A stretch of DNA of 64,000 nucleotides. Source: an uncultured Dehalococcoidia bacterium (GTDB lineage: Bacteria; Chloroflexota; Dehalococcoidia; Lucifugimonadales; UBA1127). The notes below the pieces were generated by a model. That model saw nothing but the letters and a program-made list of their open reading frames with translations, made no database searches and was not told the origin of the DNA. The stretch lies in the NCBI GenBank assembly GCA_964625945.1, contig CAZVDP010000015.1:6703-70702 (forward strand). The letters run 5' to 3'. Of this stretch, positions 1 to 64,000 are shown in pieces (within the stretch, counting starts at the first letter, position 1; each line of letters begins with the position of its first letter). The position numbers were made by a program, and so were the translations under genes.

Positions 1-242
1 CAATACAAACTTTCAAATGGTTGATCCTCGCCGGAATTCTTACCGTCCCCTTCGGCCGGTTCTTGAACTTCTCCAGCGTCCAGCGTCTCGGGATAAGCCG
101 TGCTCTGCCCATCATTGGAATAGCACCCTTGTTTGCCGCATCCTTCGCAGTGCTGTTCCTAGGCGAACACGTAACGATTCCGTTACTTGCAGGAACAATC
201 TCAATTATCAGTGGCGTAGCTCTGATCGTGAGTTCAAAATGA
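1..242 (+). CDS. EamA/DMT-family transporter, 3' end (partial, runs off the window start)
   Basis: Open frame to TGA at 240-242. Hydrophobic C-terminus (LGISRALPIIGIAPLFAASFAVLFLGE...ISGVALIV) is typical of the end of an EamA domain. Its stop overlaps the next start (ATGA). Confidence 0.6.
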   Translation, partial: IQTFKWLILAGILTVPFGRFLNFSSVQRLGISRALPIIGIAPLFAASFAVLFLGEHVTIPLLAGTISIISGVALIVSSK

Positions 243-694
243 AACTACCTGCGCGAAGGACACTCATTATCGGATACCTGTGCGCTATCGGAGCTGCCAT
301 GGGGTACGGTGGAAGCCAGGTTGTAGCCAAGCAGGTAATTACAGAGACAGAACCGCTGGTCGGTTCAGCATTCACGCTATTGTTCGGCTTAATAATCTTG
401 GGTGCTTTGACAGCCCGCGATGTAAAGCAACAAAAACCGGCTCCCAAAATCGCTTATATCCGGGCAATCCTCGCGGGCTTAGCTTCAGCAGGCGGCGTGA
501 CGTTCTTGTACCTAGCGCTGAGTCACGCCCCGGTGGTTAACATCGCACCCGTCACCGCTATAAATCCACTATTCAGCATTGCTTTAGCTCAAATTTTTCT
601 GCGCAATATCGAACGTCTCACCCCCAGAATCCTCGCCGGAGCGCTTCTCGCAATTGCGGGGGTGATTGTCATATCGATTTCGACAGCTGCATGA
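239..694 (+). CDS. Single-EamA-domain (half-size DMT) membrane protein
   Basis: ATG at 239 overlaps the upstream stop. The 151-aa product has about 5 hydrophobic segments and an EamA-like sequence. The longer 17..694 ORF is a spurious N-terminal extension over the upstream gene. Confidence 0.65.
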   Translation: MKLPARRTLIIGYLCAIGAAMGYGGSQVVAKQVITETEPLVGSAFTLLFGLIILGALTARDVKQQKPAPKIAYIRAILAGLASAGGVTFLYLALSHAPVVNIAPVTAINPLFSIALAQIFLRNIERLTPRILAGALLAIAGVIVISISTAA

Positions 695-795
695 TCGGTA
701 TGAACAATTAACATACGAACGCAACATCATGACGACATTCCTCCAAAATACTGCGCACAACAAGAGACTACTCTATAATTAACCATACACCGAAC

Positions 796-1728
796 ATGGA
801 GCGTGCCATGGCTAGGCGAAGACGATCAATCGGCCGAGACCGGGGACTCCAGTTCCGCATGTATTTCGTAATGTTTAACCTAATCATCGTCTACCTATTC
901 TTCTTTGCTGCAATGACACTCATCGGGATCGATCTAACTTTTATTGTGATCCTCGCGTTGATACTGCTTGGCACGCAATACTTCTTCTCCGATAAACTCG
1001 TCCTCCGTTCTGTAGGCGCACGCATCGTGAGCCCCGATGAGGCACCAGAGCTACATTCAACGATAGACCGCTTGGTGGCCAAGGCTGGTATGCCAAAACC
1101 CAAGATAGCCATATCAAAGAGTGATATCCCCAACGCCTTCGCTACCGGTCGAAATCCACAGAACTCTGTAGTGTGCGTAACAGAAGGAATTATGCGCAGG
1201 CTGAACGACGATGAACTTGAGGGTGTGCTTGGGCATGAATTAACCCATATCAAAAACCGCGATGTGACAGTAATCACGTTCGCTAGTTTCTTCGCAACCT
1301 TGGCCTCCATGCTCTCAGGCATGCTCATGTGGATGATGCTTCTAGGAGGACTGACCGGTAGCAGAAGTCGTAACGGAGGTGGTTTAGCGATGGGCTTCAT
1401 GGCAGCCTACGTAATCTCGCTCATCGTCTATTTCGTTGCGAACCTACTCATCTTGGCGCTCTCTCGTTATCGAGAATATTCCGCAGATCGAGGCGGGGCG
1501 ATCCTCACCGGACAACCTTCACACCTAGCTTCAGGGCTTATGAAGATTACGGGATCCATTTCCCGAATTCCGACCCAAGATCTCCGGAAAATGGAAACAG
1601 CCAATGCCTTTTGCATCGTCTCGGCACTCCGGGGAGAATCATTAGCGGGATTATTCGCTTCTCATCCGCCAGTTGACAAAAGAGTTTCTCGCCTACGAGA
1701 TCTGTCTCGCGAGCTGGATCGCCGCTAG
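796..1728 (+). CDS. htpX: Zinc metalloprotease HtpX (peptidase M48)
   Basis: HELTH zincin motif (GHELTHIKNRD), N-terminal TM segments, and C-terminal SHPPVDKR typical of HtpX. Confidence 0.9.
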   Translation: MERAMARRRRSIGRDRGLQFRMYFVMFNLIIVYLFFFAAMTLIGIDLTFIVILALILLGTQYFFSDKLVLRSVGARIVSPDEAPELHSTIDRLVAKAGMPKPKIAISKSDIPNAFATGRNPQNSVVCVTEGIMRRLNDDELEGVLGHELTHIKNRDVTVITFASFFATLASMLSGMLMWMMLLGGLTGSRSRNGGGLAMGFMAAYVISLIVYFVANLLILALSRYREYSADRGGAILTGQPSHLASGLMKITGSISRIPTQDLRKMETANAFCIVSALRGESLAGLFASHPPVDKRVSRLRDLSRELDRR

Positions 1729-2303
1729 TGGGGCTATTCGGCAAAAAGACCGACCGAGATCAACCCCAAACCGAATCGCTAAGCACGATTTTCGCCATAG
1801 TGAACGCCACACGAGACCTATTTAAACGACTCCAGATGCAGCCAACCGGCGTCTCTGCCTGCTGTTTTCGACAACCACTCACATCCTTACCTTCCGAAAT
1901 TGGAGCAGAACTGCTGAGTTTGCTTGCCGTCAGCCAAGAATCATCGGGAACGAAATATCACGTCCTAGAAGACGATTTTGGGTTTGGTTGGGTAATTGTA
2001 CAAGACTCCGACTTTAAGGCTCTGGTAGAAGTGCTATACCTTACCGCCTTAACGTTCGTGGAAAACAATCTCTCTGACCGACTCCTCGTCGCTATATTTC
2101 CGTTCACATATAACGACACTGAGGTTCAGTGGATTTACAGCTTTACGCGAAATCGATTCTACCCGTTCATCCCCGTGAACGACAAAGATCGTGACAGCAT
2201 TCTCGAGTTCGAACTATCGTCTACAGTGGAAGGACTCCTTCCGATCGAAGAGGAACTGGAACATTGGTACGGTATATGGGGCGCCCCATTGTCAGGTATC
2301 TGA
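1728..2303 (+). CDS. Hypothetical protein, translationally coupled to htpX
   Basis: GTG start shares 1 nt with the htpX TAG stop. 191 aa with no motif I recognise. Confidence 0.5.
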   Translation: MGLFGKKTDRDQPQTESLSTIFAIVNATRDLFKRLQMQPTGVSACCFRQPLTSLPSEIGAELLSLLAVSQESSGTKYHVLEDDFGFGWVIVQDSDFKALVEVLYLTALTFVENNLSDRLLVAIFPFTYNDTEVQWIYSFTRNRFYPFIPVNDKDRDSILEFELSSTVEGLLPIEEELEHWYGIWGAPLSGI

Positions 2304-2340
2304 AGTCAACAAACCTTGCATCTGTTCTGAGTCAAATGTG

Positions 2341-2369
2341 TTGCTTTGACCTTGCTGACCCAATATAGT
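2341..2369 (+). promoter_or_regulatory. Candidate sigma70-type promoter for ccmE
   Basis: TTGCTT (2341-2346), 17-nt spacer, TATAGT (2364-2369), about 40 nt upstream of the ccmE start. Confidence 0.3.
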
Positions 2370-2410
2370 AATCAGAGTCCCGCTCAACAGAAAAAGACAC
2401 GAGGAGACAC

Positions 2411-2851
2411 TTGGAGACGGACAGCCCCACTTTTCTGGAGAGATTAAAGGCACATGGCCGATTAGTTGCAGGAGCGATTCTACTCGTCGGAGCTATGGCT
2501 TACTTCACTTCGATAGCATTTCAGGAATCAACGGTTTACTACTTCACGGTCGACGAGGTGCTTGCTCAAGGGCCAAGTGAAGCCGAGAAATCCGTTCGGA
2601 TAAACGGAGTACTCCTGCCAGGGAGCTTTGCTCGAGACGGCGGAAGTTCTCAAGCTTCATTCGTCCTTACAGACCCGTCTGGCCCCGGCACAATAAAGAC
2701 GGTATATGATGGTATCGTTCCTGACTTGTTCTTCAACGAACACTCTCAGGTTGTTGCCGAAGGACGATATCACACCGACGGCCACTTCCACGCTGACTTA
2801 CTCATTGTAAAATGTCCATCGAAATACGCCTCGGAGAAAAAGCCAGCGTAA
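2411..2851 (+). CDS. ccmE: Cytochrome c maturation heme chaperone CcmE, Cys-variant (CxxxY)
   Basis: TTG start preceded by GAGGAG. It has an N-terminal TM anchor and CcmE-like core (VRINGVL...GIVPDLFFNEHSQVVAEGRY). The C-terminal LIVKCPSKY aligns to the canonical LAKHDENY heme-binding site. Confidence 0.8.
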   Translation: METDSPTFLERLKAHGRLVAGAILLVGAMAYFTSIAFQESTVYYFTVDEVLAQGPSEAEKSVRINGVLLPGSFARDGGSSQASFVLTDPSGPGTIKTVYDGIVPDLFFNEHSQVVAEGRYHTDGHFHADLLIVKCPSKYASEKKPA

Positions 2852-2876
2852 CCAACTTCACACGCTTTCTAAACGT

Positions 2877-4406
2877 TTATCCTGAAGACGTAATCTGATC
2901 CAATTCCCGTAATTGCTTTAGGAGCCAGTCCAGAACATCTTCGTTCTTTACTTTCTCTATAATCATGGCATTACGATCGGCTCTATCCTGCGCACCCATA
3001 GTGACGGCTTGATACAATGCCTCAGCACCCCCATGGAGGTCGGTGGGAGCAACCACTAATGCGCCGTCACGGAGCTGACTATAAGCACCTGTTCCCTCTG
3101 ATAGAATTAGCACACCATTCCGTGAGTTAACCACCGGTCCTTCTTTGGCCACCAGATTCATGCCATCTGCCACAGAATTTACAAGAAGAGTGTCATATAA
3201 ACGCATTCCTGCAAGCGCTTGTGCGTAATTGTTCTCATAAAAAATTTGTATGGGAGTCCAAGTTGATGTCCCATAGGTGGTATTTATGTTCTTGACTAAA
3301 TTATCAATCTCTTCACGATAGCGCTCATACTGTTTGATATGTGTTCTAGCGGGCACCAGGAATGCAAAGAAGTTGACCTGCTCTCGAAATTCCGGATATC
3401 GTTCGAGAAATATCTGATACGATCGAAAGCCACGTACGATATTCTTGCTCGGTTCCGCTCGATCCACACGAACAATCGTGTGTTTATCGTACATTGGAGC
3501 GAGCGCCTGTTCATATTCTGCTACTCTAGGCGAAGAGGCAATTTTCCTGACTTCGTCAATATCTATAGAAGTCGGATAGGTCCGAACCTTAGTACAATGC
3601 GCCTTCCAGTCAACCGTTCCTGAAGAAACATCAACAGTCGCTTGATCAATGAATTGGCTACAGCCGTGCAGGAAATTTCGGGCATCTTCTTCCGTTTGAA
3701 ATCCGATCAAATCAGCTGTGCAAAGACTCTCGAAGATTTCTAACCTGATTGACCGCGGTAGGAGCCGCCAGAAGTGAACTGAAGGCCAAGGGATATGGAT
3801 AAAATGATAGATGCTTGCTGCAGGAACCTGTTCTCGTACCATCCCAGGAACCAGATAAAGATGGTAATCATGAAGCATCACTAGTGGCGCCGCAGCGGAC
3901 TTCTGAGATTCTAAAGCGATCGCGTCTGCAAAAGCTTGATTTACGACTCGATAGCCCGTCTCCCAAGCATCGTATGCTACGCCATCCACGTTAGGGGTAT
4001 ATGGTGGACTCCACATATAGTGCTGCAAAAACCACAGCAACGGATTACAGAAAATATTGTAAAACTTATGATAAACACGTCTAGCGGTAGTCACATAGCG
4101 TACAGACACTCGTTGCATCGGTAGCGGGGACTGGATAGCTTCACCTAGGTTGTCTCGGAGAGCTCGCCTATCTCCCTCCCCAAGTGCATTGGCTACCCAA
4201 GTAAAGTTATAACGCTGGATAAGGCGACTCAAAGCGGTGACCACTGCCCCACTCCCTGGCCTTGGCTGTAATCGCCCTTCAGGGGTCACGCGGAACTCCA
4301 AGGGGCCTCGGTTACTACCAACAATCAACGGACGACGCTGGAGAAGGTCATCACAAAGCTCTTCTAGCTCGTTGATCCGAGGATCTGGGCCTGATACCTG
4401 TTCCAT
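2877..4406 (-). CDS. GT20-family glycosyltransferase (trehalose-6-phosphate synthase-like)
   Basis: 509 aa with OtsA-like blocks: VGSNRGP, NPLLWFLQHY, LHDYHLYLVP, FIHIPWPS, DLIGFQT and NSVADGMNLVAKE. Confidence 0.8.
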   Translation of the reverse strand: MEQVSGPDPRINELEELCDDLLQRRPLIVGSNRGPLEFRVTPEGRLQPRPGSGAVVTALSRLIQRYNFTWVANALGEGDRRALRDNLGEAIQSPLPMQRVSVRYVTTARRVYHKFYNIFCNPLLWFLQHYMWSPPYTPNVDGVAYDAWETGYRVVNQAFADAIALESQKSAAAPLVMLHDYHLYLVPGMVREQVPAASIYHFIHIPWPSVHFWRLLPRSIRLEIFESLCTADLIGFQTEEDARNFLHGCSQFIDQATVDVSSGTVDWKAHCTKVRTYPTSIDIDEVRKIASSPRVAEYEQALAPMYDKHTIVRVDRAEPSKNIVRGFRSYQIFLERYPEFREQVNFFAFLVPARTHIKQYERYREEIDNLVKNINTTYGTSTWTPIQIFYENNYAQALAGMRLYDTLLVNSVADGMNLVAKEGPVVNSRNGVLILSEGTGAYSQLRDGALVVAPTDLHGGAEALYQAVTMGAQDRADRNAMIIEKVKNEDVLDWLLKQLRELDQITSSG

Positions 4407-4614
4407 GGTGGAGCCTTTTATAATGGAGCCCGTGTACGGGGCTCAAAATTTTTCGGGGATTAACCCGATTATGCTATTCCCGATATCCACTCAAAAAGAG
4501 TGCGCTGCATTATACACTACGATCAACGATTGTGGGTACACTCCGACTTTCTCGTGTGGCCCACGCATACGAATCTCTGTAATCTCGACGGTCCATCATG
4601 TATGATCTCGGGAT

Positions 4615-5571
4615 TCATACAAGTCGCATGTCTGAGAGGAGGTCAAATGCCGCCTTCAGGGGATCTTGTTCTCCCTGTTCGACTCCTGTAAGCACACCCG
4701 AAAGTCCTGCCCCTGATGTCACACGACTTTCAACATACGTCATTAATCCATCATACGTTGCCTCGAGGAATTCTTTGCGTCGTTGTTCTTGCCGTCGATC
4801 AAATAAGCGGGAAGATTTACGCTGCCCTTGATAATGCTGCATGATAGCCTCCGACACTAAAGCCATCCCTTCACCATTGTGCGCAGAGGCAAGGATGACT
4901 TGAGGCCTATCCTCACGATTGGGATTGTTCCCGAGATCCAGCATCAACTCAAGTTCAGCAGCCACTGCTTCTGCTCCAGGCTGATCAGATTTGTTCACAA
5001 CGAAAATATCCGCTATCTCTAGGAGTCCCGCTTTCAGCATTTGAATCGCATCTCCGCCACCGGGCACTAAGACTACAACGACTGTATCCACAGCATCCAT
5101 GATCGCCAATTCAGTTTGGCCCACTCCTGCTGTCTCAATCAGAATCGGGTCTAACCCAGCTACGTCCATAGCTCGTTTAGCGCTTTTTACGACGCGAGGA
5201 ATACCGCCCAAGTCCCCTCTGGTAGCCAAACTTCGAATAAACACATTCGAATCTGTCGCATGTTCATTCATCCGGATTCGATCGCCCAGCACTGCTCCAC
5301 CTGAGATCGGGCTTGTTGGATCAACGGCTAAAACGCCGACCCGTCTATTAGATTCTCGATAAATAGAGGTCAAGCGTGCTATCAAGGTGCTTTTCCCTCC
5401 ACCAGGGGTCCCGGTGAACCCAACAACATGGGCACCACGTAAATGGGAGTGTAGGGCTGCACGTATCGATGGGATTTCAGAACTAGATTGCTCAAATCGA
5501 GAAATTAGGCGCGCGAGGGCGCTCTTGTCACCTGCGAGCAGCTTTTTTACCATTTCTTCAGGCGAAGGCAT
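4615..5571 (-). CDS. meaB: Methylmalonyl-CoA mutase-associated G-protein chaperone MeaB/ArgK
   Basis: Has GTPGGGKST P-loop, ETAGVGQ and NKSD motifs. I prefer the start at MPSPEEMVKKLLAGD; the ORF can extend to 5643 but those extra 24 aa look spurious. Confidence 0.85.
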   Translation of the reverse strand: MPSPEEMVKKLLAGDKSALARLISRFEQSSSEIPSIRAALHSHLRGAHVVGFTGTPGGGKSTLIARLTSIYRESNRRVGVLAVDPTSPISGGAVLGDRIRMNEHATDSNVFIRSLATRGDLGGIPRVVKSAKRAMDVAGLDPILIETAGVGQTELAIMDAVDTVVVVLVPGGGDAIQMLKAGLLEIADIFVVNKSDQPGAEAVAAELELMLDLGNNPNREDRPQVILASAHNGEGMALVSEAIMQHYQGQRKSSRLFDRRQEQRRKEFLEATYDGLMTYVESRVTSGAGLSGVLTGVEQGEQDPLKAAFDLLSDMRLV

Positions 5572-5701
5572 CTCTAGGTCATAACCCAAAAGTGTGAGAA
5601 GCAATACTACGCGGACCAATGAACGCCAAGGGGTGAAGTGCAATCACGAATCGAAAATGAATATTCAAATCATGACATCGCCCGTGTTACTGGGCTACAT
5701 A

Positions 5702-5794
5702 TCAGGCAATCAGCCGGACAATCACAATCAGAACGGCTAGAATAACGAACCCGGATATCAGGGTGCCGGAAATACTATCAAGCGGATTCTTCAT
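5702..5794 (-). CDS. Candidate 30-aa hydrophobic micro-protein
   Basis: ATG preceded by AAAGGATGG. The product MKNPLDSISGTLISGFVILAVLIVIVRLIA is a single TM helix. It lies between the PuuD-like gene and meaB and is not in the ORF track (<60 aa). Confidence 0.3.
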   Translation of the reverse strand: MKNPLDSISGTLISGFVILAVLIVIVRLIA

Positions 5795-5828
5795 AAGACC
5801 ATCCTTTAATCACCTGCGGGATGCCTAC

Positions 5829-6371
5829 CTAGGACCACAACCTCGGAAGATGTATAGCACCTGCCATGAAGAACAACATCGGGATCGAAAGCATCGTATT
5901 CGTGCGGGATGCAAGGAGTGCCGCACGGGCCCATTTGGGCTGATCAGCAGGTGCTGGCGTACCGTCAGTAGCCGTGGCCGTGGTCGCCGCAATAATCTTC
6001 TTCTGGTTTGGCCAAATAATAAACCAGACATTGGCGGCCATAATGATACCCAAAGTGCCACCAATCAGAATCGACTTAAATCGGTGAGATTCTAGGTAGG
6101 TACTCCCTCCGCCCAACTCTGGGTCTCCGGTCGCCATCACGATGACATACAAAAGCCCAAACACTACAGTCCCTAAGGCTGCCCACCTGAACCAGAGAAG
6201 CGCTTTGGGAACAAGGAATTGAATCGCGTTGCTACGCGCACCGGGGTCCATCTTGGCAAATGCCGGCACCTGGACGAAGTTAAAGTAATACAGTAATCCT
6301 ATCCAAGTTACACCAGCGAAAATATGGCCGACCCGTAACAGGTAGAGTAGCACCTCTTGTCCTGCCGACAT
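5829..6371 (-). CDS. Integral membrane protein resembling the N-terminal membrane domain of urate hydroxylase PuuD
   Basis: ATG at 6371 with GGAGG 6 nt upstream. The motif LLRVGHIFAGVTWIGLLYYFNF recalls the PuuD-type membrane domain. About 4-5 TM segments and no cytochrome c domain. Confidence 0.5.
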   Translation of the reverse strand: MSAGQEVLLYLLRVGHIFAGVTWIGLLYYFNFVQVPAFAKMDPGARSNAIQFLVPKALLWFRWAALGTVVFGLLYVIVMATGDPELGGGSTYLESHRFKSILIGGTLGIIMAANVWFIIWPNQKKIIAATTATATDGTPAPADQPKWARAALLASRTNTMLSIPMLFFMAGAIHLPRLWS

Positions 6372-6461
6372 CGCGCCCTCCAATACGTTCAGACTTTAAC
6401 GGCTTACCGTTGCGATGAGTGTCTCAGGGGAAAATCATTTTGTCAAGTCTGGAGTCATACT

Positions 6462-6863
6462 TCATGATGGCTTCTCAACAACGTTGATTACTCCAAGCAT
6501 TCCCATCGACTCATGTCCGGGAATGGTGCAGATCAATCGGAATTGCCCCGGGGTGTCGAACACGGTACTTTGTTGTACCGTTTCATCTTTAGGCACGTGC
6601 CATTCGATGCCCAAATCTTGGATGGTGAAATTGTGAATAATATCTATAGAGCGCAGATTAAACTGCACCATATCCCCTACTCTAACCTCAAACCGACGGG
6701 GAGCAAATGAATAATTCCGAAGTGTGACGTCCACATTCAGCGCCTCTCCGGGAGGAGTGTCCGCTGACCGATAAACAGGCACGTCTCCACTTCCGCCACA
6801 CCCAACCAACAGAGTCAAGATAAGCGCCATTCCCAAAACAGTTCTCAACCTACGCACAAGCAT
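6462..6863 (-). CDS. Cupredoxin (type-1 blue copper) lipoprotein
   Basis: Lipobox LLVGC. Type-1 Cu ligands are H (IIHNF) and C-x3-H-x3/4-M (CTIPGHESMGM). 133 aa. Confidence 0.75.
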   Translation of the reverse strand: MLVRRLRTVLGMALILTLLVGCGGSGDVPVYRSADTPPGEALNVDVTLRNYSFAPRRFEVRVGDMVQFNLRSIDIIHNFTIQDLGIEWHVPKDETVQQSTVFDTPGQFRLICTIPGHESMGMLGVINVVEKPS

Positions 6864-7158
6864 CCCTCAACACAATCTTAGAACTAAGCATGTACCGCGT
6901 GAATCTATCGTACCACCCGTACAAAGCACAACCCATTCCATCTCTCTATAGATAGTAGGAATCACGTGTGAGCCTCATCTCAGAACTTATACAGTCGAAT
7001 CGGAAAGTTTCACCCTATCCGCATTCTAGCGGAAATTGATCTCTCGACCGCATCAAGCTAAACAAAAGATATCCGTTTAGATCAGGTGCACCACGCGATT
7101 CATGCCTCGATCACTTTGACTAGACCACCTATTTTTTGGGAGATCGTAAGCTTACGCA

Positions 7159-7167
7159 TGGTATACT
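7159..7167 (+). promoter_or_regulatory. Extended -10 element (TGgTATACT) upstream of argF
   Basis: The -10 ends 12 nt before the argF ATG, implying a very short or leaderless mRNA. Confidence 0.25.
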
Positions 7168-7179
7168 GCTTCACTAGAT

Positions 7180-8106
7180 ATGGGTATACATCTAAAGACA
7201 AAACATCTTCTTTCCATGACGGATCTCTCGACAGAAGAGACATTGAGTCTTCTCTCTCGTGCATCTGCGCTTAAACACGGCAGTCAAGCGACTGGAATGA
7301 CCGGAAAGACGCTAGCCATCCTTTTCGAAAAACCTTCCTTGCGAACCCGTGTAGGACTGGAAGTTGCGATGTTCCAAATGGGAGGCTATGCAACAACTCT
7401 GGGTCAGGCCGAAATTGGTCTCGGGGTTCGGGAGACAATCGAAGACGTCGCCCGCGTTCTTTCAAGATGGATAGACGGTATCGCCTGTAGAACTACCTCC
7501 CACAGTGATTTAGAGGAGCTCGCAACGAAGTCTTCAGTGCCCGTTATCAACGCGTTAACAGATGTAGAACATCCAACGCAAGGACTGGCTGACCTGTTGA
7601 CGATCCAAGAGATTCATGGCGACATCGCAAATGTTTGTATAACTTTCATCGGGGACGGAGATAATGTCGCAGCAAGTCTCGCTCTCGGTGCAACGGCAAT
7701 AGGAGCAGAGGTACGGATTTGCTCCCCCGAAGGGTACGATCTACCAAGCCAGATTATTAGTAAGGCCCAAACACTTGCAACTAATTCAGGCGGTTCCTTT
7801 GATCTGGTACGCGACCCAGAAAAAGCGGTTCTCCAGGCCCACGTCGTGTACACCGATGTATGGACAAGTATGGGACTAGAAGCCGAAGCTGACATGAGAC
7901 GTAAAGTCTTCTCGAGATACCAAGTGAATCCAGCGCTAATGAGCCTGGCACACCCGAAAGCAATCTTCATGCACAACATGCCAGTCCATTATGGAGAAGA
8001 AGTTCCAGAGGGATTCTTAGACAACCAGTACTCTGTCGCCTACGATCAGGCTGAGAACCGCTTGCATACATTAAAGGCGGTATTGGAATCCCTTATCGGT
8101 GACTAG
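7180..8106 (+). CDS. argF: Ornithine carbamoyltransferase
   Basis: Has SLRTR (STRTR-like), HPTQ and DVWTSMG (the DxxxSMG ornithine motif). The HCLP motif is replaced by HNMP. Confidence 0.85.
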   Translation: MGIHLKTKHLLSMTDLSTEETLSLLSRASALKHGSQATGMTGKTLAILFEKPSLRTRVGLEVAMFQMGGYATTLGQAEIGLGVRETIEDVARVLSRWIDGIACRTTSHSDLEELATKSSVPVINALTDVEHPTQGLADLLTIQEIHGDIANVCITFIGDGDNVAASLALGATAIGAEVRICSPEGYDLPSQIISKAQTLATNSGGSFDLVRDPEKAVLQAHVVYTDVWTSMGLEAEADMRRKVFSRYQVNPALMSLAHPKAIFMHNMPVHYGEEVPEGFLDNQYSVAYDQAENRLHTLKAVLESLIGD

Positions 8107-8114
8107 CTCAAGAA

Positions 8115-9482
8115 ATGATAAACTCTGCTCCTTCCAACCAACCAACATTACCCACAGTAGCGATCGTGGGCAGGCCGAATGTCGGCAAGTCCACATTCTT
8201 CAATCGACTACTTCGGGAACGGTTGTCCGTGGTTCATGATAACCCAGGCACCACACGCGACCGATTAGCTGCAAGGGTGATATCAGAAAACACGTCGTTT
8301 CTACTCGTTGACACCGGTGGCATTGTTCTCGATCACACGGACGAGATGGAAGAAAAGATTCGCGCGCAAGCTGATATCGCTATAGACGATGCGGATTTGA
8401 TAATTCTTATCACCGATGCGATGACAGGATTACACCCCGCAGACAAAGAACTAGCAAATCTCCTAAGACGTCGGGAAACCCCTGTGATTGTAGTCGTAAA
8501 TAAGTGTGACACACCCACAAGAAATATGGCCATTCCGGAGTTCTATCAATTAGGCCTAGGCGACCCGATCCCTATCAGCGCGCTACACAACCGCGGAGTG
8601 AGTGCAGCAATTGATCAGATTGAAGCACTGCTGCCCAGTGCGGCACTCGGAGAAGAAGAACAGGACGGTGTTTTACGACTCGCTTTGGTCGGAAGACCGA
8701 ATGTTGGGAAATCAACATTATTGAACGCAATCTTAGGAGTCGAACGTTCAATTGTCACAGACACGCCCGGAACCACTCGGGATGCGGTAGATACCTCTTT
8801 TGAATTCAAAGGGAAGCAGCTGGTCTTGATCGATACCGCTGGCCTCAGAAGGAGAGGGCATATCAAACCTGGTGTCGAGCGCTACAGTTCCCTACGCGTG
8901 TTTCAAGCAATAGAGCGGTGTGATGTTGCCGTTCTCATCCTCGATGTTACTGAGATGGTAACTGCTCAGGATACCCATATTGCCGGCGCGGTTCAGAACG
9001 CTTCCCGAGGCCTAGTGGTAGCAATCAACAAATGGGATCTTGCGGAGGACGCGGAATTCGAGCAGGCAGAAGCGCGAGAAATGGTGAGAGCACGATTACC
9101 GTGGGCACCATACGCGCCCATACGATTCACGACAGGCCTGAAGGCCAAAGGGATCGAACACCTCCTTGACACAGCAACCACGGTCTACGAAGAAAGAGGG
9201 AAAGCAGTTAGTCAGAGCGATTTGGACCGAGTGCTGATTGACGCGATAGGTGCCCACCCACCACCATCCCGCGGCCTCAAACGCTTACGGATCTTTGGAG
9301 TAAACCAAACCCACACACATCCACCTACATTTTGCTTTGATGTCAACGACACAAGGTTGATTCACTTTTCATATGAACGTTTCCTCCAGAACTCCCTACG
9401 CCAGGCCTTCGGATTCCTCGGCAGTCCTATCCGCATCCATTTCAAAACAAGGGTTGCCAAGCGACGGAGATCCGCGCGCTGA
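8115..9482 (+). CDS. der: Ribosome-biogenesis GTPase Der (EngA)
   Basis: Two tandem GTPase domains (GRPNVGKST twice; DTGG/DTAG; NKCD/NKWD) and a KH-like C-terminus. Confidence 0.95.
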   Translation: MINSAPSNQPTLPTVAIVGRPNVGKSTFFNRLLRERLSVVHDNPGTTRDRLAARVISENTSFLLVDTGGIVLDHTDEMEEKIRAQADIAIDDADLIILITDAMTGLHPADKELANLLRRRETPVIVVVNKCDTPTRNMAIPEFYQLGLGDPIPISALHNRGVSAAIDQIEALLPSAALGEEEQDGVLRLALVGRPNVGKSTLLNAILGVERSIVTDTPGTTRDAVDTSFEFKGKQLVLIDTAGLRRRGHIKPGVERYSSLRVFQAIERCDVAVLILDVTEMVTAQDTHIAGAVQNASRGLVVAINKWDLAEDAEFEQAEAREMVRARLPWAPYAPIRFTTGLKAKGIEHLLDTATTVYEERGKAVSQSDLDRVLIDAIGAHPPPSRGLKRLRIFGVNQTHTHPPTFCFDVNDTRLIHFSYERFLQNSLRQAFGFLGSPIRIHFKTRVAKRRRSAR

Positions 9483-9602
9483 TCACGCTAGGGAAGAACA
9501 GCGTCCCACGAGCAAGAGTGTGCAGCGGGTTTATGATGGCTCCAGGAACAAACTCAATCGACACTCATAACAGATCGCCCTTCGAGAGCGTTGTTACGAA
9601 GC

Positions 9603-10556
9603 CTAAAGACGTTTTCTTGCAATGATCAATGCCCAATCATCCAAGTTTTCCAACTTTTCTATCACGAATCCAACACTCTCAAACTTCTTGATAACTTCCT
9701 CTTGCTGTTCTAACAAAAGTCCGGAGGCCAGCATGACTCCGCCCGGTGCCACATATCGGAACAGAGATGAAGACAACTCAGATAGTACTTTTGCGGAGAT
9801 GTTGGCAACAAGCAGGTTGCAGACTGGGACATCAGCATGAGGGATACTCCCACGCACGATACTAATCCTGCGGTCTTGTTTGTTAGCGCCAACGTTCTGC
9901 ATCGCAACTTCACAGGCTTGGCTGTCAGCATCCAGAGCAAAAACTCTTGCTGCGCCGAGCTTGGAAGCTGCGACAGCGAGGATTCCAGATCCGGTGCCCA
10001 AGTCTAGGACACGATTGCCCGGCTCCACGAACCGTTCGAGAGCCTGTAGACAAAGCATCGTGGTCTGATGGTATCCCGTCCCAAAAGCCATACCAGGGTC
10101 TAACCGTATGAGGACATCATCATGGCGGACAGCATATTTTTTCCACGTCGGGCAAATCACAATGCGACGCCCAATTCTCAGGACACCAAAATATGCCTTC
10201 CACCCCTCTTCCCAATCTCGAGGGCGTAATCTCCGCACCTTCATTGGAGGAAATTCGTGTACAAGAGAAAGGAGTCGGATTCCTGCTTCGATCCGAGCTT
10301 GGCGACCACTCAGTCGCCGATTCTCAGGCAGGTACATCTTCACCGTGACCGGCCCTTGGACTGGATGTTCGTCTTGATCGGGGTTAAATCCGCCAGCTTC
10401 CTCTATTACAGGGGACGCCTGACCGTAATATGTGAATAGTTGAACGACTGGCTCAACAAGCTCCTGCGGCACACAAACGTCGAACTCTATCCAAGTACCA
10501 GAAGCTCCCCGAGAGGGTAATGGCACGGAATGACGGTTCAGGTTCTTAGGCTTCAC
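9603..10556 (-). CDS. prmA: Ribosomal protein L11 methyltransferase
   Basis: Has PrmA N-terminal domain, the SAM motif VLDLGTGSGILA, and FGTGYHQTT. Confidence 0.9.
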   Translation of the reverse strand: MKPKNLNRHSVPLPSRGASGTWIEFDVCVPQELVEPVVQLFTYYGQASPVIEEAGGFNPDQDEHPVQGPVTVKMYLPENRRLSGRQARIEAGIRLLSLVHEFPPMKVRRLRPRDWEEGWKAYFGVLRIGRRIVICPTWKKYAVRHDDVLIRLDPGMAFGTGYHQTTMLCLQALERFVEPGNRVLDLGTGSGILAVAASKLGAARVFALDADSQACEVAMQNVGANKQDRRISIVRGSIPHADVPVCNLLVANISAKVLSELSSSLFRYVAPGGVMLASGLLLEQQEEVIKKFESVGFVIEKLENLDDWALIIARKRL

Positions 10557-10567
10557 GAGAGGCGTCC

Positions 10568-11713
10568 TTAATTTTTCTGCGTGCCGATTGCACCTTTGAA
10601 ACGACTAATCCACGAATGATCTCGATGAGATTTCTTAGCAGGCTTATCTCCGAGTTCCTGCCCCAGCTCTTCGAAGAGCCCTCTAGTTTTCTGATTAAGT
10701 TGCCGCGGGGTAACAACTGTGACCTCCACCAACAAATCACCACGACGCCGATGGCTGACATTCGGAAGACCTTTCCCTTTCAATTTCAAAACTGTTCCTG
10801 ACTGGATCCCCCCCGGGATCTTTAATTCGTGAACCTGATCATCTACCAGAGGAATGGGAAGGGTTGCGCCCAGTGTCGCCTCAGCAACATTCACTGTCAT
10901 CTCCAAGATGAGATGGTCTCCTTGGCGTCTGAAAAACTCGTGTGGGACGACCGCAATGGTAATATACACGTCACCTGAAGGCCCGCCTGCAAGTCCAGCG
11001 TCTCCCTCGCCTCGCATTCGTAGTTGCATCCCATCATCAATGCCAGGAGGAAGCTTCACTTTAAGATCACGCAACTGTTTTACCCTGGCACGACCCTCAC
11101 AAGTTGAGCAGGGATTTGGAATGGTTTTGCCTTCGCCTCGGCAAACGCTACACGTAACAATCTGAACAAACTGCCCGAAGAATCCAGAATTTGCTCGTCG
11201 AATCTGACCAGATCCACGACAATTTTCGCAAACCGATGGACTTGTCCCGGATGCACAGCGGCTTCCCTTGCAGCTTTCGCACGTCTCTTGCCGTTCCACA
11301 CGGAATTCCGATTCAGTGCCAAATGCCGCATCCTGAAACGAAATGGTCAGAGCATGATGAAGGTCAGCACCCCTACGAGGCCCCGTCTCCCGACTGATAT
11401 CAAAGCCGCCGAAGAATGCATCGAAAATGTCGCCAAACCCTGCGGAAAAGCCAACTCCATCGAAGCCACGTCCTCCCGCGGAGCCGTCTATATCAGCGTG
11501 TCCGAATCGATCGTAAAATTGACGTTTCTCAGGGTCAACTAATACCTGGTATGCCTCGTTGACTTCCTTGAATCGGTCAGTTGCCTCAGTACTCTTGTTC
11601 CGATCTGGATGCCATTCCATCGCCTGTTTACGGAATGCTCGCCTGACATCTTCTTCGGTCGCGTCGCGCGCGACTCCCAAAATCTCGTAATAATCTCTTT
11701 TAGCACCTTGCAT
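10568..11713 (-). CDS. dnaJ: Molecular chaperone DnaJ
   Basis: J-domain with HPD (EWHPDRN), G/F-rich region, and four CxxCxG zinc-finger repeats. Confidence 0.95.
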   Translation of the reverse strand: MQGAKRDYYEILGVARDATEEDVRRAFRKQAMEWHPDRNKSTEATDRFKEVNEAYQVLVDPEKRQFYDRFGHADIDGSAGGRGFDGVGFSAGFGDIFDAFFGGFDISRETGPRRGADLHHALTISFQDAAFGTESEFRVERQETCESCKGSRCASGTSPSVCENCRGSGQIRRANSGFFGQFVQIVTCSVCRGEGKTIPNPCSTCEGRARVKQLRDLKVKLPPGIDDGMQLRMRGEGDAGLAGGPSGDVYITIAVVPHEFFRRQGDHLILEMTVNVAEATLGATLPIPLVDDQVHELKIPGGIQSGTVLKLKGKGLPNVSHRRRGDLLVEVTVVTPRQLNQKTRGLFEELGQELGDKPAKKSHRDHSWISRFKGAIGTQKN

Positions 11714-11771
11714 ACGTCAAAAACCTACAGAAAGACACTTTGAAGAATTATGCTTCAGGAAGCGAGAATTG

Positions 11772-12392
11772 TTAAGCTGCAGCATTACCAGTCGATTCAA
11801 CATTTTGGTTCGTAGGAGATTCCTCAGTTGAAGAATGGGTTTCTGCCTCCTTGCCTCCCCCTACGGTAACCAAAGCTGGTCTGATGAGCCGCTTTTGGAG
11901 CAGATAGCCTTTTTGAACTACTGACACAACTTTGCCAGGTTCGCCAGACACCTGCGCGATGGCCTCATGGATGAGAGGATCAAAGTCCTTACCTTCCGCC
12001 TCTACTTCTGCCAGTCCATGTGCACCCAAGATCGCCTGGAATTTTCGGAAAATAAGGCCAATCCCGTCTACCCAAGTCAAAGCCTGAACTTCCGGAGCTA
12101 TATTGCCTAAAGCACGTTCCAAATCATCCATGATCGGCAGCAAATCGGAAAAGACTGCCGCACGAACCAGAGAACTCAGTTCTCCCCGCTCACGCTCAAC
12201 CTGATTCCGATAGTTTGCCAAGTCAGCCTGCGCTCGTTGCCAGTTTGCCAATAAACGCTCCGCACGCTGGGCCAACTCCTCCTCTCGATCCTCAGACCGA
12301 TCGCCCTCCACACCTTGATCGTCTATAGCATCAACTGTCGCAGAATCATTCGTCGCATCGTTTGAAATATCGTCCTCATCACACTTTTTCAC
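11772..12392 (-). CDS. grpE: Nucleotide exchange factor GrpE
   Basis: Acidic N-terminus, coiled-coil region (ANWQRAQADLANYRNQVERE) and GrpE C-terminal beta domain. Confidence 0.9.
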   Translation of the reverse strand: MKKCDEDDISNDATNDSATVDAIDDQGVEGDRSEDREEELAQRAERLLANWQRAQADLANYRNQVERERGELSSLVRAAVFSDLLPIMDDLERALGNIAPEVQALTWVDGIGLIFRKFQAILGAHGLAEVEAEGKDFDPLIHEAIAQVSGEPGKVVSVVQKGYLLQKRLIRPALVTVGGGKEAETHSSTEESPTNQNVESTGNAAA

Positions 12393-12408
12393 AATGTCAC
12401 CTCAGGCT

Positions 12409-13446
12409 TTACGCAGGAAATGTAGGACTCTCAGAACCTTCAAGCAACTCACCTAATAAACTTGACAGATAGTGCACCCCTGCCATTGCACGCTGATACT
12501 CCATGCGTGTAGGCCCGAGTATCGCTATCGTCCCAGTAATGCTACCAGGTGTCCCATATTGGGTTACTATTACACTTAGAGGCTTTAACGCAGCATCATG
12601 ATTCTCATGACCAATGACGACTCTAAGGGCTCCTACTTCTGGCGCCTCCCGTAAGATAGCTTCCACAAGACGTCGTTCTTCTAAGGCTTCAACTAAGACC
12701 CTAGCCGTATGCACAGCGTCAAATTCAGGTTCTGCAAGGAGATGTCGAAGTCCTTCAATAAAGTAATCAGAAGCCAACGCACGGTCCTCTACTTCGAGCG
12801 CACCGATAATTCCATCGCGTACCGCAGTTTCAGTGCCGTCTAGAGAAGCCTCACTCAGCAAAATCTCCTTACGTGACAGGCCTTCGAAATACCGATTCAG
12901 TTTACTAGCCAGCATGTTCACGTGGTATGGATCGACATAGTGATCAAGACGAAGTAGAGATTTGTGCACTTTTCCTTCACCAAGGACAACAACTAAGAGT
13001 AAAAGCGATGCTCCCACTGACACTGTAGCCACGTGACGAAGACGAGCCTCAGAAGCTCGAGGCATCGTGACAACGGCCAGATTCTTCGTCACATCCGAGA
13101 GGCTTCGAACGGCGACTTGAGTCCACAGTTCAGGATCCCATAGAACGCGGCCGATCCTCAAACGGAGGTCCCGCTGGACGTCTCTCGGCAGGATTGGTGG
13201 CTGCATTACAAGCTGTACACAGTATCTATAAGCGGCGTCACCTGGTATCCCACCGGAGGAAATGTGCGGCCGCGTGATATACCCTGCTTCTTCGAGCGTA
13301 GCCATTTCGTTGCGCACAGTCGCTGGACTCAACTGGAGCCCGGCACGGCGCACCAAGGCCTCGGAGCTAACAGGCGCGGCGGTTGCCACGTATTCGCCAA
13401 CAATAAATTGAAGCAGTGTTGCCTGCCGTCGCGTAAGGACTTCCAT
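12409..13446 (-). CDS. hrcA: Heat-inducible transcription repressor HrcA
   Basis: N-terminal wHTH (LTRRQATLLQFIV...SPATVRNEMATLEEAGYITRPHISSGGIPG) and 345 aa length. Confidence 0.9.
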   Translation of the reverse strand: MEVLTRRQATLLQFIVGEYVATAAPVSSEALVRRAGLQLSPATVRNEMATLEEAGYITRPHISSGGIPGDAAYRYCVQLVMQPPILPRDVQRDLRLRIGRVLWDPELWTQVAVRSLSDVTKNLAVVTMPRASEARLRHVATVSVGASLLLLVVVLGEGKVHKSLLRLDHYVDPYHVNMLASKLNRYFEGLSRKEILLSEASLDGTETAVRDGIIGALEVEDRALASDYFIEGLRHLLAEPEFDAVHTARVLVEALEERRLVEAILREAPEVGALRVVIGHENHDAALKPLSVIVTQYGTPGSITGTIAILGPTRMEYQRAMAGVHYLSSLLGELLEGSESPTFPA

Positions 13447-13453
13447 GGGGCTT

Positions 13454-13480
13454 TTAGCACTCTCGCGTCTAGACTGCCAA
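13454..13480 (-). promoter_or_regulatory. CIRCE-like HrcA operator
   Basis: TTAGCACTC-N9-GACTGCCAA on the + strand, against the consensus TTAGCACTC-N9-GAGTGCTAA (2 mismatches in one arm). It sits 8 nt upstream of the hrcA start. Confidence 0.55.
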
Positions 13481-13546
13481 CTCTATTGGAACCTAGCATG
13501 GGAGGCACAGCCTGTCAAGGTAAAAATAGCCACTGAAACCGCCAGA

Positions 13547-14479
13547 TTAGTCTTGCGGAGGTCCCTCTGGATAATGCTCCATCCACCAGTTCGCGATATC
13601 CTTCCGGCGAGCAAACCAGACCCCACGACGAGAAAGAGCATAGTCAAGAAAACGTCTCAATGCCATCGACTTCGCTGGGGTTCCCAATGTACGGCAGTGA
13701 AGCCCAATAGACATCATTTTCGGATGGGTGGCACCTTCAGCGTATAACGTATCAAAGGCGTCCACCATGTTCTCATAAAGATCGTTGGCTTTTGTCATCC
13801 CCCCGCCACGCCAAAACCCTCCGTCATTAACCTCCAATGAATAGGGAATTACTAGCCAAGGTTTCCCTTGGACTTGCTCGTAATAGGGAAGGTCGTCATT
13901 ATACGCGTTACAGTCATACAAAAATCCCCCCTCTTCCATCAAAAGTTCCCGCGTGTTCAGACTCGCACTAGAGCGGATATACCAACCAAGCGGCCGCTCC
14001 CCACAAGTTTTTTCAATCGATTCGACGCATTTTCGAATCGCCTCTTTCTCTTGCTCGCGGGGCATATCATAGTACGATTCCCAACGATAACCATGCCCCA
14101 TTACTTCATGTCCGCGTCGGATCACTTCTTTTCCCACTATCGGGTTCCGTTCAAGTGCAACCGCGCAGCCATAGATTGTTGCTTTGACGCGGAATTCATC
14201 CAGGATATCCATGAGGCGCCATACGCCAGCTCGACTCCCATATTCCACCATTGTTTCCTGTGCCAGATCTCGCATCCCCTCAGGAAGTGGAGATAGCCCA
14301 CCGTTGGCAGCCTCCTGCCTAGGATAGCCGTCGAGAATGGAAGCTTCTGAACCCTCTTCATAATTGACTACTACCGAAATAGCTATTCTCGCTCCGCCAG
14401 GCCACTCAATTCTTGGTCGGTTTGGTCCATACCCTACAAAGTCGCGTTCCATAACATTCCCTCCTCGGATGATTGGCAT
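13547..14479 (-). CDS. puuE: PuuE-type allantoinase (polysaccharide deacetylase family, urate catabolism protein)
   Basis: Long collinear similarity to PuuE as I recall it: GYGPN.P...WPGGARIA.S.V.NYEEG, EYGSRAGVWR, GERPLGWY, EEGGFLYD, IPY.L..ND and SIGLHCR. Confidence 0.8.
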   Translation of the reverse strand: MPIIRGGNVMERDFVGYGPNRPRIEWPGGARIAISVVVNYEEGSEASILDGYPRQEAANGGLSPLPEGMRDLAQETMVEYGSRAGVWRLMDILDEFRVKATIYGCAVALERNPIVGKEVIRRGHEVMGHGYRWESYYDMPREQEKEAIRKCVESIEKTCGERPLGWYIRSSASLNTRELLMEEGGFLYDCNAYNDDLPYYEQVQGKPWLVIPYSLEVNDGGFWRGGGMTKANDLYENMVDAFDTLYAEGATHPKMMSIGLHCRTLGTPAKSMALRRFLDYALSRRGVWFARRKDIANWWMEHYPEGPPQD

Positions 14480-14553
14480 TTTCCTATTATAGCTCGCATT
14501 TTTCCTTATGGTCCAAGCTGCCTTGTTTCAGACAGTCATTCGATAGAACTTCC

Positions 14554-14582
14554 TTGACCCTCCTACCGGACACATCTAGAAT
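14554..14582 (+). promoter_or_regulatory. Candidate sigma70-type promoter for the TPP-enzyme gene
   Basis: TTGACC (14554-14559), 17-nt spacer, TAGAAT (14577-14582). The gene start at 14650 is preceded by GGGGAGGG. Confidence 0.4.
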
Positions 14583-14649
14583 GACTCCACTCACAGGCTG
14601 GGTTTCCCCTTGAAGGTATCACGAAACGACGTAGGGGAGGGCAACAACC

Positions 14650-16305
14650 TTGTTAGGGGGAAACGTGAAGAGTACAGCAGCGATAGCACAGATTTTGAAA
14701 CAAGAAGGGGTTACCCTCGTTGGGTGTATCCCTTCACACCCGCTGCTTGATGCCTTAGCTCTCGAAGACATCCGGCTAATCATCCCACGCCAAGAGCGCG
14801 TAGGCATCAACATGATGGACGCGTACAGCCGCGTAACTAACGGTCAGCGCATAGGGGTCTTCTTGATGCAAGCCCAAGCCGGAGCGGAGAACGGCTACCC
14901 TGGCGTAGCACAAGCCCATGACGATTCTACCCCCATGTTACTTATACCCACAGGAGCATCACGCAACAGGATTGGCGTCCACCCGACCTTCGACACTATT
15001 CGGAGTTATGCAACGATAACCAAATGGGCAGATCGAATCAACATGTCAACACGGATCTCCGAGGTGTTCCGAAGAGCCTTCTCCGCACTAAGGACAGGCC
15101 GTCCCGGACCAATCCTCCTTGAACTACCTACAGACGTCGCGACGGAAGAGATCAACGAATCAGACGTGGCTTACCAACCGGTTTCTCCACACAGGTCATC
15201 AGGTGACCCTTCTGACATCTCAGCAGCCGTGACAGCTTTGTTGGAGGCACGGCTACCGGTATTGCATGCGGGCCAAGGAGTACTGTATGCCCAAGCTTGG
15301 AACGAACTCATACGACTGGCAGAACTTTTGAATGCTCCTGTAATGACCACTCTCGGGGCCAAAGGAGTATTCCCTGAGGACCACCCCCTCTCTCTGGGAT
15401 CTGGGGGATCGACAACCACAGCCGCTGTCGTACACTTTCTCACAGAGGCAGACCTCGTATTCGGGGTTGGGTGTAGCCTCACCCGAACCGAATTCGGAGT
15501 CAAGATCCCTTCAGGGAAAGTCATAATCCATAACACCAATAGCAGCGAAGACCTGAATAAAGACTATGTGACGGATCACGCCATTCTCGGTGATACCAAG
15601 CTGGTTCTTCAACAAATCATCCAAGAATTGGAAGGGCGTGGCACGGCCCAACGGGGATCTCCGGAAATTACTGAGACGATCAAGTCAGTTAAAGAAAGCT
15701 GGATGTCGGCTTGGGCCCCCAAGATGAGATCCGAAGAGATTCCGATCAACCCGTACCGGGTGGTTTGGGATCTCATGCAAACTCTAGACCGACATGAATC
15801 GATAGTGATCCCCGACTCTGGGAGCCCCCGTGATGAGCTGTCGCCATTTTTTGAAACCTTGGAGCCAAGGGGGTTTATCGGATGGGGAAAATCCACGCAA
15901 CTCGGATCAAGCTTGGGCTTCGCCATGGGAGCGAAACTAGCTGCTCCTGACAAAGTGGTTGTAAATGTTATGGGAGATACGGCGTTCGGAATGGTAGGCT
16001 TGGATTTCGAAACAGCTGTACGAGAAAAGATCCCTATCATCACCATCGTCCTGAACAATTCCGGGATGGGAATCTATGGACCGGACCAATTCCCCATAGC
16101 TCAAGAGCGCTACCATATCAAAGACGTTACCGGAAGGTATGCGGATGTCGTCGCAGCTATGGGTGGACATAGCCGTCGAGTAGAGCAGCCTATAGAAGTT
16201 GTCGACGCGATTAAGGAAGCAATCAATCTCGTAAAGAATGGTCAACCAGCGTTCATAGAGGTCATCACCTGCAAAGAACACGCCTTCTCTGACCGATTAC
16301 GCTAA
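14650..16305 (+). CDS. Thiamine-pyrophosphate-dependent enzyme (acetolactate synthase/sulfoacetaldehyde acetyltransferase-like superfamily)
   Basis: 551 aa with the three-domain TPP-enzyme layout. Has the C-terminal TPP motif GDTAFGM...NN. Substrate is unknown. Confidence 0.75.
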   Translation: MLGGNVKSTAAIAQILKQEGVTLVGCIPSHPLLDALALEDIRLIIPRQERVGINMMDAYSRVTNGQRIGVFLMQAQAGAENGYPGVAQAHDDSTPMLLIPTGASRNRIGVHPTFDTIRSYATITKWADRINMSTRISEVFRRAFSALRTGRPGPILLELPTDVATEEINESDVAYQPVSPHRSSGDPSDISAAVTALLEARLPVLHAGQGVLYAQAWNELIRLAELLNAPVMTTLGAKGVFPEDHPLSLGSGGSTTTAAVVHFLTEADLVFGVGCSLTRTEFGVKIPSGKVIIHNTNSSEDLNKDYVTDHAILGDTKLVLQQIIQELEGRGTAQRGSPEITETIKSVKESWMSAWAPKMRSEEIPINPYRVVWDLMQTLDRHESIVIPDSGSPRDELSPFFETLEPRGFIGWGKSTQLGSSLGFAMGAKLAAPDKVVVNVMGDTAFGMVGLDFETAVREKIPIITIVLNNSGMGIYGPDQFPIAQERYHIKDVTGRYADVVAAMGGHSRRVEQPIEVVDAIKEAINLVKNGQPAFIEVITCKEHAFSDRLR

Positions 16306-16337
16306 GTCCACACGGAATAGGGACACGCTGAATCGAC

Positions 16338-16934
16338 ATGCTTGATGCACGATATCTGCCTGAAGACCCGATCGCCTTGTTTGATACTTGGCTCGCAGCT
16401 GCGAAACAAACCGTTATGCCGCTTCCAGAAAGCATGGCCCTCGCGACAACAGATCTGTCAGGGCATCCATCTGTACGAATGGTCATGCTCCACATGGCGA
16501 CATCACAAGGATTTACGTTCTACACTGATTATGAAAGTCGAAAGGGACAAGAACTCGCAAAGAACCCGAAAGCAAGTCTCTTATTTTTCTGGAGCAGCCT
16601 GGGGTGCCAAGTCCGTATCGAAGGCGATGTAAGCAAATTACCTGGTCAAGAATCAGACAAGTACTTCGAAGGCCGACCACGAGAAAGCCAGCTGGCTGCA
16701 TGGGCGTCCAAGCAAAGCAGCATAATCGCTGGGCGCGATGAGCTTGTAGAGGAGTGGGGAAAGTACAACCGGCAATTCCCCGGTGATGTCCCTCGCCCCC
16801 AAAGATGGGGGGGATATCGATTGCATCACCAACTGGTGGAGTTCTGGAAAGGTGACCAGCATCGTCTCCATGACCGCATCTTATACACGCGTCAAAATGC
16901 GAACAGTTGGTCGGTCGCACGAATATCCCCGTAG
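16338..16934 (+). CDS. pdxH: Pyridoxamine 5'-phosphate oxidase
   Basis: 198 aa with RMVMLH, FYTDYESRKG, and the WGGYRL...EFWKGDQHRLHDR C-terminal signature. Confidence 0.9.
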   Translation: MLDARYLPEDPIALFDTWLAAAKQTVMPLPESMALATTDLSGHPSVRMVMLHMATSQGFTFYTDYESRKGQELAKNPKASLLFFWSSLGCQVRIEGDVSKLPGQESDKYFEGRPRESQLAAWASKQSSIIAGRDELVEEWGKYNRQFPGDVPRPQRWGGYRLHHQLVEFWKGDQHRLHDRILYTRQNANSWSVARISP

Positions 16935-17061
16935 AAACTAGATTCCCTCGGCAAACCTTAACGCGAGAGCCCGTCTGATGTTGCTAGTTATCATCGTCTA
17001 CTTGAAGACAGCCATGGGTTGACGGACTTTATTGGGCTGAGGCACTCAATACAAATGTTCA

Positions 17062-17070
17062 TGATACAAT
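17062..17070 (+). promoter_or_regulatory. Extended -10 element (TGaTACAAT) upstream of the MscS-family gene
   Basis: Located about 40 nt upstream of the ATG at 17110. Confidence 0.3.
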
Positions 17071-17109
17071 TAGCTAGTAGGTCATCCTAACAAAAGCAGG
17101 ATCATCGGC

Positions 17110-18270
17110 ATGTCCGATATCTCGATAGGACCCCTAGTATTTACCGAGGCAATTTGGCAGTGGGTCTACTCCGGTGCCATCCTCGTTGTATTTCTGTTCG
17201 TTGAAGCTATTGCATTCCTCATCTTACACAAAGCCGCCCGCAGGCTTACTGTCGGTAGACGGAACCAGATTGGCGGGCGGCTCATTAGCGCTGTCAGGCG
17301 CCAGGTATACTTGATCATCTTCGTTCAAGGGCTGTTCCTTGCTGCTGCTCCTATAAAGGCACTGGATCCCTGGGCTGAGCAAATTCGCACTGCCTGGGCC
17401 ATCACGCTCATTATTCTTGTGGGCCTTTCGTGTGCTCGGCTCGCGAGCGAATTTTTCACCTGGTACGGACGCTACGTTGCTCCCAGGCGCAAAGGGGATT
17501 TCACCAGTCGCCTAATACCTGGACTACGCCGGATCTCATCGTTAGCAATCTATGTCATCCTGGTGATGCTCATCTTGGATCAACTCGCGATCTCAATCAC
17601 ACCGCTAATCGCCGGTTTTGGCATTGGCGGTCTCGCCGTTGCCCTTGCATTGCAGCCAACTTTAAGCAACTTTTTTGCCGGAACGTACCTAGTATCAGGC
17701 GACATCTTGACTCCCGGAGACTATGTTTCCCTGGAAACCGGTTTGACGGGATACATTGTCGAAGTAGGGTGGAGAAGTACGAGGCTTCGCACCCCCTATA
17801 ACAACCTCGTCATAATTCCTAACTCGCGTTTAGCCGATAGTATCCTTACCAACTACTATGGGCCCAGCATGGATATGGGCGTCATAGTCGAAGCTGGAGT
17901 AAGTTACGACAGCGATCTTGCTCATGTCGAACGAGTTGCTTTGGACGTAACAACCCAAATGATAGAAGAGCTGGATGAAGCCAAGAAACCATACACTCCC
18001 TGGTTTGGGTTTGAACGGTTCGGAGATTCGAACATCGACTTCTGGGTCTGGCTCGAAGCGAAAGACTTCATAGGATCGTTTAAATTGAAATCCGAACTGA
18101 TTAAGCGACTCCATCAACGGTTTGCAATTGAAGGGATTGAGATCAACTACCCAGTCCGAAAGCTCGTCTACCCGTCTGGGAACGAGAAACGGACGGCAAA
18201 GGAGATCCAGGAACTTCGATCAACAGCTGAGTCGCCCAGGGTCGAGGGCGGACAATCGCCTACCACTTAG
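17110..18270 (+). CDS. Mechanosensitive ion channel (MscS family)
   Basis: N-terminal TM helices, then the MscS beta-domain signature (GDYV...GYIVEVGWRSTRLRT.YNNLVIIPNS). Confidence 0.85.
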   Translation: MSDISIGPLVFTEAIWQWVYSGAILVVFLFVEAIAFLILHKAARRLTVGRRNQIGGRLISAVRRQVYLIIFVQGLFLAAAPIKALDPWAEQIRTAWAITLIILVGLSCARLASEFFTWYGRYVAPRRKGDFTSRLIPGLRRISSLAIYVILVMLILDQLAISITPLIAGFGIGGLAVALALQPTLSNFFAGTYLVSGDILTPGDYVSLETGLTGYIVEVGWRSTRLRTPYNNLVIIPNSRLADSILTNYYGPSMDMGVIVEAGVSYDSDLAHVERVALDVTTQMIEELDEAKKPYTPWFGFERFGDSNIDFWVWLEAKDFIGSFKLKSELIKRLHQRFAIEGIEINYPVRKLVYPSGNEKRTAKEIQELRSTAESPRVEGGQSPTT

Positions 18271-18345
18271 ATATGTCCGCTCTCTGTATCTAGCATATCT
18301 CGACTCACGAATGCCTAAAGCACGACTTCTATTTCTGGGGCGTAG

Positions 18346-19533
18346 ATGAACATCTTAATAAGAAATGTACGACTAATCGATGGAACTGGTGGCGATCCCG
18401 TACCTTCAGTGAATGTCGCAGTTGAAAACGGAGTGATCAGCTGGATCGGCGAGGGACACGTGTCCCCTCATAACCACAGTCGATTCGACGATATTAACGC
18501 AGAAGATCTGACACTTACTCCTGGCCTGTTCGATTGTCATGAACATTTCGCTGGAGAAGGCGGACAACACGGCGTAGCAGCAATGAATAGCGACCCGCCT
18601 GAACTGTTACTCGTGAAAGCAGCCGCAAACGCTCACCTCGCGTTGATGACAGGTCAAACCTCTGCACGTGACGTCGGATCGCCTCGAGGAATATCTATAA
18701 CTCTAGCCCGTGCGGTCGCGGCTGGAAGACTCCCAGGCCCCCGAATCACAGCAGCAGGCGAATGGTTGCAATTCCCAACAACGTGGTTTCAATCCAAGAT
18801 CCAAACAGTTCACACGTTGGAAGAGATGCAAGCGGCTGTAGAGTCAAGATTGCGTCAAGGAGCGGGTTTAATCAAAATCGGTGCAACGAGCCAAGATACT
18901 CCGGAGGAAATCGCATCTCGAGGAACTATGGGAGCTGAATTGGCCAAGCAGGTCGTGGAATTTGTGCACGGGTACGGCGTCAAGATTGCAGCTCACTGCA
19001 CCGGATTCGCCGGGACTCGAGAATTCGTGGAAGCCAATGGAGATTCCGTTGAGCACGGAACGCATATCGACAAGGAGACTGCTGACTTGATGGCAGAGAA
19101 GGGAACGATCCTCGTCCCCACGCTTTCTTGGCGGGACTACCTGTTCAAAGCATCCAAACGCCACGGAATACCCAAAGAGGAGGTCGATGCCTCAGAAGCC
19201 GTTCGGCAATCCCACTGGGAAAGTTTCCGCAGATGCCTCGAAGCTGGCGTACAGGTCGCGGCAGGAACGGATGCGGGAGGCGGCGACCCAATGCGGCACG
19301 GCAATATTGTTCGAGAACTTGAGGTAATGGTGGAATACGGCTTGTCTCCTATGCAGGCCATTCAAGCCGCAACCCGGACAGCTGCAGAACTCGTCGGCAC
19401 TCTCCCTGAAAACGGCACAATCGAAGTTGGCAAACAAGCGGACTTTATCCTCGTCGATGGCGACCCCTTGTCCGATATCCGAGACTTACGCAATCTCTGG
19501 GCCGTCTTCCAAGGAGGGCGACGGGTCCGATAA
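18346..19533 (+). CDS. Amidohydrolase-family metal-dependent hydrolase
   Basis: Typical N-terminus (IRNVRLIDGTG...), the metal-binding HEH motif (DCHEHF), and AGTDAG near the C-terminus. Confidence 0.8.
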   Translation: MNILIRNVRLIDGTGGDPVPSVNVAVENGVISWIGEGHVSPHNHSRFDDINAEDLTLTPGLFDCHEHFAGEGGQHGVAAMNSDPPELLLVKAAANAHLALMTGQTSARDVGSPRGISITLARAVAAGRLPGPRITAAGEWLQFPTTWFQSKIQTVHTLEEMQAAVESRLRQGAGLIKIGATSQDTPEEIASRGTMGAELAKQVVEFVHGYGVKIAAHCTGFAGTREFVEANGDSVEHGTHIDKETADLMAEKGTILVPTLSWRDYLFKASKRHGIPKEEVDASEAVRQSHWESFRRCLEAGVQVAAGTDAGGGDPMRHGNIVRELEVMVEYGLSPMQAIQAATRTAAELVGTLPENGTIEVGKQADFILVDGDPLSDIRDLRNLWAVFQGGRRVR

Positions 19534-19543
19534 GTTTGCCAAT

Positions 19544-20044
19544 TCATCGGAAACCGAGATCCTCGCATTTCTGACACGTTTCTGCGGGGATCCATCCCCA
19601 ACGGATCAGATAGCCAAAGACAAAGCACCCAGCACAAAATCCAAAAACTGCCTCAAGAACAGCGAATACTGCCAACACTCCAATTAAGATTTCTGCTGCC
19701 GTAAACATGCCGAACCCATAAGCTAGGATTGTTGCGCTCATCGAAAAGCACAACCCTATACTTTGTGCGAACCGTTTCGGTGGACCGGCTACTGGCCGAT
19801 TCGGATTCCCTAGGAGCGGAACCAAAACCTTCGTAGCTACTAACCCCATAGGACTAAGGTTAGGACCAGAGATGACCCGAGCAAAGAACCCATATGCAAG
19901 GACTGGGATCAACCACCGCACATCACTAATTATGAGCACGATGCAAAGAATCGCCACCATCCCAGCGACCAGACGTGCAGCAAACTCGTTAACCGGATGC
20001 GGGAAACCAAAAATTTTAGAAGTCTGCCCTAACAGGAAACTCAT
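19544..20044 (-). CDS. DUF4395-family membrane protein
   Basis: 166 aa with 4 TM segments and a C-terminal CxxC (ETCQKCE). AGGAGAGG lies upstream of the ATG. Confidence 0.6.
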   Translation of the reverse strand: MSFLLGQTSKIFGFPHPVNEFAARLVAGMVAILCIVLIISDVRWLIPVLAYGFFARVISGPNLSPMGLVATKVLVPLLGNPNRPVAGPPKRFAQSIGLCFSMSATILAYGFGMFTAAEILIGVLAVFAVLEAVFGFCAGCFVFGYLIRWGWIPAETCQKCEDLGFR

Positions 20045-20065
20045 ACAACCTCTCCTAAATAAGAA

Positions 20066-20095
20066 GCCTCCTCAAGGAATCATTCTTGAGGAGGC
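20066..20095 (-). terminator. 11-bp hairpin with a U-rich tail, abutting the DUF4395 RBS
   Basis: GCCTCCTCAAG-8 nt loop-CTTGAGGAGGC. On the minus strand it is followed by TTCTTATTT, then AGGAGAGG and the ATG. It lies about 170 nt downstream of the aldo/keto reductase stop. Confidence 0.45.
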
Positions 20096-20265
20096 TCGAA
20101 CGTGACTGTGAGATAGTCTCTTCTTTACACGCCCGAACCCTCTTCGGGGGTGCAACAGAAGCAACAGCAAATGTTGTATACACGCATATCCATACGACTT
20201 ATTTTAACTCCTCAAGCTATCGCCAACAACTTACGCCCCACAGTGCAGAGGATAGCTACACTCCA

Positions 20266-21096
20266 TCACTGTGCGACAAACTCGGATGCTAAGCGTTCGC
20301 ATTCCCTCGTCATGGCTAGGTCCATGTCAACGTAGTCAGAAGGAAGATTCGCGTTCTCGAGAATTCTCGCTGGATGACTCACCCCTGGGATTGCTAGTGA
20401 GAGGAGAGGGTTCGACAGGACATATCCCAGGAGCATCCCAGGAGAGAGCGCAATCTGTTCGGGACGATCTCGCTTCATCGTCTTGAGGGCACTCATTCGA
20501 CCCGACCCTCCTAAAGGACGCATAGCGATGACCCCAATATCCTTTTCTTGCGCTAACTCAATTATCCACTCGGATTCCCGGAAGAAAGCAGAGTATTCCA
20601 CCATAACCACATCAAATTCATTCGAAGCAATCGCTAAGCGAAGTACTTCACTGTTATGCGAAGAGATGCCAATGTAATTTATTAATCCTCGAGCTCGAGC
20701 GATTTTGAGGCCAGCCAATGCGCCCTCATCATCACGCATTACCTGACGCCAATGGTCCAGTGTCGACACATCATGGAGTTGATAAATGTCGATCTGCCTA
20801 ACGCCCAAAACCGCTAGGCTACGGTCAACTGCGTACTGACAGGCGTTCATATCGCGTGCGAATGTCTTGGTCGCAAGGTAGACGTTGGGCGACAGTCCCT
20901 CCTGAACTACCTGCCCTATCAGGAATTCGCTCCCGTCATACTCTCTCGCTGTATCAATGAAATTTATTCCCACCTCGAGAGCAGAGCGAATGGTAGCCGC
21001 ACCGTCAGGTGAACGAGACGTATCCATCGCACCAAGCCCGACTTCCGATACCCAAAGATTTGTGCGTCCTAGGCGACGTTTTCGGATACTAACCAA
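20266..21096 (-). CDS. Aldo/keto reductase
   Basis: N-terminus RLGRTNLWVSEVGLGAM plus DTAREYDGSE (catalytic D/Y region). 276 aa. Confidence 0.85.
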   Translation of the reverse strand: MVSIRKRRLGRTNLWVSEVGLGAMDTSRSPDGAATIRSALEVGINFIDTAREYDGSEFLIGQVVQEGLSPNVYLATKTFARDMNACQYAVDRSLAVLGVRQIDIYQLHDVSTLDHWRQVMRDDEGALAGLKIARARGLINYIGISSHNSEVLRLAIASNEFDVVMVEYSAFFRESEWIIELAQEKDIGVIAMRPLGGSGRMSALKTMKRDRPEQIALSPGMLLGYVLSNPLLSLAIPGVSHPARILENANLPSDYVDMDLAMTRECERLASEFVAQ

Positions 21097-21167
21097 GAAC
21101 CTTCCTCGACGGCACGATCAAAGTCACGAAATACTCCTGGATTTCCAGACCTGTCGCTGGACCCCGG

Positions 21168-22376
21168 TTATCTCAATGCCCCATTTTCCTCAAATACAGA
21201 GCCGAGAACTCCTATCCCTTCTCGAATCTCCTGATGAGTCTGATGCCCGAAAGCCAAGCGTAGATAATTGTTTTCTGCTCTGTTAGCGGAGAATGATTGC
21301 CCAGTAGCGTAAGTCACGCCTCTTTCGCGTGCTTTGGCGAGTAATGTGGTCGTGTTGACATCATCTCGCATACGTAACCATAAGAACAAACCACCATCAG
21401 GCTGACTAGAAACTACGCGCGAGCCCATCGCCTCGCCGATAGCACCAAGCATTGTGTCACGCTTCCCCTTAAATATGTGACACAATTCCTCGATGTGGCT
21501 CTCCATATGGTCGCGAAGGTAGTAGTAAGTGGCCCAAGCAGAAAATTGCGCCGTCGGCAATCCATAATGAAGCTGATTGATATGCGAAACTACATCCGGT
21601 GGCGCAGCCAGCCAGCCAAGCCGCACTCCCGGAGCCAAAATTTTCGAAAAAGAACCTGAATAAAGGGTCATCCCTTGATCATCATAGGAAGAAATAGCAG
21701 GTGAGCTATCCCCCGAAAATCGGAGGTCTGCATAACAATCATCTTCGTAGATTGGAACACCATGCTTTTGAGCAACAGCAAGGATTTCTTGACGACGGAC
21801 CGGACCCATATCTGTCCCAACAGGGTTCTGAAATGTGGGAATCGTGTAAATGAATTTCGGCGACTTGCCTTGACCACGCAAGTCTACGATTGTCTGTTCC
21901 AAAAGATCTGGGCGCATCCCCTGTTCATCAAGAGGAATGCCTACGATGTTCGCTCCGAAACGATCCATGATTGTTAGGGTGCCCGAGTAGGTGAACTCTT
22001 CGGTAATTAATATGTCACCTGGGTCGCAAAACAACTGCGTGAACAAGCCGATAGCTTGACCTGAACCGGACGTCAACACGATTTGATCAGGGGTGACGTC
22101 CATACCGCGTGATTTCTTCAGTTTATTCGCAACGAATTCACGCAATGCCGGAAATCCTTGCGCGTGCGGATAGAACGCTAGGTCTTTCCCTCCATAATCA
22201 GACAGTGCCTTTCCCAAAGCTTCGTGAAGTGCTTCCAACGGTATCGAGTCCGGATCCAAGTGAGCAATGGCAAAATCGAATTCAGGCGGGGGCGAAGGCT
22301 TCGCCGGCGATCGACTGTTCAGGAACGAAGATACCCCTTTCGCAATCGAATCAGTGTAATCAAAACTCATGTTCAT
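21168..22376 (-). CDS. PLP-dependent aminotransferase (class I/II, 2-aminoadipate/MocR-like catalytic domain)
   Basis: 402 aa. SGSFSKILAPGVRLGW contains the PLP lysine. Confidence 0.8.
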   Translation of the reverse strand: MNMSFDYTDSIAKGVSSFLNSRSPAKPSPPPEFDFAIAHLDPDSIPLEALHEALGKALSDYGGKDLAFYPHAQGFPALREFVANKLKKSRGMDVTPDQIVLTSGSGQAIGLFTQLFCDPGDILITEEFTYSGTLTIMDRFGANIVGIPLDEQGMRPDLLEQTIVDLRGQGKSPKFIYTIPTFQNPVGTDMGPVRRQEILAVAQKHGVPIYEDDCYADLRFSGDSSPAISSYDDQGMTLYSGSFSKILAPGVRLGWLAAPPDVVSHINQLHYGLPTAQFSAWATYYYLRDHMESHIEELCHIFKGKRDTMLGAIGEAMGSRVVSSQPDGGLFLWLRMRDDVNTTTLLAKARERGVTYATGQSFSANRAENNYLRLAFGHQTHQEIREGIGVLGSVFEENGALR

Positions 22377-22541
22377 GGATCCCTCCGATGACGTGATTTT
22401 TTAAATAGCCCGAAATCTCTATTACGAGGCAGGGCTTAGCCGAGATCCTCAGGCCTAACACTGCCCTTTGCTCATGTCAACGAGATACCTTTTACCTTCA
22501 TTAGTGGGTTATCAGCAATCGGATCATCATGCTTAAGGCAT

Positions 22542-23225
22542 TTAGCACTCTATCAATTGAAGAAGCCTATTGAACCTAATCTGAAGGGTAGTAGCACTCG
22601 CCCCTATCACCGTTAAGCCCATCGCCGTACTCGTATCCGGACAAACCCAGCTTCCCATCAAACCTCCGCCAAGCGATTTCCCGGAGGGATCTGTTAGGCC
22701 GAACCCACCAAATTTTCCATCCAGATCGCCAACAGAGATATCCCCTTCGGTGATTGGCAAGAACGCGTATCCTGGCTGGATTAGACGCAGGGTATTATAT
22801 GTTTCAGCAAGCATCCCATCAGGGGTCGCATCAGCATCCTCCGCCCACAAAACGAAAGCAGCGGTTCCCTTGTAAGAGAATACCAGCAGCCCTTGACTCG
22901 CATCAGGAGCATCCTTGGATATCCCAGTCGCTGTTATATTCACTTCCTCATCAAGACGCATGACAAAGCCAAAATTATCATAGACATACTTTCCAGATTC
23001 TGGTATTGCTTGAAGGCTCGAAGACGCCTCGGGAACCTTGGTAGATACTGGTGTGGGAGTTGGTGTGGGAGTTGGTGTCTCTACTTCGACTGGCGTTACT
23101 GTAGGAACTTCAACAGTGGGCGTTATGGAAGCTGCCGATGGGTCTACGATCTCAGGCGCGGGGTCGCTGTTACATGCAATGACTAGCAACATCAAACAAA
23201 TTCCCGCGTATCGAATCACACTCAT
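22542..23225 (-). CDS. Hypothetical lipoprotein with a Pro/Thr-rich linker
   Basis: Lipobox LVIAC, a (TP)5 linker (nt 23049-23078), and a C-terminal domain of unknown function. Confidence 0.6.
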   Translation of the reverse strand: MSVIRYAGICLMLLVIACNSDPAPEIVDPSAASITPTVEVPTVTPVEVETPTPTPTPTPVSTKVPEASSSLQAIPESGKYVYDNFGFVMRLDEEVNITATGISKDAPDASQGLLVFSYKGTAAFVLWAEDADATPDGMLAETYNTLRLIQPGYAFLPITEGDISVGDLDGKFGGFGLTDPSGKSLGGGLMGSWVCPDTSTAMGLTVIGASATTLQIRFNRLLQLIEC

Positions 23226-23267
23226 AGTTTACCCCACGCATGGATCAATGATTAAAAACTTCTGCCG

Positions 23268-23357
23268 TGGCGGAGAGAGTGGGATTCGAACCCACGATCC
23301 CTTGCAGGATACCGCATTTCGAGTGCGGCGCCTTCAACCAGACTCGGCCACCTCTCC
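23268..23357 (-). tRNA. tRNA-Ser (anticodon CGA)
   Basis: The reverse complement folds as a class II tRNA: acceptor GGAGAGG/TCTCTCC, D-arm GGCCGAGTCTGGTTGAAGGC, anticodon loop CT-CGA-AA, long variable arm, T-loop GGTTCGAATCC and encoded CCA. Confidence 0.9.
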
Positions 23358-23412
23358 ACTACGCTATCATCCTACACCGGACGCTGTTCTCACGTCGACC
23401 CAGAAATCCAGC

Positions 23413-23441
23413 TTGACTCAGTTGGCGAGACCCTATACGAT
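23413..23441 (+). promoter_or_regulatory. Candidate promoter for the glmU leader
   Basis: TTGACT (23413-23418), 17-nt spacer, TACGAT (23436-23441). Confidence 0.35.
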
Positions 23442-23493
23442 GATCGGGCAGTGGACGCTGATTCGCTCATAAAATTGCCGTAGGTAACGAATG

Positions 23494-23538
23494 GCCTCTC
23501 AAACGGCCGACTGAAGGTCGCGGGAGGCTTTTTCTTTT
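23494..23538 (+). terminator. Intrinsic-terminator-like hairpin plus U-tract inside the glmU 5' leader
   Basis: Outer stem 23494-23500/23522-23528 (7 bp) and inner stem CGAC/GTCG. Followed by TTTTTCTTTT (23529-23538), then AGGAG and the GTG start at 23554. Confidence 0.5.
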
Positions 23539-23553
23539 GTAGGAGTAAAGACT

Positions 23554-24939
23554 GTGGCAACCTGGAAGGCCGTAATACTTGCGGCTGGACAAGGCAAGCG
23601 AATGCGGTCGCGCATCCCGAAGCCTCTACATCTCTTAGCCGGCAAGCCAGTACTGCTTCATCTGATAGAACAAGTTGAGTCTGCCGGATTCCTTCGCCCC
23701 ATCGTTGTAATCCCAAATCAGGATACATTGATTAGCCAAGCCTTGAACGGTCGAGCAGACTTAGCCATTCAACAAACACCCTCCGGAACTGGGGATGCCC
23801 TGATATCAGCCCTCGATACCCTCCAAGAGGACGTCGAACACTGCCTTGTGATCAATGCAGATCTTCCGCTGTTAAGAAGTCAAACTATCTGTGACCTGGT
23901 TAGCACGCATGTCGACTCCAATGCATCAATCACCCTGTTGACGACATGCGACTCAAGTCAAGCCGGGCTTGGCAAAATCATCAGAAAACCGAATGGTGGG
24001 ATTACGAGGATTGTAGAAGCCCACGATGCATCTCTTAAAGAACGGCAAATCCCTGAAGTCAACGGCGGAGTTTATGCCTTCCGCTTACATCCCTTACGAG
24101 AGAACTTGACTGAGCTTAAACCGTCATCTTCTGGTGAGTTGTATGTAACAGACCTTGTAGACATCACGGACAAGAAAGGCCAGCCGGTCGAATCTGTATC
24201 AGTGAGTGATCCCATCGAATTACTGGGGATTAACGACCGAGTGGATCTTTCACAAGCGGAACTTGCGGTTAGCCAACGGACACGTATCTATTGGATGTTA
24301 CAAGGCGTAACGCTTATAGATCCGTACTCTACGTTTATAGAAAGCACTGTGACTATCGGAGACGATACGGTAGTCCATCCGAACACCCATATCCGCGGTC
24401 AAACAACTATCGGGGCAGATTGTTCAATAGGACCGAATACCGTCGTCACGAATTCAATCATCGGTATTCAATGCAAAGTGACGTCATCGGTTATTGAACA
24501 GTCGGTATTGGAAGATCAAGTCGAGATAGGTCCTTTCTCACACCTCCGAGCAGGGACACATATCGAACAGAATGGACACATCGGAAACTATGTGGAAGTT
24601 AAAGCGAGCTATCTCGGAAGTGGAATTAGAGTAGGACACTTCAGCTACCTTGGCGATGCCCGCATCGGACAAGACGTCAATATTGGTGCGGGAACAGTAA
24701 CTTGCAACTACGACGGGGCCGGTAAACACCCGACTACGATCGGCAATAATGTCTTGATTGGGAGCGATACCATGCTCGTCGCTCCTGTACGAATTGGCGA
24801 CCATGCAATTACAGGTGCTGGCGCAGTAGTTACCGACGACGTCCCAGAAAACTCGCTCGTCGTTGGAGTCCCTGCCCGGATCGCGAACCACACTAATCCC
24901 GAACCTAGAAATCTCAAAAGGAGAACCAACATTGGATAG
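23554..24939 (+). CDS. glmU: Bifunctional UDP-N-acetylglucosamine pyrophosphorylase / glucosamine-1-phosphate N-acetyltransferase
   Basis: N-terminal LAAGQGKRM nucleotidyltransferase motif and C-terminal left-handed beta-helix hexapeptide repeats. 461 aa. Confidence 0.95.
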   Translation: MATWKAVILAAGQGKRMRSRIPKPLHLLAGKPVLLHLIEQVESAGFLRPIVVIPNQDTLISQALNGRADLAIQQTPSGTGDALISALDTLQEDVEHCLVINADLPLLRSQTICDLVSTHVDSNASITLLTTCDSSQAGLGKIIRKPNGGITRIVEAHDASLKERQIPEVNGGVYAFRLHPLRENLTELKPSSSGELYVTDLVDITDKKGQPVESVSVSDPIELLGINDRVDLSQAELAVSQRTRIYWMLQGVTLIDPYSTFIESTVTIGDDTVVHPNTHIRGQTTIGADCSIGPNTVVTNSIIGIQCKVTSSVIEQSVLEDQVEIGPFSHLRAGTHIEQNGHIGNYVEVKASYLGSGIRVGHFSYLGDARIGQDVNIGAGTVTCNYDGAGKHPTTIGNNVLIGSDTMLVAPVRIGDHAITGAGAVVTDDVPENSLVVGVPARIANHTNPEPRNLKRRTNIG

Positions 24940-26164
24940 CGGAGAGATTGGCGCATTATGTCTAGTTATCGCAAGCATAATACTTTCGAACTTTTTGGGG
25001 TCACTGCAACTCGGGCTCGATAGCCTACGGATAACACGACCCGTCGACCAACAAACACCACTGATTGCAAGTATCGAGATACTTCTGAACAATTACAGCT
25101 CACTATCCCTGTGTCTACGTTTGTTTCGTTCTCTTTTCGGAGCAACCGCTATTCTTCTCGTCCTCCGTTGGATCTCAATCGATCAGACGCATTGGTCGAT
25201 GACCTTAGTATTGATTCTTGCGTTGGGATTTGCCCTTATTAGCCTGCCACGGGTAGTTCTCGGCACAACCACTCTCCCGGAACGTATCGTAATAAAAGCA
25301 ACGCCTTTTCTCCGCATCTTCTTGTGCCTCCCGATCCCAGATGCGATCAGCACAAGTTGGCTGACAACTCGGATTCTAGGATACGGAGCATTGCCTAAAC
25401 CAGAAATTGACCAACAAATCGTCATCCCTGTGGGCAAACAAGCCAACCCACCAGACGAACACGACTTGCGAATGATCCAAGCGATACTCCGCATGGAGAA
25501 CACGACGGCGCGCGAAATCATGATCCCACGAGTCGACGTCGTTGCGCTTGAATCCGATCAAGAGCCGAGCGTTGCGGCGAGCAGACTCGCAGAAAGCGGC
25601 CACTCTCGCGTACCCGTCTACCGCGAAACTATGGACACCGTTCTGGGCATTCTCTATGCTCGCGACTTGCTGTCCATAATGGCCAAAGATGGATCTGTTT
25701 CAGATATATCTGGCTTGTTGCGTCCGGTTCATTTCATACCCGAAAGCCAACGGGTTGACGAACTACTCACTGAATTCCTTGCAGAGCAACGACAGATGGC
25801 GATCGTGGTGGACGAATATGGCGGCACTCAAGGGGTCGTCACTCTCGAAGACATTTTGGAAGAGATCGTAGGGGAGATCGCCAACGAATTCGCACACGAG
25901 GAACCCGTGATCCAAACAGTGACCCCTTCAGAAACGATCTTCGAAGCTCGCGCACCCATTGAATATCTCACAGACCGCTATGGGGTAACCCTCGAGGCGG
26001 ACGGTTTCGATACCGTAGGAGGATTTGTATACCGACTCCTTGGACGATTACCCAATCCCGGAGATCGAATAAGTTACGAAGGTTTGGAGCTAGAAATTGT
26101 AACGATGCTAGGCAAGCGGATTAAGAAGATACGAGTGATCCAATCTGACACCCCCTCCTCATAG
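24932..26164 (+). CDS. CNNM/CorC-HlyC family protein (DUF21 - CBS pair - CorC_HlyC)
   Basis: Hydrophobic N-terminal DUF21 region, a CBS pair (REIMIPRVDV...HSRVPVY...) and a CorC C-terminal domain. I prefer the TTG at 24932 (AAAGGAG upstream); the ORF track starts at 24863. Confidence 0.8.
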   Translation: MDSGEIGALCLVIASIILSNFLGSLQLGLDSLRITRPVDQQTPLIASIEILLNNYSSLSLCLRLFRSLFGATAILLVLRWISIDQTHWSMTLVLILALGFALISLPRVVLGTTTLPERIVIKATPFLRIFLCLPIPDAISTSWLTTRILGYGALPKPEIDQQIVIPVGKQANPPDEHDLRMIQAILRMENTTAREIMIPRVDVVALESDQEPSVAASRLAESGHSRVPVYRETMDTVLGILYARDLLSIMAKDGSVSDISGLLRPVHFIPESQRVDELLTEFLAEQRQMAIVVDEYGGTQGVVTLEDILEEIVGEIANEFAHEEPVIQTVTPSETIFEARAPIEYLTDRYGVTLEADGFDTVGGFVYRLLGRLPNPGDRISYEGLELEIVTMLGKRIKKIRVIQSDTPSS

Positions 26165-26219
26165 AAACAATTCTCAGCATACCTGGATATCCTGCACCGC
26201 GGTCAAACTACGCCAGAAC

Positions 26220-26260
26220 AAAAAGCGTCCCAAGTCGCTAAATGACTTGGGACGCTTTTT
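26220..26260. terminator. Bidirectional intrinsic terminator (copy 1)
   Basis: AAAAA-GCGTCCCAAGTC-gctaaat-GACTTGGGACGC-TTTTT. It lies about 55 nt after the CNNM-family stop. Confidence 0.8.
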
Positions 26261-26282
26261 GTTTACTTACTTGGGATAGGTT

Positions 26283-26424
26283 ACTTAGTACTCTCCGTAA
26301 GGACAATCGGGATCGTTACTAAGGTGCCTTCTCCACCATTGATTGTCAGGCTGCATACTCCAGCCGACACTACATTCCCACTAGTATTCAGGGGAATGGT
26401 CGTCGAGAATACCCCATCCCCATT
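26283..26424 (-). pseudogene. 3'-terminal remnant (about 47 codons) of a third collagen-like lipoprotein paralog
   Basis: The minus strand reads ...NGDGVFSTTIPLNTSGNVVSAGVCSLTINGGEGTLVTIPIVLTESTK*, homologous to the C-termini of the two intact paralogs. It has no start, signal peptide or G-X-Y region. Confidence 0.8.
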
Positions 26425-26480
26425 AGAAACAATTCTCAGCATACCTGAATATTCTGCACCGCGGTCAAACTACGCCAGAA

Positions 26481-26523
26481 GAAAAAACGTCCCAAGTCGC
26501 TAAATGACTTGGGACGTTTTTTG
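26481..26523. terminator. Bidirectional intrinsic terminator (copy 2)
   Basis: AAAAAA-CGTCCCAAGTC-gctaaat-GACTTGGGACG-TTTTTT. It lies about 20 nt after the stop of the collagen-like gene at 26543. Confidence 0.8.
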
Positions 26524-26542
26524 TTTACTTACTTGGAATAGG

Positions 26543-27163
26543 TTACTTAGTACTCTCTGTAAGGACAATCGGGATCGTTACTAAGGTACCCTCACCACCA
26601 ATGAGTGTCAGGCTGTATACTCCAGCCGTGACCATATGTCCGCTAGTATTCAGAGTGATGGTGGTCGAAACCACACCATCCATATCTGCATTTACGCCTT
26701 CACCTGCGAATCCTCTCGGATTTGCGCCAGCGATCTGCGGCAACACATACTCTTTCCGCTGAAACCCTGAACCATAAACGCTGATTGACTCGTCTTCTCC
26801 TAGTACGTAAGCCGCCTTGTCAGTAGCGGCGCCAGCGCCCACGATCGCCGTCCCGGCCTCACCTTGAGGTCCAGCAGGTCCTGCCGGCCCAATGGGTCCC
26901 TGATCTCCCTGAGCACCAACCAACTGACCTACGACAGGCTGGATGATCGAAACCACCGCTGCCTTAATTTGGTCATCGGTCGGAGCAGGCCCTGGATCTC
27001 CTTGCCAGCCCTGGGCCCCCTGCGGACCTTGGGCTCCCTGCGAGCCTTGCACACCCTGAAGACCAGGCTCACCTGCACATGCAGAAGCCAGAGTCAAAAT
27101 CACCGTTAGTGCCACCACGAAGGGGAGGAAACGTATTCGCTTCACCCAAGAAGTTTTCATCAT
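26543..27163 (-). CDS. Collagen-like (G-X-Y repeat) lipoprotein, paralog B
   Basis: Start ATGATG after AAGGGGGA, and lipobox LASAC. It has two G-X-Y blocks (GEPGLQGVQGSQGAQGPQGAQGWQGDPGP and GAQGDQGPIGPAGPAGPQGEAG) and a C-terminal domain of about 100 aa. Confidence 0.8.
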   Translation of the reverse strand: MMKTSWVKRIRFLPFVVALTVILTLASACAGEPGLQGVQGSQGAQGPQGAQGWQGDPGPAPTDDQIKAAVVSIIQPVVGQLVGAQGDQGPIGPAGPAGPQGEAGTAIVGAGAATDKAAYVLGEDESISVYGSGFQRKEYVLPQIAGANPRGFAGEGVNADMDGVVSTTITLNTSGHMVTAGVYSLTLIGGEGTLVTIPIVLTESTK

Positions 27164-27212
27164 ATCCCCCTTATATCGGCTCAATAGGCCGTGTTTATGT
27201 CCTTAAGATGTC

Positions 27213-27821
27213 TTATTCAGAGATGACTATTGGAATAGTGACGTAGGTCCCTTCGCCACCGTTAACCTGCAGGCTGTATACTCCAGCCTTGACCATATGT
27301 CCGCTAGTATTCAGAGTGATGGTGGTCGAAAACACACCATCGATATCAGCATTTCCGCCCGCAGCTGCGAATCCTCTCGGATTTGCGCCAGCTATTTGCG
27401 GGAGCACGAACTCGTTTCGAGCAAAGCCCGATCCGTAGACCGTGATAGTGGTATCAGTGCCTAGCGCATAGGAGCGCTGGTCCAGCAGAATACCGGCCGG
27501 AGATTGACGGAAGTCTACGCCCGCCGGGCCTTGTGCTCCAACCGGGCCATCAGGACCCTGAAATCCTGCACCGCCCTTTAGTTGCGGGATCATTTTGGTC
27601 GCCATGGGCTGTAGTGCCTTCATAACGTCGCTTGACGTCGGTAGCGGCCCCGGGGCTCCTTGATCACCTACCCAGCCCTGAGCTCCCTGGGGGCCTTGGT
27701 CACCGACCGGCCCTTGCAATCCAGGAAGTCCTGGACTTCCACAACCTACCGCGAGAATTACACTAAGCAATGTACTTATTAGGAGGAGACGCATAGCCTT
27801 CGCTCCAGGGGAGACAATCAT
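27213..27821 (-). CDS. Collagen-like (G-X-Y repeat) lipoprotein, paralog C
   Basis: Lipobox LAVGC. It has G-X-Y blocks GSPGLPGLQGPVGDQGPQGAQGWVGDQGAPGP and GFQGPDGPVGAQGPAG, and a C-terminal domain near-identical in part to paralog B. An alternative start is at 27794. Confidence 0.8.
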   Translation of the reverse strand: MIVSPGAKAMRLLLISTLLSVILAVGCGSPGLPGLQGPVGDQGPQGAQGWVGDQGAPGPLPTSSDVMKALQPMATKMIPQLKGGAGFQGPDGPVGAQGPAGVDFRQSPAGILLDQRSYALGTDTTITVYGSGFARNEFVLPQIAGANPRGFAAAGGNADIDGVFSTTITLNTSGHMVKAGVYSLQVNGGEGTYVTIPIVISE

Positions 27822-27953
27822 ATGGGACCCCCTTCACTGATCTACTATAAACAAGGCCTTCGGCCCAAGATTACGGAAGAGTCGTTGCAATGTTAGATGT
27901 GCGAGAGTTGAATGTCAACCCCTACTCAGACACTCAAACTATATCGCCGGCCA

Positions 27954-27962
27954 TGCTACAAT
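27954..27962 (+). promoter_or_regulatory. Extended -10 element (TGcTACAAT) upstream of the antiporter gene
   Basis: Located about 57 nt upstream of the ATG at 28019. Confidence 0.3.
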
Positions 27963-28018
27963 GTTAAACGAAAACCAGTCTTGGATCTCATCACTCAATC
28001 TGAAATTCGAGGAGCTTA

Positions 28019-29305
28019 ATGGAGGCCGAGCATCTAGCCGAACACGTAACCCGTATTATTCTACAGCTTTCCATCATCCTTATCGCGGCTAAATTGTCCG
28101 GAGAATTCTGTGAACGTTTCTTAAAGATCCCCCCGGTCCTCGGCGAACTAGCAGCCGGGATAATCATTGGCCCGTATGCTTTGGGGGGGCTTTCTATTGG
28201 ATCACTTGCACCTCTTTTTGCGATCAACGAGGGAGTCGGAGTAAACCCTCTTTCAAACATCCCACAGGAAATTTGGGTTATAGGTCAGATCGCTGCAGTC
28301 ATCCTACTGTTTGTGGCCGGGCTTGAAACCGATCTCAAGCAATTCCTTCGCTACATCGGCCCCGCATCAGTAATCGCATTAGGAGGAGTCATCCTCCCCT
28401 TTATCCTGGGAATCTCCTCTGTTGTCTTAATAGGCGAAGTAGATGATTGGGGCGACCCGAAGGCATTGTTTATGGGGGCGCTGATGACAGCGACCTCAGT
28501 AGGAATAACGGCGCGAGTCCTCGCCGATATTGGAAAGCTAAACACCCCTGAAGGCGTCACGATCATCGGATCTGCAGTAATTGACGACGTCCTGGGGATC
28601 CTAATACTGTCTATTGTTGTAGGCATGGTGGAATCAGGCGGGACATCAGGAGGCGAGATAGCCAGAATCGCCTCGATAGCCATAGGATTCTGGGTAGCCC
28701 TGACAGGCATCATCCTCTTGACTGCTACAAAGTTATTCCGATTTATCTCAGGTTTCCGAGTTAGCGGCGCGCCATTGGTGCTGGCCTTGGCCTTAGCATT
28801 TCTTGGAGCGGGACTAGCAGAACTGGCCGGGCTCGCAATGATCATCGGTGCGTATTCGGTAGGCTTAGGTCTGTCGACGACACCATTGCGACGCCTTATT
28901 GAAGAACCATTAACCGGCTTATACCACGGGCTCGTTCCTGTCTTCTTCGTTGTGATGGGCATGCTTGTTGATGTAACAACCATGGGGAATGCATTGGTCT
29001 TCGGAATAGTATTCACTATTCTGGCCATAATTGGAAAAATTGTCGGATCAGGAGCCCCGGCACTGATTACAGGATTCAACTCTATTGGCGCATGGCGGAT
29101 CGGACTAGGCATGATGCCGCGCGGCGAGGTAGCGTTGATTATCGCGGGGATTGGTCTATCTCGAGGTGTGATTGGAACGGACTTATTCGGCGTTTCAATC
29201 TTGATGACGGTGATCACTACGCTGCTCGCGCCGCTCCTACTAGTACCAAGCTTCAAAAAAGGCGGACCAGGGCACCATGCCACAACTACTATCCCGGAGC
29301 AGTAG
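28019..29305 (+). CDS. Cation:proton antiporter (CPA2/Kef-NapA type)
   Basis: 428 aa with about 12 TM segments. The N-terminus LSIILIAAKLSGEFCERFLKIPPVLGELAAGIIIGP is typical of Na+/H+ exchanger family proteins. Confidence 0.85.
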   Translation: MEAEHLAEHVTRIILQLSIILIAAKLSGEFCERFLKIPPVLGELAAGIIIGPYALGGLSIGSLAPLFAINEGVGVNPLSNIPQEIWVIGQIAAVILLFVAGLETDLKQFLRYIGPASVIALGGVILPFILGISSVVLIGEVDDWGDPKALFMGALMTATSVGITARVLADIGKLNTPEGVTIIGSAVIDDVLGILILSIVVGMVESGGTSGGEIARIASIAIGFWVALTGIILLTATKLFRFISGFRVSGAPLVLALALAFLGAGLAELAGLAMIIGAYSVGLGLSTTPLRRLIEEPLTGLYHGLVPVFFVVMGMLVDVTTMGNALVFGIVFTILAIIGKIVGSGAPALITGFNSIGAWRIGLGMMPRGEVALIIAGIGLSRGVIGTDLFGVSILMTVITTLLAPLLLVPSFKKGGPGHHATTTIPEQ

Positions 29306-29312
29306 GCCTAAC

Positions 29313-29663
29313 ATGACACTACAGATTAGACAATTGGCTCATAAGACTGCCGAATTGGCCTCATCCAAGCAAGCATCGGACATTGTGTTACTGGATATCA
29401 CAGATATCGCTTCCTTTGCGGACTATTTTCTAATCCTAACGGCTGACAGCACACGGCTGATGAACGCTATCAGGGAGGATATCGTCAAGTCACTCACCGA
29501 AGCGGGGATCCGATTGGACCATCAGGAAGGTGTAGCAGATAGTGGTTGGATCTTACTGGATTACGGCGATGTTATTATCCACATTTTCGCTCCCGAGGAA
29601 AGACAGGCCTATCGCTTAGAGAGGCTATGGTCTCAGGGAATACCTGTTATCAGATTTCAATAA
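29313..29663 (+). CDS. rsfS: Ribosome silencing factor RsfS (iojap)
   Basis: 117 aa with [11 protein letters not shown]...[11 protein letters not shown] and [17 protein letters not shown]...ERLW motifs. Confidence 0.9.
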
Positions 29664-30111
29664 TCCAATTCGCCAAATCCCAATCCCAATCGACTAATTC
29701 ATTAGATTCAAAGAACAAGCTCACCTCTTGGAGCGCGTTCTCCGGCGAATCAGAACCGTGAACAAGATTCTTCCCTATCGACAAGGCCAGATCGCCTCGC
29801 ACTGTGCCTGGTGATGCCGCCAACGGATCGGTGGCTCCCATCAACTGCCGAACAGCCTCGACAGCACGGTCTCCTTCAAATACTGCTGCGACTATGGGAG
29901 ATGACGTAATATGCTGCAGCAAACCCGCAAAGAACGGCTTGTCTTGATGACTACTATAATGTCGCCTCGCGAGCGCTTCATCAACTAGAAGCATCTTCAA
30001 ACCCACCAGCTTTAAGCCGCGTCGCTCAAACTTTGAAATAATGGGACCGATTAAACCTCTCTGGACTCCATCAGGCTTGATAAGGACCAACGTACGCTCC
30101 CTGTTATTCAT
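29650..30111 (-). CDS. ndk: Nucleoside diphosphate kinase
   Basis: [18 protein letters not shown], plus NLVHGSD with the catalytic His. Confidence 0.95.
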
Positions 30112-30117
30112 GCTGTG

Positions 30118-30819
30118 TTATCCCTTTCCCAAGATTTGTTTCCGCTTCCCTTGATACGTTATGTTAGGTCGCCTAAGGTACAATGGTTCAAGTTGCCCGG
30201 GGTCTTCATATCTACCTTCTATAAAACGCTGAAATCCTAGTTCCCCTAAGGCAGATGCATGACGAGTCGGTGGCGGCATAGATAAGACCGTAACCGACCG
30301 CGCGACAAGCCCGTGCATCGCGGACTTGTGTGCCCACACACCCTCCCCGCAAAACACAACCCCGGGACCTGCCTTCGCAATCATCGATTCTACAGAATCA
30401 ATCTCGGGGGCACGAAGTTCGGTCCAGTCCTCTTCAGTCACCTCGTAACACGCCCAAGCAACTTGTTCTCTTCCCATCCCCACAACCGGACAAATAGGTT
30501 TCTCAAAGCCTGATAATGCTGAAGCTTCCACGCGTAATGTGTCAACACCAATGAGCGGGATATCCAGTCCTTCAGACATTCCTTTTGCAACACTCATGCC
30601 AACTCGTAGCGCGCTAAACCCTCCCGGCCCTATCGCAACAAATATAGCATTTAAATCATTCGGAGCTATCCCAGCCTGTGTGAGCATTGTCTGGATAGCT
30701 ACCGTCAATTCCACAGTGTGATTCTGCTTAGAAAACCACGAGATTTCCCACCGAGCTTCCCCTTTATCCGTCACAGCTATGCTCGCGTAACGGGTCGACG
30801 TGTCAATCGATAACTCCAC
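30118..30819 (-). CDS. tsaB: tRNA t6A37 threonylcarbamoyl-transfer protein TsaB
   Basis: GTG start after GGGGGAG. Has YeaZ-like LSIDTST...GPGGFSALRVG. Confidence 0.85.
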   Translation of the reverse strand: MELSIDTSTRYASIAVTDKGEARWEISWFSKQNHTVELTVAIQTMLTQAGIAPNDLNAIFVAIGPGGFSALRVGMSVAKGMSEGLDIPLIGVDTLRVEASALSGFEKPICPVVGMGREQVAWACYEVTEEDWTELRAPEIDSVESMIAKAGPGVVFCGEGVWAHKSAMHGLVARSVTVLSMPPPTRHASALGELGFQRFIEGRYEDPGQLEPLYLRRPNITYQGKRKQILGKG

Positions 30820-30840
30820 TTCATCTCCCCCAAGACATAA

Positions 30841-31302
30841 TCAAAAAATGCCCGATAATAACCGATGCTCTCCCAACCGAGTTGCATCGAACGTGAACCG
30901 GCGAGTGGACCCGCCAATATCCTCGAGATACACGATCAAGAATCCATCTGGAAACGCTGAGATCGCACGGTCTCCCCACTCTACGACACAAACGCCTTCC
31001 CCAGAAGTGTATTCTTCAATACCAAGATCAAGGGCTTCGGCAACATCCTCAATCCGATACAAATCAATATGGTACAGAGGCATCCGCCCAGGATGCTCCG
31101 AGACCATAACAAATGTCGGGCTCCGCACCGTCGTCTGAACACCCATCCCCACTGCAATACCCTGAGTAAATGTCGTTTTACCAGCCCCCAAATCTCCTAC
31201 CAGCAAAATGACATCACCACCTCGCGCAGATCGTCCGATTTTCTTGCCTAAAGCACGCGTTTCTGACGTTGATTCACTAATAACCTCGGTAATCATCGTC
31301 AT
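30841..31302 (-). CDS. tsaE: tRNA t6A37 ATPase TsaE
   Basis: GDLGAGKTTF P-loop and HIDLYR motif. The ATG at 31302 overlaps the thiL TGA (ATGA). Confidence 0.85.
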   Translation of the reverse strand: MTMITEVISESTSETRALGKKIGRSARGGDVILLVGDLGAGKTTFTQGIAVGMGVQTTVRSPTFVMVSEHPGRMPLYHIDLYRIEDVAEALDLGIEEYTSGEGVCVVEWGDRAISAFPDGFLIVYLEDIGGSTRRFTFDATRLGEHRLLSGIF

Positions 31303-32294
31303 CGAAGTAGGTGGTCCCATCCAGTTGAATCAACATTGATAACACAGCCAGAGTCGTCCTGCACAACAACGCTGCCGGGTTGTCCCTGGACGATTTCTCC
31401 AACGATGGTCCCGCCACTCGGCAAAACTTTGATCAACCCGTCTACAATCCGCCTACTCCCAGTGAATACAAGCTCGTAATCCTCGCCACCTCCCAGGCCA
31501 AAATCCATGAACTGTTCAGGAAACATTCTTCGAACTTCGGGATGGATAGGAATGGCCGAAGCGTATATAAGAGCTCCAACCGCACTGGCCTCGCAGAGTT
31601 TGCCAAGGTCAGCTAGAAATCCATCGCTGATATCCATGGCACAGCAAATCCCATGGCTAACTAACAATTTCCCGTCAGACATTCTCGGCTCAGGTCGAGC
31701 ATACGCCGACCGAAGAACCGAGGTTCTGGTAGTCCCATTTTCCAAATTGTTCTTAAGGAGTACTAACCCCGCGGAAGCCCTACCAAGTGTGCCCGTAACA
31801 GCAATCACATCTCCTTCTCGCGCATTTGAACGTAACAAGAGTGCATCAGAACTTTTTCCTATCAAGGCAATGGTAGCGAAGAATTCAGACGATCCGACTA
31901 TGTCGCCTCCAACTACGACTCCTCCATATTCGGCAGCACATTCTAGAATCCCATCGTAAAACGCATCCACTGATTCCACATCTAAGTCATACGGCAAACC
32001 CAGAGTAACAAGAACCAAGCTTGGTGTCGCACCCATCGCCGCGATGTCACTCAGGTTAGATGCCAGCGCTTTCCACCCTACGTCCAACCAAGAAGTGTAC
32101 TTACGGTCGAAGTGTCTCCCTTCAACAAGCGTATCCGTAGTCAACACTTCGACCACACCCGATGTTTTTTCCCATGCGGCCGCATCATCGCCAAGCCCAA
32201 TGATGACACTCGCGTCACACTCGACCGCGCGTCTCGCGATCTGTTGAGTGATCCGTCGGATTAGCCCGAATTCTCCTAATTCCTCGACCTTCAC
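31299..32294 (-). CDS. thiL: Thiamine-monophosphate kinase
   Basis: GTG at 32294 with GGAGG 6 nt upstream. N-terminus LGEFGLIRRI, GDDAA, and the AIR-synthase-like fold motifs. Confidence 0.85.
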   Translation of the reverse strand: MKVEELGEFGLIRRITQQIARRAVECDASVIIGLGDDAAAWEKTSGVVEVLTTDTLVEGRHFDRKYTSWLDVGWKALASNLSDIAAMGATPSLVLVTLGLPYDLDVESVDAFYDGILECAAEYGGVVVGGDIVGSSEFFATIALIGKSSDALLLRSNAREGDVIAVTGTLGRASAGLVLLKNNLENGTTRTSVLRSAYARPEPRMSDGKLLVSHGICCAMDISDGFLADLGKLCEASAVGALIYASAIPIHPEVRRMFPEQFMDFGLGGGEDYELVFTGSRRIVDGLIKVLPSGGTIVGEIVQGQPGSVVVQDDSGCVINVDSTGWDHLLR

Positions 32295-32350
32295 CAAGGC
32301 CTCCAAACAACAATTTCGACAAACGTCTCTACGGAGTCCATGCACCTTGT

Positions 32351-33175
32351 GTGTTCACTATAGGCGAATCCTATGCTACCATAAGAGGTAATGAATTCTA
32401 CTATTTGCAGCCATATGTCGTGAGCAAACTTCTTCAACGCCTTGATCAAATAGCAAGGGAGTCCCCGAGACCTTTAGGCTTCGGCGCGTCAGCGGCCCGT
32501 GAGGCCGTGCCGGCAATGCTGTTACTCGCTCTATGTAAACATTCAGACCAAGTAACGAAAAAGACCGCCTCAGGAGCGGATGCACTTGTTTTCACAGATT
32601 TGCCCACATCGCGCTCAGTCAACAATCTCAAGAAACTAGGAACACCTTGGGGGGTATCTCTTGAGCGCTACACATCAAAATCCCTTGGATCACTCCGCGA
32701 CGCAGGCTGTGACTTCTTAGTGGTGCCCAATCTCAAAGTCAAACTAGATATGTTACACGGTGACGAGATTGGGAGGTTCTTCCAGATACCTCCCGACTTC
32801 TCCACGGATCAGGCACGTAGCATTGTAGACCTCCCGGTCGATATGGTGTTGCTTCCCGGACCTCTATTACCCCCTCTAACTCTCCAACAACTTCTAGATC
32901 TCTCAACCACTCGAGGAGAGGTCGGCAAACCAGCTCTTGTCGTAGTAAACGATCTCCCTTCAGAGTGGGAAATTGAATGCCTTCGTGATATTGGAGTAGA
33001 CGGATTGATCCTAGACATTGGGACCGCTAAGGCTGATGCGTTAGAATCCCTGAAACAACGTATCCTACACTTACCCCGGCGTAGATCTCGTGCCGAAAGG
33101 ACCCCTCCTTCAGTCCCTTCTACAGACCAAGTACATGCCTCAGAATTAGAAGAAGACGAATACGACGAAATCTAA
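32351..33175 (+). CDS. Hypothetical protein with an acidic C-terminal tail
   Basis: 274-aa ORF (GTG start is uncertain) with no recognisable motif. The C-terminus is ...RRRSRAERTPP...ELEEDEYDEI. Confidence 0.45.
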   Translation: MFTIGESYATIRGNEFYYLQPYVVSKLLQRLDQIARESPRPLGFGASAAREAVPAMLLLALCKHSDQVTKKTASGADALVFTDLPTSRSVNNLKKLGTPWGVSLERYTSKSLGSLRDAGCDFLVVPNLKVKLDMLHGDEIGRFFQIPPDFSTDQARSIVDLPVDMVLLPGPLLPPLTLQQLLDLSTTRGEVGKPALVVVNDLPSEWEIECLRDIGVDGLILDIGTAKADALESLKQRILHLPRRRSRAERTPPSVPSTDQVHASELEEDEYDEI

Positions 33176-33230
33176 TTCCAGCAGGTGACGGAGGTTCCCT
33201 CTAGCCCCACTATAAAGTAGGTGACCCTCA

Positions 33231-33935
33231 ATGCTCCTCCGAAATATTGACTACCTTTCGCGTGACCCAGAAGGCTTCTTACTATTCTTAGGATTCACCA
33301 TATTTGGGCTAGTTATCTGTATCACGATCCATGAATTCAGTCATGCATTCGTGGCAGTAAGGCTAGGAGATCACCACGCTCAACGCTTGGGGAGACTAAC
33401 CCTCAATCCCCTAGCCCACTTAGACCTAATGGGTAGTTTGATGCTTTTATTTGTAGGATTTGGTTGGGGAAAACCTGTCCCCGTAAACCCGCTCGCAATA
33501 AGAGGGAACCCGGTCCAAGGCATGGCGATGATCGCCTTTGCAGGACCTCTTTCGAACATACTTATGGCCTCATTACTCGCTATGCCGTTCAAGCTCGGAG
33601 TATTAATCTGGCCGTTCACATTCACCGCCCGTGTAATGAACAATCCAATTGAACAAATGGTGGGTACCGTGTTGGGCATTCTCGTATTCTTCAACCTTCT
33701 GCTGGCCATATTTAACCTTATCCCTTTGGCCCCTCTTGATGGATCAAAAGTGATCCTAGGTCTAGTTCCCAGAGAATTCGCTCGTATCCTCCATAGATTA
33801 GAGCCTTGGGGGCCTGGAGTGCTCCTGAGCATCATAATGTTGGATTGGTTCCTCGACACTCGTATCTTGGCAAGAATATTGGGGCCTGGAGTGAATGCCC
33901 TTAGTAACTTAGTAGTTGGCCACAGCATTTTTTAG
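33231..33935 (+). CDS. Site-2 protease family (peptidase M50) membrane metalloprotease
   Basis: HEFSHA zincin motif in a TM helix, NLIPLAPLDGSKV (the LDG motif), and a multi-TM topology. Confidence 0.85.
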   Translation: MLLRNIDYLSRDPEGFLLFLGFTIFGLVICITIHEFSHAFVAVRLGDHHAQRLGRLTLNPLAHLDLMGSLMLLFVGFGWGKPVPVNPLAIRGNPVQGMAMIAFAGPLSNILMASLLAMPFKLGVLIWPFTFTARVMNNPIEQMVGTVLGILVFFNLLLAIFNLIPLAPLDGSKVILGLVPREFARILHRLEPWGPGVLLSIIMLDWFLDTRILARILGPGVNALSNLVVGHSIF

Positions 33936-33987
33936 TTGTCCTTCCCAATCTATCGATTAATGCCCTATGACCCGTGACTAGAGTATA

Positions 33988-35052
33988 ATGAGGCTAGACG
34001 AAGCTGGGGAAACAATAACCCCAGACACCAAGAGGAGGTGTTCCTTGGAGCGGGTTACAATTATCGGTCTTGGTCTTATAGGCACATCAATAGGCTTAGC
34101 CCTCAAGGATTCCGGGATTCTCCGCGCAGAGATTGTAGGACACGACCTTGAGCCATCACACGAAAACAAAGCCAAGAAAATGGGCGCAGTTGATAAAACA
34201 ACACACAATTTGATAGACGCCGTTGAAAACTCCCGGCTGATTATCCTTGCCACGCCAGTAATGGCAATCAAAGAGACTCTGGAATTGATTGCGCCGCATC
34301 TCGCTCCCGGAAGCGTTGTAACCGATACCGGTAGTACAAAAGCGCAGGTCATCGAATGGGCCGAAATGCTCCTGGCAAACGGAAAAACCTCGTGCAACTT
34401 CATTGGTGGTCACCCAATGGCCGGAAAAGAGAAACCAGGACCTGATAACGCTGACGCTGATATGTTTAGGGGCGCGACCTACGCAGTTTGTCCAGCCCCA
34501 TCATCTAACGAAGAGTCAGCGCAAGCCGTCGTAACTATGATCGAAGCTATCGGAGGAATCCCTTATTTCATTGACCCTTCAGAACACGACAGCTACGTGG
34601 CAGCCGTCAGTCATCTCCCTTTCATACTCTCAACGGCACTAGTCGGCGCGACTACTCAAAGCCTCGGCTGGAGGGAGATGTCGCGCCTCACTGGGACAGG
34701 TTTCCGAGACATATCAAGGCTAGCATCAGGCGACCCTATTATGCACCGCGACATATGTGTGACTAATGTTGAACCAATTGTCCATTGGATCAACGAGTTC
34801 CTCCGCGAACTCGTTGATCTAAGAGATTCACTCCAAGAAAGCCATGACTCCGTTGAGTTGAAGTTAATCAAAGCTTGGGAAGCGAGAGCACGCTGGCTAG
34901 CAGGGCGAGATTCCGGAGAACGTCCAGGAGCAGAACTCCCCAAGGCATCAGACAGCATGATGAACCTCATGATGGGAGAAAAGTTGGCAGGTCGTTTCAA
35001 GACCTTGAGTGAAAGTCCGAAGGGAGATCCTACTAAATACCGAAAGAGGTAA
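33988..35052 (+). CDS. tyrA: Prephenate dehydrogenase
   Basis: Rossmann motif IIGLGLIGTSIG, GSTK, GGHPMAG and HD..VA.VSHLP motifs. Confidence 0.85.
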   Translation: MRLDEAGETITPDTKRRCSLERVTIIGLGLIGTSIGLALKDSGILRAEIVGHDLEPSHENKAKKMGAVDKTTHNLIDAVENSRLIILATPVMAIKETLELIAPHLAPGSVVTDTGSTKAQVIEWAEMLLANGKTSCNFIGGHPMAGKEKPGPDNADADMFRGATYAVCPAPSSNEESAQAVVTMIEAIGGIPYFIDPSEHDSYVAAVSHLPFILSTALVGATTQSLGWREMSRLTGTGFRDISRLASGDPIMHRDICVTNVEPIVHWINEFLRELVDLRDSLQESHDSVELKLIKAWEARARWLAGRDSGERPGAELPKASDSMMNLMMGEKLAGRFKTLSESPKGDPTKYRKR

Positions 35053-35056
35053 GCTG

Positions 35057-36349
35057 ATGCGCCAAGGCGTCACTCCACGCCGACGGCTTGATGGCGATGT
35101 TTCGCTGCCCGGCGACAAATCCATATCTCATCGCGCAGCGATCCTGAATAGCCTAGCACATGGGACCGCGGTAATCAGCAACTATGGCCCAGGTGAGGAC
35201 TGTTTGTCCACTCTACGCTGCCTTGCTAGTTTGGGGATAGACATAACCCAAACGGCAACTGACCAGCTAACACTCATTGGAAGTGATAGAGAACTGGAAG
35301 AACCCACCAACGTCTTGGATGCAGGTAACAGTGGAACAACCATGCGCCTTCTAGCTGGTGTCCTGGCTGGACAACAATTCCATTCAATCTTGACGGGGGA
35401 TCCCTCATTACGCTCACGCCCTATGGGACGGATCATTGAGCCTTTGCAAAGCATGGGCGCGATAATACACGGCAGAGGAAACGATACTCTACCTCCTCTC
35501 TCAATCCTCGGGGGACCGCTCCAAGGCCTCGACTATGCTTTACCAGTACCAAGTGCGCAACTGAAGTCATGCCTTTTGCTCGCAGGGCTGTCAGCAACGG
35601 GAAAGAGTGTCATTCGTGAACCAACACAGTCTCGAGATCATACCGAACGGATGCTTATCAACATGGGAGCATCCCTCACGATCCTAGGGGATACGATAAC
35701 TGTATCGCCTAGCCGCTTGAAAGCTCAGAACGTCGTGATCCCGGGAGATATTAGCTCCGGAGCGTTCTGGATCGTCGCTGGAGTAGTCCACCCAGATTCA
35801 CGTCTCCTCATCCGCAACGTCGGCATCAACCAAACCCGCCGCGGAGTTATAGATGTCCTACGGCAAATGGGGGCTAACCTTCACATCAAAAATGAACGTG
35901 TTGAGGGAGGCGAAGAGGTCGGCGACATATACGTCACCTCTAGCAACCTTGAAGGGATAGAGATTAGTGGCCCCATCATACCTCGCGTAATCGACGAACT
36001 GCCTATACTTGCGGTGGCGGCGTGCTTCGCCAAGGGTAAAACGTTAATTCGCGACGCAGGAGAACTACGCCTTAAGGAAACTGATAGAATTCGAGCGATG
36101 GGGCACGAATTGAACCGTATGGGTGGCGACCTTGAAGAAACAGCTGACGGGCTCGTGATCAACGGCCCAAAAACTCTACATGGCGCACACTGCTCAAGCC
36201 ACGGAGATCATCGTGTAGCTATGTCTCTCGCGATCGCCGGATTAATGGCAACAGGAGAGACCGTCATAGACGGGGCGGAATGCACCGCGGTTTCATATCC
36301 GCAGTTTTGGGAACATTTAGAATCATTAGGCGGTAAATCATATTGTTAG
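35057..36349 (+). CDS. aroA: 3-phosphoshikimate 1-carboxyvinyltransferase (EPSP synthase)
   Basis: LPGDKSISHRA, GNSGTTMRLL and DHRVAMS motifs. The ATG at 35057 follows AAGAGG and the tyrA stop. Confidence 0.95.
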   Translation: MRQGVTPRRRLDGDVSLPGDKSISHRAAILNSLAHGTAVISNYGPGEDCLSTLRCLASLGIDITQTATDQLTLIGSDRELEEPTNVLDAGNSGTTMRLLAGVLAGQQFHSILTGDPSLRSRPMGRIIEPLQSMGAIIHGRGNDTLPPLSILGGPLQGLDYALPVPSAQLKSCLLLAGLSATGKSVIREPTQSRDHTERMLINMGASLTILGDTITVSPSRLKAQNVVIPGDISSGAFWIVAGVVHPDSRLLIRNVGINQTRRGVIDVLRQMGANLHIKNERVEGGEEVGDIYVTSSNLEGIEISGPIIPRVIDELPILAVAACFAKGKTLIRDAGELRLKETDRIRAMGHELNRMGGDLEETADGLVINGPKTLHGAHCSSHGDHRVAMSLAIAGLMATGETVIDGAECTAVSYPQFWEHLESLGGKSYC

Positions 36350-36969
36350 AGTCGAACGATCAAGAGTCATACACAAATCAGACTCCACTATTAGTCGTCC
36401 TTTCCGGCCCTTCAGGTGTTGGAAAAGACGCGGTGCTCGCACATATGAGATCTACAAAGAGTCCCTATTACTTCACGATCACGGCGACCACACGACAAAA
36501 ACGTAATGAAGAGATTCACGGAATCGATTATCTTTTTCTTAGCTCAGATCAATTCGATAATATGGTCAAGGCCGATAAATTCCTTGAATGGGCCCATGTG
36601 TACGGAAATCGGTACGGGATTCCACGCGACCAGGTGAATACCGCGCTGTGTAAAGGGATGGATGTGCTTATCAAAGCGGATGTCCAAGGAGCAGCCACTA
36701 TAAAGAAGCTTGAACCCGAAGCTCTGTTTATCTTCTTAGTCGCGCCGTCTCTTGAGCAACTTGAGAAACGTCTCCGAGATCGCAAAACTGAAACTACTAC
36801 GGATCTCCGCCTAAGACTACGAACCGCGAAGGCAGAGATGGGGCATCAACCAATGTTTGATTACATCGTAACAAATCGAGACGGAGACCTAGACAGTGCA
36901 GTCGCCGATATCAAAGCCATCATCGCCAAAGAGAAACAGCGGATTCCACCACGGCGCATCACGCTCTAA
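36343..36969 (+). CDS. gmk: Guanylate kinase
   Basis: SGPSGVGKD P-loop, TTR, and Y.F.S...F...EWA.V.GN.YG. The TTG start overlaps the end of aroA. Confidence 0.9.
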   Translation: MLESNDQESYTNQTPLLVVLSGPSGVGKDAVLAHMRSTKSPYYFTITATTRQKRNEEIHGIDYLFLSSDQFDNMVKADKFLEWAHVYGNRYGIPRDQVNTALCKGMDVLIKADVQGAATIKKLEPEALFIFLVAPSLEQLEKRLRDRKTETTTDLRLRLRTAKAEMGHQPMFDYIVTNRDGDLDSAVADIKAIIAKEKQRIPPRRITL

Positions 36970-36996
36970 AAGAGCCCTCTAGGAGGTCATGAACCC

Positions 36997-37602
36997 ATGG
37001 ATTTATTTGACGCTATCCGTAGCCAGAGAGCTATTCGCCGTTATACCGACGACCCTGTACCCATGGATTTGATCCACCGCATTCTTGAATTCGCAGTCAG
37101 AGCGCCAAGTGGGGGCAATCAGCAACCCTGGAGCTTCATCGTGATTACAAATCCATCATTAAAAGCGCGCATCTCTGTTTTCTACCGCCGTTCTTGGGAT
37201 GAAGTTTATGGCCCACCGGAACGTGCCGCTACGCTGTCCCAACAAGTTCTTAGTTCCGCCTCAGGCTTAGCAGAAAATATGGCTGAGGCTCCTGTACTGA
37301 TCATGGCATGCATCAAACACGACGGGTCACCCAGTAGCCTAGGTAGAGGGGCTTCTATCTATCCAGCAGTACAAAACTTGATGCTAGCCGCCAGAGGTTT
37401 GGGATTAGGAACAGCCCTAACCACGCTCCACAAGAGATACGAGGCAGAGATCAAGAACTTGCTTGATATACCTGATAATGTAGAAACGGCAGCCCTAATA
37501 CCTGTTGGGTACCCTGCCAGCCCAGAACATTTTGGAGGGAGTCGGCGGCGGCCCGTCCTTGAACTCACATATCTCGAGCAATGGGGAAAGCCGGCCGCTT
37601 AA
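36997..37602 (+). CDS. Nitroreductase-family protein
   Basis: RSQRAIRRYTDDPVP and APSGGNQQPW, typical of FMN nitroreductases. Confidence 0.8.
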   Translation: MDLFDAIRSQRAIRRYTDDPVPMDLIHRILEFAVRAPSGGNQQPWSFIVITNPSLKARISVFYRRSWDEVYGPPERAATLSQQVLSSASGLAENMAEAPVLIMACIKHDGSPSSLGRGASIYPAVQNLMLAARGLGLGTALTTLHKRYEAEIKNLLDIPDNVETAALIPVGYPASPEHFGGSRRRPVLELTYLEQWGKPAA

Positions 37603-37611
37603 CTATCCCCA

Positions 37612-40600
37612 CTATACAGTAAGACGTTTGTAAAGCTCAGGCAATCTTTGGGGAAGTGAACTTATATCGGCGAGCACTTCATAGCCCATATCGCCGCACA
37701 TAGCCTTTAAATAGTCATGCCCCGTACGGTCCACTGTGAGACAGAATGGAGTAATATCTTTACGCTTAGCCTCTACTAAAGCTTGATGCGTATCATGGAC
37801 CGCATACTCCTTTTCAACACCTTCTCGACTATATCCTCGATCTTGGGGCCGCCCATCACTGATAAGAAATAGAACCTTGGTTTTTGCACTAACCCTATCC
37901 AGCAATGTGGTAGCATGACGAATGGCTGGACCCATTCGAGTCGCATGCAACGGGGAAACCCGATCAATCCTGCGACGCACCGGATCGTTCAAGTATTCGT
38001 CTAGACCTTTAATTACATAGAATTCGACGTTCTCGCGGCCGTAGCCTGAGAAACCATATATACCGTACTGATCACCCAATGTTTCCAACGCTTGGATCAG
38101 CAGCACAATGCTTTCTTTTTCCAAATCGATGATCCTCTTATACGACCTTCGTGTTACCTCGCCACGCCTAGTCCGTAACCAAAGCATGTATTCGACAGGA
38201 TCATTGGGTGCATTCCAGTCATCACGACGACTTTCCTCGATAGCTTCTGCCGTAGAAGCACTCATATCAAGGAGGAATAAGACAGCTACATCACGTTCAA
38301 CTTTATTACGACGCCAATACACTTTGTCCGAAGCGTATCCACCAGCCCTAAGATCGATCATCGAGTCAACAACAGCATCAAGATCAAAGTCTTCCCCATC
38401 TGCCAATGGTCTGACCTTGCGAAAGTTCTCCGGAACAACTCGCTCAAACTGTCGACGGATCTGCGTCACCAATGAAGCGTTGTCCTGCAAAGTCTGGTTC
38501 CAAAAAGTCACTTCTCCTTGAACAACTTGCTTCTCTCTCACCAAACACCAACTGGGTTTGTAATCATCGGCGCGGAAATCCCATTCATCGTATAGGTAAG
38601 CATTAGCCTCAGCACGCTGGAGTGGCCCTCCATCTTCATCCATGTGAACAAAGGAACCCTGACCTGTTGAGGAACTCTGAGGGGGCATTTTCAAGCCAAC
38701 ACTACGCATAAGATTGGCTGCGAGCTCGCTGTTTTGCAGAGTCTCGCCCTGCGCTGTTTCCAATTCGGCATTATCCTCAAGGACTTGCTCTAGCAATGAC
38801 TGAGTCGTGGCAGAATCTTGCTCATCCCCTCGATCTTGCGATTCTTTAAGCTTATTAATCAATTGGACAAGCTCTGGTTTAAAATCGCCCCGGTAATCAA
38901 CTTGCTGAGGCGAATCATATGATTCTTGTTCTGCATCCCCCGATTGGGGTTCTTCACCAGCAACTAATTGCGGCGTAAGGCTGTCCAAGTAGCTATCATA
39001 GGCCTCGTCTTCTTCGGCTTCCTCATTTTCGTCCTCAGAAGCGTCAAAATCTTGCCATTCATCGTTTTGAAGTTCTTCATTAGGTATTTGTGACAGGACA
39101 GCATACAAACGAAGTGTGGCTTCACCCACGTCCTCAACAGTAGCAAGTGGCGCCTGGATTAAACGTAGAATCCGTAGTATGGCCCTGGATTCAGGGTCAC
39201 GGCCATGCGGTATCACAAGATCGGACTCCTGGCCCAAACTAAGGCGTACCATAACCTCGACCAATGCCTCTCTTGCGGGTAGGTCTTGAATTGATGGACG
39301 TCCAGGAAGGGAATCCCGTTGGACTCGCCGATAGTGTGGTCGAAGACCGGCGTATTCGGTTAGCACACGCGCATCTAGTCGTGCATCTTCTAGAATCGTA
39401 AAAATGTCTAAAGCCAATTTCCGATCGGGGAAAAGAGCAAAGAACCGGTGCATGTCAGTTTCCCATGGGGATTCTACATCCAAGCCACCCGTAGAGGGGG
39501 CAGGGTCGAGATGAGATAATCGAGGTCGCAAATCGCGGAAATGGACCGACGGGCGCTCGAATTCAAAATCAAAACTACCATACTCCAGATGGCCAATTTG
39601 ATGGGTGGCGATTACTTTGATCAGCCCAAAGTTCTCGATCTTGGATTTATAGCGACCCTCGATTTCAGGCAGGTACACTGTAGCTCCTTCGGTAGTTGGG
39701 CGTTCCGCTTCAACCCAACCGATTCCACGTTGCACCAAGTCCTTTGTAGGGGCAATTTCAATTTGACTACCAACAAGGGCTCGGCAATAGAGCTTTATCA
39801 ATTCCTTGACACGACCAAGTTCTACCACGGCCGAAAGAGAATCGACTAATTCCTGAGATTTTGCTGATTCAAGACGGAAATACGCCATGCCGCCTTCTTT
39901 ATTGGACGCGAGTAACTGAACCCCATAGTCAAACCACACGTTCAACTCCTGGTCACTAATGCGGCCTAGGATTGCCGGGCTATTCCGTACGAAATCGAGA
40001 ACGGCGGGAGGGTGCAATTGTATTAAGTCTTCAGCGAGACCGAACACTACCTGCTGAACACGGGGACTAAGCTGAGCGAAACCAGTCGAGCTCTCCAACA
40101 AGAATTTCGGGATGCCACGTTCTCCAGATTTGCTAAGCCGCTCTGCCATTATCAAAAACCGGGCGCGCTCGCTCTCTCTAAGCTTTGGCAGTCCACTGTT
40201 AGCTGCTTCTAAACAACCTTTGGAATCCCTCCAGCTAATGTCCACAATTGTGGTCAACAGCGAGATCAAGAGCCCTTTTTCATCTCCTAATCTAGCGAAA
40301 GCATCCTTGCCCAGAGACAAACATTCTTGTGCAAGATCATTCGAGCGACTGGACAACGCTTCAAGAAACCCAGCAAATCGCTCAAGCTCGGCGTAGGTTA
40401 TGTAATTCAAAACTTCTGGCGTGATCTCGAAGAACTTGCAAGCTAAAGATGTAGATTTCCATGTCCCCTTATAGAAACTTTGGCCAAGTTTGCCCCACAA
40501 AATGATCTCATGCTGACGTACACCTAAAACCGATGAGCTCGAGCGTAAATACGCCACTGCAACCGAGGGTGATCGTTGACTAATGACGTGACCTAACTCG

Positions 40601-40854
40601 CCCCATTCTAGTAACGTGGGTACTGAATAGTTATCAAGAATCGTGGGACTCGACTGGAAATACTCTATTGCAACTTCCCAAGCTCGGGCTCCCTGTTCGG
40701 CAACAGCTAGCCCACAGGCCGCCCATTGTTCAAGCTCATCAGGCGTCATTTTCAACCGGAGATGATCAATCGCTGCACGATATTCTTGACTAAGCGACAC
40801 AGGAAACACAGCTAGCCTAGTTTCAATTTGGCCGAGGCGAGGGTCGTGGTTCAT
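37612..40854 (-). CDS. 1080-aa NorD/CbbO-like protein with a C-terminal von Willebrand factor A domain
   Basis: C-terminal VWA with the MIDAS motif DMSAS (nt 38254-38268), then GFSG...ATRMG...LISDGRPQD. It has an N-terminal helical region of about 590 aa and an acidic linker of about 120 aa (nt 38725-39081). Its start overlaps the Nudix stop. Confidence 0.8.
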   Translation of the reverse strand: MNHDPRLGQIETRLAVFPVSLSQEYRAAIDHLRLKMTPDELEQWAACGLAVAEQGARAWEVAIEYFQSSPTILDNYSVPTLLEWGELGHVISQRSPSVAVAYLRSSSSVLGVRQHEIILWGKLGQSFYKGTWKSTSLACKFFEITPEVLNYITYAELERFAGFLEALSSRSNDLAQECLSLGKDAFARLGDEKGLLISLLTTIVDISWRDSKGCLEAANSGLPKLRESERARFLIMAERLSKSGERGIPKFLLESSTGFAQLSPRVQQVVFGLAEDLIQLHPPAVLDFVRNSPAILGRISDQELNVWFDYGVQLLASNKEGGMAYFRLESAKSQELVDSLSAVVELGRVKELIKLYCRALVGSQIEIAPTKDLVQRGIGWVEAERPTTEGATVYLPEIEGRYKSKIENFGLIKVIATHQIGHLEYGSFDFEFERPSVHFRDLRPRLSHLDPAPSTGGLDVESPWETDMHRFFALFPDRKLALDIFTILEDARLDARVLTEYAGLRPHYRRVQRDSLPGRPSIQDLPAREALVEVMVRLSLGQESDLVIPHGRDPESRAILRILRLIQAPLATVEDVGEATLRLYAVLSQIPNEELQNDEWQDFDASEDENEEAEEDEAYDSYLDSLTPQLVAGEEPQSGDAEQESYDSPQQVDYRGDFKPELVQLINKLKESQDRGDEQDSATTQSLLEQVLEDNAELETAQGETLQNSELAANLMRSVGLKMPPQSSSTGQGSFVHMDEDGGPLQRAEANAYLYDEWDFRADDYKPSWCLVREKQVVQGEVTFWNQTLQDNASLVTQIRRQFERVVPENFRKVRPLADGEDFDLDAVVDSMIDLRAGGYASDKVYWRRNKVERDVAVLFLLDMSASTAEAIEESRRDDWNAPNDPVEYMLWLRTRRGEVTRRSYKRIIDLEKESIVLLIQALETLGDQYGIYGFSGYGRENVEFYVIKGLDEYLNDPVRRRIDRVSPLHATRMGPAIRHATTLLDRVSAKTKVLFLISDGRPQDRGYSREGVEKEYAVHDTHQALVEAKRKDITPFCLTVDRTGHDYLKAMCGDMGYEVLADISSLPQRLPELYKRLTV

Positions 40855-41456
40855 AATAACGCTCCCTCCGGTAACCGTTCCGCAACCATACGCATGAACC
40901 TGCCAAGGATTCTGGCTGTCGCTCCATGAATAACACGCCCACCATATACGAATGAATACCTCTTCCGCAATGATCCGTCTTCCAAAACAGCCTCTTGACG
41001 GAACCCTCCTTCAGAACGGAACGCTGATAGAGGAACCTCGATGACCTCAGAGACCTCATCGGAATTAATCTGAAATCTGTAACAGGAAGGAATGTAGCCC
41101 ACAACCGGCCATATCTGGAAACCGGAATTCGTCGATACTGGGTGCAGTTGCCCAACGATCTTAACGTCGTCAGGAATGATCCCGAGCTCTTCGAAGGCTT
41201 CTCTCAATGCGGTCCTTTGAATGTCGATATCAGACGGTTCTTTCACTCCCCCCGGGAAACACATCTCATCTTTATGCTGTGCGACCCGCAAACTTCTCCG
41301 GGTTAAAACGACTGAAAGCCCGCTACTCTCATACGAAATTGGAAGGAGAACCCCTGCCTGAACTACCTCTTTGTCAGGATACGCCAAATCAGGGACATAC
41401 GGCCAAGGGAGGCTGCGTAAGATTCCGAGTGGGCTGAAGGTGATCGGACCCTTCAT
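40851..41456 (-). CDS. Nudix hydrolase, CoA pyrophosphatase-like
   Basis: Nudix box ...[33 protein letters not shown]-x11-FPGG matches the spacing of the CoA-pyrophosphatase (NudL/NUDT7) signature. Confidence 0.75.
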
Positions 41457-42346
41457 TCAAAGATCGATGCGACAACTTCCTCGATACTATTCTGTACCTG
41501 GAGATCGTCGACTACAGCCCAGACAATCGCGGCACGACAAGCATCGCGAGCTGGGATTCCTCGCCTGATTAACTTACCCGCATAAATCAGGAGTCGCGTG
41601 CTCGCGCCCTCTTGCAATCCATGATCTTTAAGGTGGCGGACTTTCGCTCCTAACTTCGCAAGTTGTGAAGCGATTCCAATATCTACTCCAGCTTCATGAG
41701 CAACAATTTGTGCTTCAACTTCCTCTGGGGGATACTCGAAGTCAATTGCTACGAATCGTTGACGCGTAGATTGCTTTAAATCCTTAATGGCACTTTGGTA
41801 ACCCGGATTATATGAAATCACCAGAAGGAAGCCTTCATGTGCTTCAATTAAGGTGCCTCGTTTTTCTACTGGCAAAATCCTCCGATGATCCGTAAGAGGG
41901 TGAATAAGTACTGTAGTATCTTTCCTAGCCTCTACAACTTCATCAAGATAACAAATTCCTCCAGATTTAACCGCAAGACTTAAAGGGCCATCCACCCATC
42001 GAGTGCCGTCTGCGTCGATTAGGTAACGACCTACCAAGTCGCTACCAGTAAGATCTTCATGGCATGCGACAGTGATCAGCGGAATAGACTGCTGGTCCTT
42101 TTTGCGATTACCGCGCTTTCGTCCCTGTGCATGACTTAATCGATATGCCATGTATTCAACGAATCGCGTTTTCCCACACCCTGTAGGGCCCTTAAGAATA
42201 ACGGGGATTCGTTCAGCATAAGCGGCCTCGAAAAGTTCAATCTCATCGCCTTGCGGTAGATAGTAAGGCTCTGCATCAACTAAATATTCTTCAATCCGCA
42301 GCTCGTTGTGATACAGTACGGACCGCTTTTCTTTCAGCATGATCAA
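41453..42346 (-). CDS. MoxR-class AAA+ ATPase of the CbbQ/NirQ/NorQ type
   Basis: Walker [11 protein letters not shown], Walker B CYLDEV, and an N-terminal PYYLPQGDE segment typical of CbbQ/NorQ. 297 aa. Confidence 0.85.
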
Positions 42347-42948
42347 CCTTTCCTAGACAGAATTCGTTCGTCCCAGATTTCTCCAGCTCGACTGCACAGA
42401 TCTTTAAGGCTCCCACAATTTTCAATGACGGCGGTAGCATGAATCACTTTGTCAGCATCAGATAACTGTGACCGTACTCGAGATATCGCATCGTCGTATG
42501 CCAATTGATTCCTAGCCATCAGGCGTGACACTACGTCCTTTTCAGGGGCCACAGTAACCCAGATTTCGTCTACAAGATCAGTCCAACCTGCTTCAATCAG
42601 TAAGGCGGCCTCCAGAATGATAATATCGTCTCCTTCCGCCTCACGTCTCGCGATTTCAGTTGTTGCCAGCTCAAAGAGCGTCGGGAACATTATTCTATTG
42701 AGCTTATCAAGGGCAGCAGGATCACTGAATACGATTGCTCCAAGCACCTGACGGTTAATCTTCCCCCCGGGAGAGAGGATGCGCTTCCCAAAGGCCTCCA
42801 CTACCTGACGCCACGTTACGGTATGCGGTCGATAGGCTTGATGGCCTAACTCATCCACACTGATCCACGCCGCCCCGAGACCTGCGAGGACTCTCGCTAC
42901 CTCACTCTTACCGGTTCCTATGCCGCCTGTGAGACCGATGACAACCAT
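42343..42948 (-). CDS. coaE: Dephospho-CoA kinase
   Basis: [13 protein letters not shown]-loop. I prefer the ATG at 42948 after AGGAGA; the ORF can extend to a GTG at 42978. Confidence 0.9.
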
Positions 42949-43044
42949 CCGTCTCCTGTCACGTTTTCTACTCCTCACCTAGCATCTTAACTCTACGCTG
43001 CGAATCTTAGCTGGTCAAGATTTGTCGGATTTAATGTTCGCGTC

Positions 43045-43695
43045 TCATGTCGACCAAACAATCCCCATAACCAACGCGCTACCTAAAGGAACCGTAAAGT
43101 TATCGTTAATCGGCACAGGAAGCCCTTCAATCAGAGTTGCAATCCCAGCACCTAATATGACAATCCAAAACGACGTAACTAGGCCTTGTGACCAAAACAG
43201 AATTCCCACTAGCAACGATGCGCCCAAAAAAGCTGCACTGCCTTCTAAGGTCTTTACTTTTAAATTCCTAAACAACGCTATAGGCAGTCGTACTCTACCT
43301 ATGGTGGACCCAACCACCCCGGCCGCGGGATCGCCTAACGCTACGAAAAAGAGTGCTAAACAAGATATTGGTAATGGGAAGAGGTTTACCACTATCGCAG
43401 AGGACACTGCAAGATAGCTGGCTCCGGTAATTGCTCCAGTAACTTCGTCAGCACGCAGAATCCTCCGAAATATTACTAAGAACAAATTCCGAAAACAATG
43501 AGAGGTCTTCCGGAAAAATTCCACGCACACTAGCAACCCTGCGATAGCGATACTGGCTATTTGAACTACATCTATTGGTGCGATCAGCGCAGCGACCGGG
43601 AGGATCGAACCGCCCCCCGCATGAACCACGCTTCTCCCCAGTTGTATGGAACTATAATCCCGCAATGCCTGGACCTGACCTCCACCAAACGCCAT
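43045..43695 (-). CDS. Polyprenol/phytol/dolichol kinase-family membrane protein (COG0170, CTP-dependent)
   Basis: Multi-TM protein with GDPAAGVVG, KTLEGSAAF and DNFTVP motifs. Confidence 0.6.
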   Translation of the reverse strand: MAFGGGQVQALRDYSSIQLGRSVVHAGGGSILPVAALIAPIDVVQIASIAIAGLLVCVEFFRKTSHCFRNLFLVIFRRILRADEVTGAITGASYLAVSSAIVVNLFPLPISCLALFFVALGDPAAGVVGSTIGRVRLPIALFRNLKVKTLEGSAAFLGASLLVGILFWSQGLVTSFWIVILGAGIATLIEGLPVPINDNFTVPLGSALVMGIVWST

Positions 43696-43805
43696 TGAAC
43701 TGTAATATGTTTCATATCTGCGTGTGTCAGTGCGACACCAACCCGCGAGGATTATAACCCTCGCATAAAGACGGATAAAGTCAATTGCTCAAATGACGGA
43801 ATCGG

Positions 43806-43834
43806 TTGACTGGGTGGAATGGTACAATTACACT
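43806..43834 (+). promoter_or_regulatory. Candidate promoter for trxA-selC
   Basis: TTGACT (43806-43811), 17-nt spacer, TACACT (43829-43834). An overlapping extended -10 (TGgTACAAT) lies at 43820-43828. Confidence 0.4.
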
Positions 43835-43966
43835 GGAACAATGGGCGATTGGAGGTGGCTTCACCCCGTTCTCAATCGTCGTGATCAAACCTCAGAGGTA
43901 AAACTAAGAGTTTACTACCTCTAAAGCAAGTTCACATGCTATCCAAAATCATCTGGAGGTTCCAAT

Positions 43967-44299
43967 ATGGCCAAACCAATCGCTGTAACCGACGGAGAAT
44001 TTGACACCCAAGTCTTACAGTCAGATGTCCCAGTTCTCGTAGATTTCTGGGCAGAGTGGTGTCAGCCTTGTAAAATGATCGCCCCAATTGTTGACCAACT
44101 TTCAGAAGAATACGAAGGTAGGGTGAAGTTCACAAAAATGGATGTCGATACTAACCCTCAAACGCCTGCTTCATTCGGTATTCGAGGAATCCCAACACTT
44201 CTAATCTTTCGCGGCGGACAACCGGTTGAGCAAGTTGTCGGAGCCGTTCCCAAAGCACTACTTAAGAAACGACTTGACTCAGCACTCTCGGACGGATAG
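43967..44299 (+). CDS. trxA: Thioredoxin (active site WCQPC)
   Basis: 110 aa with VLVDFWAEWCQPCK and GIRGIPTLLIF. GGAGG lies upstream of the ATG. Confidence 0.9.
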   Translation: MAKPIAVTDGEFDTQVLQSDVPVLVDFWAEWCQPCKMIAPIVDQLSEEYEGRVKFTKMDVDTNPQTPASFGIRGIPTLLIFRGGQPVEQVVGAVPKALLKKRLDSALSDG

Positions 44300-44314
44300 A
44301 AACTCACATTGTCT

Positions 44315-44408
44315 GGGAGTGAATAGGGCCCGGTGGCCCTTGCGGTCTTCAACACCGTCGTGTCCGCGATGAGCGGACAGGTGGGTTCGACTCCCTCTCA
44401 CTCCCGCC
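44315..44408 (+). tRNA. selC: tRNA-Sec (selenocysteine, anticodon UCA)
   Basis: 8-bp acceptor stem (GGGAGTGA/TCACTCCC), 6-bp D-stem with 4-nt loop (AGGGCC-CGGT-GGCCCT), and anticodon loop CT-TCA-AC. It also has a 7-bp variable arm (TGTCCGC-GATGA-GCGGACA), T-loop TTCGACT and discriminator G. Confidence 0.85.
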
Positions 44409-44508
44409 GGATTTGAGAAGCCCAACTTAAGATCGATTCACTTCTCAACTTACCTCGAAACGAATCCTTATACTGCCAAAAGTCCTGGACATGGGCTGAG
44501 TCAATCCA

Positions 44509-45090
44509 TCAAGGAGCCAATGTCTCCTTTAGCTTTTGACGCATACTCAAAGGGATCTCAACCTGTACGTTGTATCTCGGGTGATTAACAAATACGGTAA
44601 CAGGACTAGATAGGTTCTGAAACTCCTCCCGGACCCTTGGGGCAAGATAAAACCTCAAGTAATGCACGCTACTGGTGCGCCCATTAGAAGTCCGACCATC
44701 TTCCCCCAGCGCCGAAACCGTAAAGAAGTTGCCAACAGCAATCCCGACCGAATCTTCAATCCCGGCCAATTCTGACAAACGCGACTTTATCTGTTCCTGG
44801 TTGGTGATTTCGATAAATAAGGTCGCTACGAGCTCACCCTCGGCAGGAATTAAGCTGTTGTATGCGTCTAGTTCGTCTTGTATTCTCTCGGGATCTGTAA
44901 TCCGCTCTGCACGAAGCATCTCTTGGATTTGATACCAAACGGTACGACGGTTCTCAAAAGCCAACGACAAAATCGACCCTAGAGACAACCGAAGGGTTCG
45001 TCGCAGTAATATTAGTTCGTTCTGAATCTCAGGGCGACAAGCTTCGTATTCATCGAGCCCGATCAGCTCTGTAATAGTCACTACCCCCAA
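44509..45090 (-). CDS. DUF3501-family protein
   Basis: TTG start after GAGGAG. Has FENRRTVWYQIQEMLRAERI and AYNSLIP motifs as I recall them for DUF3501. Confidence 0.7.
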   Translation of the reverse strand: MGVVTITELIGLDEYEACRPEIQNELILLRRTLRLSLGSILSLAFENRRTVWYQIQEMLRAERITDPERIQDELDAYNSLIPAEGELVATLFIEITNQEQIKSRLSELAGIEDSVGIAVGNFFTVSALGEDGRTSNGRTSSVHYLRFYLAPRVREEFQNLSSPVTVFVNHPRYNVQVEIPLSMRQKLKETLAP

Positions 45091-45102
45091 CAGTAACTCC
45101 TC

Positions 45103-46362
45103 TTAATCTATCCCGTAGGCACGATAAACGATTTCTATCGGATGTAATACTTCTTGCCCAGTCGCCTGAGTAATCTGAAGGGCGGCCAACGAGCAATCAG
45201 TCACAACTACGTCCGATTGCCCTTCATCAATTGCTTCGAACAGTCTCCGTCCAACTTTCATGCCGAGATCATAGTTTTTTGCTTTCATCCCCCATGTACC
45301 ATCGTGACCTGAGCACCCTCGATCGATCGCCTCCACCGTCGTCCCAGGAATTAACTCGAGAAGACGAGGTGTTAAGCTACCCATCTGTTGATATCGCAAG
45401 TGGCACGGCATATGGTATGCAATTGTTCCAGGATTCCAACGGAAATCTTCTATCAGATCCCCTTGTTTATGAAGCATTAGCAAATATTCGCTAATATCAT
45501 ATGTGTTCTCTGATACTAGCCTCGCATCATCGGTCCCTAAGAGCTTCGGATACTCCTTTTTCAGCATCATCCCACATGTCGGTTCCGGAACAACAATTAC
45601 GCTCCCGTCTCGCACCCATTCGACTAACGACGCAACATTCTTTTCCATAAGCCCTAAAGCGTGTTCCATCGCGCCCATATCAATGTAAGGCATCCCGCAA
45701 TCACTCTGGGTGGGCAATGTCACTTCAACTCCATTGTGTTCCAACACCTTCACCGCAGCGATCCCGATATCTGGCCTATTATGATTGACTAAGCATGTAT
45801 GAAAAAACGCGACTTTACCATTGTGACGAGGTCGACGTTTGTTGACCCGAACCGAAGCTCGTTTGCGAAACCATCGTGTGAAGGTCTGCCAATGGAAGCT
45901 TGGTAAAATCGCCCGGCGATCAAGCCCAATAAATTTTTCAAGGAGAAGACGAGTCGGGGGCAGCCGATTGAGAACATTTATAACTGGGGCAGCGAAACTA
46001 CCGAGAACGTTCACACGTTCGACATCGCCAATGAGACGATCCCTGAGGGGGATGCCATGAGTTTTCGCATTGACTGCCTTAGACCGCCGGAGGAGCCCGG
46101 GTATATCAATATCCCACTCGTGCGGAAAGGTGTAGGGACATTTCAGGTAGCACAACTCACATAAATAGCAAAGTTCAGTAACTTGACGAGCCTCAGCCAC
46201 AGAGATATCTTTGGCTTCGCCATCATGTCCATCAATGGCATCGAACATTGCGGGGAAAGAGGGGCAGAAGTTCAAGCACATACGGCACGAGCCGCAGATA
46301 TCAAACTGCCTTATCGTCTCTTGACGCAATGCCGTGCTGTCCCAGAATCCCACTGGCAGCAC
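45103..46362 (-). CDS. Fe-S oxidoreductase, heterodisulfide-reductase-related (2x[4Fe-4S] plus two CCG-like domains; GlpC/HdrD-like)
   Basis: CGSCRMCLNFCP and CYLCELCYLKCP ferredoxin motifs, with Cys-rich CCG-like repeats downstream. GTG start after AGGAGGG. Confidence 0.8.
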   Translation of the reverse strand: MLPVGFWDSTALRQETIRQFDICGSCRMCLNFCPSFPAMFDAIDGHDGEAKDISVAEARQVTELCYLCELCYLKCPYTFPHEWDIDIPGLLRRSKAVNAKTHGIPLRDRLIGDVERVNVLGSFAAPVINVLNRLPPTRLLLEKFIGLDRRAILPSFHWQTFTRWFRKRASVRVNKRRPRHNGKVAFFHTCLVNHNRPDIGIAAVKVLEHNGVEVTLPTQSDCGMPYIDMGAMEHALGLMEKNVASLVEWVRDGSVIVVPEPTCGMMLKKEYPKLLGTDDARLVSENTYDISEYLLMLHKQGDLIEDFRWNPGTIAYHMPCHLRYQQMGSLTPRLLELIPGTTVEAIDRGCSGHDGTWGMKAKNYDLGMKVGRRLFEAIDEGQSDVVVTDCSLAALQITQATGQEVLHPIEIVYRAYGID

Positions 46363-46420
46363 CGGCTTACCCTCCTATATGAAGAGATTCCCGCAAGAAG
46401 CCTCTGATTCGCACAACCGA

Positions 46421-46867
46421 TTAGCTCTGCAGATCTTCCAATCCCTTAGTAAAACGTCCAGCATGTGAACGCTCTGCTCGTGCCAAGGTCTCTAACCAAT
46501 CAGCGATCTCTGGGAATCCTTCTTCACGCGCGGTTCGAGAGAATCCGGGGTACATCTCAGTGTACTCAAACGTTTCTCCCTCAATAGCAGATTTTAGGTT
46601 CGCTGCGGTATCTCCGACGGGAACATCTGTAACCGGATCTCCAACTTCCTTGAGAAAGTCAAAGTGGCCGAAAGCATGACCTGTTTCACCTTCGCCAACC
46701 GAGCGGAACAGAGCCGCAATTTCCGGTTGCCCTTCAACATCAGCTACACGTGCGAAATAATTGTAACGTCGATTAGCTTGAGATTCGCCCGCAAAAGCTT
46801 CCTTGAGATTCTCATGAGTTTTTGAGCCTTTTAACGGTGTACCAGCCATGTCCAATGCCTCCTGCAA
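46421..46867 (-). CDS. Rubrerythrin-family diiron protein (no rubredoxin domain)
   Basis: Four-helix ferritin-like motifs: E(x)nEGETGH and EGE...ERSH. Confidence 0.85.
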
Positions 46868-46966
46868 GTAATCAAAATTCAGTGGAACATTAACCTGTTA
46901 GCGATAGCGTATTCCCACAGCCATTGTAGAGGATGGCTATCAAGCAATCAACTGACTATACGATCC

Positions 46967-48142
46967 ATGAGAAAGATGCTACTCTGTGATCCCGTCAAGT
47001 CACTCGGGACAGTCTCCAGGAGGCTCACAGTGCCCTACCCCGCGAATTTATTACCCTCCAAACTGCGTCGCTGGAAGACCCCTTTCCTCGTATTCGACCG
47101 CAAGGTTTTGCGTAAAAAGGCAGCTGAGTTCACAGGATTTCGACCGAAAATCGAAACATTCTATTCCGTCAAGGCGAATTCTTCTCCGAGGCTTCTGGAA
47201 TACCTAGCGGACCTTAAGCTAGGATTCGAGGTTTCCTCTAAAGAAGAACTTCGCCGCGTTCTTGCTATCAGACAGCCAACATCAAATGTCTCGACTAGTA
47301 ATCCAATCAAGCCACCAGAATTTATAGACTACGCATATAAGAACGGTATCGATGAATTCGTCGTAGACTCCGTAGAAGAAATATACAAGATCGCTTCCGT
47401 CGCTCCAGGCAGCAAAATCATCGTCCGCCTATTAGTTGACAACACTGAAAGCGCATGGCCTCTGGACAAGAAATATGGTGTCTCAACCGAAGAGGCTATC
47501 AAGTTACTAGTACTATGCCAGGATAAAGGACTTCGACCGCTCGGATTGACTTTCCACGTGGGCTCTCAATGCACCGGGTATTCGAGTTGGATGAAAGCCA
47601 TGTCTGAGGCTGCGTTTGTTTGGAAGAATGCCGCGTCGAACGGGATTTCCCTAGAAGTTCTTAACGTCGGCGGAGGATTCCCCGCCCACCACACTCCAGA
47701 TGTTCCAGCAACCAAACAGTTGCTTCAGGCAATCGCTTCACATGCGACTGAACTGTTCCCGTCTTCCCTAACTTTGAGAGTGGAACCAGGTCGAGGACTT
47801 GTTGCAGACGCTGGCTGGTTAGTAACGTCCATAATCGGGAAAGCTGTACGAGAGGGCCAAGACTGGATGTACCTCGATGTTGGAATTTTCAATGGACTAA
47901 TGGAAGCTATCGGCGGGATTGAATACCAGTTTTCCACTGTAGATCCCTCAGAAAACCTCCAGCAAAGCCCTTGGATATTGGCAGGCCCAACGTGTGACAG
48001 CGTCGATGTTGTTTCTCGTAAAGCCATCCTGCCCAATGTCACAGTTGGCGACCGCTTAACCATCTTCCCTGGGGGAGCCTACACAACGTGCTACGCGTCT
48101 AGATTTAATGGAGTTTCCATCCCACAAACCCATCTGGTATAG
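46967..48142 (+). CDS. Type III PLP-dependent decarboxylase (ornithine/lysine/DAP decarboxylase family)
   Basis: FYSVKAN (PLP lysine), HVGSQ, GGGFP and the C-terminal GAYT motif. Adjacent to speE. Confidence 0.8.
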   Translation: MRKMLLCDPVKSLGTVSRRLTVPYPANLLPSKLRRWKTPFLVFDRKVLRKKAAEFTGFRPKIETFYSVKANSSPRLLEYLADLKLGFEVSSKEELRRVLAIRQPTSNVSTSNPIKPPEFIDYAYKNGIDEFVVDSVEEIYKIASVAPGSKIIVRLLVDNTESAWPLDKKYGVSTEEAIKLLVLCQDKGLRPLGLTFHVGSQCTGYSSWMKAMSEAAFVWKNAASNGISLEVLNVGGGFPAHHTPDVPATKQLLQAIASHATELFPSSLTLRVEPGRGLVADAGWLVTSIIGKAVREGQDWMYLDVGIFNGLMEAIGGIEYQFSTVDPSENLQQSPWILAGPTCDSVDVVSRKAILPNVTVGDRLTIFPGGAYTTCYASRFNGVSIPQTHLV

Positions 48143-48148
48143 ATTTTC

Positions 48149-48991
48149 ATGAGAAGAAGCACTTTTGAAGAAAAAGACCCGTTCGCGCCGATCCATCACC
48201 GCTACAAAAATATTAAACAACTTTATAGCGTGACTAGCGCGCACCAAACGATTCAAGTGCTCTACCATGAATATTTTGGGCGCATGCTTGTCCTTGACGA
48301 TGTCTTACAGATCACAGAGCGTGACGAATTTTTTTACCATGAGCTCCTGGTCCAAGTCCCCTTAGCTGTCCATCCAAACCCACAACGGGTCCTCATTTTG
48401 GGAGGCGGAGACGGGGGAAGCTTAACGCAGGTTTTACTACATGACACCGTGACTTCAGTCGACTTAGTAGAACTTGACCTACAGGTTATCGATACCTCCA
48501 AGAAGTATTTTCCACACTTGTCTGAAAGTTTTTATGATCCCCGAGTGAGAGTCACGATACAAGACGGAGGCGCATTTCTTAAGAAATCTCGGGGCAAGTT
48601 TGACGTGATCATTGTTGACGCACCGGATCCGGTAGGCCCTGGCCAAGAGTTGTTCACTCTAAACCTGTTCCACAACGCGTACGCATCCCTAACGGCAAAT
48701 GGGGTATTTGTTTCCCAGACCGAATCGCTACATTTCCACCGAGATTTCGTACGTAACATACAAAGGGATCTGGCATCAATATTCCCGGTCGTTGACTTAT
48801 ATACGCAAGCGCTAGCCACATATGCAGGAAACTGGTGGACGTTTTCAATCGCTACCAAAGGGATTGATCCAAGGCGGCCTTATAAGAAAAAACGGTTTCA
48901 TGCGCGCTATTACTCAGGAGAGGTACATCGCCAAGTCTTTCTTCCACGACGCATCAGACGCCAACTCCTCTCTGGAAAGCTCAATTGGTAG
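48149..48991 (+). CDS. speE: Polyamine aminopropyltransferase (spermidine synthase)
   Basis: Has YHE, LILGGGDGG and VIIVDAPDPVGP motifs. Confidence 0.9.
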   Translation: MRRSTFEEKDPFAPIHHRYKNIKQLYSVTSAHQTIQVLYHEYFGRMLVLDDVLQITERDEFFYHELLVQVPLAVHPNPQRVLILGGGDGGSLTQVLLHDTVTSVDLVELDLQVIDTSKKYFPHLSESFYDPRVRVTIQDGGAFLKKSRGKFDVIIVDAPDPVGPGQELFTLNLFHNAYASLTANGVFVSQTESLHFHRDFVRNIQRDLASIFPVVDLYTQALATYAGNWWTFSIATKGIDPRRPYKKKRFHARYYSGEVHRQVFLPRRIRRQLLSGKLNW

Positions 48992-49118
48992 TTAATTAGC
49001 AAAGCCCGAAACACGGAGCAGACGGTTTCCAGAAAGGATCGAGCGCATCTCAGCCTCAATCATTCGGTAGGCGACACTCCTTCTCAAACTTGCGATACTC
49101 TTCCCCCTAGAGATTCTA

Positions 49119-50414
49119 ATGGCCCCCTCAACCCAATCAATGCTACAATACTGCCGGAGTTCAAAGACAATGGATACAATGAGCCAACAAGTACAACCCA
49201 GCACGAGCGAGAGGTCTGTAGAAAGTCCAACCACCCCCGTATACCTAGACCATGCCGCGACTACAGCAACACGATTAGAAGTACTAGAAGCGATGCTTCC
49301 TTACTTCCAAGGAAATTTTGGCAATCCTTCTAGCATCCATGCTCTAGGCCAGGAAGCTCGGAGAGCCCTCGATGAAGCTCGTCAAACGGTCTCAGAAGTA
49401 ATTGATTGCCGACGAAACGAAATAGTATTCACTAGTGGCGGGACAGAATCAGACAATGCTGCAATCCATGGAGGGGCCCTCGCGCTTAAAAGTGCCGGAA
49501 ACCATATCATTACCGCGAGCACCGAGCATCACGCAGTGCTCCACGCTTGCCACAAAATGGAGCAATTGGGCTTTGAGGTCACTTACATCCCAGTCGACAG
49601 TAATGGATTAATCGAACCCCAAGATGTGATGAATGCGGTAACAGAGCGGACAGTTTTAGTAAGCATTATGTACGCGAACAATGAAATTGGGACTATCGCG
49701 CCGATTCAAGAAATATCGAAAGCAGTTAAGGATCGTGCCGACCAAATGAAAACGACGATTACTGTTCACACAGATGCCGTACAAGCGCCGGGCTATCTAG
49801 ATCTGTCAGCCTCCAACCTCGGCGTCGACATGCTCAGCCTTTCAGCTCATAAATTCTACGGTCCGAAAGGGGTCGGGGCGCTTTATGTGCGCCGTGGAAC
49901 CCCTTTCGTTCCTCTTATTGCAGGAGGAGGGCAAGAGCGCGAGCATCGCTCTGGGACTGAAAATATCCCAGGCATCGTGGGTTTCGCAGAAGCTCTACGA
50001 CTAGCGGAAGAAGAGCGTACGACACATTTACAACACATTATTCATTTACGGGATCACCTGATAAGCGGCCTTCAGAGAGCATTGCCAGACACCGTTCTGA
50101 ATGGCCATCCTGTCCAACGCCTTGCCAACAACATAAACATATCGATACTGGGCCTTGATGCTGAACCCCTCCTACTTGCTCTTGACTTGGCCGGAGTTTG
50201 TGCATCGAGCGGCAGCGCGTGTTCCACCGGGTCCTTAGAACCCTCACACGTTCTTACTGCCATCGGACGTTCAGCGGAGGTTGCTAGAAGCAGCATTCGA
50301 TTTACACTTGGCCGTAAAAATACGCTGCCAGAAATCGAATACCTGCTCGAAGTGATTCCCAAACTTGTCGGGCGGCTTCGAGCATTAAACTTTAACGGAC
50401 ATTGGGGACGTTAA
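49119..50414 (+). CDS. Cysteine desulfurase (NifS/IscS class V aminotransferase)
   Basis: [22 protein letters not shown] (PLP Lys) and SSGSACS (catalytic Cys). The true start may be one of the internal Met codons (MDTMSQQ). Confidence 0.9.
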
Positions 50415-50415
50415 T

Positions 50416-50946
50416 ATGTCAAGATTTTCTAGATTCAATCGATTCGCGTTTGTCGTTGCGATCATTAGTTTAGGCCTTTTTGCTGGTTGCTACCGGAGTG
50501 TGGACCGTGGGGAATGGTCTGTTGGATCACATCTTACGATTAATGTCAGCAATATAGAGAAATTATCTGAAGTTCCTTATACAGAGGATGGGAATGACTA
50601 CGTGATCCGTCCCCGGAACCCAGCAAATCTCCTAATGGTAGCAAAGGTTCTCATTGTAAACCGGAAATCCTCAAGAATATCTCTCCTAATTGACACAGGG
50701 GCTGCAGCAATGTTGAACCGAAACCTAGTGCGATACCCAGCGGTAGATCCTTTCGGCGACCAACGCAAAGAAGGTGGCCCCAGTACCACCTCTGGCCCCG
50801 ATACATACCTGCCGTTCCTGTGGGGAGAAGTGGCGCTTGGCCAAGACACTGAATTGCAAGGGTGGATGATCTTTGAAATCCCTCCTCACTTCGAGCCCTT
50901 CCAATTCCGATGGGATCAGGCTGAAACACTTTTCGTTCGTCTTTAG
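50416..50946 (+). CDS. Hypothetical lipoprotein
   Basis: Signal peptide with lipobox LFAGC. 176 aa. Starts 2 nt after the cysteine desulfurase stop. Confidence 0.55.
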   Translation: MSRFSRFNRFAFVVAIISLGLFAGCYRSVDRGEWSVGSHLTINVSNIEKLSEVPYTEDGNDYVIRPRNPANLLMVAKVLIVNRKSSRISLLIDTGAAAMLNRNLVRYPAVDPFGDQRKEGGPSTTSGPDTYLPFLWGEVALGQDTELQGWMIFEIPPHFEPFQFRWDQAETLFVRL

Positions 50947-51067
50947 TCCTGAGTCTGATATTCATAGCTACTAGATTTCAGGTCTTGATCTAGAAACGGG
51001 ATCCAGAGACCTTCAGCGCCTCGATGCAGGCTAAGTGCCGACATTAATTACATAGGATAAATCTCTT

Positions 51068-52345
51068 ATGTCCACACTAATGGCGCGAAAGTGGTTCTAT
51101 GGTTGGGTCATCGTATTTGTAGTATTCGTCGGCTCATTCATTAGCTCAGGGGCAGGCGGAATAACCGTCTCTCTTTTTTTCGATCCGATTAGAGAAACCC
51201 AAAGATGGACGCTGACGCAGCTTACGGGTGGGGTAACAGCACAAGGGATTGCCATTCTCGTAGCTGCTCCAATTATCGGTCCACTTTTAGACCGTTTCGG
51301 TGCTCGAATTGTAATGACATCGGGAGCCATAGTAGCCGGTATAGGACTCATGCTCTTAAGCAACATGCAAGAAATCTGGCACTTCTGGCTTCTTTTCGCA
51401 ATCGTTGGCTCCTTAAGTATGACCGCATTAGGAGATTTAGCTGGACCAGTTGTAGTCGCGAAGTGGTTTGTACGGAAACGGGGAATTGCCATGGCGCTTG
51501 CCACATCGGGTGGACCTGCGGGCGGCATGATCATGTCACCGTTAGTAGCTCTCCTCATCAGCCTCTTTGGCTGGCGTGACACTTGGCAGTTAATGGGACT
51601 GACCATATTACTATTTGCGACTCCCATAATCTTATTATTAATGCGACGTACTCCAGAAGACCTAGGATTGCTCCCCGATGGCACGAAATCCATCATGCAT
51701 CGGCCACCTAATGATGATCAACCACCATATCTCGACGAGTCCACATGGACGTTATCTGATGCAATTCGTACCCGTACCCTGTGGATTATCGTAGTCTCAA
51801 TGAATCTCGTTACGGTTGGTGCAACTTCCCTGCTATACCATCAAGTTCCGTACTTTAGGTCTATGGGGATGTCTGCGCAGGACGCTAGCTATATCTTCAC
51901 GTTGACTCTATTAGGGGCAACAACATCTCGTTTTTTTTGGGGCTTCATTGCAGAACGAATCCCGATTCGACTGTGTTTATTTGGAGTGTTCCTGTGTCGG
52001 AGTCTTGGCGTGCTTTCTTTAGTGATTATCCCTTACCCTCAAAACATCCTGTCATTCGTTGGCTTCTTTGGCTTCCTTGGGGGCACTATCTGGCCAATGC
52101 AAGCCCTCGCAATGGCAAATTATTATGGGCGACGATTTCTCGGCAGTATCCAAGGACTATTACGCCCTCTACTGGGCATCTCTCAGATCGTTGGTCCAAT
52201 CTTTATCGCGATCCTTTTTGATACAACAGGGAATTTCAAGCTTGGTTTTCTTATAGCATCTTCGTTAGGTATCGCAGGCTCTTTCCTAGTACTTCTAGCA
52301 ACCCCACCTAAACATTCACAGGCACATGTATTAGATAATCTTTGA
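51068..52345 (+). CDS. MFS transporter
   Basis: 425 aa with 12 predicted TM segments and an MFS loop motif (GPLLDRFGAR). Confidence 0.85.
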   Translation: MSTLMARKWFYGWVIVFVVFVGSFISSGAGGITVSLFFDPIRETQRWTLTQLTGGVTAQGIAILVAAPIIGPLLDRFGARIVMTSGAIVAGIGLMLLSNMQEIWHFWLLFAIVGSLSMTALGDLAGPVVVAKWFVRKRGIAMALATSGGPAGGMIMSPLVALLISLFGWRDTWQLMGLTILLFATPIILLLMRRTPEDLGLLPDGTKSIMHRPPNDDQPPYLDESTWTLSDAIRTRTLWIIVVSMNLVTVGATSLLYHQVPYFRSMGMSAQDASYIFTLTLLGATTSRFFWGFIAERIPIRLCLFGVFLCRSLGVLSLVIIPYPQNILSFVGFFGFLGGTIWPMQALAMANYYGRRFLGSIQGLLRPLLGISQIVGPIFIAILFDTTGNFKLGFLIASSLGIAGSFLVLLATPPKHSQAHVLDNL

Positions 52346-52486
52346 TATCGCAACACAGAATCCTTTACCCAACCATGCGCAAGCTTTGCCTATATTACAT
52401 ACATGCGAAACCCTGGTTGAAAATCTAGCAGTTTCTAAGGCAAATAGTCACACCAATAAAGACCGAGCGTCTGGACATCCAACAAC

Positions 52487-52495
52487 TGATAGAAT
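52487..52495 (+). promoter_or_regulatory. Extended -10 element (TGaTAGAAT) upstream of thiG
   Basis: Located about 54 nt upstream of the thiG ATG. Confidence 0.3.
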
Positions 52496-52548
52496 ACGGT
52501 ATAGAACGTTCGACACGGTGGTAACGCCACAACCGCAGAGAGAACACA

Positions 52549-53328
52549 ATGAATGATTCACTGGTTATAGCAGGTAAACAGTTTCGCTCGCGACTAATTT
52601 TGGGGACTGGACGCTACCGTTCAACCGAAGACATGTTGAACGCTTTAGAAGCGTCCCAAACAGAAATTGTGACCGTAGCCATCCGACGTCTTCCCTTGGA
52701 TCGACCTAGCGAGAAAACCATCCTAGACCACATAAACTGGGACCGCTATACGGTGTTACCAAATACTGCAGGTTCGAAAACGGTTGAAGAAGCAGTTTTT
52801 ACAGCTAGGCTCGGTAGAGAGGTAACTGGCTCTAATTGGGTAAAGCTTGAGGTGATTCCCGATGCGTCTCACCTCTTCCCTGATCCCATCGGGACCTTTA
52901 ATGCATCTGTGACTCTACTGGAAGAAGGATTCGTCGTTCTACCATATATCCACGCTGACCCAGTCTTGGCAAAGCAACTTGAGGAATTGGGATGCGCGAC
53001 TGTCATGCCATTGGGATCAGCCATTGGATCCGGTCAAGGCATCCATACTAGCGAAGAAATCCAAATGATTGTTAACCAAGCCCATGTTCCTGTAGTGGTA
53101 GACGCCGGCCTTGGAGTTCCATCTGATGCTGCAGAAGCAATGGAGTTAGGAGCAGGAGCGGTATTAGTCAACACAGCGATTGCCCAAGCAAATGATCCAC
53201 GAATGATGGCAGAAGCATTCCGTCTAGGCGTTGAAGCCGGGCGCAAGGGTTTCATTTCCGGAAGAATTCCCAAAACCACCCGCGCCCAGCCAAGTAGTCC
53301 AGTTGAAGGCATGCCCAAAAAAGAGTAG
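52549..53328 (+). CDS. thiG: Thiazole synthase
   Basis: F.SRLILGTG.Y, LPNTAG, VMPLGS.IGSG.G and DAG.G.PS motifs. Confidence 0.95.
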   Translation: MNDSLVIAGKQFRSRLILGTGRYRSTEDMLNALEASQTEIVTVAIRRLPLDRPSEKTILDHINWDRYTVLPNTAGSKTVEEAVFTARLGREVTGSNWVKLEVIPDASHLFPDPIGTFNASVTLLEEGFVVLPYIHADPVLAKQLEELGCATVMPLGSAIGSGQGIHTSEEIQMIVNQAHVPVVVDAGLGVPSDAAEAMELGAGAVLVNTAIAQANDPRMMAEAFRLGVEAGRKGFISGRIPKTTRAQPSSPVEGMPKKE

Positions 53329-53349
53329 ATCTATTCTCGAGGTACAATT

Positions 53350-54003
53350 ATGCTGCCTTTCCCTAAACCTTGCCTCGCTCTAGTCACTGATCGTCATCTA
53401 TGCCCAAGTGATCGCACTCTTCAAGAACAAGTCCCACCTGCTGTCTATGGCGGAGTCGACATGGTCCAAATTCGCGAAAAAGACCTTCCCCAAAAAGCTA
53501 TTCTGGGATTGACGAAGACTTTACGTTCCGCGATCGGGGATCAGGCAAAACTCATTATTAACGGGCACCTAGATGTAATAAAGAGGTCATTTGCCGATGG
53601 TTCTCATCTGAGTGAAACATCAATTGATACAGAGGAAGCTCGGGAACTTCTCGGCAATGAACTCTTAATTGGGCGTTCGGTCCACAGTGTTGCTGCCGCA
53701 GTCGAAGCTGAGGCGGCAGGCGCAGACTTCCTATTTGTCGGGACGATCTACGAGACTCCCTCGCATCCAGGGTTGATTGCTAAAGGAACCAGGTTTTTAG
53801 AAGAAATTAGCCGGGCCGTAGGCATACCGTTCTTAGCAATTGGAGGGATCAACCATGCCAACATCCCCGAAGTGATGGCTACAGGAGCAGCCGGGGTAGC
53901 TGTAGTACGCGCCATAATGCCAGCAAAGAATCCGGATCAGGCGGCTAGCGAACTCAAGAAAATAATGCTAGATTCATTGCCAAAGATAGGAACCGAGAGA
54001 TGA
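53350..54003 (+). CDS. thiE: Thiamine-phosphate synthase
   Basis: TIM-barrel ThiE motifs: VQIREKD, GRS.H, and F.AIGGI. Confidence 0.85.
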   Translation: MLPFPKPCLALVTDRHLCPSDRTLQEQVPPAVYGGVDMVQIREKDLPQKAILGLTKTLRSAIGDQAKLIINGHLDVIKRSFADGSHLSETSIDTEEARELLGNELLIGRSVHSVAAAVEAEAAGADFLFVGTIYETPSHPGLIAKGTRFLEEISRAVGIPFLAIGGINHANIPEVMATGAAGVAVVRAIMPAKNPDQAASELKKIMLDSLPKIGTER

Positions 54004-54215
54004 CCAGTAGTACCATCACTATCATTGTGAACGGAAAACAACGCACCGTTGCCAGATACATGTCACTAGCTCAATTCCTTGAGACCTTATCCCTCCAATC
54101 GCACTTTATTGCAGTCGGATACAACGGCGATGTCTTACAAAAAGAAGCGTATGCAACAACCTACCTCAAAAATCATGACATCTTGGAATTAGTAAGGCCT
54201 GTAGGTGGCGGCTAA
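54000..54215 (+). CDS. thiS: Sulfur carrier protein ThiS
   Basis: 71 aa, ubiquitin-like, with C-terminal ...VRPVGGG. The ATGA overlaps thiE. Confidence 0.85.
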   Translation: MTSSTITIIVNGKQRTVARYMSLAQFLETLSLQSHFIAVGYNGDVLQKEAYATTYLKNHDILELVRPVGGG

Positions 54216-54254
54216 CATCTTCTCAAGATAGAGGCATCTTCCTAGGAGATACCG

Positions 54255-54479
54255 ATGCGCTGGTACATTTTGGGTCAATTGGCAAAAATATTCACCGTGC
54301 TGATACTACTATGCTCTATTCTGATCACAATTCTAGGTTCTCTTCGATTTTTCCTTCTTACTGGCGCGAGCCCGAGATATGTTTTCGAACGCAAACGATG
54401 GTTTGAGAAGTCGATCCTAGGTCGAAAGATGACAAAAAACGACTTCAAGGCGTTCATTGATTGGCATGCCCGAATCTAA
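54255..54479 (+). CDS. Hypothetical small membrane protein
   Basis: AGGAG lies 7 nt upstream of the ATG. It has one hydrophobic helix and then a basic tail. Confidence 0.4.
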   Translation: MRWYILGQLAKIFTVLILLCSILITILGSLRFFLLTGASPRYVFERKRWFEKSILGRKMTKNDFKAFIDWHARI

Positions 54480-54571
54480 CGAAAAAAGGCTGTTCCCTGT
54501 CAGTTGACGATGCTCTTGAACCCCTGAGATACTTGTCTTAGAAGCAATTGTTTGGGATGACGAGGCTAATA

Positions 54572-55732
54572 ATGTCCGTTAAAAAGGTCGCGATTGTAGG
54601 CGTAGGAGAGTCTGACCAAATGGGTCACATACCTAGCAAATCGCCACTCCAACACCATTCTGAAGCAGCGTATAACGCATTGGCAGACGCCGGAATCAAA
54701 AAATCCGAAGTCGACGGTCTGTTCACAGCAGGTTATTCAACTTTACTCACCGCAGAGTACATGGGTATTGTTCCCCGATACACAGACTCTACCTCCATTG
54801 GAGGATCATCATTTATAGCGCACGTGGGGCATGCCGTCGCAGCAATACAAGCAGGTTACTGCAACGTAGCTTTAATTACTCACGGACAAAGCGGATATTC
54901 TAGAAGGGGTCAAGGGGGCCAACCCGATCTGACTCTTCCCAAATCCCAATATGAAGCTCCATATGGCCTGATAGGAAACGTGATTGATTACGCTTTAGCC
55001 TGCTCACGTTATATGTACGAATTCGGAGAAGAGCGGACTCGGCAGGGGATGGCAGAAATCGCAGTAGCAACTAGAAAATGGGCACAATTGAATCCGAAAG
55101 CCTTTATGCAAGACCCCATGACTTTTGAAGACTATCACTCGTCAAGGTGGATCGCGTGGCCTTTCCACTTACTTGATTGTTGTCTTGTAACCGACGCGGG
55201 TGGTGCTGTTGTTATAACCTCTAATGACAAAGTTGCTTCATGCCGTAAATCACCCGTTTGGATCCTAGGAACCGCGGAATCCCACGAGCATTCAATGATA
55301 AGTCAGATGCCATCCCTTACATCAACGATAGCTCGCCAAACAGGCCCGACCGCATTGATGCGAGCCGGAGTCACGCACGATGATATCGATTTGGCAATGA
55401 TCTATGACTCATTTACCTACACTGTGCTGGCAAGTCTAGAAGCTTTAGGGTTTTGTGGACAAGGAGAAGGTCCAGATTTCGTTGCAAATCAACGAACTGC
55501 TCCAGGAGGCACCTTCCCGATGAATACCAATGGCGGAGGTCTTTCATACACTCACTCTGGGATGTACGGGATTTTCCTCCTTATCGAAGCAGTCAGACAG
55601 CTGAGAGGAGAAGCAGGGTCCCGGCAAGTTTACAGTCCCAAAAACACCCAGAATCCAGCAAGACTTACACTGGTGAACGGAACAGGAGGATCGCTTTCTT
55701 CAACTGCCACGACGATCCTCGCATCGGATTAA
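54572..55732 (+). CDS. Thiolase-like protein (SCP-x/non-specific lipid-transfer-type thiolase)
   Basis: VAIVGVGES N-terminus, a thiolase fold, and the C-terminal NTNGGGLS motif. Followed by its usual DUF35 partner. Confidence 0.8.
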   Translation: MSVKKVAIVGVGESDQMGHIPSKSPLQHHSEAAYNALADAGIKKSEVDGLFTAGYSTLLTAEYMGIVPRYTDSTSIGGSSFIAHVGHAVAAIQAGYCNVALITHGQSGYSRRGQGGQPDLTLPKSQYEAPYGLIGNVIDYALACSRYMYEFGEERTRQGMAEIAVATRKWAQLNPKAFMQDPMTFEDYHSSRWIAWPFHLLDCCLVTDAGGAVVITSNDKVASCRKSPVWILGTAESHEHSMISQMPSLTSTIARQTGPTALMRAGVTHDDIDLAMIYDSFTYTVLASLEALGFCGQGEGPDFVANQRTAPGGTFPMNTNGGGLSYTHSGMYGIFLLIEAVRQLRGEAGSRQVYSPKNTQNPARLTLVNGTGGSLSSTATTILASD

Positions 55733-55736
55733 GTTG

Positions 55737-56186
55737 ATGTCAGATACAAATAGACCTACCAACCCACGACCTCCCACACCAGCACCTCAATCTGAATCCT
55801 CTTTTTATTGGGAGAAATGCAAGATCAATGAACTCTGGTTACGACATTGCATGGACTGCCAACAAGCATACTTTTATCCACGAGATATCTGCCCCCATTG
55901 TTTCTCCAAAAACACCGATTGGATCCAGAGCAGTGGCAAGGGAACCCTCTACTCGTTCGCTATAGTCTATAGAGCACCATCACTAGCTTTCAGAGAAGCA
56001 GTCCCATATGTTGTAGGCCTCGTAGATTTGGAAGAACAAGTAAGAATTCCTACAAATATCGTGGAGTTGAATGAAGATTCCAGCGACCTCTATTGTGGTA
56101 TGCCGCTGGAAGTCACGTTTAGGCGCCTCGACGAAGATATATCGTTACCTGTGTTTAGACCGGCAGGTAAAACAAAGCCTGAGTAG
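55737..56186 (+). CDS. DUF35 OB-fold / zinc-ribbon protein (thiolase partner)
   Basis: Zn-ribbon CMDCQQ...CPHC followed by an OB-fold (GTLYSFAIV). Confidence 0.8.
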   Translation: MSDTNRPTNPRPPTPAPQSESSFYWEKCKINELWLRHCMDCQQAYFYPRDICPHCFSKNTDWIQSSGKGTLYSFAIVYRAPSLAFREAVPYVVGLVDLEEQVRIPTNIVELNEDSSDLYCGMPLEVTFRRLDEDISLPVFRPAGKTKPE

Positions 56187-57020
56187 GGACAAGACTTTCG
56201 GATTCACCCTTCGCACCAACACATATAGGGTTAGCGTTAATCCCACTACGATTAGCCCAGCTACAGCGTCAACAACGTAGTGGTTACCTGTCACAACTAT
56301 CGAGACGAAATGAATCGATGGATATGCCAAGACCAAGTGTCTCAGATGTCGCCATACCAGTCCCCACAACACACAAGCAGTTAGCACGGTCCAACTGAAA
56401 TGAAGACTCGGAGTCGACGCCAGAGAATTATACAGAGGCATCATTCCCTCTCCACCGTAAATTGAAGGTCCATAGACCTGAATCGTGTCAACGAAGCCCG
56501 GAAGCATTCTCGGCGGGGCTACAGGAAACACGGAAAAGCTGATTAACGCCAAGATCGTGCTGATTACTATGAGTGTACGGTACCGCCTATAAAGACATTG
56601 GTGGCGGATATAAGTAAATACTGCAAGAGACAGTATTGAGGGCCAGAACGCCAATAGGTAATACCAATTAAACACCCGGACAACTAGTGAGCCAGCATCG
56701 ATAGCCCACCGCTGCCACATTAGCTCCCAAGATAGCCCCAACCCATCCGATAGCTCCACTATGAATTCAGCGTTCCGCAACGCAATGCTGTCTGATGACG
56801 GGAACACCACTTTGGCAAGCGCCAAATAGGTCCCATATAACAACGCAAATCCAATGCCTTCGATGACAACACTTGGCAACCAACGACGAAATCCAAGAGA
56901 TAGCTTTGGCGGAGAAACAAGTTGATTGGCGAGCTTAGGAGATTTAGCCATCGTAATTACAGGTTGGGAACAAATGCCTCCTTGCAGCAAAGAGACGGCT
57001 TGCCAAACGATGAACATCAA
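56145..57020 (-). CDS. PAP2-superfamily membrane protein (inositol-phosphorylceramide/sphingomyelin-synthase-like)
   Basis: Multi-TM protein with PSLHFSW and GNHYVVDAVAG (PAP2 C2/C3-like motifs). The start may be at MAKSPK (56951). Confidence 0.6.
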   Translation of the reverse strand: MMFIVWQAVSLLQGGICSQPVITMAKSPKLANQLVSPPKLSLGFRRWLPSVVIEGIGFALLYGTYLALAKVVFPSSDSIALRNAEFIVELSDGLGLSWELMWQRWAIDAGSLVVRVFNWYYLLAFWPSILSLAVFTYIRHQCLYRRYRTLIVISTILALISFSVFPVAPPRMLPGFVDTIQVYGPSIYGGEGMMPLYNSLASTPSLHFSWTVLTACVLWGLVWRHLRHLVLAYPSIHFVSIVVTGNHYVVDAVAGLIVVGLTLTLYVLVRRVNPKVLSLLRLCFTCRSKHR

Positions 57021-57090
57021 AGCGGATACTTGATCGCCTACCTGTCGGACATATCAGCTTAGCCATCAACCGTTAGCTTATTAACATATC

Positions 57091-57618
57091 TTAGTTCCAA
57101 CGCGCCCGTACTACAGGCGACGATACTAATGTTTGCATAACCACACAGTACTGTTCAGTTTTCTCACGCAACATCTTGACTTGTTCGGAAGTAGCCTGAG
57201 GTGCGGTTATATCAAAGAATACTTCAATTTCTTCGAACCCAACAGGAACGTTCTGAGCTATCCCCAAGGTCCCTCGTAAATCTAGTTCACCTACTACATT
57301 AACTTTGATCCCTTCCACTGGGATTCTTAGCGCTTCTGCAACTAATTGACACGTTATCTGTGCACACGCAGCTAGTGCCCCCAAGAGAAGGTCACCTGAA
57401 CACGCGCCCGTCCCCGGCCCTCCGACTCCAGCATGCGCCTGTGCCGCGTAAATCGCTCGCCCTATATCCACGGAACAAACCAAGGCAGAACCTTCCTGTC
57501 CTGCACTAGCGGACAGACGAATCCTGGCAGCGTCAGGGTCTTTCCGATACGACTGTTTCAATGGCTTTTGTAGCTCTCGAAGCTCTGCCATGTAATCCTC
57601 CACTACCGTGACGAACAC
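57091..57618 (-). CDS. OsmC-family peroxiredoxin-like protein
   Basis: 175 aa with the GALAAC...C and C-terminal EQYCVV Cys pattern of OsmC/Ohr. Confidence 0.75.
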   Translation of the reverse strand: MFVTVVEDYMAELRELQKPLKQSYRKDPDAARIRLSASAGQEGSALVCSVDIGRAIYAAQAHAGVGGPGTGACSGDLLLGALAACAQITCQLVAEALRIPVEGIKVNVVGELDLRGTLGIAQNVPVGFEEIEVFFDITAPQATSEQVKMLREKTEQYCVVMQTLVSSPVVRARWN

Positions 57619-57668
57619 TTCGGTTTCTTCGAGGTGCTTTCTACCAAGGTGAATCGTCAGGGTTCAAT

Positions 57669-59087
57669 TTAACCACCCGCCGGCCCAGACCCAAGACCTG
57701 GTTCTGTCATCTGAACCGGATCCAATAAACGATCTAGTTCTTCTCCAGTAAGATCAGTCTTCTCGATAGCAACCTCGCGGATAGTACGATCGGTCTTCGC
57801 AGCTTCCTTAGCGATCTCTGCAGCAGAATCATAGCCGATGGCCGGAGAAAGAGCAGTCCCCAACATGAGACCTTTTTCTACCATTTCAGGCCCACGCTTA
57901 GTTGCCTGAAGACCTCGGATACACTGATCAGATAGATTATGCGCCGAATTGGCCAGTAAAGCGATACTCTCTAAAAGATTGTGAGCTGCGACCGGCATCA
58001 TAGTGTTAAGTTCGAAGTATCCGGCTTGTCCGGAAAGGACTACCGCTGTATCGTTCCCTATCACCTGAGCAACTACCTGTATGACTGATTCGGTGATCAC
58101 AGGATTAACCTTTCCAGGCATGATCGACGAACCTGGCTGCACCTCAGGCAACGCCAATTCACCAAGTCCAGCCCGAGGGCCGGACCCTAACAAGCGAATA
58201 TCATTTGCGATCTTGTAAAGACTTACCGCAATCGTTCTCAAACTCCCACTAGCGGCCACAATATTGTCAAGCGTACTCTGTGATTGGAAATGATTATCTG
58301 TCTCTTGGATATCAACTCCTACCCAACTTGCCAAAAGCTCACACACCATGCCTGAGAATTTGGGATGGGCATTGATTCCTGTCCCAACTGCGGTCCCGCC
58401 CAGTGCTACTTCGCCGAGTTCAGACTTGGCATACGATAGCCGACTCTGTCCTCTTTCAATTTGTCCGGCATATCCTCTAAATTCCTGGCCGAGGCGAACG
58501 GGTGTCGCATCTTGTAGATGTGTCCGTCCTGTTTTGACTACACCCCAAAATTCGTCGGCTTTGGCGTCAAGCGAGCCCCTTAATGCATCCAAACCAGGCA
58601 ACAGATCTTCTTCTATCGAAAGGAGCGCTGCTACATGGATCGCCGTCGGAATCACATCGTTAGAGGACTGACACGTATTAACATGATCATTTGGATGTAC
58701 CAATCGTGTGCCGACACCGCCTCCCAGCAATTCGTTAGCTCGGTTGGCTATAACCTCATTAGCATTCGTATTGGTTGACGTTCCTGAACCGGTCTGGAAA
58801 ATATCCACCACAAAATGGCTGTCATGATCGCCATTTGCTACCTCTGAGGCAGCTTGCACAATGGATTGGCCAAGCTTAGGATCCAATAAGCCCAGCTGTG
58901 TATTCACCGTTGCGGCAGCTTGCTTGACTAATCCTAAAGCTTGAATAAACCTGCGCGAAAATCGCGAGCTACTAATTGGGAAGTTCAATACGGCTCGCAT
59001 CGTTGACGCACCAAAATAAGCATCTGCCGGAACTTCCATTTCCCCCATAGAATCTCGCTCAATGCGTACTTTCTTTTGATCTCCCAT
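57669..59087 (-). CDS. fumC: Class II fumarate hydratase
   Basis: GSSIMPGKVNP signature, SSNDVIPTA and TGRTHLQDATPVRLGQEF motifs. Confidence 0.85.
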   Translation of the reverse strand: MGDQKKVRIERDSMGEMEVPADAYFGASTMRAVLNFPISSSRFSRRFIQALGLVKQAAATVNTQLGLLDPKLGQSIVQAASEVANGDHDSHFVVDIFQTGSGTSTNTNANEVIANRANELLGGGVGTRLVHPNDHVNTCQSSNDVIPTAIHVAALLSIEEDLLPGLDALRGSLDAKADEFWGVVKTGRTHLQDATPVRLGQEFRGYAGQIERGQSRLSYAKSELGEVALGGTAVGTGINAHPKFSGMVCELLASWVGVDIQETDNHFQSQSTLDNIVAASGSLRTIAVSLYKIANDIRLLGSGPRAGLGELALPEVQPGSSIMPGKVNPVITESVIQVVAQVIGNDTAVVLSGQAGYFELNTMMPVAAHNLLESIALLANSAHNLSDQCIRGLQATKRGPEMVEKGLMLGTALSPAIGYDSAAEIAKEAAKTDRTIREVAIEKTDLTGEELDRLLDPVQMTEPGLGSGPAGG

Positions 59088-59297
59088 ATTGCTCTCCTTA
59101 CATCAAAGCTCTGGATAACAAGCAACTACGTCGTTTCAAACAACGACGCGTGCCCAAATGGACAATTGAAACAATCGAACTTATTCCACTTGCTTGATGC
59201 CCTCAGTCCATCAAGCAGAACGATCTATTGATACATTACCCGAACCCCCAAACAGAGGGGCTCAACTGGAGATTGCCTATGGGCGTTCGCATCCTTC

Positions 59298-59720
59298 TTA
59301 AGTGAGGCTTCTTCCCCGTCTGGATGCGACTTCGGCCAGGAGGTATTCAATCATGGCTTCTGTGGTTGATCCCGGCCCGAAAATTTCATCTACACCAATG
59401 GCTTTCAACGAGGACTGATCATCATCAGGGATGATACCACCCAAAACAACAAGTGTATGCCCCATACCGCGTTCTTCAAGCCCCGCAGTTATAAGTGGCA
59501 CAAGCTCCATATGAGCTCCGGAAAGAACAGACAATCCCACGACATCAACATCCTCTTGGATTGCAGCCTCGACGATCATCTCCGGTGTCTGACGGATACC
59601 TGTATACACCACCTCCATACCTGCGTCCCTGAGCGAACGAGCGACAACCTTCGCACCGCGATCATGTCCATCCAAGCCAGGTTTCGCCACTAAAACCTTG
59701 ATCGACAAGTTATTGTTCAT
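59298..59720 (-). CDS. Methylmalonyl-CoA mutase, B12-binding (small) subunit
   Basis: [12 protein letters not shown] (the DxHxxG cobalamin motif) and 140 aa length. Confidence 0.9.
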
Positions 59721-60147
59721 CGTAAATGTCTCGCTCGACTAACTCGAATAAAACTCCACCAGTGGCTTTGGGATGCAGGAACCCGATTGTTCCGGCTGCC
59801 CCTTTACGAGGGCTCTGGTCAATCAGTGATACACCGCGTTCCTGAAATTCCCTCAACCGCTGACTAATATTCTCAACCTCAAACGCAACATGATGGAGTG
59901 CGTCTCCCCTACGTTCAATAAACCGGCCTATACTTCCATTCGGATCTGTCGGTTCGATTAACTCTAGACGACTATGTCCAACTTGTATTAGGCAGGCAAG
60001 CACTCCTTGATCAGCAATTTCCTCTAGAGGCCCTACTTCAATATCAAAAAGCGATTGATATAAAGTCAAGGTATCTCGGATGCTCTGAACGGCAATGCAG
60101 ACGTGGTCAAGATTCCTGAGACTACACGGGGACACATTTTCATCCAT
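59710..60147 (-). CDS. Methylmalonyl-CoA epimerase (VOC family)
   Basis: [13 protein letters not shown] and HHVAFEV motifs, in an MCM context. Confidence 0.85.
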
Positions 60148-60150
60148 ATG

Positions 60151-61305
60151 TTAGCCACCCATCTTTCCGAGAACATGACGCGCAATGACCATCCTCTGCA
60201 CCTCCGAGGTTCCCTCGTAAATCTCAGTAACCTTCGCATCCCTATAAAGACGCTCGACCAAGGTAGGTTTGAAATATCCGATCCCTCCATGAATCTGAAC
60301 CGCTTCATTCGTACAATAAGTCGCTGATGCCGAAGCATAGAATTTTGCCATGCACGCTTCCTTGATAAAGGGTAAACCTGCGTCTCTCAACATAGCTGCA
60401 TTGCGAACCATCAGCCGTGATGCCTCCACTCGAGTAGCCATCTCAGCAAGCTTGAATTGAATTCCCTGATGATCACTAATGGGTACTCCAAATGACTTTC
60501 GCTGCTTAGAATACTGAATAGCGGCTTCAAGCGCAGCCTGCGCGAAACCTACCGCCTGAGCAGCAATCGTGATGCGGCTGGAATCCAACGTCAGCATAGC
60601 AATCTTGAATCCTTCTCCTTCAACTCCCATGAGATTCTCCTGAGGAACCGGGACATCCTGGAGAAAAACCTGAGCGGTGTCGGACGCCCGCATGCCCATC
60701 TTTGTTCCTAGAGATTGGGCTTCGAGCCCCCCAAACTCTCTCTCCACGATGAACGCCGTAATGCCTCGGGATCTCTTCTCAGGGTCCATGGTCGCGTAGA
60801 CAACAAACGTATCAGCAAAATCCCCATTCGTGATCCAAGTCTTACTCCCATTAATCAAGTAAGAGCCATCAGTTTTTTTTGCCGACGTCTGTAGGGCTGC
60901 CGCATCGCTACCCATTCCAGGCTCGGACAGTCCAAATGCACCAATCTTCTCTCCTGATATAAGTTCAGGAAGATATTTCTTCTTCTGGGCGTCATTAGCA
61001 AATCCGTGAATGTTCTGTATCGCTAGAGACACATGGGCGATCCAAGTTAGGCTCGTAGCACCACAGCACCTAGTTAACTCTTCAGCTACGATTGCGAGCT
61101 CCCGCGCCCCTCCCCCAGTGCCCCCATACTCAGGATCGACTCCAACACCAAACAATCCCAAACCCCCCATCGCCTTCATTGCTTCCCAAGGGAATTCCTG
61201 GGTGGAATCCAGTTCATCGGCTTTAGGAGCTAGTTCTTGTTCGGAAAAATCTCGAACCATATTCTGCAGAAGTTTCTCTTCCTCAGTAAGAAACAGATCA
61301 CTCAC
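60151..61305 (-). CDS. Acyl-CoA dehydrogenase
   Basis: 384 aa with GLSEPGMGSDA, and the C-terminal QIHGGIGY...YEGTSEVQ motif. Confidence 0.9.
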   Translation of the reverse strand: MSDLFLTEEEKLLQNMVRDFSEQELAPKADELDSTQEFPWEAMKAMGGLGLFGVGVDPEYGGTGGGARELAIVAEELTRCCGATSLTWIAHVSLAIQNIHGFANDAQKKKYLPELISGEKIGAFGLSEPGMGSDAAALQTSAKKTDGSYLINGSKTWITNGDFADTFVVYATMDPEKRSRGITAFIVEREFGGLEAQSLGTKMGMRASDTAQVFLQDVPVPQENLMGVEGEGFKIAMLTLDSSRITIAAQAVGFAQAALEAAIQYSKQRKSFGVPISDHQGIQFKLAEMATRVEASRLMVRNAAMLRDAGLPFIKEACMAKFYASASATYCTNEAVQIHGGIGYFKPTLVERLYRDAKVTEIYEGTSEVQRMVIARHVLGKMGG

Positions 61306-61443
61306 TTCAGTCCTCCACCATAATTTTATGGGCCGACGCCTATGTTACCAGTAACGCCAAACCTAATTCCAACCGGAAAACTTCGCCATTAATCGATAAC
61401 AAGAAGCACCTATCTAAGTTTAAACCGATTGGGCACAAGCTTT

Positions 61444-63096
61444 CTACACGACATTTTGATGCTGATGCTCTCCAAACACAGATCGGAGTGTATCTGCGAT
61501 CTCTCCGGTGGTGCAATAAGCCTCCACACATAGCAAAATCGAAGGCACCGTGTTTTCATCAGATAAGGCCACAGATTTCAGCTCGTTCAGCGCGTTGAGA
61601 GCCTTCTGGGGATCTCGCTTCGCACGAACCTCCTGCACACGTTCAATCTGACGTCGAGTCTGATCGGGATCGATTCGAAGGATCCCCTTGATTGGCTCGT
61701 AATCAACGGCAAATCGATTAACTCCCACGACTGTCTTGTCCTTTGCCTCTACCAAGCGCTGATGTTTCAGCGCAGCTTCGGTAATCTCCGTTTGTTGATA
61801 TCCTCTTTCCAGCCCCGCTAGGGCTCCGCCCATTCGGTCCATCTGTGCAATATATTTGAAAGCCTGTTCTTCAAGCTCATTCGTGAGGTGCTCAACATAG
61901 TAGGATCCCCCAAGGGGGTCGACCACATCAGCTACGCCGCTTTCAAATGCTAGGACTTGCTGAGTCCTCAGTGATAGTCGTACAGATTCTTCAGTCGGTA
62001 GAGCTAGAGCTTCATCACGAGAATTCACATGCAGCGACTGCGTGCCACCTAGTATTGCTGCCAACGCCTGGACAGTACAACGCACCACGTTATTATCAGA
62101 CTGTTGGGCTGCCAGAGTAACTCCAGCCGTTTGAGTATGGAATCTCAACGTCCATGCCCGAGGATTTTGGGCTTTAAACCGATCCTTCATGATTTTGGCC
62201 CACATCCGACGCGCTGCTCGAAACTTGGCCACCTCTTCAAGAAGATTATTATGTGAAGCAAAGAAGAATGACAGCCGGGGACCGAACGAATCAACGTCCA
62301 AACCGACTGAAGTCGCCGATTCCACGTATTCGATCGCATCCGCAAAAGTGAACGCTAACTCTTGTGCGGCGGTGCAGCCAGCCTCGCGCATATGGTAACC
62401 ACTGATGCTGATAGTGTTCCATCGAGGCATGTGTTCAGCGCAATACTTGAGGACATCAACCACAAGACGCAGAGACGGTCTGGGCGGATAAATGTATGTG
62501 CCGCGCGCTATATATTCCTTAAGAATATCATTCTGAATCGTCCCAGATAGGTCTTTCTCTAAGATTCCCTGTTGCTTGGCAACAGCTACGTAAAGGCAAA
62601 GCAAGATCGAGGCCGTTGCGTTAATGGTCATGGACGTACTCACACTGTCCAGAGGAATCCCATCAAAAAGAATTTCCATATCTCTCAATGACGATATTGG
62701 GACTCCAACTTTTCCGACCTCACCGAGAGCCATCGGATGGTCAGAATCATAGCCCATTTGAGTGGGCAAATCGAAAGCAACTGACAAGCCAGTCTGGCCT
62801 TGCTCAAGCAGAAATCGGTAACGCCGATTTGACTCCTCAGCAGACGCGTAGCCCGAGTACTGCCGCATGGTCCAGAGACGCCCTCTGTACATGGTAGGCT
62901 GGACTCCTCGTGTGTACGGGAATTCCCCGGGAAAACTATGATCCTGTTTGGAATCTGGAATGTCTTCACTGGAATATAGGGGGTCTAATTCAATTCCAGA
63001 TTCTGTCTCGAATCGCTCCTGACGTTCGGGAGCACGTTCTATGGCCGGCGCCAATGTATTCGCAACCCATTCGTTTTTATTTTCCGACACAATCAC
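61444..63096 (-). CDS. Methylmalonyl-CoA mutase, catalytic (large) subunit
   Basis: [22 protein letters not shown] and [10 protein letters not shown] motifs. 550 aa with no B12 domain. Confidence 0.95.
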
Positions 63097-63321
63097 CTCC
63101 GATAATCGACCGTCGAGATAGAGCCTGAACAGGAGTGTATGGAACCAGCCCTCACAGTGTCAATTTCTTCCCAATTCGGGCCATAGCGTTCTTATTACAC
63201 CATAGGATTCTCTAAACCAACGTTTATGTTCACTATTTGTTCCCATGGGATCCGAACGAGTTCGCATAATTGACCCTAGATACACGTACCCCTAGAATGG
63301 CGATAAGGAGACGTTTTCCCC

Positions 63322-64000
63322 ATGACTGAACGGCTAGTCTCAGGGACCCCTCAAGTCGAGGACGTAAGACTCGATCGCACGCTGCGGCCAGAAACACTTG
63401 AAAACTATGTAGGGCAGGATCGGGTGAAGGATAATCTGCGCATCGCTATCGATGCTGCCCGGATGCGTGGCGAACCGTTAGACCATACTTTGCTCTACGG
63501 CCCCCCGGGCTTGGGCAAAACTACTCTTGCTTACATCCTGGGCCACGAAATGAGCGCCAATCTTAAAGTTACGTCTGGACCAGCGATAGAGCGCCCAGGC
63601 GACTTAGCAGCATTGCTCACGAATCTAGAGGAAGGCGATATTCTTTTCGTGGATGAGATTCACCGACTAAGCCGCCTGGTAGAGGAAGTCTTATATCCAG
63701 CCCTAGAAGAATTCGCCATAGATCTCCTCATTGGGAAAGGCCCAGGCGCACGGAGTATGCGGCTGCAACTGAAACCCTTTACATTAATTGGTGCAACTAC
63801 ACGTTTCGCTATGATGAGTGCACCATTGCGGGATCGTTTCGGTGCCATATACAGGTTAGAATTCTACAATCCCGATGAGACACAAAATATTTTGAGCCGA
63901 TCAGCAAAAATTCTCGGCTTAGAAACCTCTGATAAAGGCTTGGGTGAAATAGCTAAAAGGTCACGGGGAACCCCTCGGGTAGCCAATCGCCTCCTACGCA
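63322..64000 (+). CDS. ruvB: Holliday junction branch-migration ATPase RuvB (partial, runs off the window end)
   Basis: ATG after AAGGAG. Has [23 protein letters not shown] and FVDEIHRL motifs. It is not in the ORF track because there is no stop within the window. Confidence 0.9.

What the first reader, a model, noticed from the sequence alone, without database searches (positions are those of the whole stretch)
37612..42978. Translationally coupled operon coaE / CbbQ-NorQ AAA+ / CoA-pyrophosphatase Nudix / 1080-aa VWA protein, with no recognisable client gene
Four consecutive minus-strand genes overlap by 4 nt each (42343-42346, 41453-41456, 40851-40854), which argues for one co-translated unit. 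The ATPase carries the CbbQ/NorQ-type Walker A ([10 protein letters not shown]). The 1080-aa partner ends in a VWA domain with an intact MIDAS motif (DMSAS). That is the architecture of the CbbQ/CbbO Rubisco activase and of the NorQ/NorD metallo-enzyme maturases. Neither RuBisCO, nor, cox nor any other usual client is within +/-20 kb here. Instead, a Nudix protein with CoA-pyrophosphatase-type spacing (VLTRRS-x11-FPGG) sits between the two partners, and the operon opens with dephospho-CoA kinase. Coupling the last step of CoA synthesis and a CoA-cleaving enzyme to a protein-remodelling AAA+/VWA pair is not a described arrangement as far as I know. It suggests remodelling or repair of a CoA-handling or CoA-inhibited enzyme.
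Basis: partly seen in the sequence, partly recalled or inferred. Interest (0 to 1): 0.7.

Follow-up and report, generated by a model that had tools for sequence, protein, structure and literature searches.

The report
CoA-enzyme operon with orphan AAA+/VWA remodeller
A four-gene operon (CoA kinase, ring ATPase, CoA-type Nudix hydrolase, giant VWA adaptor) is real and conserved in over 100 Dehalococcoidia genomes, and it belongs to an uncharacterised branch of the Rubisco-activase / NO-reductase-maturase family whose target protein is still unknown.

Summary
Four tightly packed minus-strand genes encode CoaE, a CbbQ/NorQ-class AAA+ ATPase ("Q"), a NudL/NUDT7-like Nudix and a 1080-aa NorD/CbbO-like VWA protein with a complete MIDAS. 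No Rubisco, nor, cox or cobN gene lies within ±20 kb.

The order coaE-Q-Nudix-VWA recurs in 106 distinct Dehalococcoidia/SAR202 loci, where VWA identity falls to about 45%. Flanking genes are not conserved.

The linkage is lineage-specific.
- Eleven loci of a sister clade carry a YfcE-family metallophosphoesterase in the Nudix slot. This clade includes the cultured Tepidiforma flava.
- About ten Chloroflexota loci have coaE-Q-VWA with nothing in the slot. One has a short-chain dehydrogenase there.
- In other phyla the same Q/VWA subfamily stands alone, with no conserved neighbour.

All Q proteins of this subfamily carry an 8-25-aa insertion that CbbQ and NorQ lack.

Best reading: this is a Q6:VWA1 "finger-in-pore" remodeller for a client encoded elsewhere, and in Chloroflexota it has acquired CoA-nucleotide enzymes. 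Functional coupling to CoA is plausible but unproven. The Nudix fails the strict NuCoA signature and the NCBIfam cut-off.

Verdict: a new variant of a known kind, of moderate to high interest.

The parts
42343..42978 (-). coaE, dephospho-CoA kinase. The likely true start is ATG at 42948 (201 aa); the GTG at 42978 is the longest ORF.
   Evidence: PF01121 149 bits and TIGR00152 130.5 bits against a cut-off of 65.6. An independent gene call gives 201 aa. An AGGAG lies 5 nt before the ATG.
42990..43018 (-). Sigma-70-like promoter match (TTGACC-17-TAGAGT) in the 66-nt gap upstream of coaE.
   Evidence: This is a consensus match only; fewer sites were found in the region than in shuffles, so the evidence is weak.
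41453..42346 (-). Q: a CbbQ/NorQ-class MoxR AAA+ ATPase. The likely start is ATG at 42340 (295 aa). Features: Walker [11 protein letters not shown], Walker B YLDEV, H2-insert motif [10 protein letters not shown], and a 16-aa insertion ([16 protein letters not shown]) that CbbQ and NorQ lack.
   Evidence: AAA_5 plus CbbQ_C. PDB hits 5c3c at 358 bits and 9qh4 at 299 bits. Motifs are invariant in 79 orthologues. The insertion is shown.
40851..41456 (-). NudL/NUDT7-like Nudix hydrolase. It overlaps both neighbours by ATGA.
   Evidence: NUDIX 45.7 bits. PRK10707 114.9 bits, below the cut-off of 134. PDB relatives are AtNUDT11, NUDT7 and DR1184, with E-values from 3e-18 to 1e-16. The Nudix-box residues R85, E86, E89, E90 and G92 are invariant or nearly so in 81 sequences.
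39775..40854 (-). VWA protein residues 1-360: an all-helical repeat domain. It is present in the long (~1000-1140 aa) members of the subfamily and absent from the ~730-aa members.
   Evidence: AF2 pLDDT is about 90. There is no Pfam hit. Only designed helical repeats appear in Foldseek, at low probability. Long and short forms are shown.
39025..39774 (-). VWA protein residues 361-610: an alpha/beta domain equivalent to the NorD/CobT N-terminal domain. It carries the invariant T417-H418-Q419-x-x-H422-x-E424 helix.
   Evidence: There is a weak HMMER match of residues 476-545 to NorD 131-199. A relative gives a weak CobT hit. Conservation is shown. No significant fold match was found.
38605..39024 (-). 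VWA protein residues 611-750: an acidic, disordered linker.
   Evidence: Low pLDDT. The sequence is rich in D and E. It corresponds to the NorD/CobT linker (PMC13036017; bioRxiv 10.64898/2026.07.21.739949).
38293..38604 (-). VWA protein residues 751-854: the conserved YDEWDF...WC beta-hairpin and the segment aligned to the NorD 'finger' (PdNorD 403-448, roughly residues 806-853 here).
   Evidence: Alignment to NorD. Finger residues are taken from PMC13036017. Y755, E757, W758, D759 and W769-C770 are invariant.
37612..38292 (-). VWA protein residues 855-1080: the VWA domain. It has MIDAS D863-x-S865-x-S867, T972 and D1000, a variable 30-aa loop after the MIDAS, and a conserved C-terminus.
   Evidence: PF00092. 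NorD alignment of 905-1078 at 87 bits. Foldseek hit 9qh6_G with E 8.5e-13 and TM 0.73. Invariant columns are listed.

Best explanation
This is a conserved Chloroflexota operon. A distinct, uncharacterised subfamily of the CbbQ/NorQ-CbbO/NorD machines is co-expressed with enzymes of CoA-nucleotide turnover.

Shown by homology: Q is a hexamer-forming MoxR AAA+ ATPase. The 1080-aa protein is its single-copy adaptor. It comprises an extra helical repeat domain, a NorD/CobT-like N-domain, an acidic linker, a finger and a MIDAS-bearing VWA domain.

Inferred from the NorQD, CbbQO and CobST structures: the VWA finger sits in the Q pore and the adaptor's C-terminus binds the ring. ATP hydrolysis twists or stretches the adaptor. 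The adaptor holds a client through its MIDAS and N-terminal domains, so that a buried site opens for metal or cofactor insertion, or for release of a tightly bound ligand. The client is encoded elsewhere in the genome.

Inferred from gene order only: in Chloroflexota the pair was placed behind coaE. It later took in a small nucleotide-diphosphate hydrolase between Q and VWA: a NudL-like Nudix in Dehalococcoidia/SAR202 and a YfcE-type metallophosphoesterase in the Tepidiformaceae clade. The hydrolase is proposed to destroy a CoA-like (ADP-containing) ligand handled during remodelling. CoaE would close the recycling loop: 4'-phosphopantetheine to dephospho-CoA to CoA. The hydrolase is an accessory, not a core part, because some members work without it.
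For: - Domains and motifs were confirmed.
- NorQD interaction features are present. These are the H2-insert motif GRxL[LI]xxxxT in Q ([10 protein letters not shown]), the finger-equivalent segment, a conserved C-terminus and a complete MIDAS (PMC13036017).
- The VWA fold matches NorD best.
- Of 153 distinct loci, 106 have coaE-Q-Nudix-VWA, 11 have coaE-Q-MPP-VWA, 10 have coaE-Q-VWA and 1 has an SDR in the slot.
- Junction gaps run from -4 to +8 nt, and no terminator-like site lies within the operon on its own strand.
- The MPP is a YfcE-family phosphodiesterase: Metallophos_2 at 89-98 bits and TIGR00040 at 62-65 bits against a cut-off of 56.
- The Nudix and MPP types each form one clade of the VWA tree, so two separate insertions of phosphohydrolases hit the same slot.
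- The nearest solved relatives of the Nudix are all CoA diphosphatases.
- All Q proteins of the subfamily share an insertion that CbbQ and NorQ lack.
- No client gene is found near the pair in any lineage.
Against: - Each linkage (coaE, Nudix, MPP) is a single evolutionary event followed by vertical inheritance. The 106 loci are therefore not 106 independent observations.
- About ten Chloroflexota loci and all non-Chloroflexota loci lack a middle gene, and one has an unrelated SDR there. The slot tolerates other contents, and the hydrolase is dispensable for Q/VWA.
- coaE is a housekeeping gene that sits in mixed operons in many bacteria (general knowledge).
- I could not test whether this coaE is the only copy in the genome.
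- The Nudix fails the strict NuCoA signature and the NCBIfam equivalog cut-off, so CoA is not established as its substrate.
- There is no experimental or structural evidence of contact between the Nudix and Q/VWA.
- No client has been identified.
Confidence: 0.45

Rival explanations
1. Operon hitch-hiking. Q/VWA is an ordinary metal-insertion or assembly chaperone for an unlinked enzyme and has nothing to do with CoA. coaE (essential) and a NudL-type Nudix (CoA turnover) simply share a constitutive transcript with it. The phylum-wide conservation reflects inheritance of a compact operon in streamlined genomes.
For: - The pair occurs without coaE or Nudix in Gammaproteobacteria, Betaproteobacteria, Binatia, Pirellulaceae, Desulfobacterales and other lineages.
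- About ten Chloroflexota loci have an empty slot and one has an SDR.
- Each linkage is one event.
- Neighbours of the operon are housekeeping genes: a RimI-like GNAT, cinA, selA, gmk and aroA.
Against: - The Nudix lies between the two partner genes rather than beside them, and overlaps both by ATGA.
- A second, unrelated phosphohydrolase (YfcE MPP) occupies exactly the same slot in a sister clade.
- Two CoA-related genes were recruited separately to the same pair.
- The order is retained down to about 45% VWA and about 35% Nudix identity, while all flanks are shuffled.
Confidence: 0.35
2. The Nudix (or CoaE) is itself the client or a regulated subunit. The VWA MIDAS would bind the hydrolase, and the ring would switch it on or off, giving ATP-gated control of CoA degradation.
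For: - The Nudix is translationally coupled between Q and VWA.
- There is no other client nearby.
- Precedent from general knowledge, mentioned in PMC5437159: the MoxR ATPase RavA modulates an enzyme, LdcI, and its ppGpp inhibition.
Against: - The pair exists without any Nudix or MPP in many lineages.
- The slot holder is replaced by a protein with an unrelated fold (MPP), which would need a different docking surface.
- The Nudix has ordinary NudL length and no extra domain.
Confidence: 0.08
3. It is a genuine CbbQO Rubisco activase or NorQD maturase, and its Rubisco or NOR genes lie outside the window.
For: - Q is 60-61% identical to CbbQ and 53-56% identical to NorQ.
- JGI auto-annotation names some orthologues 'NorD'.
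Against: - No nor, cbb or cox gene was found in 153 loci with 8-10 kb flanks, or in the 64-kb window.
- Q carries a subfamily-specific insertion that is absent from CbbQ and NorQ.
- The adaptor is 1080 aa with an extra 360-aa domain, and only its C-terminal third aligns to NorD.
- Canonical systems are adjacent to their clients (PMC5437159, PMC9976466).
Confidence: 0.05
4. It is a vWA-MoxR conflict or defence system with a Nudix effector.
For: vWA-MoxR ternary conflict systems exist in Chloroflexi, and some carry Nudix effector domains (PMC7159879).
Against: - There is no PADLOC hit of note.
- No VMAP or iSTAND third component is present.
- The ATPase is CbbQ/NorQ-class.
- The locus is vertically inherited, single-copy, in a housekeeping context, and shows no hypervariability.
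Confidence: 0.02

Closest known systems
NorQ/NorD (FeB insertion into cytochrome c NO reductase; PDB 9qh4-9qhg; PMC13036017, PMC9976466)
   Same: - Q has AAA_5 plus CbbQ_C and is 53-56% identical to NorQ.
- The H2-insert motif GRxL[LI]xxxxT is present.
- Adaptor residues 707-1078 align to NorD 309-643 (E 6e-39), covering the YxEWD hairpin, the finger segment, the MIDAS and the C-terminus.
- The VWA fold has TM 0.73 to 9qh6_G.
- The N-domain / acidic linker / VWA layout is shared.
   Different: - There are no norCB genes.
- The adaptor is 1080 aa against about 640 aa, with an extra 360-aa helical repeat domain.
- A 30-aa loop follows the MIDAS.
- Q has a 16-aa insertion after the Walker A helix.
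- A hydrolase gene sits between Q and the adaptor.
- coaE lies upstream.
CbbQ/CbbO Rubisco activase (PDB 5c3c, 6l1q; PMC5437159, PMC4660213)
   Same: - This is the best-scoring solved relative of Q (358 bits, 60-61% identity).
- The Q6:adaptor1 logic with a C-terminal VWA/MIDAS adaptor is shared.
- Some relatives of the adaptor are about 730 aa, which is CbbO-sized.
   Different: - No Rubisco gene was found in any of the 153 loci.
- The Q insertion is absent from CbbQ.
- I had no CbbO reference sequence, so the adaptors were not compared directly.
CobS/CobT motor-adaptor of aerobic cobaltochelatase (bioRxiv 10.64898/2026.07.21.739949)
   Same: - The architecture matches: MoxR-like ring, then an adaptor with an N-domain, a disordered linker of about 90 aa, a shaft and a VWA domain.
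- A relative of the adaptor (P0252) gives a weak CobT Pfam hit in the middle domain (E 0.015).
- The middle domain has the helix / three-strand / helix topology described for CobT_N.
   Different: - The window protein has no CobT or CobT_C Pfam hit.
- There is no CobN/ChlH-type third subunit nearby.
- Foldseek finds no significant match for the middle domain.
Rubisco activase plus inhibitor phosphatase (Rca/CbbX with CbbY or CA1Pase). This is a functional analogy from general knowledge; the references are listed in PMC5437159.
   Same: Concept only: a remodelling ATPase releases a tight-binding phosphorylated ligand, and a dedicated small hydrolase destroys it. Here a Nudix or an MPP is encoded inside the Q/VWA pair.
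   Different: No evidence exists that a ligand is released here. The hydrolase families, the ligand and the client are all different or unknown.
NudL (E. coli YeaB) / NUDT7 / DR1184 CoA pyrophosphatases
   Same: - These are the best hits in NCBIfam (PRK10707) and in the PDB.
- The S-x11-FPGG spacing and the variant Nudix box (G-x5-D-x8-RE.EE.G) are the same as in NudL.
   Different: - The family consensus LLNKRSExVEHHKGEISFPGG has Asn for the signature Thr and Glu for the signature Arg/Lys.
- The window copy also has Asp for the signature Gly.
- Scores of 107-123 bits are below the equivalog cut-off of 134.

Membership tests
CbbQ/NorQ-class (CGN) MoxR AAA+ ATPases | AAA_5 core plus CbbQ_C C-terminal domain | tested here: met
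   PF07728 at 96.4 bits and PF08406 at 100.7 bits.
CbbQ/NorQ-class (CGN) MoxR AAA+ ATPases | Intact Walker A and B motifs and the H2-insert motif GRxL[L/I]xxxxT that contacts the adaptor finger | tested here: met
   GPTGCGKT and YLDEV are invariant in 79 orthologues. [10 protein letters not shown] is in the sequence. The motif definition is from PMC13036017.
CbbQ/NorQ-class (CGN) MoxR AAA+ ATPases | Hexameric ring with ATPase activity modulated by a VWA partner | not testable with these tools
   This needs biochemistry or cryo-EM.
CbbQO Rubisco activase | Encoded next to Rubisco (cbbLS/cbbM) or carboxysome genes | tested here: not met
   No Rubisco gene was found in the window within ±20 kb or in 153 related loci.
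CbbQO Rubisco activase | Q sequence of CbbQ type (no insertion between the Walker A helix and beta2) | tested here: not met
   A 16-aa insertion is present here and in the whole subfamily. It is absent from 5c3c and 6l1q.
NorQD NO-reductase maturase | Encoded in a norCBQD or denitrification cluster | tested here: not met
   No heme-copper oxidase or nor gene was found in any locus examined.
NorQD NO-reductase maturase | Adaptor with an N-domain, a linker, a finger and a VWA domain with MIDAS DxSxS-T-D and a C-terminus that docks on the ring | tested here: met
   Alignment to 9qhd_G and 9qh6_G. The MIDAS is invariant. Foldseek TM is 0.73. The layout is shared, but with an extra 360-aa N-terminal domain.
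CoA pyrophosphatase Nudix (NudL/NUDT7; NuCoA signature LLTxR[SA]x3[RK]x3Gx3FPGG, from general knowledge of PROSITE PS01293) | Nudix-box catalytic residues | tested here: met
   R85, E86, E89 and E90 are invariant and G92 is nearly so (79 of 81) in 81 sequences.
CoA pyrophosphatase Nudix (NudL/NUDT7; NuCoA signature LLTxR[SA]x3[RK]x3Gx3FPGG, from general knowledge of PROSITE PS01293) | Full NuCoA signature upstream of the Nudix box | tested here: not met
   The spacing and LxxxRS...FPGG are kept. However, Thr is Asn in 75 of 81 sequences and [RK] is Glu in 76 of 81 (Ala in the window). The signature Gly is kept in 80 of 81 but is Asp in the window.
CoA pyrophosphatase Nudix (NudL/NUDT7; NuCoA signature LLTxR[SA]x3[RK]x3Gx3FPGG, from general knowledge of PROSITE PS01293) | Score above the NCBIfam PRK10707 equivalog cut-off (134 bits) | tested here: not met
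   114.9 bits for the window copy, and 122.7 and 107.3 bits for two orthologues. It is still the only or best family hit.
CoA pyrophosphatase Nudix (NudL/NUDT7; NuCoA signature LLTxR[SA]x3[RK]x3Gx3FPGG, from general knowledge of PROSITE PS01293) | Hydrolysis of CoA or acyl-CoA to 3',5'-ADP plus 4'-phosphopantetheine | not testable with these tools
   This needs an enzyme assay.
Dephospho-CoA kinase CoaE | TIGR00152/PF01121 above the cut-off, with the P-loop GxxGxGKS | tested here: met
   130.5 bits against 65.6, and 149 bits. The sequence reads [11 protein letters not shown].
Dephospho-CoA kinase CoaE | Sole (housekeeping) copy in the genome | not tested
   Whole genomes cannot be fetched with these tools.
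CobST cobaltochelatase motor | CobT/CobT_C Pfam domains and a CobN partner | tested here: not met
   The window protein has no CobT hit. No CobN was found in any locus.
vWA-MoxR ternary conflict systems / known defence systems | A VMAP, iSTAND or effector third component, or a PADLOC model hit | tested here: not met
   PADLOC gave no meaningful hit. The architecture differs from that in PMC7159879.

The most novel reading that the evidence does not exclude
This would be an 'activase plus clean-up hydrolase' module for a CoA-dependent enzyme. The Q6:VWA1 machine pries open an abundant CoA-handling client of Dehalococcoidia/SAR202. A tightly bound, dead-end CoA-type nucleotide is released, for example an oxidised, dephospho- or mis-acylated CoA. 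The co-translated Nudix (or the YfcE phosphodiesterase in Tepidiformaceae) cleaves it, and CoaE helps rebuild CoA from the salvaged phosphopantetheine. It would be the first non-Rubisco enzyme-repair system of the CbbQO type with a dedicated inhibitor hydrolase.
Probability: 0.18. Interest if true: 0.85.

Novelty: new variant of a known kind. Interest (0 to 1): 0.6.

Why it matters
MoxR AAA+/VWA pairs are widespread, but only a few have a known client: Rubisco, cNOR, Mo-Cu CODH and the chelatases.

This finding defines a separate subfamily that lacks a linked client. It is marked by an insertion in Q and a long adaptor, and it occurs in several phyla. In Chloroflexota, including the very abundant marine SAR202, it is welded to CoA-nucleotide enzymes. 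Two different phosphohydrolase folds have been inserted between the partner genes.

That gives a concrete, testable lead to a new client class and to a possible enzyme-repair or cofactor-handling pathway. It also points to a cultured organism, Tepidiforma flava, in which to test it. If the linkage turns out to be mere operon hitch-hiking, the result is still useful as a caution for guilt-by-association annotation, since some orthologues are currently auto-named 'NorD'.

Tried and rejected
- **Client by neighbourhood.** I clustered all ORFs of 80 plus 84 related loci. Only coaE, Q, Nudix/MPP and VWA are conserved. Other recurrent neighbours are housekeeping genes, and none recurs around the pair outside Chloroflexota. 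They are a RimI-like GNAT about 200 nt upstream, a convergent cinA, selA, ABC/GldG-like genes and a PHP-like protein.
- **Contexts outside Chloroflexota.** The gammaproteobacterial locus has thiolase-like, SDR, hydrolase and TPP-enzyme genes. The L084 locus has an ABC transporter, topo VI, CorA and NDH-2. Nothing is shared.
- **Domain identity of adaptor residues 1-640.** Pfam at E up to 1 gave nothing. Foldseek with the whole model hit only VWA domains. A separate AF2 model of residues 345-625 (pTM 0.76) gave no hit with E below 1.
- **HQxxH as a metal site.** Only 'HQ' is conserved across the superfamily, and the second His is specific to Chloroflexota. I do not claim a metal site.
- **Defence system.** PADLOC was negative.
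- **Literature.** Six full-text searches found no description of a coaE or Nudix linkage to CbbQ/NorQ-type pairs.
- **Methylmalonyl-CoA mutase and acyl-CoA dehydrogenase as candidate clients.** They lie 17-18 kb away but are not linked in other loci, so I rejected them as evidence.
- **Promoter and terminator scan.** It gave only a weak promoter-like site before coaE.

Full report
**Observation.** They are the VWA protein at 37612-40854 (1080 aa), the Nudix at 40851-41456 (201 aa), the AAA+ ATPase at 41453-42346 and coaE at 42343-42978. Pfam and NCBIfam confirm every assignment.
- CoaE: PF01121 149 bits; TIGR00152 130.5 bits against a cut-off of 65.6.
- ATPase: AAA_5 96 bits plus CbbQ_C 101 bits.
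- Nudix: NUDIX 46 bits; its best NCBIfam hit is PRK10707 'CoA pyrophosphatase' at 114.9 bits, below the cut-off of 134.
- VWA: 28 bits against a cut-off of 23.8.

The Q/Nudix and Nudix/VWA junctions are ATGA overlaps. At coaE/Q the 4-nt overlap depends on a TTG start. An ATG six bases downstream (42340), preceded by AGGAAAGG, is more likely and is what an independent gene call used. That leaves a 2-nt spacer. coaE most likely starts at ATG 42948. A weak promoter-like match lies in the 66-nt gap upstream of coaE, and there is no terminator-like site inside the operon on its own strand.

Pfam scans of 39 ORFs of at least 150 aa between 17 and 63 kb returned only housekeeping functions. Examples are aroA, gmk, tyrA, ndk, tsaBE, thiG/E, speE, fumarase and an MFS transporter. 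No Rubisco, heme-copper oxidase/NOR, CODH, CobN or gas-vesicle gene is present.

**What the proteins are.** Q is very close to solved CbbQ (5c3c, 358 bits; 6l1q, 342 bits) and somewhat less close to NorQ (9qh4, 299 bits; 9qhd, 288 bits). Identity is about 61% to CbbQ and 53-56% to NorQ. The Walker A and B motifs are invariant in 79 orthologues. The H2-insert motif GRxL[L/I]xxxxT contacts the adaptor finger in the NorQD cryo-EM structures (PMC13036017). It is present here as [10 protein letters not shown].

Residues 707-1078 of the 1080-aa protein align to NorD residues 309-643 (E 6e-39). A weak extra match links residues 476-545 to the NorD N-domain. An AF2 model (pLDDT 76) shows five regions:
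- residues 1-360, a confident helical repeat;
- residues 360-610, an alpha/beta domain;
- residues 610-750, a disordered acidic linker;
- a conserved YDEWDF...WC hairpin followed by the segment that aligns to the NorD finger;
- a VWA domain whose best structural matches are the NorD VWA chains (Foldseek E 8.5e-13, TM 0.73).

MIDAS residues D863, S865, S867, T972 and D1000 are invariant. The layout of N-domain, linker, shaft and VWA is also that of CobT (bioRxiv 10.64898/2026.07.21.739949). The N-terminal 360 aa are extra.

The best solved relatives of the Nudix are all CoA diphosphatases: AtNUDT11, NUDT7 and D. radiodurans DR1184, with E-values from 3e-18 to 1e-16. Its catalytic Nudix-box residues are invariant or nearly so. 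The orthologue consensus LLNKRSExVEHHKGEISFPGG departs from the NuCoA signature at two defined positions, and the window copy at three. Orthologues also score below the equivalog cut-off. I therefore call it 'NudL-like', with CoA-type substrates likely but not established.

**Conservation.** The adaptor has hundreds of full-length homologues, all from Dehalococcoidia, SAR202 or Chloroflexota MAGs. In 80 species-representative loci fetched with 10-kb flanks, coaE, Q, Nudix and VWA occur in the same order and strand in 78. The other two loci are cut by contig ends. Adaptor identity to the window protein runs from 45% to 69%. Junction gaps cluster between -4 and +8 nt. Beyond the four genes, synteny decays. 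A RimI-like GNAT lies about 200 nt upstream in 61 loci and a convergent cinA lies downstream in 71, followed by selA and ABC/GldG-like genes.

A second set of 84 loci was anchored on distant relatives. It changes the picture. After removal of duplicates, 153 distinct loci fall into these classes:
- coaE-Q-Nudix-VWA: 106 loci;
- coaE-Q-MPP-VWA: 11 loci;
- coaE-Q-VWA with no middle gene: 10 loci;
- an SDR in the slot: 1 locus;
- bare Q-VWA: 13 loci;
- the remaining 12 loci either are cut by contig ends or have no Q upstream.

The MPP is a YfcE-family metallophosphoesterase (Metallophos_2 at 89-98 bits; TIGR00040 at 62-65 bits against a cut-off of 56). It is found, among others, in the cultured Tepidiforma flava YIM 72310 (NZ_CP115149.1). 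Most of the bare Q-VWA loci come from other phyla, according to their record titles: Gammaproteobacteria, Betaproteobacteria, deltaproteobacteria, Desulfobacterales, Binatia and Pirellulaceae.

In an NJ tree of the adaptors, the non-Chloroflexota pairs are outermost. The MPP type and the Nudix type each form one block, and the loci with an empty slot lie between them. So coaE linkage, Nudix insertion and MPP insertion are each single events that were then retained. Around the non-Chloroflexota pairs nothing is conserved except Q and VWA.

All Q proteins of this subfamily, in every phylum, have an 8-25-aa insertion between the Walker A helix and beta2. CbbQ and NorQ lack it. Adaptors come in a long form of about 1000-1140 aa and a form of about 730 aa without the helical repeat domain.

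**Interpretation.** The core is secure. This is a Q6:adaptor1 machine of the NorQD/CbbQO/CobST kind, and it belongs to a distinct subfamily with no linked client. By analogy with the structures, the adaptor's finger occupies the ring pore and its C-terminus docks on the ring. ATP hydrolysis twists or stretches the adaptor. The adaptor grips a client through the MIDAS and N-terminal domains, so that a site opens for metal or cofactor insertion or for ligand release (PMC13036017, PMC9976466, PMC5437159).

The relation to CoA is inferred only from gene order. Three points argue for a real functional tie:
- the hydrolase lies between the two partner genes and is translationally coupled to both;
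- two unrelated phosphohydrolase folds were inserted independently into the same slot, and these folds are classic analogues for nucleotide-pyrophosphatase chemistry (general knowledge: Nudix against ApaH, ADPRibase-Mn and LpxH);
- two CoA-related genes (coaE, and later a NudL-like Nudix) were recruited separately.

Four points argue against it:
- each linkage is one event plus inheritance;
- the slot can be empty or hold an SDR;
- the pair works without these genes in other phyla;
- coaE is a housekeeping gene, and I could not determine its copy number.

I put the coupled model at about 0.45, plain operon hitch-hiking at about 0.35, hydrolase-as-client at about 0.08, a canonical CbbQO or NorQD with a distant client at about 0.05, and a conflict system at about 0.02. 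PADLOC was negative, and the architecture is unlike the vWA-MoxR ternary systems of PMC7159879.

**Novelty.** Six full-text literature searches found no description of this arrangement. It is best filed as a new variant of a known kind. The machine type is known. The subfamily, its long adaptor, the embedded Nudix or MPP and the coaE linkage are not. Its interpretation is partly supported: the conservation test is passed within Dehalococcoidia, but the linkage is lineage-specific and the CoA-repair idea is untested.

**What led nowhere.** Pfam and Foldseek give no identity for adaptor residues 1-640, including a dedicated AF2 model of residues 345-625. The invariant T-H-Q-x-x-H-x-E helix looks like a degenerate zincin motif, and CobT_N is reported to be M48C-like. 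However, the second His is lost outside Chloroflexota and no fold match is significant, so I make no claim. Methylmalonyl-CoA mutase and an acyl-CoA dehydrogenase lie 17-18 kb away, but they are not linked to the operon elsewhere.

Noticed in passing
window 44315-44408 (+); L077:3064-4446, L100:3180-4601: A tRNA-Sec gene lies 1.3 kb upstream of coaE. In many related loci selA lies a few kb upstream of the same operon (42 loci of set 1, 16 of set 2). A CCG-domain protein (45103-46362), DUF3501 (44509-45090) and a rubrerythrin sit next to the tRNA-Sec.
   Followed up: partly
window 41453-42346 (Q residues ~69-88); all Q genes in L001-L164: Every Q ATPase of this subfamily, in Chloroflexota and in the pairs of other phyla that have no linked client, has an 8-25-aa insertion between 'VEYMAYRL' and 'PLITVAC'. 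Solved CbbQ and NorQ lack it, so it is a usable subfamily marker.
   Followed up: yes
L104:6497-7108 (Tepidiforma flava NZ_CP115149.1) and 10 other loci: A YfcE-family metallophosphoesterase occupies the exact slot between Q and VWA that the Nudix holds in Dehalococcoidia. In T. flava a His_Phos_1 phosphatase gene follows the VWA gene on the same strand.
   Followed up: yes
window 41268-41270 (Nudix residue 63): The window's Nudix has Asp where 80 of 81 orthologues have the NuCoA-motif Gly. This could be a real substitution or a sequencing or assembly error.
   Followed up: no
L104:5600-6487: T. flava Q reads GPTGAGKT. The Walker A Cys that forms the inhibitory disulfide in NorQ (PMC13036017) is Ala there, whereas the window keeps Cys57 and Cys95.
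   Followed up: no
window 39580-39603 (VWA residues 417-424): An invariant T-H-Q-x-x-H-x-E lies on the helix after a three-stranded sheet. This is reminiscent of a degenerate zincin HExxH, and CobT_N is reported to be M48C-like. The second His is lost outside Chloroflexota, and no significant fold match was found.
   Followed up: partly
window 60151-63096 (-) and 54548-55732 (+): Methylmalonyl-CoA mutase, an acyl-CoA dehydrogenase and a thiolase-like protein lie 12-20 kb from the operon. They are CoA-handling enzymes but are not linked to the operon in other loci.
   Followed up: partly
window 26543-27184 and 27213-27821 (-): Two adjacent ORFs of about 200 aa have collagen triple-helix repeat matches.
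   Followed up: no
window 43045-43695 (-): A 216-aa ORF with no Pfam or NCBIfam hit lies directly upstream of coaE on the same strand, and its sequence looks like that of a membrane protein. It is conserved only in the two closest loci and weakly in a few others.
   Followed up: partly
L089, L122, L114: VWA-adaptor homologues with no Q ATPase gene within 8 kb upstream, so the pair can be split in some genomes.
   Followed up: no
window 36997-37602 (+): A BluB/nitroreductase-family gene ends 9 nt from the VWA stop, in convergent orientation. It is conserved only in the two closest loci.
   Followed up: partly
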